32,000 nucleotides of DNA from Candidatus Baldrarchaeota archaeon (GTDB lineage: Archaea; Asgardarchaeota; Baldrarchaeia; Baldrarchaeales; DXJG01). Position numbers and translations under genes: made by a program. Positions 1-32,000 of this stretch are shown here, one piece after another; within the stretch, counting starts at the first letter, position 1, and each line of letters opens with the position of its first letter. The DNA lies in contig DXJG01000009.1 in NCBI GenBank assembly GCA_019056805.1, positions 269,473 to 301,472 of the forward strand, written 5' to 3'. The notes under the pieces are model-generated. The model was given only the letters and a program-made list of their open reading frames with translations. It was not told the DNA's origin and searched no databases.

Positions 1-31
1 TTAGGGTGATTGAATTTAGGTTGGTGATTAG

Positions 32-676
32 ATGAAACCATGGTTACTAAATATTTTAGCATGTCCAATATGTAAACATCATCCTCTTGACGCCTACTTC
101 TATAGCTGGGAGAGTTCCAGTGAGGAGATAAAGGAGGCTTGTGAAAAAGCAGGTGAACCAGTAGAGGAGCGTATGGAAGATTATAAAATGATGATGAAAG
201 ATTTTGTTGATGGCATAATTAGTCCACCAGCTATCGAAAAGATAAAAGATGAAACAGAAAACGAATTGACAATAAAAACCTTAGAAAAAGTAAAACAAAC
301 AATTTCAGAGCTCTTAGAAAAAGAAGACATAAAAGAAACAATGGAAAAATTCAAAAAACTCGAAGAGGAAGTGGAAAGTAAAGGAAGAGAAACTATAGAG
401 AAAGAAAAAGAGAAAATTGTTGAAGATATAGCTAAAAAATATGTAAAAGAGCTAAGTATCCTTTACAATTATATGATGCTTTTAGAAGTAAAAGAAGCCC
501 TACTATATTGTCCAAATTGTAACAGGTGGTATCCAGTAGGAAATCAAGTAGAAGGAATCCCTGAAATGTTACCTGACGAACTTAGAGAAAAACACGTAGA
601 CCTAAAATTCTTCGAAAAATGGAAAGAAAAAATACCCCAAAATATACTTAAAGAAGGAAAACCCTTCACGCTATAA
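32..676 (+). CDS. trm112: Trm112-family methyltransferase activator, long form with a central helical/coiled-coil insertion
   Basis: N-terminal MKPWLLNILACPICKHHPL and C-terminal LYCPNCNRWYP...GIPEMLPDELR are the two halves of the Trm112 zinc knuckle. They are separated by ~125 aa rich in E/K. Confidence 0.85.
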   Translation: MKPWLLNILACPICKHHPLDAYFYSWESSSEEIKEACEKAGEPVEERMEDYKMMMKDFVDGIISPPAIEKIKDETENELTIKTLEKVKQTISELLEKEDIKETMEKFKKLEEEVESKGRETIEKEKEKIVEDIAKKYVKELSILYNYMMLLEVKEALLYCPNCNRWYPVGNQVEGIPEMLPDELREKHVDLKFFEKWKEKIPQNILKEGKPFTL

Positions 677-2966
677 ACCTACGCACTCCTTTTACTTCCT
701 CTAAAAACAACAATCGTTCATCCTTAACAATAAATAACAAAGCAACCTCAAATTGTTCAACATTTTCCCCCACAAATTTTTCTATCTTAACTAATATTTC
801 TAGCTGAAAATGACCAAAAGAAACAGATATATAATTTTCATCTTTCTCCGATTCATTTACTACTTCAATATTAATGTTTTTTGTTGATGATTGAAGTAAG
901 ACCGTACTTTCACTTATAGTAATATTAAAGGTAACTGTAGTTCGTATCCATATGTGAAAAGTGAAATTTAAGCATAGAGAGTTGTAAAATTCCTTAGAAA
1001 TATTAAAATAAACAACATATATACCTGCTTGAAAATCTTGCGGAATACACCACACATAAACAACATTTCCCGAATCATTAGTCAACTCTTCAAAAATAAC
1101 AATTGTATTGTTCAATGTAGCTATAATCGCAACATTAGAAATCGGATTACCATTAAAAAGATCCAAAGTAAGTATATCGAAGCTACAATTTTCACCTCTA
1201 CAAACTTCTAACGAAGAAATATCTATGGAAACATCAAATAAAGACTTCACAACTATTGTCACATTATAAAAACTACCATCATAATTATCACGACTGAATA
1301 TTGCACTTAAAATGTGGAGACCAACGTCTTCATCAATTGAAATATTCAAAAGGAAGATGAAAGAACCGTTAAGCAAGGAACCATTAAACAACCCTTTATT
1401 ATCCCAATAAACTTCAACAGTACCATTTAATGGAATTCCATCATCGGAACAAACACAAACCTCAACCACAACACTATTTCCTCTCATAACTTCAAAACTA
1501 TCAACAACTACCGTAGTTAAAGAAACTTCTCTAAACCACTGACCCCAAATAACCGAAGAATTCTCATAAACCACCAAATCTCTAGCATCTACACACCAAC
1601 CTACTACATATCGATATCCCGGTAAAGTATCTCCATAGATAGCAGGAATCTCCACCTGAAATTCACTATACCCACTATCATTTGTAATTTTGAAGCCCTT
1701 AAACGGCAACTGCATAGGCCATTCACCATAAAGAGAAACATTAACACCTGAAACACCTAAACCAGTAAAATTATCAACCACCCTAAACAAAACTGAATAA
1801 TTCTCACCCACGTAAACAACACTAGGAAATCCTCTAATAACCTCGATTCTAACAGGTCTAGGCAAAAACTCCGGTAATGTAAGCGTATTATTAGAAGAAT
1901 TAAAGGTTTCATTACCTAAAAACTCAGCATACACAAAGAAATCTCCAGCATAAGGTGGAGAAAAGACAAACTCAAAAATCCCACTGCCATTAGTTACACC
2001 AGTCACATTAAACACCGTAACATTTCTCCAATCAAAAACAGAAACAACAATATCTCCACCTGAAATTGGAGAATCTGTAACATTATCAAAAAGACTTACA
2101 AACATCTTAACAGGTTCAAAAGCATAAGAAACCTCCTGCATCTCCCTTATAGTAGTATTTCCAGCAAAAACATAACTTAATTCAACACGTGTAGGCTTAG
2201 AAAGATTAGATGAACTTGAAAGAACCTTTACAACAAATGTAAACCGACCACTCTCATAATCTTCATTTTCAAAACTAAAAATCTCAATAGTATAATTACC
2301 AGAAACTCCATCAGGATTAAACTCGACTACAAATTCTCCGTTTAAATTCGTTATCACAGAACCATTCAAAATAGAAGTTCCATTAGGAGAAAGAACATTA
2401 AAACTAACACTATTATTTACAACAGGAAAACTAGCATTATGTTCATTAAACAATCTAAAAGACAAAGTAACATTTAAATTTTCAACCGGAGGGTCAGGAT
2501 AAATATTTTCCAAAGAACAGTTTTGACCAGCCCTGACAACAGTGAAAAAGACTGTTTCAGAATCACTAGCATAAGGAGTACTGCTCGAATCCAAAGGAGA
2601 GTCAACAGCCTCCACAAACACCTCAGCCCAACCACTAGTACCATTAACTCCCGGACTCCAATTAGAAGGATTAAGATAAAACACTACTACACGGGTAACA
2701 GAACCATAATCTGGAAAACTCTTTTCTTCCACCGCAGAAGAATTAAAACCAATACTAAAAGTAGCAAGAGTAGAAGAACTACCCTCCAAAAAATAACTAC
2801 TATTTACAAAAACAGGCTCACCAACCTCATAAACCAATTTATCAACCTCAACATAATAAACCACAGCCGTAGCCGGATTAGCAATCGCAACCTCAGCTAA
2901 ACACAAAAAACCTAACATCACAACAAAAGACAAAGCAGCAATAACATACTTACTTACACATCTCAA
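666..2966 (-). CDS. Large secreted beta-sandwich (Ig-like) surface or S-layer-associated glycoprotein
   Basis: TTG start, hydrophobic signal peptide (YVIAALSFVVMLGFLCLAEVAIA), alternating beta-strand pattern, repeated T(N/D)xxG motifs, about 37 N-X-S/T sequons by manual count. Overlaps the trm112 3' end by 11 bp. Confidence 0.7.
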   Translation of the reverse strand: MRCVSKYVIAALSFVVMLGFLCLAEVAIANPATAVVYYVEVDKLVYEVGEPVFVNSSYFLEGSSSTLATFSIGFNSSAVEEKSFPDYGSVTRVVVFYLNPSNWSPGVNGTSGWAEVFVEAVDSPLDSSSTPYASDSETVFFTVVRAGQNCSLENIYPDPPVENLNVTLSFRLFNEHNASFPVVNNSVSFNVLSPNGTSILNGSVITNLNGEFVVEFNPDGVSGNYTIEIFSFENEDYESGRFTFVVKVLSSSSNLSKPTRVELSYVFAGNTTIREMQEVSYAFEPVKMFVSLFDNVTDSPISGGDIVVSVFDWRNVTVFNVTGVTNGSGIFEFVFSPPYAGDFFVYAEFLGNETFNSSNNTLTLPEFLPRPVRIEVIRGFPSVVYVGENYSVLFRVVDNFTGLGVSGVNVSLYGEWPMQLPFKGFKITNDSGYSEFQVEIPAIYGDTLPGYRYVVGWCVDARDLVVYENSSVIWGQWFREVSLTTVVVDSFEVMRGNSVVVEVCVCSDDGIPLNGTVEVYWDNKGLFNGSLLNGSFIFLLNISIDEDVGLHILSAIFSRDNYDGSFYNVTIVVKSLFDVSIDISSLEVCRGENCSFDILTLDLFNGNPISNVAIIATLNNTIVIFEELTNDSGNVVYVWCIPQDFQAGIYVVYFNISKEFYNSLCLNFTFHIWIRTTVTFNITISESTVLLQSSTKNINIEVVNESEKDENYISVSFGHFQLEILVKIEKFVGENVEQFEVALLFIVKDERLLFLEEVKGVRRFIA

Positions 2967-3019
2967 ATTTCAACCCTTAAATAATATCCCAAAAACTAAT
3001 ATAAAGAACAATAAAGCAA

Positions 3020-3799
3020 CTATTTTTCCAAAAGAAAGCCTAACTTCTCATCAACTAACCCATTATCCAACTTCTCATACCTTTCAGTACTACCGACATC
3101 GTACCAGAAGCAGTCGGTTACGTAGCCGTAAACGGGTTGACCACGTTCAATTAAAGTTGGAATGACATCGCCAGAGAGGTCAATATCATTTTTATCACGA
3201 GCTAACTCCTCTAAAAGACCAAGAACTTTTCCCTCTAAAACTAAAATACCAATATTAACAGGTTTTTCAAGCTCAGGCTTCTCGATAAAACCCCTAATTT
3301 TACCGTCACCATTTAAATCGGCAACACCAACACGGACAGTAAACTTCCTAGCAAGACCAACAGTTGCAACACTACCCTTCTCCCTATGAAAACGCAACAT
3401 ATCAGACAAATCAATATTAGACAAAATATCTCCATAATAAACTACCAAAGTATCATCCTTACTTAAAACCCCTTGTTTAAAAGCATTCAAAACAGACCCA
3501 CCAGTACCCTTCAAACTTGGATCATCCATAACATATTGAATATGAACACCAAAACGACTACCATCATCAAAATAATTCCTAATCTGCTCAGCCTTATAAT
3601 TAACAAGCAAAACAATATCCTTAACACCATGATAACTCAAAAGCCTAACAACATACTCCAACAAAGGCTTCTGCTTACCACCAACAGGAACCATAACCTT
3701 CTGAAAATAATACGTCAAAGGGCGAAGCCGCTTACCTTCACCACCACACAAAACAACACCAACAACCATCCAATTAACCCCCAAACTCCGCAAATTCAA
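3020..3799 (-). CDS. Sugar-phosphate nucleotidyltransferase (NTP_transferase family)
   Basis: VVLCGGEGKRLRPLT...KVMVPV signature, YGDILS, FIEKP, WYDVGS. True start may be the ATG at 3769. Confidence 0.92.
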   Translation of the reverse strand: MNLRSLGVNWMVVGVVLCGGEGKRLRPLTYYFQKVMVPVGGKQKPLLEYVVRLLSYHGVKDIVLLVNYKAEQIRNYFDDGSRFGVHIQYVMDDPSLKGTGGSVLNAFKQGVLSKDDTLVVYYGDILSNIDLSDMLRFHREKGSVATVGLARKFTVRVGVADLNGDGKIRGFIEKPELEKPVNIGILVLEGKVLGLLEELARDKNDIDLSGDVIPTLIERGQPVYGYVTDCFWYDVGSTERYEKLDNGLVDEKLGFLLEK

Positions 3800-3854
3800 A
3801 TGTAGTCTATTATTTAATCAATCTAAAACTAACCTATAACTCTTACTATCAACA

Positions 3855-4625
3855 CTAAGCCATCGGTAGATGCCAATCTTCAGGCACCTCACCAATTTTC
3901 CTAGCTGGAACACCTGCGACAATAACCTTTGGAGGAACATCCTTAGTAACAACCGCTCCAGCACCAACCACAGCTTCGACTCCGATCTCAACACCAGGCA
4001 AAACTGTAGCATTAGCGCCAACACTAGCACCCCTACGAATAACAGGTCCCTTCAACTCGTAATCAACTCTCATCAAATATTTATCATTAGTAAGAACAAC
4101 ATTAGGGCCCAAGAAAACATGATCCTCAATCACCGTATTAAGCGGAATATAAACATTAGATTGAATAGAAACCCGCCTACCAACCTTAGAAAAGCCATCA
4201 ATCACAGTATTAGTCCCAACTTTCGTACCCTCACCAATCTCAGTTTTCTCACGAACCAAAACATGATGCCCAAACTCCACCCTATCTCCAATTCTCACAT
4301 CCTCATAAACAACACAACCAGAACGCAAAATAACCTCACTACCAACTTCAACCAAACTCTTATCCACGTCAATTTCACAACTCAAATTATCCAAGGCACT
4401 TAACAATTTTCTCTTACAAGGAAAACCAAGAATAACACCATCACCAACAAAACACTTAGCACCAAGTCTTACAGGACCCAGAATCGTAACATTACGTCCA
4501 ATCCAAACACCATTACCAACTTCAACCTCACCTAAAATCACACTATGCTCACCAACAAAACACTTACCCAAAAACCTAACACGCTTGTCAACACAAACAC
4601 CCTCACCAAACCTAACATTCAACAT
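3855..4625 (-). CDS. Hexapeptide-repeat (left-handed beta-helix) N-acetyltransferase, WbpD/WlbB-like
   Basis: Repeated [LIV]GxxxxIG units, [41 protein letters not shown]...AGVPARKI. Confidence 0.9.
4441..4566. repeat. 18-nt exact direct repeat (tcaccaacaaaacactta at 4441-4458 and 4549-4566) inside the acetyltransferase gene
   Basis: Read directly. The copies are 108 nt (36 codons) apart and both encode KCFVG(E/D), consistent with an internal duplication of hexapeptide coils. Confidence 0.8.
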
Positions 4626-4656
4626 AAACCACCTCCTTAGAGTTCAAAATGTAACT

Positions 4657-5778
4657 TTACACCTCGGTTAATACCTTCTTAACTTTCTCAACAACATAAT
4701 TAACATCCTCTTCACTAAGAGCAGGATGAACAGGAAGAGAAAAAACCTCCTTAGCAACTTTCTCAGCTACAGGAAAACTACCTTCAACAAAATCAAACTC
4801 CCTGTAACTAGGCTGAAAAGGTATAGGAACAGGATAATAAACCCTCGCCTGCACACCCTCCTTATTTAAACCCTCAACAATGGAATCCCTCTTCTTCGCA
4901 TCAACCCTAACAGTATAAATATGATACGAATGTTTAGCATACTCTGGTTCAAAAGGCAAAACAAGATCTAAACTCTCAAACTCCTCACCATAAATCTTAG
5001 CAATTTCTCTTCTTTTCTCAACAAACCTATCCAATTTTTTAAGTTGAGCAAGACCAATGGCAGCCTGAATTTCAGGCATCAACAAATTATAGCCAAGAAT
5101 AACATGTCTATAATCACGAACCTCACCATTAAAACGCAAAAGCCTAGCCCTCTCAGCAACCTCCTCATCACTAGTAACAATAATACCTCCACCACCAGTA
5201 GTCATATTCTTAGTAGGCCAAAAACTAAAACACCCAACATGACCAAGACCACCAACCTTACGACCCTTATACTCGGCGCCATGAGCTTGAGCAGCATCTT
5301 CCAGAACAAACAAACCATACTTCTCAGCAACTTCAAAAATAACATCCATATCCACAGGAAGACCATAAAGATGAACAATCACGATACCCTTAGTTCTCTC
5401 AGTAACAACATCTTCAATTTTATTAACATCTAAATTATAAGTTCGAGAATCAATATCTACAAAAACAGGCTTAGCGCCCACAAGACGAATACAATCGGCG
5501 GAGGCAACAAAACTAAAAGGAGTAGTAATAACTTCATCCCCAGAACCGACACCCAACGCAAGAAGAGCTATATGAAGAGCAGAAGTACCACTATTAACAG
5601 CAACACCAAACCTAGCACCACAATACTCAGCAAATCGCTTTTCAAACTCCCTAACTTTAGGACCATTCATTAACCAACCACTTTCCAAAACCTCACGAAC
5701 AACCTCAAACTCCTCATGATCTAAAACAGGCCTAGCAATAGGAACAACCTTACCACTCAACCAAACCAACTCCACCAA
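4657..5778 (-). CDS. DegT/DnrJ/EryC1/StrS-family PLP-dependent aminotransferase
   Basis: VNSGTSALH, IVHLYG, EDAAQAHGA, SFWPTKNMTTG (Schiff-base Lys), GYNLLMPEIQAAIG, SLPVHP. Confidence 0.95.
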   Translation of the reverse strand: MVELVWLSGKVVPIARPVLDHEEFEVVREVLESGWLMNGPKVREFEKRFAEYCGARFGVAVNSGTSALHIALLALGVGSGDEVITTPFSFVASADCIRLVGAKPVFVDIDSRTYNLDVNKIEDVVTERTKGIVIVHLYGLPVDMDVIFEVAEKYGLFVLEDAAQAHGAEYKGRKVGGLGHVGCFSFWPTKNMTTGGGGIIVTSDEEVAERARLLRFNGEVRDYRHVILGYNLLMPEIQAAIGLAQLKKLDRFVEKRREIAKIYGEEFESLDLVLPFEPEYAKHSYHIYTVRVDAKKRDSIVEGLNKEGVQARVYYPVPIPFQPSYREFDFVEGSFPVAEKVAKEVFSLPVHPALSEEDVNYVVEKVKKVLTEV

Positions 5779-5923
5779 AACAATTCAACAACATACAACC
5801 ATACCAAACCAAATATACATTCACAAATTTTCCTTAAAAATAATATCACAAGTGGACAAAAATATTGAAACTGAAACTATCCAGAGACAAAAATCAATAC
5901 AAATGAAAAATAAAACGATAATT

Positions 5924-6436
5924 TTATTCTTTTCCACTCATGCTCCAGGTAAAAATCCCAGAAATCAAGCTAATTGCAGCCAACACCAGATGAGTAACAA
6001 AACGTCTAAAAACAACCAAACCCAAAACAACTAGAAAAACACCAAAAACGATGCCAATTAAAGCATACAATTGTTGCCTAGAAAAACTCTTAACGCTCAA
6101 AATTTTAGCCAACATAAAACTACCAAACCTAAACACCATATTTTTCAAACCTACCCAAAACATCAAAAACCTATACACAAACCTATTCAAAAACGACCCA
6201 CTAATAACAATCGGCCTCTCAAATATTTTAGAAGAACGTAAACACACCCCAGCAGCACCGCAATTTTCACACTTCAAAAGCAAAAATATGCCCTTCTCAC
6301 AACTCCTCACATCAACTCGCCCTTCCCAACCACACTCTCCACACTTTACAACACACTGCGTTTCCCTAACCATATCCATTACACAAACCTCTAAGATAAA
6401 TTTGATTATCAGATATTTAAACCAACCGCTTACCAT
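5924..6436 (-). CDS. Hypothetical membrane protein with N-terminal zinc ribbon and two C-terminal TM helices
   Basis: CGEC...CENC pair, then hydrophobic LYALIGIVFGVFLVVLGLVVF and LVLAAISLISGIFTW. Likely start is the ATG at 6379. Confidence 0.6.
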   Translation of the reverse strand: MVSGWFKYLIIKFILEVCVMDMVRETQCVVKCGECGWEGRVDVRSCEKGIFLLLKCENCGAAGVCLRSSKIFERPIVISGSFLNRFVYRFLMFWVGLKNMVFRFGSFMLAKILSVKSFSRQQLYALIGIVFGVFLVVLGLVVFRRFVTHLVLAAISLISGIFTWSMSGKE

Positions 6437-6747
6437 TCAAACACCATCTAACGGCGTGTTCCAAACAAAGTAAGTTCTTAAAAACTAAAAACAGACAAAT
6501 ACAACCCACAAAATCCCAAAACACTACAAGATCAGACAAATAAACAAAAAACAAATTTCATAAACTTCTGATACACCACACCGATAAATAAACCCAAAAA
6601 CCCAACACTACTGCACATAGAAACCTCTCCAAAAAGAATTGTAAACATATCGTCATATCTAAAATCTAATCAATGTAAAACCAAAAATCCTCTCTTCCTA
6701 TCAAATCATTATTTAAACTATGACATTATTAAGAAAAAGATCATAGT

Positions 6748-7173
6748 CTAACTTGATACTAACAGCCATATTGCAACACATCCTAAAGCTATACCCAACA
6801 GTTTCTTAGAGCTCATAGATTCACCAAGAAAAACCCAAGAAAACAACACAAGAAAAATAAACATTAAAACAGACATAATAGCCTTAGCACGACTAACCTC
6901 AATATAACTCAAAGGAATACTATAAAGAAGAGTATTTACAAACCCAATAGCAAAAGCAAAACCAACACAAAGAGTAAAAACAGCAAAAACAGTAAACCTA
7001 AAATGCAAAATATCAAACAAACCAGTCCTTAAAGCCTTAAACAAACTCTCAACCTCCAACTCACCAATCTTCGAAACACCCCACTTATAAACAACATCAC
7101 CAACAGCATAACCCAAAGAAAGCAAACACAAAAACAAATAAACAAACCTCAACTCCACAGCAAATCCCTCCAA
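6748..7173 (-). CDS. Small 4-TM DMT/EamA-superfamily membrane protein (ArnE/ArnF-like)
   Basis: 141 aa with four hydrophobic segments, GDVVYKWG, LSYIEVSRA, and the typical DMT C-terminus FLGESMSSKKLLGIALGCVAIWLL. Confidence 0.75.
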   Translation of the reverse strand: MEGFAVELRFVYLFLCLLSLGYAVGDVVYKWGVSKIGELEVESLFKALRTGLFDILHFRFTVFAVFTLCVGFAFAIGFVNTLLYSIPLSYIEVSRAKAIMSVLMFIFLVLFSWVFLGESMSSKKLLGIALGCVAIWLLVSS

Positions 7174-7230
7174 CCTTTTTTAACTTTAACGACAGGAAAT
7201 TCCCCTTCTGAGGGGATGAAAGCCGATATA

Positions 7231-7238
7231 CTTATATA
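7231..7238 (+). promoter_or_regulatory. Candidate archaeal TATA box inside the element, upstream of the omega-RNA
   Basis: cttatata lies about 25-30 nt upstream of the start of the GC-rich structured segment (~7260). It also reads tatataag on the minus strand. Confidence 0.5.
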
Positions 7239-7258
7239 TTCCCTACCAAATATATTTT

Positions 7259-7315
7259 GTGTTGAGTCTCCTAGGGCTGGGACGGCCCGAAGTAACGCCT
7301 GTGCGTGGTCGATGA
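7259..7315 (+). pseudogene. tnpB remnant: a GTG start fused to the last ~14 codons of a TnpB-like C-terminus
   Basis: Translates as MLSLLGLGRPEVTPVRGR*. The GxGxPEVTPV tail is typical of TnpB termini that overlap their omega-RNA. Confidence 0.55.
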
Positions 7316-7451
7316 TTAAAGGAGACCCGACATCCGGCACCCCTACCTAGGTTAGCCGAAAGGGCTGCCGATGAAGGCAAGTGCCGATGGATGAAGCAGG
7401 AAGCCCCACGCGTAGGCGAAGGGCAGTTCACCAACAAAACAACCTAATAAA
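7260..7451 (+). ncRNA. TnpB omega-RNA (reRNA)-like scaffold (~7260-7431) plus flank-derived guide (~7432-7451)
   Basis: Hairpin gggcu/ggccc with a GGGAC loop that can pseudoknot to 3' GUUC (7426-7429). ccugu (7298-7302) pairs with gcagg (7396-7400) inside the GAUGAAGCAGGAAGCCC motif. Long stem 7331-7340/7381-7389 encloses two short hairpins. Transcript ends are inferred, not observed. Confidence 0.75.
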
Positions 7452-7496
7452 CCTTAATACACACAACATCCAAAACTTAATATAACCACCCGAATT

Positions 7497-8468
7497 TTAA
7501 CCATGTGCTTTTCTAGATTTTTCTTTAAACCACTTTATAGTCCTTAACAACCCTTCCTTTAACTCTACCTTAGGTTTAAAACCTAAAACTTCCCTGGTTC
7601 TACTAATATCAGCGCAACTATATCTAATGTCCCCGGGACGGAGATCAGAATAAACAGGTTCAACATTAACACCTATCAACTCAATAAGAGTTTTAGCAAG
7701 CTCATTAATACTCGTACACCTACCACTACCAACATTAAAAACACCATCAACAGCATTCTTCGAAAACATAGCCAACATAGTAGCTTCAACAACATCTTCT
7801 ACAAAAACAAAATCCCTCACCTGATTACCATCACCAAAAATAACCGGAGGCTCACCCCTAAGTAACCTATTAATAAAAATAGAAATAACACCACTATAAG
7901 GACCATAAACCTGTCTAGGACCATAAACATTAAAATAACGCAGAACAACAGCCTCCAAACCATAAACACGATAAAAAACCCTACAATAAAACTCTCCAGC
8001 CAACTTAGAAACAGCATAAGGAGAAATAGGATCCAAAACATCATCTTCACACCTAGGAACACCGCGGCCCTCACCATAAACAGCACAAGAACCAGCAAAA
8101 ACAAAACGCCTAACACCCGCATCAACACAAGCTTTCAAAACATTCAAAGTACCACCAACATTAACATCCTCCACCAAAACAGGGTCCTCAACAGAAAGAG
8201 GAACACTAACCACAGCAGCCAAATGAAAAACAACATCAACCCCCTCAACCGCCTTCCTGACAACATCAAAATCTCTCACATCACCATGAATCAAAACAAA
8301 ATCATCACGACCTAAATGATGTTTTAAATTTTCCATTTTACCAGAAGAAAAATCATCTAAAACAATAATCTCAAAACCCTCAGAAACTAACCTATCAACC
8401 AAATGACTCCCAATAAACCCGGCACCACCAGTAACCAAAACCCTAACGCAACCACACAATTCCATCAC
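7497..8468 (-). CDS. NAD-dependent epimerase/dehydratase (extended SDR, GalE-like)
   Basis: VLVTGGAGFIGSHL, FHLAA, YAVSK (YxxxK), LRYFNVYGPRQ, GDGNQVRDFVFVEDVV, FNVGSG. Confidence 0.95.
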   Translation of the reverse strand: MMELCGCVRVLVTGGAGFIGSHLVDRLVSEGFEIIVLDDFSSGKMENLKHHLGRDDFVLIHGDVRDFDVVRKAVEGVDVVFHLAAVVSVPLSVEDPVLVEDVNVGGTLNVLKACVDAGVRRFVFAGSCAVYGEGRGVPRCEDDVLDPISPYAVSKLAGEFYCRVFYRVYGLEAVVLRYFNVYGPRQVYGPYSGVISIFINRLLRGEPPVIFGDGNQVRDFVFVEDVVEATMLAMFSKNAVDGVFNVGSGRCTSINELAKTLIELIGVNVEPVYSDLRPGDIRYSCADISRTREVLGFKPKVELKEGLLRTIKWFKEKSRKAHG

Positions 8469-8506
8469 TCTCTCTGTTGATGATCCCTTTTACTGAACAA
8501 GCGGCA

Positions 8507-8520
8507 TATATAAATGTTTT
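8507..8520 (-). promoter_or_regulatory. Candidate BRE/TATA for the epimerase gene
   Basis: The minus strand reads aaaaca-tttatata about 40 nt upstream of the start codon at 8468. Confidence 0.45.
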
Positions 8521-8799
8521 AAATTTCGCGTTCTAAGTGTCAATAAAACAAATTAAAAGTAAACTATTAGGGTTTTCTATTTCACTTCTTTCTTCTACTA
8601 GAAATAAAATCAGTTAAAATTTAACTATTTTTTTGAGTTCTAATAGTCGAAGGAAACCTAGATATGGCTCGACATTCTTTAAGACCATTTATAAAGTTGG
8701 TATTTTTCAATAAAAAAATAGGATAGATGATTGATGAATATTAAAAGAAATTTTCTCAGAATTTTGTTTAACTCAATGAACAGAAAAGTAAACTAGTAC

Positions 8800-9612
8800 T
8801 TACAATGCATCTTTAGATTTGAATGTTAATATTTCTAAGTAAAGGTCCCTTAATTTTTTTACAACTTGTTCCGGTTTATGATTATCAGGAAGTTCGTTTA
8901 GTATCTTCCCATCCCACTCTATTACTTTAAGACCACATGCTAGAGCTTCTAGTGCCGTTTTGCTCAAGTTTTTCAATAGATTTCCATTTTTATCTCTTCT
9001 AGTATCAATGTACCATGAGAATTCATTTAGAAATTTAGACATTTGTGAGTAGGGAATAGGATCACTGCTTCTATCGTGAATGGTTAGTTTTAGACCATAT
9101 TTCTCCGCATAGAATTCCGCAAGGTCTCTTGCATTATATTCTATGTATAATGCAGTATTATCGTTATGTAGTCTAAGGGGTTTGAAAAGATCAGTATCAA
9201 TGGGACTAGGGAGGTATATCGCATGCTTTGGTGCTCTCTCTAGAAGGTCTGGAGTTGAAACAAGTAGTAGATCTGCTTTACTCCAACGATTGCTTTTTTC
9301 TTTCCATAAGTTTCTAATATCAGTACCGTGATAATGAAGAACTACAGGTTTTTTCCGATATATTTTTTTAAGTAGAGGAACGATTTCATCGAGAGAATGA
9401 ACATGAATAATGTCATATTTTCTTGAAAGTAAAAGAATTTTGGCTTTAAATACCTTTGCTAACGTATTCCAAGTTTCGCCGTATATAGTAAGACCAAATT
9501 TGTCAAAGTTTTTTCTCGTAACTACCCATGTATCCCATCCAAAAAGCTTCTTCTGCCACTTAGCGAGTGTACTTGCAACACCAGCGGTATTCCATATGTG
9601 AAGGACTCTCAT
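8800..9612 (-). CDS. GT-B fold glycosyltransferase (GT4-like), short
   Basis: MRVLHI, YDIIHVH, VVLHYHGTDIR, KTALEALACGLKVI. Only 270 aa, with a reduced C-terminal domain. Confidence 0.75.
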   Translation of the reverse strand: MRVLHIWNTAGVASTLAKWQKKLFGWDTWVVTRKNFDKFGLTIYGETWNTLAKVFKAKILLLSRKYDIIHVHSLDEIVPLLKKIYRKKPVVLHYHGTDIRNLWKEKSNRWSKADLLLVSTPDLLERAPKHAIYLPSPIDTDLFKPLRLHNDNTALYIEYNARDLAEFYAEKYGLKLTIHDRSSDPIPYSQMSKFLNEFSWYIDTRRDKNGNLLKNLSKTALEALACGLKVIEWDGKILNELPDNHKPEQVVKKLRDLYLEILTFKSKDAL

Positions 9613-9960
9613 AACAATCCCAGGTTTTATTTTAGTGCGAATTTTTAAATTAAATGCCTCAACTTTTGAAGTTTGTTCTGATATTAGTTTGTTTCGCCAA
9701 ACATATTATTAACTTTATCCTCTTGATGCAATCTTTTGTTTTGTAAACATTAATGCTTGATTAGAACTTGTTGCGGCTATTCTCGGAATTCAAATGATAC
9801 AAGTAAGTTGCCAGTTAACAACCGAGGACCAAAATGTAGTTATCAATATGATTTCTCAGTTCTATATATATAAAAACCTTATTTTGTTGATGTGAGACCA
9901 TATAATAACATTAATTTACATCATTATCATTTTACAATTAAGTTTGTTAGGTAAGTATAT

Positions 9961-11052
9961 TTGGAGGATGTATTCTTGAGAGTTCTACATGTTAGTCATG
10001 AGGGATTACCCGATGTACGTGTAGAGAAGGAAGTTATTTCATTAACTAAAGTGGGTGTAAAATGTTATTTTGCAGGTAGCTATGTCCAAACCTCATCATT
10101 TGGTTACAATGTCTTTGAAAAGACATACAACCTACCTTTTAATAGAATGGCAAACATCGGACTTCAGCCATGGTGGTATAAACTAAGAAAAGCATTCAGT
10201 AAAGTGTTAGCAGAGTGTAAGCCAGATTTAATACATGCCCATAATGTAATTGCAGCCCGTCTTTCCATGGAATTTAACATTCCCTTTATTTATGATGATC
10301 ATGAATACTGGTCAAAAAGTAGTTGGAGTAGGATGGGGATAAAACCATCTCATATCTATCGCTCTATTGTATGGAGGAGGTGGGAAAGAGAGGTTTTACG
10401 TGAAGCAACAGCAGTTATAACTGTGAGTGACGAAATTGCTGAGGAACATAGATTATTTAATCGATGTGTTTGGGTTGTGCCTAATGTCCCACTTTGGAAC
10501 GAGGTCAAGGATATTATGAGGTTTGATAACGTTAGGAAGAGGCTTTCATCCGTGTATGTTGGTTCTCTCTCCAGACCTCAACCTCCATTTAGAGATGTGA
10601 AAGGCTTCCTTGAGTTATTCCTGAAAAATAACATCGGAGATTTAACTGTGATTGGAGATAAGAGACTCAGAACACGTCCCCCCATTTACTCACTAGGTTT
10701 TTTACGGCACGATACAATGATGAAAGAGTTAACAAAACATCATGTAGGTATAATTCCATGGAAAAGACACCCATTTCACAAATATTCTAATCCAAATAAG
10801 GCATACGAATATGCCCATGCAGGTCTCGTAGTAATAGTACCAGATGATTTGAAACCAGTTATTAGAGTCCTTCACCCCTTCTGTGAAACCTTTAAGGATT
10901 ATGATGAACTTGTCTCATTACTAAAATATTACATGAGTAATATAGGTGAAGCTATAGAGAAAGGAATAAAGACTATGCATCTTGTTCGTAAAACTTTTAT
11001 ATGGGAGAAGTTCGAAGAACGACTCTTTAAAATATATGATATAGCTTCATAG
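9961..11052 (+). CDS. GT4-like glycosyltransferase
   Basis: RVLHVS, KPDLIHAHN, IPFIYDDHEYW, VITVSDEIA, NPNKAYEYAHAGLVVI. Confidence 0.8.
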   Translation: MEDVFLRVLHVSHEGLPDVRVEKEVISLTKVGVKCYFAGSYVQTSSFGYNVFEKTYNLPFNRMANIGLQPWWYKLRKAFSKVLAECKPDLIHAHNVIAARLSMEFNIPFIYDDHEYWSKSSWSRMGIKPSHIYRSIVWRRWEREVLREATAVITVSDEIAEEHRLFNRCVWVVPNVPLWNEVKDIMRFDNVRKRLSSVYVGSLSRPQPPFRDVKGFLELFLKNNIGDLTVIGDKRLRTRPPIYSLGFLRHDTMMKELTKHHVGIIPWKRHPFHKYSNPNKAYEYAHAGLVVIVPDDLKPVIRVLHPFCETFKDYDELVSLLKYYMSNIGEAIEKGIKTMHLVRKTFIWEKFEERLFKIYDIAS

Positions 11053-11230
11053 GATGTTTGATTAGCGAAATAGCTAATAATAGCATAAAATTAAGTTAAT
11101 AAATAAAAGTTTCATCGTAACGGTGTTAAATACCTTTAACTTTAGTTAAGTTAATATGCGTGAATTCTTTTTGTAAAAATTCTAAGAATTATGTTTGTTG
11201 TATCGAAGATTTTGCCGAGAAAAGTAGAAG

Positions 11231-12064
11231 CTATAGGGCTAAGGTCCGTTCTATCATTTTGTAGAAGTCTGTGATTTTCTTTGGGGTGAAAACTGGTTTT
11301 ATATTTGTGCTGTAGAAGCTACGAGGTACATGCATTCCCCTTTTCATCCCATGATCAGATACTATAAGTATGAATGCTGAGTCATCCAACCTTTTTTTAA
11401 CTTCTCCCGCGAATTTATCCATTTCTTTATATATTTGAACAAGTTTTCGATATCTATTATAGTATAGGTGTCCAGCTACATCAGTTAGATAAACATGTGT
11501 CATCAATAGATCCCAGTTATCATTTAACCTTTTCAATACTATTTCTTTTTGTTTAAGAAAAATTTTTCTCCACTCATTAATTACCTTTTTTGTTAAAATA
11601 GGATTTCCAACGGCGTTAACAATTGAATATTTAAATTTTAGTTCTTCTGACTCTTTCCATTCATTGTACATAATTACGTTTATTGGCAGAGGATTTTTAG
11701 CTAGATCAAAAAAAGTGGGTAATTTTAAATCTTCACGCCTTGGAACTCTACGCTTTATTCCCATTAACTTTAAAAACGGCTCAAAGAGTTTTCCTATTCG
11801 TCTTATTGTGTAATATTTAACATTATGTTCAAAGAGAGTTCTTCTTATACCTTCTATGAATCTGTTACCTGTCGTCGTAAAAAAGTACATTTTGTGTTCC
11901 TCAGGTGGTTTCCCTGTGAGAAACGAGGACCATATCATTGGTGTGGCAACTTTAAAATAAGAAACATCGATGGTACCGTGGTAGTTTTGTAACAAGCTTT
12001 TAAGTTTTTCCTTTTGAACAATTTCTGCTTCCAGCCCATCAAACGCAAGTATAACAACCTTCAT
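11231..12064 (-). CDS. Alkaline-phosphatase-superfamily (type I phosphodiesterase/nucleotide pyrophosphatase-like) protein
   Basis: Metal and nucleophile motifs: MKVVILAFDGL, ATPMIWSSFLTG, TDVAGH, IVSDHG. Confidence 0.85.
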   Translation of the reverse strand: MKVVILAFDGLEAEIVQKEKLKSLLQNYHGTIDVSYFKVATPMIWSSFLTGKPPEEHKMYFFTTTGNRFIEGIRRTLFEHNVKYYTIRRIGKLFEPFLKLMGIKRRVPRREDLKLPTFFDLAKNPLPINVIMYNEWKESEELKFKYSIVNAVGNPILTKKVINEWRKIFLKQKEIVLKRLNDNWDLLMTHVYLTDVAGHLYYNRYRKLVQIYKEMDKFAGEVKKRLDDSAFILIVSDHGMKRGMHVPRSFYSTNIKPVFTPKKITDFYKMIERTLAL

Positions 12065-12304
12065 CGATTCTCCTCCGTGGTAATCATTACTACATCTCCG
12101 ATTTTTCTAGAGAAAAGGTAGATATTTTATGTTAAAGGTTACTGAAATAGTTATTAAAATTATTTATTTAACCTTAACCTAGAATATTTGAAAGTTAAGA
12201 ATAATTGTTTACCGAAGTAAAAACTTAGGTTGCATTGTTAACTTACTTGTAGGAAATAAAAGTTAAGTATATGTGGAACCAAACTAGAAAAGAATGCAGG
12301 AGGA

Positions 12305-13273
12305 TTGTATTTATTGGCTAATAAGATTGTTATTGTGGCTAGTGGCGGTGGACATACAGGATACGCTGTTGCGTTAGCTCAAAGACTTATGAATCGGGCT
12401 AAAATGATATTTATCGTACCTGAGGGTGACTTATGGACTAAATCTAAGGTTGAAATGTACGGATCCATTGTGTATGTGAGGAAAGCTAGGGGACCTAGGG
12501 ATAATCTCATTAAAGCGGTGCCTGGATTGATTAAAGCTGGAATAGAAAGTTTTCATATGGTGTCTAAAAATTACGATGCACTTGTAAGTAGTGGTAGCAA
12601 TCATAGTGTTCCACCAGCAATAGTTGGTAAATTAAAAGGGTTAAAGCTGATTAATATTGAAAGTAGTGTTAGGTTTACTAGACCGTCAATGAGTGCACGA
12701 TTTTTAGAACCTTTATCTGATCTTACAGCACTTCAATGGCCTGAACAAAAAAGGATACTTCCCAGTGGCAAATTAGTGGGACCTATATACGAGAAACCTC
12801 TTTATAAGCCGCATGATGAAGGTTACATATTAGTTACTGGAGGTACTTATGGACACAAAATTCTCTTTGATATAATCGATAAACTTGATCTAGATAGAAT
12901 TGTTCTTCAAACAGGTAGAATAAATCCTGAGCCTTATAAGAAAAAACATAAAGATTGGATTGTGTTTGATTTTGACCCTGATTTTGGTAAATGGATCGCA
13001 GGAGCATCGGTAGTAGTTTCTCATCTTGGAAAAACGGTTTTAGATGCTGCTCTTACTTATCAAAAACCAGTTATTATAGCTTTGAATCCTGAATGGAGAT
13101 ATACAGCAGGCCGGGAAGATGCGGCGATTCTAGCGAAAAAACTTAATGCGGTACTAGTTGAAGAAATAACTCGAAAAAATATACTTAATGCTTTAAAAGA
13201 AGCAGAAAAACATGTACCTCCAAAATATCCCGATGGGGCACAAAAACTTGCTAATGAAATTCTTAAGATATAA
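12305..13273 (+). CDS. Alg14-Alg13 fusion-type UDP-GlcNAc transferase (Agl24-like)
   Basis: N-terminal Alg14-like half with VASGGGHTG, SSGSNHSVP, NIESSVRF and LQWPEQ. C-terminal Alg13-like half with ILVTGGT, LQTGR and VVVSHLG. Confidence 0.75.
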   Translation: MYLLANKIVIVASGGGHTGYAVALAQRLMNRAKMIFIVPEGDLWTKSKVEMYGSIVYVRKARGPRDNLIKAVPGLIKAGIESFHMVSKNYDALVSSGSNHSVPPAIVGKLKGLKLINIESSVRFTRPSMSARFLEPLSDLTALQWPEQKRILPSGKLVGPIYEKPLYKPHDEGYILVTGGTYGHKILFDIIDKLDLDRIVLQTGRINPEPYKKKHKDWIVFDFDPDFGKWIAGASVVVSHLGKTVLDAALTYQKPVIIALNPEWRYTAGREDAAILAKKLNAVLVEEITRKNILNALKEAEKHVPPKYPDGAQKLANEILKI

Positions 13274-13274
13274 A

Positions 13275-14300
13275 TTACCCAAATTTCAAAAGATCTTCCA
13301 AGGCTTTTTCTATAACTGGTTCACAGTATTTTTCCCATGTAAGTTTTGGTGGGTTAGGTAGCTCTATTTCACCTCGTACAACTTTTGCTGTGATTTCGCC
13401 TAATTTATGAGGATCTACTACTAAGTAGTATTTTGATGGAGCTATTCCAGAAGCTATAACTGGTTTTCCAAAGAGAAAATACTCGGCTATTTTTTGTATT
13501 CCTTCATACGTATAGTATCTTCTATATGGGTTAGGTACGGGGTTTCGAGGTACTATTCCTATATCAGAGGCAGCCAAGTAGTTAGGTATTTCTTTGTATT
13601 GAACCCAACCGAACCATTTAACGGTTTTTGGGTATTTTTTAATGATTTTTTCAACTATGGTGTTTTCTGGACCATCGCCGACTATCCATAGTTCAGCATT
13701 TTCTTTATGTAGGGCTTTAGCTACTTGAGGTAGGAGATTTGCCCCTTCAACTATGCTAAGTTTACCTATGAATAATACTATTTTTTTCGATGGCAATATA
13801 TTTTGTTCCTCTCTTATGTTTCTGTTTACGTAATTAAGCAAGTTGGCATCTGGGTAGTTGGGTAATATGTAAACTGGTTTTTTGAATTTTCTTGCATCCT
13901 TAGCAAGTTCTTTGGAGACACATATTATTGATGATGCATATTTCATGACTAATCTTTCAATAATCTCTGTTAACTTATAGTATACTCTATTGTTGGTTTC
14001 CGTATAAACTTCAAGGGCCCAAGGGCTTCTTCTATCATAAATATACTTTTTTCGTAGTAGTATTAGTGGAATGTAAATTATATCTGGTATATTTTCAATC
14101 CAAAAAAGGTCTGCTTTACATATTGCTATAGAAAACATTGATACAAGATATCTAATGACTGCTCTCAGAAGTCTGTTACGTATTTTTACTTGGGGTGCTG
14201 CCCATAGTCTAACATTGTGACCCTTTTTAACTAGGGTCTTGGCTATTTTTACTGCTCTAGGGTGCTTCCAAGCTTCCATAGAAGCTACAACTATCTTCAT
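13275..14300 (-). CDS. GT4-like glycosyltransferase
   Basis: YIYDRRSPW, IICVSKEL, VLFIGKL, LWIVGDGP, YLAASDIGIVP, KIAEYFLFGKPVI. Confidence 0.88.
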   Translation of the reverse strand: MKIVVASMEAWKHPRAVKIAKTLVKKGHNVRLWAAPQVKIRNRLLRAVIRYLVSMFSIAICKADLFWIENIPDIIYIPLILLRKKYIYDRRSPWALEVYTETNNRVYYKLTEIIERLVMKYASSIICVSKELAKDARKFKKPVYILPNYPDANLLNYVNRNIREEQNILPSKKIVLFIGKLSIVEGANLLPQVAKALHKENAELWIVGDGPENTIVEKIIKKYPKTVKWFGWVQYKEIPNYLAASDIGIVPRNPVPNPYRRYYTYEGIQKIAEYFLFGKPVIASGIAPSKYYLVVDPHKLGEITAKVVRGEIELPNPPKLTWEKYCEPVIEKALEDLLKFG

Positions 14301-14302
14301 AA

Positions 14303-14608
14303 CTATTCATCACCAAGATTTGGAAGTTTTTTTAGTTTAAATATCACTGTACCTCCACTTGTGTAGGGTGGCCCAGGGTCTGGACACTGTACGTATCCTT
14401 CGTCATCTTTTGATCCTATGCCTAGTTTTTTAGCGGAATATCCTCTTGCTAATGCTTGTAGAAAAGTCTGTATTGCTATGAACGCGTGCACACATACCTT
14501 GGTTTCTGGTTTTACTACGAGTTTGGGCATTTCAACTAAGAAACTATCACCTACCTCGTACACTGGACATTTTCCTCGCACTTCCACTATCTCTACCCGT
14601 ATTCTCAC
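14303..14608 (-). CDS. TIGR04076-family small Cys-containing protein
   Basis: RGKCPVYEVGDSF, CVHA, VQCPDPG, GGTVIFKL. Sits 2 bp from both neighbours. Confidence 0.8.
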   Translation of the reverse strand: MRIRVEIVEVRGKCPVYEVGDSFLVEMPKLVVKPETKVCVHAFIAIQTFLQALARGYSAKKLGIGSKDDEGYVQCPDPGPPYTSGGTVIFKLKKLPNLGDE

Positions 14609-14610
14609 TT

Positions 14611-15717
14611 TTACTCAACTCCAATTTGTTCAAGAAACTTCTTAGTTATGTTCGTTATTCTTTGTGATGCTTTTCCATCACCATAGAGAGTTACTGCATT
14701 GACAGGTTCAGGTTTATTGTCTAAAAATTTCCTTATACCATTTAGGATTTTTTCTTTGTTACAGTTCGTGATTATGTTCCAGCCGCATTTGACAGTTTCA
14801 ATCCACTCTGTTGTTCTTCTCATGGTCACTACAGGTGTGCCAAGAACAAATGCTTCTTTTTGGAGACCACCACTATCAGTTAAAACTATAGCTGCATCCT
14901 TTGCCAATTTAAGACTCTCAAAGTAGCTTAAAGGTTTAATAAGATACACATCTTGATGTTCAGTGAGTTTTTCTAGTAAATTGTATTCTGATAATCTTTT
15001 CTTTGTTCTAGGGTGTAAGGGAAGGACAACTTTAAGACCATACTTTTCAGGTATGAGTCTAAGTGCTTCAACTATTTCCTTAAGTTTTTCAGGATAATCT
15101 ACATTTTCAGCTCTATGGGTTGTCGTGTAGATGTAGTTGTTGGATTCAACCTCTACTGGTAACTCTGTTTTATCTATTTTATTCTTATACTGGATTATGT
15201 TGTCAATCATAACGTCTCCCGTTAGATATGCACGATTTTTGTCTATTCCTTCGTGAAGTAAATTTTGGTAGGCGGTTTCTGTGGGGGCGAAGAGTAGACT
15301 GCTCATATGATCCACTAGGACACGATTAATTTCCTCAGCCATGAAAGGTAATCTAGATCTGAGGCCAGCTTCAACGTGAAATACGTGGATGCCTAATTTA
15401 ACAGCTGCTAATGCACCAGCTAACGCGCTATTAGTATCACCAGGTACAATGACAACTTTGGGTTTAATTTCGAAATAAGCTTTTTCAAGTCTCTCAAGCA
15501 TTAAACCAGTTTGTTCACCATGACTACCGCTACCAACGCCAAGATGCATAATAGGTTCTGGTAAATTAAGTTCTTCAAAAAATACACGATCCATTTCATA
15601 ATCGTAGTGCTGACCAGTATGAATTATTTGAAACTTTAAATCTTCATCTTTAAACGTTTTCACAAGTACAGCCAATTTAATGAATTGCGGCCTAGTACCA
15701 ACTACTATAGTGATCAA
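14611..15717 (-). CDS. wecB: UDP-N-acetylglucosamine 2-epimerase (non-hydrolysing)
   Basis: VGTRPQFIK, HTGQHYD, VPGDTNSALAGAL, HVEAGLRS, EEINR, HRAEN, TDSGGLQKEA, TEW, YGDGKAS. Confidence 0.95.
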   Translation of the reverse strand: MITIVVGTRPQFIKLAVLVKTFKDEDLKFQIIHTGQHYDYEMDRVFFEELNLPEPIMHLGVGSGSHGEQTGLMLERLEKAYFEIKPKVVIVPGDTNSALAGALAAVKLGIHVFHVEAGLRSRLPFMAEEINRVLVDHMSSLLFAPTETAYQNLLHEGIDKNRAYLTGDVMIDNIIQYKNKIDKTELPVEVESNNYIYTTTHRAENVDYPEKLKEIVEALRLIPEKYGLKVVLPLHPRTKKRLSEYNLLEKLTEHQDVYLIKPLSYFESLKLAKDAAIVLTDSGGLQKEAFVLGTPVVTMRRTTEWIETVKCGWNIITNCNKEKILNGIRKFLDNKPEPVNAVTLYGDGKASQRITNITKKFLEQIGVE

Positions 15718-16074
15718 CGTTAACGCCTCGGGTCATAACGGCTTTATATGTAAATTTAAATATTTCCAGACATATTCCTATTTAATCTGTTCAATAAATA
15801 TAAATAATTAAAGCTACACTTGCTAGTTTTTAAGTTCGTTGTTCGATGAATTAAATAATTTTGTCAGTATGCTTATTTTTGGTTCCAAAAAATAACTTTT
15901 ATATGATACTGTTATCAAAGAACAAAGCTAAACAGATACTAGTTCATATAGTTTTATATCTAAAAATACAATAATAAGAGGTTCGATGTCACAGTACAAA
16001 CAAAATAAAATATATATTGTCACTTCTATCTATCGGAAAAGATTTCACTAAAAATATATAGTTGTGGACACGGT

Positions 16075-17685
16075 TTGGTGATAGTCTTGGATGATGAAAT
16101 TTTAAAGAGTGCAAAGATAACAGTGAGAAGTGGAGCGTTTTTGACCGTGGGCCGTATAATTTCTACGTTAATATCTTTTACAACAATGATTTTTGTCATT
16201 AGACTTCTAGGTGAAGAACAATATGGACTTTACGGATTAGTACTTGTTCCAATTTCTATGATTATGCTTTTTCGTGATTGGGGAATCCCCCCAGCATTAA
16301 CAAAATACGTTGCATGGTTTAAGACAAGAAATCGTATTTATGAAATTAAAAAACTTATTATTTTATCTCTTTTTTTCACCACTTCTATCGGTATAATATT
16401 AACTATTATTACATCCACTTTAGCCACGTCAATTGCTGTATTTTATCGAAAACCTGAAGTTGCTCCATTAATTAGAATTGTATCCTTAGTTCTGCTTGCG
16501 GGAGCAATTTACAATGTTGCCTGGAACGTATTTTTAGGATTTGAGGATACAAAATATAACGCAGCTATGCTAGTAATCAATGCTATTATGAAGGGCGGTC
16601 TTGCACTTGTTTTAGTCTTGTTGGGTTATGGTGTTTTAGGAGCAATCATAGGTTATGTAATAGGTTTCTTTGCTTCTGCAATACTTGGAATACTCTTTAT
16701 TCCTGGAGAAATTTCAAAATACAGAGGAAACAAAAGCAACAAAACCCCTACGTTGAATCAAGATTTAGGTTGGTGGGATGTACTAAGGGTTCTTTTGGGT
16801 TTCGGTTTTCCATTGGCAGTTGCGAGTATAATTGCTGGTTTTGGTAAGCAATTTTATAGTTTTATAGCTGGTAGATATTGTAGCAAATGGGATTTTGGTA
16901 ATTACAGTGCTGCAACTACTTTGTTAACTCCGTTACCCATTTTAGCCATGCCCATTTCAACCGTATTGTTTCCGGCGTATTCCAAAATTAATGGCGTAAA
17001 AGAACGTAAACTTCTTGACTCCGCGTTCAGATTAGCTGTAAAATATGTCTCATTGTTAATAGTTCCAGTAGCCGCACTTATTATGGGGCTTTCAGAACCT
17101 TTAAAGGAGGTGCTTTTTGGTAAAAGTTTCCCTGATGCTTCATTTTACTTAGTGCTTTTAGCAGCTGTATATTTATATACCACAATTGGTTATCTTAACC
17201 TTGGTCCGTTATTGTCAGGGCAGGGATATACGAAAACTGTAATGATCGCCAACTTATTAGGACTATTGGTGGGTATTCCGGTAAGTTTTTTGGTTATACC
17301 TTTGTTAGGTATTGTTGGTTTGATTTTAACGAATATTGTGGTGGCAAGCATATTAACAGCGTTTTTCCTTGTTTTTATTAAAAAGAAATTGGGAATTACT
17401 GTTGAGTGGGAATGTTCTATTAAAATTTTGTTAGCTGGTTGTCTTAGTGGTTTTGTTGCATATTTTTTGCGGATGTGGATTAACGGTCATCCCATTGTTG
17501 AGTTGCTGATTGGAGGATTCGTGGGTCTTGGTGTATATATTTTCATTGTTCTGATTACTCGTGCTTTAACTATGGAGGATATTCGTAATCTTAAAGTTAT
17601 TTTTGGTAGTATTCACCCTCTTAAACGTGTTTTGAAACCACATGCAAGGAAAATAGAGGAAATTTTAAAGAAAATACTTGAATAA
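16075..17685 (+). CDS. Oligosaccharide flippase (Wzx/MOP superfamily)
   Basis: About 14 hydrophobic segments, RLLGEEQYGLYGL, GIPPALTKYVA, FGNYSAA, ISTVLFPAYSK. Confidence 0.88.
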   Translation: MVIVLDDEILKSAKITVRSGAFLTVGRIISTLISFTTMIFVIRLLGEEQYGLYGLVLVPISMIMLFRDWGIPPALTKYVAWFKTRNRIYEIKKLIILSLFFTTSIGIILTIITSTLATSIAVFYRKPEVAPLIRIVSLVLLAGAIYNVAWNVFLGFEDTKYNAAMLVINAIMKGGLALVLVLLGYGVLGAIIGYVIGFFASAILGILFIPGEISKYRGNKSNKTPTLNQDLGWWDVLRVLLGFGFPLAVASIIAGFGKQFYSFIAGRYCSKWDFGNYSAATTLLTPLPILAMPISTVLFPAYSKINGVKERKLLDSAFRLAVKYVSLLIVPVAALIMGLSEPLKEVLFGKSFPDASFYLVLLAAVYLYTTIGYLNLGPLLSGQGYTKTVMIANLLGLLVGIPVSFLVIPLLGIVGLILTNIVVASILTAFFLVFIKKKLGITVEWECSIKILLAGCLSGFVAYFLRMWINGHPIVELLIGGFVGLGVYIFIVLITRALTMEDIRNLKVIFGSIHPLKRVLKPHARKIEEILKKILE

Positions 17686-17809
17686 TAGTTATAAGATATA
17701 AATTTATCAACAATGTGAAAAACCATAAGTTTAATTTAGTTTCAAATTTGCTACTCACCCTAAAAATATTACAATATCAAGAAATTGCTCAATTTCACTT
17801 CAAATATTA

Positions 17810-19147
17810 TTGTGGGGGCTTGTCTTGAATTTAGATAAAATAGCGGTCTATGGTCTTGGTGGTATTGGTTTAGGTATTTGTGCTGCTTGGATCAGAGCTG
17901 GATATAAAATTATCGGCGTCGATATAGATAGCAATAAGATTAGGGATATCAATCAAGGAATTGTTAGACATCCCGATCCTCTAGTTATCGAAACTGTCTC
18001 AAAAGCTGTTAAGGAAAAACATTTTCACGGGACCGTAGATGGCGTTGAAGCTTCCAAGTTAAGTAAAATTAAGATCGTCGCTGTACCTCTATTTATTAAG
18101 GGAAGAGACCCAGATTTTACGGCCATAGATGATGCCGTTAATAAAATTGCTAAAGGACTTAAGAAGGACGATATTGTCATAGTAGAAACTAGTCTTCCAC
18201 CTGGAACCACCATGAAAAGAATAAAACCAATACTTGAATCAATAAGCGGATTAAAAGCTGAAGAAGACTTCTTTCTCGCACACTCCCCTGAAAGAGTTAT
18301 GATTGAACATGTTGTTAAAGATATCGAAGAATCCTATCCGAAAATTATAGGCGGTGTTGGACCAAAGTCCACCGAAATTGTAGCTCAATTATATACAAAA
18401 ATAGCGAAAAAGGGAGTCATCAAGGTAATGAATGCCACAGCCGCAGAGTTTGAAAAACTCATCGAAGGCGTCTACCGTGACGTCAACATAGCACTTGCAA
18501 ACGAGCTAGCTAAGCTTGCCAAGGCACTAGGGATAGACTTTGAAGAAACTAGAATAGCAGCCAATAGTCAACCCTATTCACACGTCCATAAGCCTGGACC
18601 AGGTGTCGGAGGAATATGCATACCAGTATACCCATATCTATTAACGTGGGTTGCGAAAAACTTTGGCATCAAACTTGAATTAACATCATTAGCCAGAAAA
18701 ATTAACGAAGAGAGGCCTAGAGAGGTTGTTAAGCTTGTCGAAGAAGCAATAAACCGATTAAATAACAGTAAACCCGTTATAGTCATTTTAGGTATAGCCT
18801 TTCGTGGTGGCACTAACGATACGAGAAATTCTCCTTCCTTGGAGATAGCAAAAACATTGGCAAAAAAATACAGAGTTAAAGTTTTTGATCCATATATAAA
18901 ACCCTCAATACTTCAAAATTTAGGTTTTGAAACCGCGTCTAGTCTCGAAGAATTGTTAACAGGAGTAGACATTGTTATTATAGCTACAGATCACCCTGAA
19001 TTTAAAAATATAAATCTCCATGAAATTAAAAAATTAAGTGGCAAGGATAAAATGGCAATAGTCGACGCCAGAGATTTAATTGAACTTAAAGATCTTCCAT
19101 CCAACATAATATACACAGGAATCGGAAGACCTTGGATAGAGACATAA
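17810..19147 (+). CDS. UDP-N-acetyl-hexosamine 6-dehydrogenase (WecC/WbpA family)
   Basis: IAVYGLGGIG, VETSLPPGTT, HSPERV, RDVNIALANE, GPGVGGICIP (catalytic Cys), LGIAFRGGTNDTRNSP, ATDHPEF. Start may be the TTG at 17825. Confidence 0.92.
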   Translation: MWGLVLNLDKIAVYGLGGIGLGICAAWIRAGYKIIGVDIDSNKIRDINQGIVRHPDPLVIETVSKAVKEKHFHGTVDGVEASKLSKIKIVAVPLFIKGRDPDFTAIDDAVNKIAKGLKKDDIVIVETSLPPGTTMKRIKPILESISGLKAEEDFFLAHSPERVMIEHVVKDIEESYPKIIGGVGPKSTEIVAQLYTKIAKKGVIKVMNATAAEFEKLIEGVYRDVNIALANELAKLAKALGIDFEETRIAANSQPYSHVHKPGPGVGGICIPVYPYLLTWVAKNFGIKLELTSLARKINEERPREVVKLVEEAINRLNNSKPVIVILGIAFRGGTNDTRNSPSLEIAKTLAKKYRVKVFDPYIKPSILQNLGFETASSLEELLTGVDIVIIATDHPEFKNINLHEIKKLSGKDKMAIVDARDLIELKDLPSNIIYTGIGRPWIET

Positions 19148-19669
19148 GTTCATCAAAAGAAATAGAATTCCTATATTTTTGCTTAAAATAATAAATTATA
19201 ATAATGCTAATACTAAAATATCCATTTTCTATAATTTATGATGTTCTTCTAACAAAGATAAAAATTCATAAAGATCATTGTAAGTGTCTGATTTAAGTTA
19301 GGCGGTTTTAGGTAAAATATGAAATAAAGACCAGACACAAGAGGAATGTATAGTACAAGGATTTCTAGTATTTTATTTGCAGAAACAGCTAATCTACGAG
19401 GTAAATAAACAATTTGTGATCCAGCTAAGCTTTTGAAAATATTTTAGAAACTTCTTATCGATTTAATCAATAATTAAGTTTTTTATGAGGATAAAGCAGA
19501 AGACTGAGAAAACATGAAGCCTCATGTAATTCGCAGTTACAAAGTAGTTTTAAGCTCGAAGATTTTATAAAGAGATATTTTTAAGCATTTGAGGGATAGC
19601 GTTAGACTTGCTTTAATACGTTATGAGAATCGCTGCTAGAAACTTAGCTAAAGGGGGCTAGATTAATAG

Positions 19670-20950
19670 ATGCATGAAGGTAAGTCTCATGGTTTTCTTA
19701 GGAGGTTTTCTTTTATTCGTGGAAATGTTCTTGTTGTAGCTGTTACTGTTGGGTTTTGGTCTTTTGGTATGAGAATGACTCAGTCCTATGCTTCTTTATA
19801 CATTCTTGCTCTTGGCGCTTCTCCATTTATTTTGGGCATCATTAGTGCTGTTTCAACTTTTGTTTTAGCTTTTATACGTATTCCTGGAGGATATATTGCC
19901 GATCGATGGGGTAGAAAAAGAGTTATTTATTCTTTAACTTTCTTTGTTGCTTTAACTTATTTTATTTATGCTTTTGCGATCGATTGGACATGGATTTTAG
20001 TTGCTGCAATCCTTTCAAGCTTAAGTTTACTGTACCAACCTGCTCTGCAAGCTATTGTTGCTGACAGTCTTCCCCCTGAAAGTAGAGGCATTGGATACAG
20101 CATCATACGTCTTCTACCCGTAATTGTGGGGATTCCCGGGTCTATCATTGCTTTGATTCTTGTGAAAAATATGGGTCTAGTCCCAGGTATGCGAATAGCT
20201 TATGTCATTGCTGCTGTTATGGGAATTATGGCTGCTTTATTTAGATGGCTTTTCCTAAAAGAAACTTTAACTAGGCATGATGATTTTAAGGCTAATGATG
20301 TTGGAGAAATCTCTAAGGAAGTTTTCTCCAAGCTTTTTGAAGCTATGAAAAAGGTTAGAAAAGATTTCTTGAAGCTTCTCTTTATTTATTGTATGTTTAG
20401 CTTTGCGGCTTCCTTTATTCTTTCAGGTAGAGGTGCTGGGGAAGTTGCTGGAGCTGGTCTTTGGATGGTTTTTGCGATAGATGTTTTAAAGCTTAGTGAA
20501 GTTGATTGGGGATGGATTGTTACTTTTGCTAGAATTGTAACTGCCTTCTGTATTATTCCCATAGGTCTCCTTGTAGACACGATTGGCAGGAAAAAATCTC
20601 TTATAATTTTTCTTTTGTTAGCATCTATTTCCGCGTACTTGTTTATTTATCCGCCTAGTTTTTACATGATTTTCCTTGCATATTCTATTTATGTAATTGC
20701 ACAATTTGGCCTTATGACGGCTTATCAATCAATGAGAGCAGACCTAGTTCCACTAGAAATGAGAGGAAGAGTTATAAGTGGATCTGCATTAATAGTTAGC
20801 CTTGTTTCAGTTCCAGCAAGTATTCTTGGAGGATACTTCTACAATTATGTAGATCCCCGAATACCATTTACAATTTTCGCAATAGTAACCTTGATATGTG
20901 CTATAATTACAGCAATTAGCCTCAGAGAACCAGAAACAAGGGAAAAATAA
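19670..20950 (+). CDS. MFS transporter
   Basis: 12 hydrophobic segments, MFS motif A GGYIADRWGRK repeated as GLLVDTIGRKK, ADSLPPESRG and ADLVPLEMRG. Confidence 0.92.
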   Translation: MHEGKSHGFLRRFSFIRGNVLVVAVTVGFWSFGMRMTQSYASLYILALGASPFILGIISAVSTFVLAFIRIPGGYIADRWGRKRVIYSLTFFVALTYFIYAFAIDWTWILVAAILSSLSLLYQPALQAIVADSLPPESRGIGYSIIRLLPVIVGIPGSIIALILVKNMGLVPGMRIAYVIAAVMGIMAALFRWLFLKETLTRHDDFKANDVGEISKEVFSKLFEAMKKVRKDFLKLLFIYCMFSFAASFILSGRGAGEVAGAGLWMVFAIDVLKLSEVDWGWIVTFARIVTAFCIIPIGLLVDTIGRKKSLIIFLLLASISAYLFIYPPSFYMIFLAYSIYVIAQFGLMTAYQSMRADLVPLEMRGRVISGSALIVSLVSVPASILGGYFYNYVDPRIPFTIFAIVTLICAIITAISLREPETREK

Positions 20951-20962
20951 ACACTAAATATG

Positions 20963-22267
20963 TTATTTATTTTTAAGATAGCTATATAAGTTTATTAAGG
21001 TATTTTCGTCTCCAAATCCTCCTGCTTTCGTTATTAAAAACAGTTCCTTACCTCTATTAAGTTTAACATTGCAGAGAGGTATTCCTGGGAGTACCTCGTC
21101 AACTATGTCTACATGTTTTGCTTTTATACTTTCTAAAAACGCGTAAGCGGTATCGCCTCCAGTTACTATAATTTTTGTTAAATGAGGAACCATGTTTAGA
21201 ATATTATTAGCTATATTGGTTAATGTTTCAAGAATAATATTTCTAAGGTTTGCTTTACTCATATTTTTCTTTGCTGCCAATGTTAGAACTTCATCCACTT
21301 CATTTCGATTATCTGCAGTTCTTATTACAACGTCTACACCATTTTTTAGTTTTGAAACAATCTTCTTAACATATGCATTGTACGGATAGGGTTTTGTGGG
21401 TTCCAGGATTAAAGGTTCTATATCTATCTTGATGTACGGTATCTGAGTTGTGGAAATGAGTTTTTCTACTTGTCTTATAGATATTTCATTTACAGAAGCA
21501 GCAATTATCATTACTAGAGATCTTTTCTTATCCTCTTTCAGTAGTTTTGCTAGAGGGGAAGCCAGCCCTGCGGATCCGCTTGCAACAAGTTTGAAATCGT
21601 CTTTTCTTAATTTTATGTATGCGATAGCTATATTTTCCAAGTGCTGAGTTGTTGCAGCATCAAAAGTTAGTATTTTATACCCAGATTTTATGGCATCTAT
21701 GATTTTTCGCTCTATTTCCAAGCTTCCTTTGGCAACAGTTTCTATGTCTATATGTTTAATGTTATATTTGGACTGAGAGGCAATTATTGTGGGTAAATAG
21801 GATTCTGCGATAGGAGTATGTGGATCTTTTGAAAAAGATGTTTGTGATAAGGGAATGCCTCGAACAAGTTCATATCCACCTACTACCATTCTTCCCTGTT
21901 CCATAAAAGCTGGAGTTAGAAGCACAGCATCTAAATCAAGTATATCTATAAGCGCATCTATTTCTGATCCTATATTACCACGCAAGGTAGAATCTATCTT
22001 TTTATAAATAATATCATAGCCGAGATTAGTTACTAATTTAGATGTTTCTGCTATTTTTTCATACGCTTTTGATGAAGATAACGCTCTAGTTTCTGTATCA
22101 AGTACCAACACATTTATTTCATCATTATCCAAAATAGTTGGTAATGTTAACGGGTCATCTACGATAACGGTACGAGTTTTCAGACCTGCAACTGTGAATT
22201 TCACACCTGTGTCGAGAGCCCCTGTTAAATCGTCAGCTAAAATACATAGTTTTCTGTTCTCTCCCAT
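20963..22267 (-). CDS. Four-carbon acid-sugar kinase (DUF1537; DtnK/DenK/OtnK family)
   Basis: ADDLTGALDTG, DTETR, YKKIDSTLRGNIG, TPAF...GR, TGGDTA, EVLPGIP, TKAGGFG. Confidence 0.92.
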   Translation of the reverse strand: MGENRKLCILADDLTGALDTGVKFTVAGLKTRTVIVDDPLTLPTILDNDEINVLVLDTETRALSSSKAYEKIAETSKLVTNLGYDIIYKKIDSTLRGNIGSEIDALIDILDLDAVLLTPAFMEQGRMVVGGYELVRGIPLSQTSFSKDPHTPIAESYLPTIIASQSKYNIKHIDIETVAKGSLEIERKIIDAIKSGYKILTFDAATTQHLENIAIAYIKLRKDDFKLVASGSAGLASPLAKLLKEDKKRSLVMIIAASVNEISIRQVEKLISTTQIPYIKIDIEPLILEPTKPYPYNAYVKKIVSKLKNGVDVVIRTADNRNEVDEVLTLAAKKNMSKANLRNIILETLTNIANNILNMVPHLTKIIVTGGDTAYAFLESIKAKHVDIVDEVLPGIPLCNVKLNRGKELFLITKAGGFGDENTLINLYSYLKNK

Positions 22268-22345
22268 TTAACTATCCCTGCCTATAGTTAGAGAGTATTC
22301 TTATATTTTGTTGATAGATATTTTGTTAAAGAGTTTAATATAACT

Positions 22346-23656
22346 ATGTTCCATGATTTTAGAGTAGGAGAAATTGTTATGGGAATAAAAACTATTGAAT
22401 TAAACTGCGGAGTTAGTAAAATTCATTTTGATATAGATGAGAGGAACATTTTAGAGATACTGACGCCAAACAGAATTTCTGTAACTAAAAATATTGAGGA
22501 TATTATTGTGGATGCTTTGAAGAAACCTATAAGTACCGCTTCTTTGGAAGAAATTGTTAAAGGTAAGAGAAATATTGTTGTGGTGGTTGATGATTACACC
22601 AGGTTAACACCAGTAGATAAGATAATACCAGTTATTCTGGAGAAGTTTAATGATGCGGGAATAGATGATTCGATGATAAAAATAGTTGTGGCTTTAGGTA
22701 CTCATAGACCAATGACCAAAGATGAGATAGTTTCTAAGTTCGGTAAAGAAATTACTAAGAGGGTTGAAATAGTAAATCATGAGTTTAGAAATCCTGATGC
22801 TTTAATTGATCTAGGTGTTACCGAGAATGATACGCCAGTTCATGTAAATAAGCTAGTTGTAAATGCTGATTTTAAAATCGGTATAGGTAACATTGTCCCT
22901 CATCACATATGTGGTTTTTCAGGTGGAGCTAAAATAGTGGTGCCAGGTGTTTCTGGTGAGACTACAATAGGTGCGGTACATTTACTTAGCACTACAACTA
23001 GACGTAATTATCTTGGAATTGTAGATAATATTGTTAGACATGAAATGGAGAATGTAGCACGAAGAATAAACTTTAATGTCATTGTCAATGTTGTTTTAGA
23101 CCCATTTGGTAACGTTGTGAATGCTGTTTATGGTGATCTGGTTAAAGCTCATAGAACTGGAGTAAAAATCTCTCAACAAATATATGGTGTAAAAACGGTC
23201 AGTGTTAAACCCGATATTGTTATAGCAAATTCTTATCCAGCTATTTTAGATTGGTGGCAAGCTCATAAGGCTCTGTTCCCAGCTGATATGCTTGTTAAAG
23301 ATGGAGGAACGATAATTGTGGTTGCCCCTTGTCCAGAAGGAGTGTCGAAAACTCATCCAGAGTTATTAGAATATGCATGGAAAGATGCGCAAGAAATAAT
23401 TGAGATGGTTAGGAGAGGCGTTGTAAAGGATAAGGTTGCTGCTTCTCTTCTCATTACATGGGCTAAAATACGTGAAAGAGCTGAAGTTTTACTTGTTTCG
23501 CAAGGTCTTTCGCCAGATGAAGTAGAAAAATTAGGTTTTAGATATTTTGAAAATATTGAAAAAGCTCTTGATTACGCGTTTAAGAAGCATGGTAATAATT
23601 CTAAGGTAAGTATTTTGACCCATGCAGCTGAAACTCTACCTGTTGGTGGTGATTAG
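22346..23656 (+). CDS. larA: LarA-family nickel-pincer (NPN)-dependent alpha-hydroxy-acid racemase/epimerase
   Basis: DDYTRLTP, ALGTHRPM, PHHICGFSGGAK, GAVH, WQAHK. Probable start is the ATG at 22379, after aggag (22366-22370). The symbol denotes the family, not proven lactate specificity. Confidence 0.9.
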   Translation: MFHDFRVGEIVMGIKTIELNCGVSKIHFDIDERNILEILTPNRISVTKNIEDIIVDALKKPISTASLEEIVKGKRNIVVVVDDYTRLTPVDKIIPVILEKFNDAGIDDSMIKIVVALGTHRPMTKDEIVSKFGKEITKRVEIVNHEFRNPDALIDLGVTENDTPVHVNKLVVNADFKIGIGNIVPHHICGFSGGAKIVVPGVSGETTIGAVHLLSTTTRRNYLGIVDNIVRHEMENVARRINFNVIVNVVLDPFGNVVNAVYGDLVKAHRTGVKISQQIYGVKTVSVKPDIVIANSYPAILDWWQAHKALFPADMLVKDGGTIIVVAPCPEGVSKTHPELLEYAWKDAQEIIEMVRRGVVKDKVAASLLITWAKIRERAEVLLVSQGLSPDEVEKLGFRYFENIEKALDYAFKKHGNNSKVSILTHAAETLPVGGD

Positions 23657-24686
23657 GTTGTTTAAGCCTTTGATAGCTGTGACTATGGGTGATGCAGCAG
23701 GTTCAGGCCCCGAAATAATTGTAAAAGTCTTACAGAAAAGAGGTGTTCAAGAATTTTGTAAGCCAATTATTATTGGAGATGTAAAAGTATTTAAGAAAGC
23801 TATTAAGATCATTGGAGCTCAAAATATGAATGTAAACGTAGTAGAGAGGGTTGAGGACGCTGTTGATGAATCTAATACGATGAATATTTTGGATCTAGGT
23901 AACGTAGATGTTGAAAAATTGGTTTACGGTAAACCTTCAACAATGACCGGGAAAGCAGCTGCCGAATGTATAATAAAGGCCGTAGAACTTGCAGTGTCAG
24001 GCAGGGTACATGCGATTGCAACCGCGCCAATTAGTAAGGAAGGACTACATATGGCTGGTTATCCCTACTTAGGACACACAGAGTTTCTTGCTGATCTAAC
24101 TAGAACCAAAAATTATGTGATGATGCTTGTGGTCGGAAATTTGAGGGTTTCTCACGTTACTACACATGTACCACTTAGAAAAGCCATCGAGTTAATAAGA
24201 AAGGATAGAATATTGAAGGTGATTAAGCTTACATATAATGCTTTGGTTAATTGGTTTAACATATCTAATCCAAGACTAGCTGTTGCAGGACTTAATCCAC
24301 ATGCAGGGGAAGGAGGACTACTTGGTGATGAGGAAATAAAAGAAATAAGATTGGCCATAGAAGAGGCTAAATCTAAGGGAATAGAAGCTTCAGGACCTTA
24401 TCCTCCTGATTCAATATTTTACAGAGCTTACTATGGAAAAGAATTTGATGCTGTTGTAGCAATGTACCATGATCAAGGCCATATAGCTGTAAAAATGGTG
24501 GGATTTATGGAAGGTGTAAATGTAACACTCGGCTTACCCATAATAAGAACATCGCCAGACCACGGTACTGCATGGGATAAAGCTGGTAAAGGAACAACTG
24601 ATGAAACATCCATGTATAATGCGATAAAGTTAGCAGCAATATTAGCTCAAAACAAATATAGGCAAGCCCGTTCAAATATCCGCTAA
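23622..24686 (+). CDS. pdxA: PdxA-family dehydrogenase (PdxA2-type tetronate-4-phosphate dehydrogenase by context)
   Basis: TMGDAAGSGPEI, TAPISKE, GHTEFL, TTHVPL, NPHAGE, MYHDQG, GLPIIRTSPDHGTA. Probable start is TTG 23658 or GTG 23649, next to the larA stop. Confidence 0.95.
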   Translation: MQLKLYLLVVIRLFKPLIAVTMGDAAGSGPEIIVKVLQKRGVQEFCKPIIIGDVKVFKKAIKIIGAQNMNVNVVERVEDAVDESNTMNILDLGNVDVEKLVYGKPSTMTGKAAAECIIKAVELAVSGRVHAIATAPISKEGLHMAGYPYLGHTEFLADLTRTKNYVMMLVVGNLRVSHVTTHVPLRKAIELIRKDRILKVIKLTYNALVNWFNISNPRLAVAGLNPHAGEGGLLGDEEIKEIRLAIEEAKSKGIEASGPYPPDSIFYRAYYGKEFDAVVAMYHDQGHIAVKMVGFMEGVNVTLGLPIIRTSPDHGTAWDKAGKGTTDETSMYNAIKLAAILAQNKYRQARSNIR

Positions 24687-24749
24687 AATAACTAAAATGT
24701 AAAAAATATCTTGGAGAATTTAAGCACTTTAAATCTTTGGTGATTAGTA

Positions 24750-25745
24750 GTGTCTGAGATTCTAGATTTGTGCAGCACTTTTCTGAAGTTGTTTGCCCGT
24801 GGTGGTATTAAGGTTAGATCAGCTTTACTTGTTGTTGTGATTTTTACTAGTTGCATTGTTGGTTTATTTTCCATATTTTCTTCTTATAGTAGCGAATTAA
24901 GCTTAGTTTTTGAAACTTGGGCTTCTAATGAGAACTTGTACGTTTCTGGCGAGTTTTTTAAGGGGTCTATTAATGTGACTGTTTATTATGTGGATTTTGA
25001 AGGTGCTGAGGGTCTTTTGGTTCTTGTTGATGACATTGAAGGTTATATTGATTTGCATGGTTGCCGTGTTGAAGGTAGATTACCTTCTGTTGAGAATGAA
25101 GTTGTTGCTGGCTTTAGACTTGGTTTTCAAGTTGGTGATAACCTAACAATTATCAATACGAATTTAACAATTGTTGGTATCATTTTTTGTGATGACTATG
25201 TTTCCTATTCTGTTGTTGGTTCCTCCTCTTTGAACATCAGCTTGGAAAACGGGTTCAAATTTTATGAAGGACGTATAACTAAGGAAAAAGATCAGAACGG
25301 TGTCTTTGCTCCTTCCATCACTTCTCTTTTCTCTTCTGTTTTACTAGAAGTTTGGCGTTCCTTCTCCATAATATTAGCCGTTTTAACCATCTGTCTTGTT
25401 ATTGGCGTCTTTTACGCTGGTTATGCTCTTGTTTTAGAATCAAAAGATGTTTTTGAAAAGTTAAGACATCTTTCTCCCTCTTTAAGAAAACTTATAATCG
25501 CTTTGTTTTTTGCTTCACTTATTGTTTGTTTATGTGGTGTTTTAATGGGGGTTGCTCTTGGTTTTTTGGGCTCATCCATTTTTTCAGTTACTATTTCTTT
25601 GGTTTTCGGTTTTCCTTATGTTCGACCTGTTTTTCCACAGAGTTTACTTCCCTTTAGCATGGCTATATTAGTGGCTTCTTGGGCATCTTTTAGTATCAGT
25701 TTGGTTTTCTGTTTTGTTCGCAACATTAGGGAAAAGGGTTCATGA
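24750..25745 (+). CDS. ABC transporter permease, MacB/FtsX-like (1 TM + extracytoplasmic domain + 3 TM)
   Basis: N-terminal TM, EGRLPSVENEVVAG...GDNLTI...IVGI typical of the MacB periplasmic core, three C-terminal hydrophobic segments. Lies upstream of an ABC ATPase. Confidence 0.65.
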   Translation: MSEILDLCSTFLKLFARGGIKVRSALLVVVIFTSCIVGLFSIFSSYSSELSLVFETWASNENLYVSGEFFKGSINVTVYYVDFEGAEGLLVLVDDIEGYIDLHGCRVEGRLPSVENEVVAGFRLGFQVGDNLTIINTNLTIVGIIFCDDYVSYSVVGSSSLNISLENGFKFYEGRITKEKDQNGVFAPSITSLFSSVLLEVWRSFSIILAVLTICLVIGVFYAGYALVLESKDVFEKLRHLSPSLRKLIIALFFASLIVCLCGVLMGVALGFLGSSIFSVTISLVFGFPYVRPVFPQSLLPFSMAILVASWASFSISLVFCFVRNIREKGS

Positions 25746-25805
25746 GATTTATATGTTAATGAATCATTAAAATTATGTTAGGTGTAGGAGTAGGGGTGCG
25801 TTTTA

Positions 25806-27617
25806 GTGAAGAGTTTATGGATGGTTGGTTTTAGAGTTTTCGGTTTTCGTAGGTTTGTTTTGCTTTTTGTTGGTGTTTTTGTTTTTTCTTTTTGTGTTTC
25901 TCTTGTTGTTTCTCATACAATGGTTTATGTCTTTGGTGTTAGGCGTGTTTTGGGTGGCGTTATTTCTAAGGATTGTGTTTTGGTCGTTGGTGAAGGTTCT
26001 AGAAGTGTTTTTACTGCTTGGACTCCTGCCTTTTATGCAGATATTTTATCTAGTGTTTTTAATACCTCTGTTTACCCTATTACTTTCACTCCTACCGTTG
26101 TTAATGGTAATTCTATCGTTGTAAGAGGAATTGATGAAAGGGGTTTAGAGAACTATCTTGATGCTATCATTGAGAATTCAAATAAAATTGATGTTGATGA
26201 TCTTTGGGTTTTGGTTGGTGTAGAAGCCGCTGAGAAATTTCATTTAAAAGTTGGTGATTTTGTTGTTGTTCCTAGCCCCTTAAATGATAATATTTTTGTT
26301 TTGATTGTTCGTGGAATTTATAGTTTTGGTGATTTTAGAGATTATGAGCTTGTTGTTCCTCTTTGGATCGGCCGTAAACTTAATGGCATGGGCGAAGACA
26401 TGGCTTCTGCTGTTGTTATAGAACAAGTTAGTTTAGAGGAGGTTAATGATGCTCTTAAACCTAGGAATTTAACTATTGATTACGGTTTTCCCTTTGATGG
26501 TTGGCTTCTTGTTGAATGTAATGGTAGACCGATTGCTTCTAGTAAGGTTATAGCAGGTAATGGTTCTGTTGAGTTTAGATTACCTCGTGGGGTCTACGAA
26601 ATTGTTTATCAAGCTGCCAATGTTACCTATGGTTTAGGTCGTATCGACTTAGCGAGTGATTTGAGAGTTGAGTTTTTTGAAGAAGTTGGGCTTATTGAAG
26701 TTAAAATTAAGGTAGATTTAGATTCCTCTATTTATCTTATTTCCTCTAATGGTACTAAGTTTGAAGGTATTCGAATCAATGAATATATTGTTTTTAAGGT
26801 CCCCCCTGGTGGTTACGTTTTGGAAGTTGATGGCAACGAGTATAAGATTTATGTTTTTAGAAGCGTTTCAATCGATCTTAGTTTCATTTCTAGCGAGGGT
26901 TTTGAGGTTATTTTTGAGGTTTTGAGTTTTGATGGTAATCCGGTTGAAGATTTTGGTTTTACAATTGAGTCTGATGGTTTTCTTGTTTATTCTGGTTGGA
27001 GTGAGTCTTCACAGTTTTATGCTAGATTACCTGCTGGCGAATATGATTTAACCGTTTTTAAGCCTCCTTCATTATATGTGAAAACAAGTTTTAGGATTGA
27101 GAGGTCAAAAAAGATTGTTGTAAAGCTTCCTAATGTTGTTAGTAATCCTGAAAGAATTGGTGGCCCTGTTTTGAAAACTGTGGTTAGGGCTCTAGGGTCT
27201 GAAGAAGCTTCTGAGCTTGCTTTTAGAAGATTTGTTGGTTTAACCGGGGCTGTTATAGTCGCCACAGCTATTTTTTTAGCTTCTCTTCTCCTTATTGCTG
27301 CTGTAATGGTTGAGAAACAGGCTTTTACATCTGTCTCATATGCTATAGATGTATTTCTCAGCCTTAGAGCTAGTTATATTCTTTTATTCGAAATTTTTGG
27401 TTTTCCTTCTCTCTTAGTTTCTATCTTTGCTTGTATCTGCGGTTCTTCCTTTGCAATATTATTAACTTCTCTCTTTGAATATGTTTTTTACCCTTCTTTT
27501 CTTGGGTATGTTATTCCTCTAGGCGTTTCGTATCTTTTTGTTTTCCCTGCAGTTTATACTTTGCTGGCTTGGCTTATTGGTTTTGTTTATCCTCTTAGAA
27601 GGAGGTATGCTGAATGA
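25806..27617 (+). CDS. ABC transporter permease, MacB/FtsX-like, with inserted beta-sandwich repeats
   Basis: N-terminal TM, VVRGID, VLVGVEAAEKFHLKVGD, IVRGIY, three C-terminal TMs after SLRAS. The insert has three (L/V)PxGxY repeats. Confidence 0.7.
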   Translation: MKSLWMVGFRVFGFRRFVLLFVGVFVFSFCVSLVVSHTMVYVFGVRRVLGGVISKDCVLVVGEGSRSVFTAWTPAFYADILSSVFNTSVYPITFTPTVVNGNSIVVRGIDERGLENYLDAIIENSNKIDVDDLWVLVGVEAAEKFHLKVGDFVVVPSPLNDNIFVLIVRGIYSFGDFRDYELVVPLWIGRKLNGMGEDMASAVVIEQVSLEEVNDALKPRNLTIDYGFPFDGWLLVECNGRPIASSKVIAGNGSVEFRLPRGVYEIVYQAANVTYGLGRIDLASDLRVEFFEEVGLIEVKIKVDLDSSIYLISSNGTKFEGIRINEYIVFKVPPGGYVLEVDGNEYKIYVFRSVSIDLSFISSEGFEVIFEVLSFDGNPVEDFGFTIESDGFLVYSGWSESSQFYARLPAGEYDLTVFKPPSLYVKTSFRIERSKKIVVKLPNVVSNPERIGGPVLKTVVRALGSEEASELAFRRFVGLTGAVIVATAIFLASLLLIAAVMVEKQAFTSVSYAIDVFLSLRASYILLFEIFGFPSLLVSIFACICGSSFAILLTSLFEYVFYPSFLGYVIPLGVSYLFVFPAVYTLLAWLIGFVYPLRRRYAE

Positions 27618-29200
27618 AGAGGGTCTCAGGTTTATTCCTAGTTTTTTTCATTAGCTTTTTAGCGCCTCTTTTACCCTTTCTTATTCATGGAGCTCCCTTT
27701 ATTTCTGATTGTTGGATACATATGAAGATTGCTTTTGATGCTATTTCCTCTGGAATTTTACCTCTAGAATACAATTATTCTGGTTTGACTTATAATGCTC
27801 AGTGGCCTCTCATAAATGCTCTTTTTACATTTATTATTTTGATTTGTGGTTTTAATGTGTTATATGTCTCTCAGTTTGTCCCTTTACTAGCTGGGCTTTC
27901 CGCTATTCCTCTATATTTAGTTGTTAAAGGAATTTCTAAAAATGTTAAAATTTCTATTTTTGCTACCCTGCTTTATAGTCTTGAAGGATTTCATGTAGTT
28001 TTTACTTCAAGTGTTATGAAAGAGACAGCAACACTCTACGTTTTGATTACGTTTGTTTTTGTTTATTTTTTATTTTTCTCTGGCAGAACGAGTTGGAAAC
28101 ATTTAGCGGTTTTACTACTTTTGTCTTGTGGGTTATTGCTCGGTCACCATTATTTGTCTCTGTTTGCACTTGTTTTCGTTTGTTTTGCCACCTGTCTTTC
28201 CGCTTGGAGTTATTTACAGCCCAGAGAACATGATGATACTTTTCCTTGGCTCGTTCTATCTGCTCTCATATTTATCTCTGTTTTTACTCTAAGAGCTATA
28301 TTTCTATGGGAAGGATTTATCACAATTTATGATATTGCTTATATTTTTGTTCCTTTGCTGTTTTCATCCTTTATCATTACTCTATGGGTTAGTCGTTGCT
28401 GTGTTCGAAAATCTCATGTCAGTAGGTTTCCAAAGTTTTCTCCTCTTCTAGTTATCATTGCTTTTATTTTGAGTTACTTTGTTATCTCTGGTAGAGTTTA
28501 CTTTGTCGTCTCTCCGCCTTCTCGTTCGGCTTTATTTTTTATTCCAGGTTACTTTTTAATCGGTTTTCTTAGTGTCTTGGGGTTTTCTAGAGCTTCTGGT
28601 TGTAATTCTGAAATGGTTTATGTGAGAACTTACTTTTCTTCTTTTGTTTGTGTCATTTTTGCTTCTTTTCTCTGGGGATTTGATGAAATCGGTATTTGGC
28701 TTGTTGTTAAGGCTTCTCATCACTTTGCTCCTGTCATGGCCCTTGCTTCAACAATTTTACTAGCTAGAACTTCAGAAAGAATTAAAAGGGTTTTTTGTTT
28801 GCTTCTAATTTTAGGCACTTTGGTCTCCTTTGGTGCTGGGATTCGCTGCATTGTTTTCAAGGATCCTGAGCTTGGTGGAATTGCAGCTTATTATAGTGGT
28901 GAGATTTTTGAGATTGGAAGCCTGTCTAGGTTTATGGACGGGTCTTCGAAGATTTATGGAGGCGTTCAATGTAGGACTCTTCTCATGTTTTATGGTGTTT
29001 CAGATGTTTCTGGTTTACAGCCTTTTGGTTTTGATTCTGGTTTTTATGTGGTTTTGCGGAGTAATTGGGAGGGTGGATTTTTTGTGGGTGGGGGATATCA
29101 ATGGGTAAGTGGTGAATTTGTGCTTAATGAACTTAATGTGGATAGTTGCGGAGTTGTTTTTAGTGGAGGTTATGTTCAAGTATTTTGGAAGTTTGAATAA
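27614..29200 (+). CDS. Polytopic membrane protein, GT-C-superfamily-like
   Basis: About 13 TM segments. TM1 is followed by a loop with SDCWIH and QWPL, then VPLLAGLSAIPLYLVVK. C-terminal soluble domain. ATGA overlap with the upstream permease. Confidence 0.55.
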   Translation: MKRVSGLFLVFFISFLAPLLPFLIHGAPFISDCWIHMKIAFDAISSGILPLEYNYSGLTYNAQWPLINALFTFIILICGFNVLYVSQFVPLLAGLSAIPLYLVVKGISKNVKISIFATLLYSLEGFHVVFTSSVMKETATLYVLITFVFVYFLFFSGRTSWKHLAVLLLLSCGLLLGHHYLSLFALVFVCFATCLSAWSYLQPREHDDTFPWLVLSALIFISVFTLRAIFLWEGFITIYDIAYIFVPLLFSSFIITLWVSRCCVRKSHVSRFPKFSPLLVIIAFILSYFVISGRVYFVVSPPSRSALFFIPGYFLIGFLSVLGFSRASGCNSEMVYVRTYFSSFVCVIFASFLWGFDEIGIWLVVKASHHFAPVMALASTILLARTSERIKRVFCLLLILGTLVSFGAGIRCIVFKDPELGGIAAYYSGEIFEIGSLSRFMDGSSKIYGGVQCRTLLMFYGVSDVSGLQPFGFDSGFYVVLRSNWEGGFFVGGGYQWVSGEFVLNELNVDSCGVVFSGGYVQVFWKFE

Positions 29201-29241
29201 CTTATGGAGATTGGAGTCAGCTAGTTTACAGGTGGGATAAG

Positions 29242-29919
29242 ATGGAATATGCTCTTCAACTCTATAGTGTTTATAAGAGTTATTTTATTGATTTATTGGA
29301 AATCAAGGTTTTGAAGGATATTAATTTAGATCTTAAGCTAGGCGATGTGTTGTGTGTTATGGGTCCAACAGGCAGTGGTAAGACTACTCTTTTGAAAGTT
29401 GCTTCTGGGTTTTTGAAACCTGATAAGGGTAAAGTTAAGTTACTTGGTGTCGATATTTATGGTCTTTCTCAAAAAGATAGAATTAGGTTTTTGAGGAAAA
29501 ATGTTAGTTTTATGCCTCAAGAAGACGTTTTAATTTGGGAACTTACTTTGTTTGAGAATGTTGAGTTACCTCTACTCATTTCTGGTGTACCTAAAAAGAA
29601 GAGGTGGCGAATAGTTGAAGATGCTTTGAGTCTTGTTGAGTTGGACGGTTTGGAGAATAGGCTGCCTAGTGAGGTTAGTGGTGGAGAAAGGAGAAGAATT
29701 TTACTTGCTAGGAGCCTTGTTTTTATGCCTAAGATTCTTTTTGCTGATGAACCCACAAGTAATCTGGACTCTAAGACCGCTTTAAGAATTGTTGACAAAC
29801 TTTTAGAACTTAACAAAGAACATGGGTTAACTTTGCTTGTTTCAACTCATGATCCTCTAGTTGCTGAAAAACTAGGTAAAACTATTTTGATTAGAGATGG
29901 AAAACTAGTGGAAAAATAG
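29242..29919 (+). CDS. ABC transporter ATP-binding protein (LolD/MacB-type)
   Basis: Walker A GPTGSGKTT, Q-loop FMPQ, signature VSGGERRR, Walker B FADEPTSNLD, STHD. Confidence 0.95.
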   Translation: MEYALQLYSVYKSYFIDLLEIKVLKDINLDLKLGDVLCVMGPTGSGKTTLLKVASGFLKPDKGKVKLLGVDIYGLSQKDRIRFLRKNVSFMPQEDVLIWELTLFENVELPLLISGVPKKKRWRIVEDALSLVELDGLENRLPSEVSGGERRRILLARSLVFMPKILFADEPTSNLDSKTALRIVDKLLELNKEHGLTLLVSTHDPLVAEKLGKTILIRDGKLVEK

Positions 29920-29942
29920 AAAAATGAAGATTATATTTTGTG

Positions 29943-30527
29943 TTAAGCTTTTATTAAGAGTTTATGGTAAGAGTATTTTCTTGTTACGGCTGTTATTGAT
30001 AGTGCTGTGGTTAGTATAGCTAGGGCTGTAAATATTGGTGTTAGTCTAATGCCCCATGGAGTATAGTTTAAAATTAATCCTACTAGAGGCACTAAAGCTA
30101 AGCTTAATCCTATAGATAAAGCCAATCTCTCTAAAGGTTCCAAGTCTTCCTCTTTTGGATATAAAGTTTCTATCAAGGTGTGTCCCGGTAAGTATAGAAT
30201 GAAAAGGGATCCTAAAACATATCTAAGGTATATGTAGGGTGGATCCTGTGGAAGTAGATAAATCGCTGTAGCAGTTAAAGTTATTAAGATTACTATTGTC
30301 CAAAACCATGCCCCATATATAGAGAAAACATAACGCGGTAATGTTTTTGGAGGATTAGGATCTTCTATCTCCACTTCTCCCTTTTTCCATAAATCATGAA
30401 TATACTTTGCAGCTTCATGCTTCTTTATATGTAGTCTTTCAGCTACCTCTTCCACCATTTCTTTAAGTGTTAGGGTTCTTGTGTGTCGAATTACATTGAG
30501 AACCCTTTTTTCCATTTCTTTTTCCAT
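29943..30527 (-). CDS. DUF1616-family protein, membrane (N-terminal) half with a preceding winged-helix-like segment
   Basis: LRYVLGSLFILYLPG...LYP...LERLALSIGLSLALVPLVGLILNYTPWGIRLTPI. The first ~55 aa look like a wHTH. Confidence 0.8.
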   Translation of the reverse strand: MEKEMEKRVLNVIRHTRTLTLKEMVEEVAERLHIKKHEAAKYIHDLWKKGEVEIEDPNPPKTLPRYVFSIYGAWFWTIVILITLTATAIYLLPQDPPYIYLRYVLGSLFILYLPGHTLIETLYPKEEDLEPLERLALSIGLSLALVPLVGLILNYTPWGIRLTPIFTALAILTTALSITAVTRKYSYHKLLIKA

Positions 30528-30658
30528 AAACTCACCTACAAATAATCGGAATTTGCAAGGTTGTTGATTACATTTTTGTATTATGTGTTATTTTTATATG
30601 GTAATAGTAGATTTATGTGTTTATATGCAACGTTGTTGAGAAAGATGGGTGAGGAGAC

Positions 30659-31681
30659 TTGGATAAAATTATGAGACGTTTATTTGTTGTAACAATTTTA
30701 TTTTTCATGTTGACGTTTCAAATTGTTTCTATTATGGCTTTATGTTTACCCCCAAGTTCGCTAAGTAGTGAAAATATATCTAAAGTTGATAATGTCGTTG
30801 ATGAGGCTAGAGAAAAGGTTTATGAAGCCTATCGTGCTGTCGTGGATGCTGAAGCTAGTGGTGGTAATGTAACTGGTCTCGTTGATCGTATTAATGAAGC
30901 CATCGATCTTGTTAGAAGGGCGGAGAAGATTTCTAAAGATGATCCAGAACAGGCTGCTATTTTAGCTGAAAGAGCTATTAATATTGCTAATGAAGTTTTA
31001 GACGAAGTGGGAATTGTCAAGGAAGAAGGGTTAGCTTTGAGAAGGTTCCGTCTTTTTCTAGGGATTTCTTCTGGCGTCTTATTTGTTTTTTCAGGGTTTT
31101 TGATCTATTTTTATGGTCCTAGAGTTTTTTGGGGTCTCTGGGTTAGGATTAAGGGTGACTGGAAAGTTAGGAAGAGTAGCAGAAGGCCTAGAAAGGGATG
31201 GCTTGTTGATGAAGAAGTTTTTGCTGTCGTTTTAGCCATACTTGTTGTTGTTAGTGTTTTTGCTGTTGCACAAACGTTTTTTGCAGGTAGGGTTGTCGAA
31301 CCCTTTTCTGAACTAGGCGTTCTAGGCCCTTACATGAAAATCGGAGATTATCCAAGGGAAGTTCACATTGGCGAGAAATTTAAGCTCTATATATACGTTG
31401 GGAATCATATGGGTCGTGTCATGTATTACATCGTTTATATAAAGCTAGGAAATCAAAGTATTCCACTCAATTTTACTTATCCTTATCCTGCTCCTATAAT
31501 TGTGGGTTATGAGAGGATTATAATGCATAACGAGTCCTGGATATTTCCTATATACCTATCAATTAATGAAACAGGGATCAATTATAGACTTGTATTTGAA
31601 CTATGGATTTACAACGAGACAACAATGAGTGAACAATTTCATCAAAGAACTTGCCAGCTTTGGCTAAATGTCACAGAATAA
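30659..31681 (+). CDS. DUF1616-family protein, extracellular (C-terminal) half fused to a helical bundle and TM segments
   Basis: EPFSELGVLGP...YPREVHIGEKFKLYIYVGNHMG...RLVFELW...LWLNVT. Preceded by a signal peptide, a helical region and two TMs. Confidence 0.7.
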   Translation: MDKIMRRLFVVTILFFMLTFQIVSIMALCLPPSSLSSENISKVDNVVDEAREKVYEAYRAVVDAEASGGNVTGLVDRINEAIDLVRRAEKISKDDPEQAAILAERAINIANEVLDEVGIVKEEGLALRRFRLFLGISSGVLFVFSGFLIYFYGPRVFWGLWVRIKGDWKVRKSSRRPRKGWLVDEEVFAVVLAILVVVSVFAVAQTFFAGRVVEPFSELGVLGPYMKIGDYPREVHIGEKFKLYIYVGNHMGRVMYYIVYIKLGNQSIPLNFTYPYPAPIIVGYERIIMHNESWIFPIYLSINETGINYRLVFELWIYNETTMSEQFHQRTCQLWLNVTE

Positions 31682-31935
31682 CATAATAATATAATTTCTC
31701 TACTATTTTAGGGAAAGATGTACCGATTTATGTTATAATCAAAAAATTAGAAACTTTGAATGTTGCTGTAAAATTAAGAATTTCTTTAGATTTGTTGAAA
31801 ATTGCTGTTCTTAACGTTGAAAAGTTAAAAGATTTTATTGGAGAATGTTTATGAAAAAATATGACATTTTGGAAGCTTGTTTCTATTTAGTAAGTTTTAT
31901 TTGTAAGGTTTACTTGTGTTGGTATGGTGAGTTGT

Positions 31936-32000
31936 TTGAAGGTTATTTTAGTTGGGGTGGATGGCGCTACATCTTGGATTATCGAAGAGTTACTTTTCGG
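31936..32000 (+). CDS. 5' end of an alkaline-phosphatase-superfamily protein, truncated by the window edge (not in the ORF track)
   Basis: TTG start after ggtga (31926-31930). Translates MKVILVGVDGATSWIIEELLF, the same V(I)xxxDG start as 11231-12064. Confidence 0.65.
   Translation, partial: MKVILVGVDGATSWIIEELLF

Follow-up and report, generated by a model that had tools for sequence, protein, structure and literature searches.

The locus at positions 7185–7431 (+) of the window, the whole stretch of 32,000 nt analysed here (G000:C17:269473-301472, in a 1.92-Mb, 18-contig assembly that is 91% complete), raises the question of whether a transposon left without any protein gene can still supply a guide RNA. 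In the preliminary description it was taken for an IS200/IS605 mini-element that retains its ends, a promoter and the ωRNA of TnpB but no protein gene, and this reading is borne out by a covariance-model match of the RNA part and by the homology of the left end to those of its relatives. The sequence comparisons make it very likely that the locus is a protein-less deletion derivative, PATE- or MITE-like, of an archaeal tnpB-carrying (IS1341-like) IS200/IS605 element; in its identity and origin as such our confidence is higher still. Whether its RNA is still made and loaded is a different matter. We propose this only tentatively, as a possible but rather doubtful present-day use, because the left end is decayed, the transposase is missing and the central domain of the RNA has diverged.

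Boundaries, Left End and Coding Content

The element forms an island of 52% GC between flanks of 31–37% GC and lies between two minus-strand ORFs, encoding an EamA-like membrane protein (6748–7173) and an NAD-dependent epimerase (7497–8468). Alignment with copies from the congeneric genome G002 gave a length of 247–248 bp, replacing the earlier estimate of about 242 bp. Homology between copies ends at GTTCAC and the flank differs in every copy; no direct repeat is common to the flanks ...CCTTTTTTAAC and CAACAAAAC... of the element. Each end has a subterminal hairpin, at 7201–7216 on the left and at 7403–7424 on the right, although the left end of this copy has lost its outer stem. The left-end hairpin, an 18-codon relic, the scaffold helices, the right-end hairpin and GTTCAC were all recovered from the sequence and its folds at or near the positions first proposed.

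The motif TTTAAC occurs in two tandem copies, at 7179–7184 and 7185–7190, and directly precedes ten related left ends (including L017, L027, L029, L034, L045, L053, L054, L062 and L065). A TTTAA TAM had initially been placed at 7185–7189. The motif does precede the left end, but the site has to be moved 6 nt further left: since 7185–7190 aligns with the element's own TTTGTC or TCTGTC in the G002 copies, the TAM, TTTAA(C), corresponds to 7179–7183 or 7179–7184 (+), just outside the left end. Judged by the same alignment, the TTTAAC at 7185–7190 is a mutated element start.

The left end itself (7185–7227, +) is degenerate, and was delimited by the alignment with the G002 copies (A4), by folding and by the left-end consensus of full-length elements. 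Its inner hairpin, in which 7201–7205 pair with 7212–7216, folds as ssDNA with −5.6 kcal/mol (z about −1.6 to −2.0), which is weak evidence alone and gains weight only because the relatives have homologous left ends. Together with this hairpin (7201–7216), the conserved GATGAAAGCCGA (7215–7226) is kept in the window. The G002 left ends form a two-tier hairpin, with an outer stem of 7–8 bp and an inner hairpin (−9.8 and −14.2 kcal/mol), whereas in the window only the inner one is found, and 4 of 6 positions of the outer arms (7188–7193 and 7222–7227) still pair. Thus the hairpin seen at first is indeed homologous to those of relatives, but its outer stem has decayed.

Just inside the left end, at 7232–7239 (+) rather than at 7231–7238 as originally given, lies the TATA-like box TTATATAT, a candidate archaeal promoter, with the first scaffold hairpin some 35 nt further on. 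An A/T box is found at the same place in relatives, as CTTAAATAC in L029, L045 and L065, and also in gene-less copies. Those three loci are full-length, tnpB-bearing elements with the same left-end consensus: TTTAAC outside, a two-tier hairpin ...TCGGGC GGGAAGTCCCC...GGGGATGAAA GCCCGA and the TATA-like box, in the order seen in the window; in L029 and L045 the same scaffold family follows about 1.57 kb downstream. The expected full-length parents with the same ends were therefore found as far as tnpB is concerned, but no tnpA was found in the element's own genome. The element around the tnpB gene of that genome (L002) has a similar left end.

Between box and scaffold a remnant of tnpB can be recognized (7259–7315, +). 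This frame of 18 codons (7259–7312) and a stop reads ...LLGLGRPEVTPVRGR, ends in ...GLGRPEVTPVRGR before the stop and carries GLGRP..PV; in translation it resembles the TnpB tail ...AGLGRPLAPVE, the C-terminus of TnpB being ...NAGLGRPLAPVE. A protein-coding reading of the overlapping ORFs (44–64 aa) was considered and rejected, as the region is already explained by the covariance-model match and the tnpB-tail relic.

An Archaeal ωRNA Scaffold

For the RNA part a covariance model, R1, was built from 33 TnpB-linked scaffolds, with the window and its close relatives left out. The underlying alignment (A3) has a consensus fold of 31 pairs, 13 of which show compensatory changes. As had been asked of such a model, R1 matches the window: the match covers 7262–7431 over the full model length, on the + strand only, with 46.7 bits and an E-value of about 1e-10, so that the RNA part is a member of the R1 ωRNA family. 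The RNA fold z-score was −2.46 for the + strand vs. −1.64 for the − strand. All the family-wide helices that can be aligned by R1 still pair in the window, and the conserved blocks are intact. The central 84 nt, unlike the TnpB-linked form, were aligned by R1 as an insertion.

The scaffold begins with a hairpin at 7274–7288 whose loop is centred on GGA. It is followed by CCUGU (7298–7302), paired with GCAGG (7397–7401), and by a long central stem of 9 bp with one bulge (7331–7340/7381–7389). The right-end hairpin (7403–7424; −7.5 kcal/mol, z −2.95) and the terminal GTTCAC (7426–7431) complete the structure, after which the flank CAACAAAACAACCTAATAAA (7432–7451) begins. A pseudoknot could be formed by GGAC of the first-hairpin loop and GUUC of the terminal GUUCAC, a pairing of 4 bp whose bases are invariant within the subfamily. 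No covariation was found for it; across subfamilies there is only a one-sided change from G-U to A-U (loop GGAAC). Covariation, which the preliminary description had expected for stems and pseudoknot alike, thus holds for the stems in the TnpB-linked set but not for this short pairing of invariant bases.

In searches of the whole window no Rfam family was matched at gathering thresholds, and at E ≤ 10 only chance-level hits were obtained around the element (drum RNA, 16 bits; sR41, 11 bits). Within its own genome R1 has three matches, namely a TnpB-linked scaffold (148.9 bits), the window element and a degenerate, TnpB-less scaffold on contig C18. The last of these (G000:C18:39361-39497, − strand, locus L071; 44 bits) sits behind TTTAT and a TATA-like box and ends in GAGTTTGC instead of GTTCAC.

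Deletion Derivatives and Gene-less Copies in Related Genomes

That a deletion removed the ORFs and left the promoter region beside the RNA was part of the original proposal. Several independent deletion derivatives in the metagenome set support such an event bringing the promoter region of the left end next to the RNA. In L034, of about 240 bp, the scaffold is preceded by a left end, a TATA-like box and a short relic of tnpB; L053 and L054 retain a longer tnpB relic that includes DRDYNAAMNIL; and in L062 the left end is fused to the last 150 codons, i.e., half of tnpB.

In a sample of 151 genomes of the phylum R1 has matches in 42, the largest number in one genome being about 20. From 60 matches fetched we scored 52 for an upstream tnpB (eight from G007 were without the end motif used for scoring), and many of these were without one. 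In G043 gene-less copies outnumber full-length ones by eight to one among nine; in G095 nine of 15 are gene-less, with three full-length and three truncated; and in G052 four to five of six have no upstream tnpB. The eight G043 copies, of about 235 bp each, run from TTAT(C)-like motifs to GTTCAC, lie in unrelated flanks and carry GTTTAAAT after the left-end hairpin. The suggestion that a family of such copies exists therefore applies to the relatives (G043, G095), but the subtype of the window is single-copy in its own genome.

The 17 gene-less copies of G043 and G095 alone have 96.6% of cells paired. Among them 13 pairs are changed on both sides, compared with 5.0 ± 1.5 after shuffling (0/500) and 1–4 in slid controls; as both genomes belong to one genus the shuffle test is inflated, and the slid controls are the safer comparison. 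Gene-less copies that are widespread, in several-fold excess and with the fold kept fit selection on the RNA, and hence its use in trans, better than simple decay.

The subtype of the window also occurs in G002, at non-orthologous loci. The copy on contig C128 is complete and has a well-folded left end, and contigs C69 and C86 break off within another copy. In the C128 copy the central stem is broken, with 3 of 6 pairs remaining as read from A4, which indicates that the subtype does decay.

Mobility and Empty Sites

No match to Y1_Tnp (PF01797) was found in the element's own genome (91% complete), G002, G043 or G095. Intact Y1 tnpA genes exist in G012 and G017, and contig C191 of G012 has a tnpA pseudogene upstream of tnpB and its R1 match. 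With the outer stem of the left end decayed, no Y1 transposase found and only a single copy of the subtype, the element is probably immobile now; that it could still move in its own genome is unlikely.

No clean empty site, TTTAA(C) followed by CAACAAAAC, of the kind looked for since the preliminary description, was seen in either three congeneric genomes or four further metagenome runs. In contigs of four DNA runs aligned to 6200–8600 no joint across the element was seen. One contig from another sample spans 7111–7553, i.e., the element and both junctions, with zero differences; other run contigs match the two conserved blocks and then diverge, and thus represent other members of the family. 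G001 and G003 (L021 and L022, respectively) align on both sides but without a block of about 0.9–1 kb that holds the EamA-like ORF and the element.

In G001 and G003 no more than about 190 nt separate the orthologues of the two neighbouring genes. A similarity of the guide region to this G003 spacer (25 nt, 92%, E 6e-4) was rejected as an empty site because it is A/C-rich, of low complexity and not TAM-adjacent. Positions 6437–6460 of the window also resemble the G003 spacer, more weakly than the 25 nt right of the element. The sequences hint at a short duplication around the block of about 1 kb with the EamA-like ORF and the element.

In the reverse test, flanks of the G002 copies were mapped to the genome of the window; both sites hold other DNA there, and no clean empty site was obtained. 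The intergenic site of L027 (G002 C128) corresponds to G000:C17:266423-268467, occupied by an unrelated element with a 447-aa tnpB product about 1 kb before the start of the window. A C17 site with a mini-element in G002 and the 447-aa tnpB element in the other genome looks, by sequence, like an insertion hot spot. The contig ends of G002 C69 and C86 (L017/L003) map 1.9 kb apart (G000:C9:478660-480557), and between them lie two ORFs on the minus strand, 266 and 249 aa long. If C69 and C86 are parts of one copy, the G002 element would sit at a 1.9-kb deletion, with its right flank within coding sequence.

A Candidate TnpB Partner and the Predicted Guide

The sole other similarity to the element within its own genome lies 35 kb downstream, where the 3′ end of an ORF of 400 aa matches both conserved blocks. 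This ORF (G000:C17:310647-311846) encodes the only intact TnpB of the same family in the genome and has OrfB_IS605, Cas12f1-like TNB and HTH_OrfB_IS605 domains. It aligns with ISDra2 TnpB (PDB 8bf8) over residues 5–362 at E 3.5e-47, and its GIDMG, IEDL and DRDYNA align with the RuvC motifs of the top PDB match, 9yyg, which covers the residues that 8bf8 also covers; by this alignment its D-E-D triad is intact. A pattern search of metagenome contigs gave 41 loci, mostly full-length tnpB with products 50–64% identical to the 400-aa protein, and in the full-length ones the 3′ end again contains both RNA blocks.

TnpB relatives at 50–74% identity (loci L139–L213) were also found in MAGs labelled Archaeoglobales, Alkanophaga, Hydrothermarchaeota and Thermoplasmata, as well as Bathyarchaeia, Hadesarchaea, Methanomethylicia and Heimdallarchaeota, and this distribution over many archaeal phyla suggests that the family has spread widely by horizontal transfer. 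At L002:213-330 (G000:C17), upstream of the tnpB gene for the 400-aa protein, a short frame MSKFGSLRRIVIPKSICKRL... overlaps the stretch that immediately precedes the start of tnpB.

A look-up of public runs for 7100–7600 listed none with RNA. If the element is in use, transcription would start near 7260, some 25 nt past the TATA-like box, and run through the scaffold into the flank, yielding a stand-alone ωRNA with the 3′ guide CAACAAAACAACC... By analogy with TnpB ωRNAs (PMC10691335), the predicted guide is CAACAAAACAACCTAATAAA (7432–7451, +), the flank directly 3′ of the right end. The RNA would be loaded in trans onto a TnpB of the same family, the candidate being the 400-aa protein; such loading is predicted from the published TnpB model, and the protein's own scaffold differs from the window RNA in the central domain. 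In line with the homing scheme of that model, the complex would cleave the TTTAA(C)-guide joint that precise excision would leave, and recombination would then restore the element. As for a second target, no TAM-adjacent match with ≤3 mismatches in 16 nt was found in the element's own genome, where the guide has only two TAM-adjacent matches, with 5 mismatches in 20 nt.

The main rival to a working stand-alone ωRNA is an inert fossil of the same origin, from which no useful transcript is made, on which no TnpB loads, and which persists as its deletion is neutral. This is a serious possibility, somewhat short of probable. It is favoured by the decayed outer stem of the left end, the single copy of the subtype, the failure to find tnpA in the genome and the divergence of the central domain from TnpB-linked scaffolds. 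It also agrees with the state of other copies: the broken central stem of the sister copy on G002 C128, and the second degenerate, TnpB-less scaffold on C18. Moreover, G002, which carries the window subtype, has no TnpB of the same family at E ≤ 1e-10 in its 82% complete assembly, and G001 has only a truncated relic. Against a fossil stand the alignable family-wide helices, still paired, and the intact conserved blocks beside a decayed left end, as well as the retained TATA-like box. The presence of an intact same-family TnpB in the genome, and of gene-less relatives elsewhere that hold the fold through compensatory changes, likewise speaks against it.

A bolder form of trans use is that of a guide-RNA gene retained by the host, with the left end lost, promoter and scaffold kept and a K-turn/K-loop for L7Ae, the gene-less copies then being a selected, dispersed guide set with which one TnpB polices many loci. 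We consider this improbable. If true, it would represent a step towards a CRISPR-like split into one effector and many guides.

A K-loop-like Insertion in the Window Subtype

The subtype-specific insertion contains a K-loop-like motif at 7307–7327 (GGUC, a GAU bulge, tandem GA...GA, GACC), and a hairpin with a GAUGAA loop is found at 7366–7379. The insertion with the motif is common to the window and G002 contigs C69 and C86, is replaced by other sequence in the C128 copy and is absent from all 33 TnpB-linked scaffolds. By its sequence it could be an L7Ae site.

Such modules would also fit a domesticated archaeal small RNA, acting either in an L7Ae RNP or as a fixed TnpB guide that regulates a host locus. 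A motif of K-loop geometry shared with C69/C86 and missing from the TnpB-linked set would be in keeping with this, as would the decay of the left end but not of the RNA part and the identity of the other-sample contig across the element and both junctions. Against it stand the exchange of the insertion for other sequence in the C128 copy, the lack of any TAM-adjacent near-match of the guide elsewhere in the genome and the occurrence of the motif in only two or three sequences, too few for covariation support. We regard domestication as very improbable.

Relation to Known Systems

Stand-alone ωRNAs, mobilised without effector or transposase in genomes that have effector-bearing loci, are described in PMC10691335, which cites the 2021 OMEGA paper and according to which they work in trans with compatible effectors. 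The window element resembles them in having a guide scaffold without an effector or transposase gene, a same-family effector locus in the genome and a guide taken from the flank, with trans use by a compatible effector to be expected. It differs from those described there in belonging to an archaeal TnpB family, in the TATA-like box inside a left end that is decayed and in the diverged central RNA domain, and trans activity here is predicted. PATEs "often encode ωRNAs" that need TnpB in trans (Meers et al., bioRxiv 10.1101/2023.03.14.532601). Those of Geobacillus are likewise protein-less, with IS200/IS605-like ends and an ωRNA, but in the Geobacillus genome TnpA is active and some 47 elements can be mobilised. 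In the genome of the window, which comes from an uncultured archaeon of subsurface or marine metagenomes, the search for TnpA found none, and the subtype has a single copy.

With the TnpB-ωRNA of ISDra2 (PDB 8bf8, 8exa, 8h1j) the locus shares a homologous candidate partner protein, an RNA encoded in the 3′ part of tnpB plus the right end, and a guide that starts at the transposon boundary. Unlike in ISDra2, however, the RNA is uncoupled from the tnpB gene, its scaffold belongs to another, archaeal ωRNA family without an Rfam match, and the TAM is TTTAA(C) instead of TTGAT. Archaeal noncoding RNAs from tnpB 3′ ends have been described as sotRNAs of IS1341-type tnpB (PMC4615843) and as ωRNAs of archaeal IS200/IS605 elements (PMC12558985). 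These overlap an intact tnpB, whereas in the window element tnpB has been deleted, which puts the RNA part directly behind the left end. The concept of a stand-alone or PATE-borne ωRNA is thus already published, and the element, though it illustrates the concept clearly, is an ordinary case and does not represent a system of a new kind. Its value is in annotation, as it comes with a covariance model for an ωRNA family missing from Rfam, with the TAM TTTAA(C) and with element boundaries, and it offers material for asking whether archaeal ωRNAs are loaded in trans and whether they may depend on L7Ae.

The Neighbouring EamA-like Gene

The TTG start of the divergent EamA-like gene (6748–7173, −), at 7171–7173, abuts the element at 6 nt from the TAM, so that the upstream region of this gene is the element itself. 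The ORF scores above the Pfam cut-off for EamA (31.5 vs. 28.2 bits). Both facts would suit a role of the element as a promoter donor, in which the near-palindromic A/T box at 7226–7239 drives the EamA-like gene. Yet the box lies about 55–65 nt from the start codon, vs. the 25–30 nt or so expected for a leaderless archaeal mRNA, and occupies the same place in elements with unrelated neighbours; we regard this role as extremely improbable, and take the box to be a candidate promoter of the ωRNA. The surrounding region, 5500–8500, has a strong strand bias, with GC skew reaching −0.7 and AT skew +0.5: A and C prevail on its + strand, the genes on the minus strand are rich in G and T, and the element is the only stretch without the bias.

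Follow-up and report, generated by a model that had tools for sequence, protein, structure and literature searches.

D-Threonate and D-erythronate are catabolized by the DUF1537 kinases DtnK and DenK together with PdxA2 (Zhang et al. 2016 PNAS, as cited in PMC9997740 and PMC10580937). Among LarA homologues, Mar2 (LarAH6) of Thermoanaerobacterium thermosaccharolyticum is a malate racemase of solved structure (6D6Z; PMC7583248), and GntE (LarAH19/20; PMC7583248, PMC11770544) is a C2 epimerase of a sugar-acid catabolic cluster, with a six-carbon substrate and a pocket of E, V, A and H. Other LarA homologues epimerize 4-deoxy-threonate and 4-deoxy-erythronate, which places C2 epimerization of threonate- or erythronate-shaped acids within the chemistry of the superfamily. 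However, these are side activities of lactate and hydrophobic 2-hydroxy-acid racemases, they concern deoxy analogues, and neither a kinase nor PdxA2 is linked to them (PMC11770544). No description of a LarA-DUF1537 linkage, or of an erythronate, threonate or tetronate epimerase, was found in the searchable literature. Likewise, no PdxA or DUF1537 association appears in the available part of Desguin 2020 Table S1 (groups 1 to 16), and COG1995, COG3395, PdxA and YgbK were not found in the available part of its supplementary files.

We analyzed a window (the whole stretch of DNA examined) of 32,000 nucleotides from a Candidatus Baldrarchaeota archaeon. As in the DtnK/DenK-PdxA2 pathways, a kinase and a PdxA2-type dehydrogenase lie side by side with a candidate acid importer, and DHAP and CO2 are the expected products. 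Here, however, a LarA homologue joins them as a conserved third component, whereas the DtnK/PdxA2 and DenK/PdxA2 pathways reportedly function without an epimerase, so the need for one is not obvious. On balance, we favor the reading that the four genes form a tetronate catabolic module in which an NPN-dependent epimerase would interconvert D-erythronate and D-threonate, feeding the kinase and PdxA2 to yield DHAP and CO2.

Genes were called from ORFs and Pfam/NCBIfam profile matches (Table 1). The earlier note described an MFS gene converging on the kinase gene with 12 bp between the stops, and a kinase diverging from a larA-pdxA pair across about 110 bp. The first gap is indeed 12 bp (20951-20962). 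The second depends on the start of the LarA homologue gene (larAH), for which ATG 22346 and ATG 22379 are both possible, and measures 111 bp from the latter and 78 bp from the longer ORF. We favor ATG 22379 because AGGAG lies 7 nt upstream of it, because pLDDT is 34 over the first 11 residues of the longer form, and because these extra 11 residues have no counterpart in Mar2 or in a 425-aa homologue (P0003). The spacer is presumed to be a shared promoter region. At its other end, larAH stops at TAG 23654-23656, and the pdxA ORF, open from 23622, offers in-frame starts at ATG 23622, GTG 23646/23649 and TTG 23658, the last being 2 nt past the larAH stop. larAH and pdxA are tightly coupled whichever start is used.

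Table 1. Features of the locus, with positions in the window.
Feature	Positions	Strand	Basis
MFS transporter, 426 aa	19670-20950	+	PF07690 MFS_1, E 1.6e-42
DUF1537 four-carbon acid-sugar kinase, 434 aa	20963-22267	-	PF07005 SBD_N + PF17042 NBD_C
Divergent spacer kinase/larAH, AT-rich, 111 bp	22268-22378		sequence read directly
LarA homologue, 425 aa (436 aa from 22346)	22379-23656	+	PF09861 Lar_N + PF21113 LarA_C
PdxA2-type NAD(P)-dependent decarboxylating dehydrogenase, ~342 aa	~23658-24686	+	PF04166 PdxA, E 4e-112

The kinase has the two-domain architecture of DUF1537 proteins (SBD_N, 200 bits, E 5e-59; NBD_C, 101 bits, E 1e-28) and matches DUF1537 structures, most closely 4XFM and 4XFR and also 1YZY. 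Its best NCBIfam model is the D-threonate kinase DtnK (NF047819), which it matches with 276.8 bits against a cut-off of 450; the 3-oxo-tetronate kinase model scores 152.8. DtnK is also the top model for 41 of 41 linked kinases in the survey described below. Because the score is below the cut-off and no NCBIfam model for a D-erythronate kinase turned up in the scans, this match says little about the direction of the pathway. The PdxA protein similarly falls short of the D-threonate-4-phosphate dehydrogenase equivalog (327 versus a cut-off of 583; NCBIfam). It scores 289 and 283 bits against the PdxA2/D-threonate-4-phosphate dehydrogenase structures 2HI1 and 6E85, compared with about 202 bits against the PLP-pathway PdxA structures 1PS6 and 1R8K, and no PdxJ turned up in the genome, whose assembly is 91% complete. 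A protein nearer to PdxA2 than to PLP-type PdxA, beside a DUF1537 kinase and in a genome where PdxJ was not found, is of the PdxA2 type and would not serve PLP synthesis.

The LarA homologue is a member of the LarA superfamily. It carries the Lar_N (E 6e-62) and LarA_C (E 2e-11) domains, aligns over its full length to Mar2 and LarA structures, and has the LarA fold in an AF2 model with a mean pLDDT of 92.5. Its best solved match is Mar2 (full length, E 6e-64). In an alignment to L. plantarum LarA (5HUQ), the residues that the earlier note listed as kept, D72, R75, H108, H174, K184, H200, Q295 and K298, correspond to D83, R86, H120, H186, K196, H212, Q305 and K308. The substitutions it listed are also as described, F175-F176 being H187-I188 and Y294 being W304, the latter counting as a difference from Mar2/LarAH6. 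The NPN-tethering Lys (K196), the Ni-ligand His (H212) and the two catalytic His (H120 and H186) are the same as in Mar2; together with the carboxylate-binding R86, Q305 and K308, they are invariant among 26 homologues. These features make the protein a candidate NPN-dependent 2-hydroxy-acid C2 epimerase.

None of the curated LarA family models in NCBIfam reaches its cut-off with this protein. Malate racemase LarAH6 comes closest (351 versus 500), and LarAH5 malate racemase scores 288 versus 462 and the putative hexonate epimerase 96.6 versus 500. At the positions that define the C-alpha-substituent pocket of LarA (PMC11770544; bioRxiv 2024.11.28.625916), the clade of this protein has H, I and small residues (V/A/A/S), invariant clade-wide and unlike the LAR, MAR, HGR and GntE signatures. 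The lactate racemase model likewise stays below its cut-off (NF033504, 289 versus 460), and the pocket has H187, I188 and small residues rather than F, F, W and E/Q. Malate racemase was rejected on its sub-cut-off scores and on the pocket, in which the Mar2 'HK' aligns to 'AS' and the H/Q-K pair for the second carboxylate is missing; the genomic context differs from that of Mar2 as well. What we propose resembles GntE in placing LarA-type C2 epimerase logic in a sugar-acid catabolic cluster, although the pocket differs.

We then surveyed 80 loci with LarA homologues 43-55% identical to this one, and looked up to 10 kb from larAH for the other two genes, those of the kinase and of PdxA. The kinase was found in 44 loci, PdxA in 45, both in 40 and at least one in 49. 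Linked genes always share the strand of larAH, and 38 lie within 400 bp. Where at least 5 kb was available on each flank, 31 of 48 loci had both partners. In about 40% of the clade, neither gene lies within 10 kb. The linkage counts are a lower bound, because in Moorella mulderi the kinase-PdxA pair shares a contig with larAH at a distance of 12-15 kb. The three-gene linkage described in the earlier note is therefore strongly conserved. The loci belong to Bacillota, Chloroflexota, Thermodesulfobacteriota, Acidobacteriota, Spirochaetota, Njordarchaeota and Thermoproteota, and the well supported LarA clade (99/98) has linkage in every major branch. For all three genes the nearest of the 80 loci is in one Thermoproteota MAG (55, 39 and 62% identity), indicating that the trio travels together. 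Two independent metagenomic contigs (L095 and L096) carry a syntenic larAH that is 86-87% identical. A search of 25 related archaeal genomes gave no orthologue with more than 36% identity. In the tree, archaeal copies form a small subclade nested within bacterial ones. The module is thus mostly bacterial and not specific to archaea, and the earlier framing as an archaeal pathway does not hold. Since dozens of genomes, both bacterial and archaeal, carry the trio, it probably marks an epimerase-assisted version of tetronate breakdown.

The MFS protein is a candidate importer of the acid substrate, with weak matches to NCBIfam subfamilies. The position of its gene is kept in L095 and L096, though there the gene is cut and unannotated; an MFS gene was not found at that position in more distant loci, which have TRAP or GntP importers. 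The operons usually include organic-acid importers, TRAP DctPQM (23 loci) or GntP (6 loci), along with sigma-54 PrpR-type or RpiR regulators. Their TRAP binding proteins share 38-41% identity with the solved structures 4PDH, 4P9K/4PAK and 4PDD. We tentatively take the ligand in 4PDH, 4PDD and 4P9K to be D-erythronate. TRAP binding proteins of this kind have been crystallized with pantoate or erythronate, entry codes not being stated, and the ligands of related structures were mostly co-purified (PMC11668362).

Based on these data, we infer the following pathway. The acid would enter the cell through a transporter, probably the MFS protein in this archaeon and a TRAP or GntP system in most relatives. 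The LarA homologue would then invert C2, interconverting D-erythronate and D-threonate, with NPN tethered to K196, H120/H186 as acid/base and transient abstraction of a hydride. The DUF1537 kinase would phosphorylate the accepted epimer at O4, and the PdxA2-type enzyme would oxidize C3, after which the beta-keto acid would lose CO2 to give DHAP. The substrate is assigned through guilt by association, and D-erythronate to D-threonate is a tentative direction.

An NPN-dependent enzyme needs its cofactor, and the earlier note had looked to NPN biosynthesis genes elsewhere in the genome, having seen no larB, larC or larE in the window. The genome encodes LarB (253.5 bits versus a cut-off of 175) and LarC (373.6 bits); these only matches sit on another contig, adjoined by a CbiMQO-type Ni/Co importer. 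That expectation was borne out for larB and larC. Neither TIGR00268 (best 26 bits) nor tblastn queries with the LarE of two relatives found LarE in this 91% complete assembly, so the enzyme may lack its cofactor in this archaeon. The best PP-loop match, a 394-aa protein (C9), was rejected as a generic PP-loop ATPase with weak QueC-like similarity. LarB, LarC and LarE are all present in four of five other trio-bearing genomes. Within the genus, LarE was not found in two of three genomes that have LarB and LarC, and one genome has it (318 bits).

We considered whether the epimerase could act after the kinase, interconverting 4-phospho-D-erythronate and 4-phospho-D-threonate. This would let one PdxA2 serve a less selective kinase and might clear toxic 4-phosphoerythronate. 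Gene orders in many loci (kinase-PdxA-LarAH or PdxA-LarAH-kinase, with near-zero spacers) are compatible with any order of action, and RpiR/SIS regulators, which typically sense sugar phosphates, come first in the Sporomusa and Pelosinus operons. The pocket is also enlarged by A, S or G at the LarA W358/T359 positions, and H187, H307, H337 and R231 are further invariant residues of the clade. We nevertheless judge this order unlikely. No Lys or Arg occupies the four defined pocket positions, whereas malate racemases use Lys for the distal anionic group (PMC11770544), and activity on phosphorylated substrates is not known for any LarA homologue (PMC11770544, PMC7583248). Moreover, clade members with the identical signature occur in clusters that lack a kinase, where their neighbors are sugar-acid dehydratases of the IlvD/Edd or UxaA type that use unphosphorylated acids, and for this reason we favor action on the free acid, ahead of the kinase. 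Such neighbors, along with PanB, DHDPS-type aldolases and 2-oxoacid dehydrogenases, also raise the possibility, which we regard as unlikely, that the LarA homologue inverts C2 of some other acid (another C4-C6 sugar acid, glycerate, tartrate/malate or a 2,4-dihydroxy acid resembling pantoate); the substrate of the kinase and PdxA2 would then be new for their families. The nearest characterized relative is a malate racemase, related TRAP binding proteins were crystallized with pantoate besides erythronate (PMC11668362), and the activity of LarA homologues is not always predictable from genomic context (Desguin et al., PMC7583248). Against malate, small residues replace the H/Q-K of the MAR signature at W358/T359, and the malate racemase models reach 288-351 bits against cut-offs of 462-500. 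PdxA-type enzymes require a 3-hydroxy acid, which excludes pantoate, and if PanB ran in reverse on 4-hydroxy-2-oxobutanoate, that too would suggest a C4 acid. The characterized DUF1537 kinases reportedly all act on a four-carbon backbone (Zhang et al. 2016; Carter et al. 2018).

The missing LarE suggests another reading, that in this archaeon NPN is left unfinished, that the LarA homologue is either an apo-protein without activity or a gene recently transferred and now decaying, and that only the kinase and PdxA2 work. LarE was likewise not found in a same-genus genome with LarB and LarC (G003), and the patchiness of the module among relatives suggests horizontal acquisition. We find this quite unlikely, as larAH is intact with every catalytic residue kept and recurs in synteny on the two metagenomic contigs. 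The genome also retains LarB, LarC, the Ni/Co importer and another LarA homologue that resembles malate racemases, which would make little sense without a working cofactor, and LarE could be absent from an assembly that is just 91% complete, given that one genome of the genus has it. Lastly, 4-hydroxythreonine can be recycled into PLP synthesis through DUF1537 kinases and PdxA2 (Thiaville et al. 2016, cited by PMC9997740), so the pair might salvage 4-hydroxy-L-threonine into the PLP pathway, with the LarA homologue unrelated to tetronates. We rejected this highly improbable alternative because the genome yielded no match for PdxJ, which would catalyze the following step. The operons also contain acid importers and catabolic regulators, and 4-hydroxythreonine is an amino acid rather than a 2-hydroxy acid, which would leave LarA without a role.

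A broader version of the tetronate module reading is a long shot. In it, the clade would be a new NPN tetronate 2-epimerase and the trio a third, epimerase-dependent form of the DUF1537/PdxA2 pathway that gene transfer has carried between anaerobic bacteria and also to archaea of the Asgard and Thermoproteota groups, and the genus might complete NPN by a sulfur insertion that does not involve LarE. The clade has no curated family model, and thousands of genes are consequently now mislabeled 'lactate racemase'. The tetronate assignment is directly testable in cultured carriers, among them Sporomusa silvacetica, S. rhizae, S. aerivorans, Pelosinus fermentans and Moorella mulderi. If it holds, tetronates would be a new substrate class for nickel-pincer enzymes, and the conserved, unannotated third gene of a widespread sugar-acid operon would be explained. 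Both C2 epimers of a four-carbon acid would then enter glycolysis through one kinase/dehydrogenase pair in anaerobes and some archaea.

If the LarA homologue, the DUF1537 kinase and the PdxA-family dehydrogenase act in one pathway, as the earlier note proposed, their genes should stay together across genomes. A search of 5.8 billion proteins returned a large set of LarA relatives sharing 46-53% identity, whose only annotation was "lactate racemase", and two at 86-87%. We then scanned one genome per prokaryotic species, kept the best 80 of 579 relatives with flanks of up to 10 kb, and called kinase and PdxA genes by tblastn with the window's own proteins as queries. Among these 80 loci, 44 carry a DUF1537 kinase, 45 a PdxA, 40 both and 49 at least one of them; where at least 5 kb was available on both flanks, both partners were found in 31 of 48. 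The linked genes are all co-oriented with the LarA homologue gene, 38 within 400 bp. The three-gene linkage on which the earlier note had chiefly staked its reading is therefore conserved. These counts are a lower bound because in Moorella mulderi the LarA homologue and the kinase-PdxA pair share a contig but are 12-15 kb apart, beyond the flank. We estimate that DUF1537 genes occur at no more than about one copy per genome, so chance would put one as close as 10 kb to any particular gene in well under 1% of cases. Among the carriers are Sporomusa, Pelosinus, other Bacillota, Chloroflexota, Thermomicrobiota, Syntrophales, Acidobacteriota, Spirochaetota, Njordarchaeota and one Thermoproteota MAG.

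The window's exact arrangement, divergent kinase included, is kept in two metagenomic contigs with an 86-87% identical LarA homologue. The MFS and kinase stop codons are 12 bp apart as read from the sequence. We place the probable start of the LarA homologue at ATG 22379, because AGGAG lies 7 nt upstream and because the 11 residues that the longer ORF adds are modelled as disordered (pLDDT 34) and have no counterpart in malate racemase Mar2 (6D6Z) or in P0003, a 425-aa homologue. With this start, the spacer to the divergent kinase is 111 bp, matching the earlier description. The LarA stop codon (TAG, 23654-23656) falls inside the longer PdxA ORF, 2 nt ahead of TTG 23658, and the two genes are tightly coupled whichever PdxA start is used. 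Upstream lies a glycosylation cluster (MOP flippase, nucleotide-sugar dehydrogenase) and downstream are ORFs without assignment; the four-gene module is a self-contained insert.

Genes of the module (window positions) and the cofactor region on contig C4 of the same genome
Feature	Position	Strand	Remarks
MFS transporter	19670-20950	+	
DUF1537 kinase	20963-22267	-	SBD_N and NBD_C domains
LarA homologue	22346 or 22379 to 23656	+	Lar_N and LarA_C domains
PdxA-family dehydrogenase	open from 23622; probable start TTG 23658; end 24686	+	
LarB, LarC and Ni/Co importer region	C4:14000-27913 (locus L004)		

The PdxA protein is nearer to PdxA2/D-threonate-4-phosphate dehydrogenase structures (2HI1, 289 bits; 6E85, 283 bits) than to PdxA of the PLP pathway (about 202 bits). 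Neither signature gene of de novo PLP synthesis, PdxJ or PdxS (SOR_SNZ), was detected in the 91% complete assembly of this genome, and a role for PdxA in PLP synthesis is unlikely because PdxJ was not found there. All 41 linked kinases have D-threonate kinase as their best model, ahead of 3-oxo-tetronate kinase, with scores below the D-threonate kinase cut-off. No D-erythronate kinase model appeared in these scans, so the D-threonate kinase match does not fix the direction of the pathway.

Alignment to the L. plantarum LarA structure 5HUQ bore out every residue named from the sequence: D83, R86, H120, H186, K196, H212, Q305 and K308 are kept, F175-F176 is replaced by H187-I188, and Y294 by W304. 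AF2 models the protein with high confidence (mean pLDDT 92.5). In LarA, the pocket for the C-alpha substituent is formed by the counterparts of F175, F176, W358 and T359 (PMC11770544; for LarA from I. pallida, bioRxiv 2024.11.28.625916). The equivalents of W358 and T359 lie within V364-A365-A366-S367, where the LarA and Mar2 alignments differ in register by two residues and all candidates are small. This signature is unlike each published class: LAR (F,F,W,E/Q), MAR (x,x,H/Q,K), HGR (Y,F,H/Q,T) and GntE (E,V,A,H) (PMC11770544). No NCBIfam equivalog of the LarA family reached its cut-off for the homologue, the best being malate racemase LarAH6 (351 vs 500), and orthologues from Sporomusa, a Thermoproteota MAG and a Veillonellaceae MAG likewise fell below every such cut-off. 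Throughout the LarA clade, the key positions are identical in any gene context, with the single exception of H187Y in a UxaA-linked pair. Instead of kinase and PdxA, these two members (L033:5752-9568 and L076, from Veillonellaceae/Negativicutes MAGs) have a split UxaA-type (altronate/galactarate) dehydratase and a D-2-hydroxyacid dehydrogenase as their linked genes, and their specificity may have shifted.

A LarA enzyme would need the nickel-pincer nucleotide (NPN), and the earlier note had named a genome lacking NPN genes as evidence against its proposal. The genome encodes a divergent pair of LarB (253.5 bits) and LarC (373.6 bits), with a CbiM/CbiQ/CbiO-type Ni/Co importer about 2.5 kb away, so the proposal is not refuted on that count. 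LarE, however, was not found, which is a real caveat: the best HMM score in the 91% complete assembly was 26 bits, and tblastn with LarE from one same-genus and one same-order genome gave no LarE either. LarE is present in 19 of the 26 genomes of the phylum sample. Within the genus, one genome (G001) encodes LarB, LarC and LarE, another (G003) LarB and LarC with LarE not found, and a third (G002) none of the three. Four of the five other carriers of the three-gene set examined (two complete Sporomusa genomes, a Chloroflexia chromosome and the Thermoproteota MAG) encode all of LarB, LarC and LarE. For our genome and G003, the explanation is either a gap in assembly or a lineage whose cofactor is finished without canonical LarE.

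The genome has a second LarA homologue (C11:40025-41266; L097:6011-7273, minus strand), borderline for the LarAH6 model (498.9 vs 500) and adjoining quinolinate synthase NadA and an NAD-kinase/MarR fusion. NPN is made from nicotinic acid adenine dinucleotide, which makes this neighborhood notable. Two aEF-2 paralogues are also present (C9:41609-43762 and C9:309308-311449; 811 and 707 bits). EF-2 shows the source to be an archaeon; the nearest named matches, at 56-58% identity, come from Lokiarchaeia, Freyarchaeum and Bathyarchaeia.

Every ORF in the 80 loci was clustered, and we annotated the clusters that recurred. Importers include TRAP DctP/Q/M (23 loci) and GntP permeases (6), and regulators include sigma-54 PrpR-type activators (13) and RpiR (5). 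Subsets carry IlvD/Edd dehydratases (9), PanB homologues (8), UxaA-type dehydratases with D-2-hydroxyacid dehydrogenase, or DHDPS-type aldolases. The gene make-up of the related loci is that of an acid-sugar catabolic operon. TRAP binding proteins of the linked operons are 38-41% identical to the solved structures 4PDH, 4P9K/4PAK and 4PDD; as a lead, we take 4PDH, 4PDD and 4P9K to be D-erythronate complexes. Closed-form TRAP binding-protein structures bound to pantoate or erythronate, mostly co-purified, have been described without entry codes (PMC11668362), and some of the proteins compared there are also among our structure matches.

A subset of loci (L077:1514-7824, L081, L027, L043, L054, L017 and L083) combines IlvD/Edd-type dehydratases with one or two PanB homologues, and several of these carry, in tandem, a second LarA paralogue belonging to the LarAH10 family (637.7 bits; cut-off 540). 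Speculatively, these clusters could form a second branch in which dehydration of a tetronate gives 4-hydroxy-2-oxobutanoate, from which PanB, running in reverse, yields pyruvate and a C1 unit. In Moorella mulderi (L008) and Moorella naiadis (L015), the clade member is last in a long co-oriented row of TRAP DctM, two URO-D-like proteins, Fe-alcohol dehydrogenase, 2-oxoacid dehydrogenase E1-alpha/E1-beta/E2 and two SDRs; the row is immediately preceded by the kinase-PdxA pair in M. mulderi.

C2 is the one stereocenter at which D-erythronate (2R,3R) and D-threonate (2S,3R) differ. In the proposed pathway, the acid would be imported, the NPN-dependent LarA homologue would use proton-coupled hydride transfer to invert C2, the DUF1537 kinase would phosphorylate O4, and PdxA2 would oxidize C3, with decarboxylation giving DHAP. 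No center other than C2 is known to be inverted by a LarA enzyme; such an epimerase could not convert L-tetronates to the D series. Because some clade contexts have dehydratases and no kinase, we favor an epimerase that acts on the free acid. Conversion of D-erythronate to D-threonate is suggested only tentatively, since this direction draws on two things, the DtnK-like kinase scores and the presumed ligands of related TRAP proteins. Taken as a whole, we lean slightly towards a tetronate epimerase, with clearly less confidence in the direction. A search of the open-access literature turned up no paper describing a tetronate epimerase or an association of LarA, DUF1537 and PdxA2.

In the tree, the LarA clade is well supported (99/98) and separate from co-resident paralogues. 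The window's homologue pairs with the Thermoproteota MAG (100/99), a pairing flagged as two long branches meeting, and its next neighbors are three Njordarchaeota sequences (96/84). Each of these five archaeal sequences is linked to kinase and PdxA. Because they sit among bacterial branches of the midpoint-rooted tree and because no orthologue above 36% identity was found in the 25 related archaeal genomes searched, the module looks horizontally acquired. It is no archaeal speciality.
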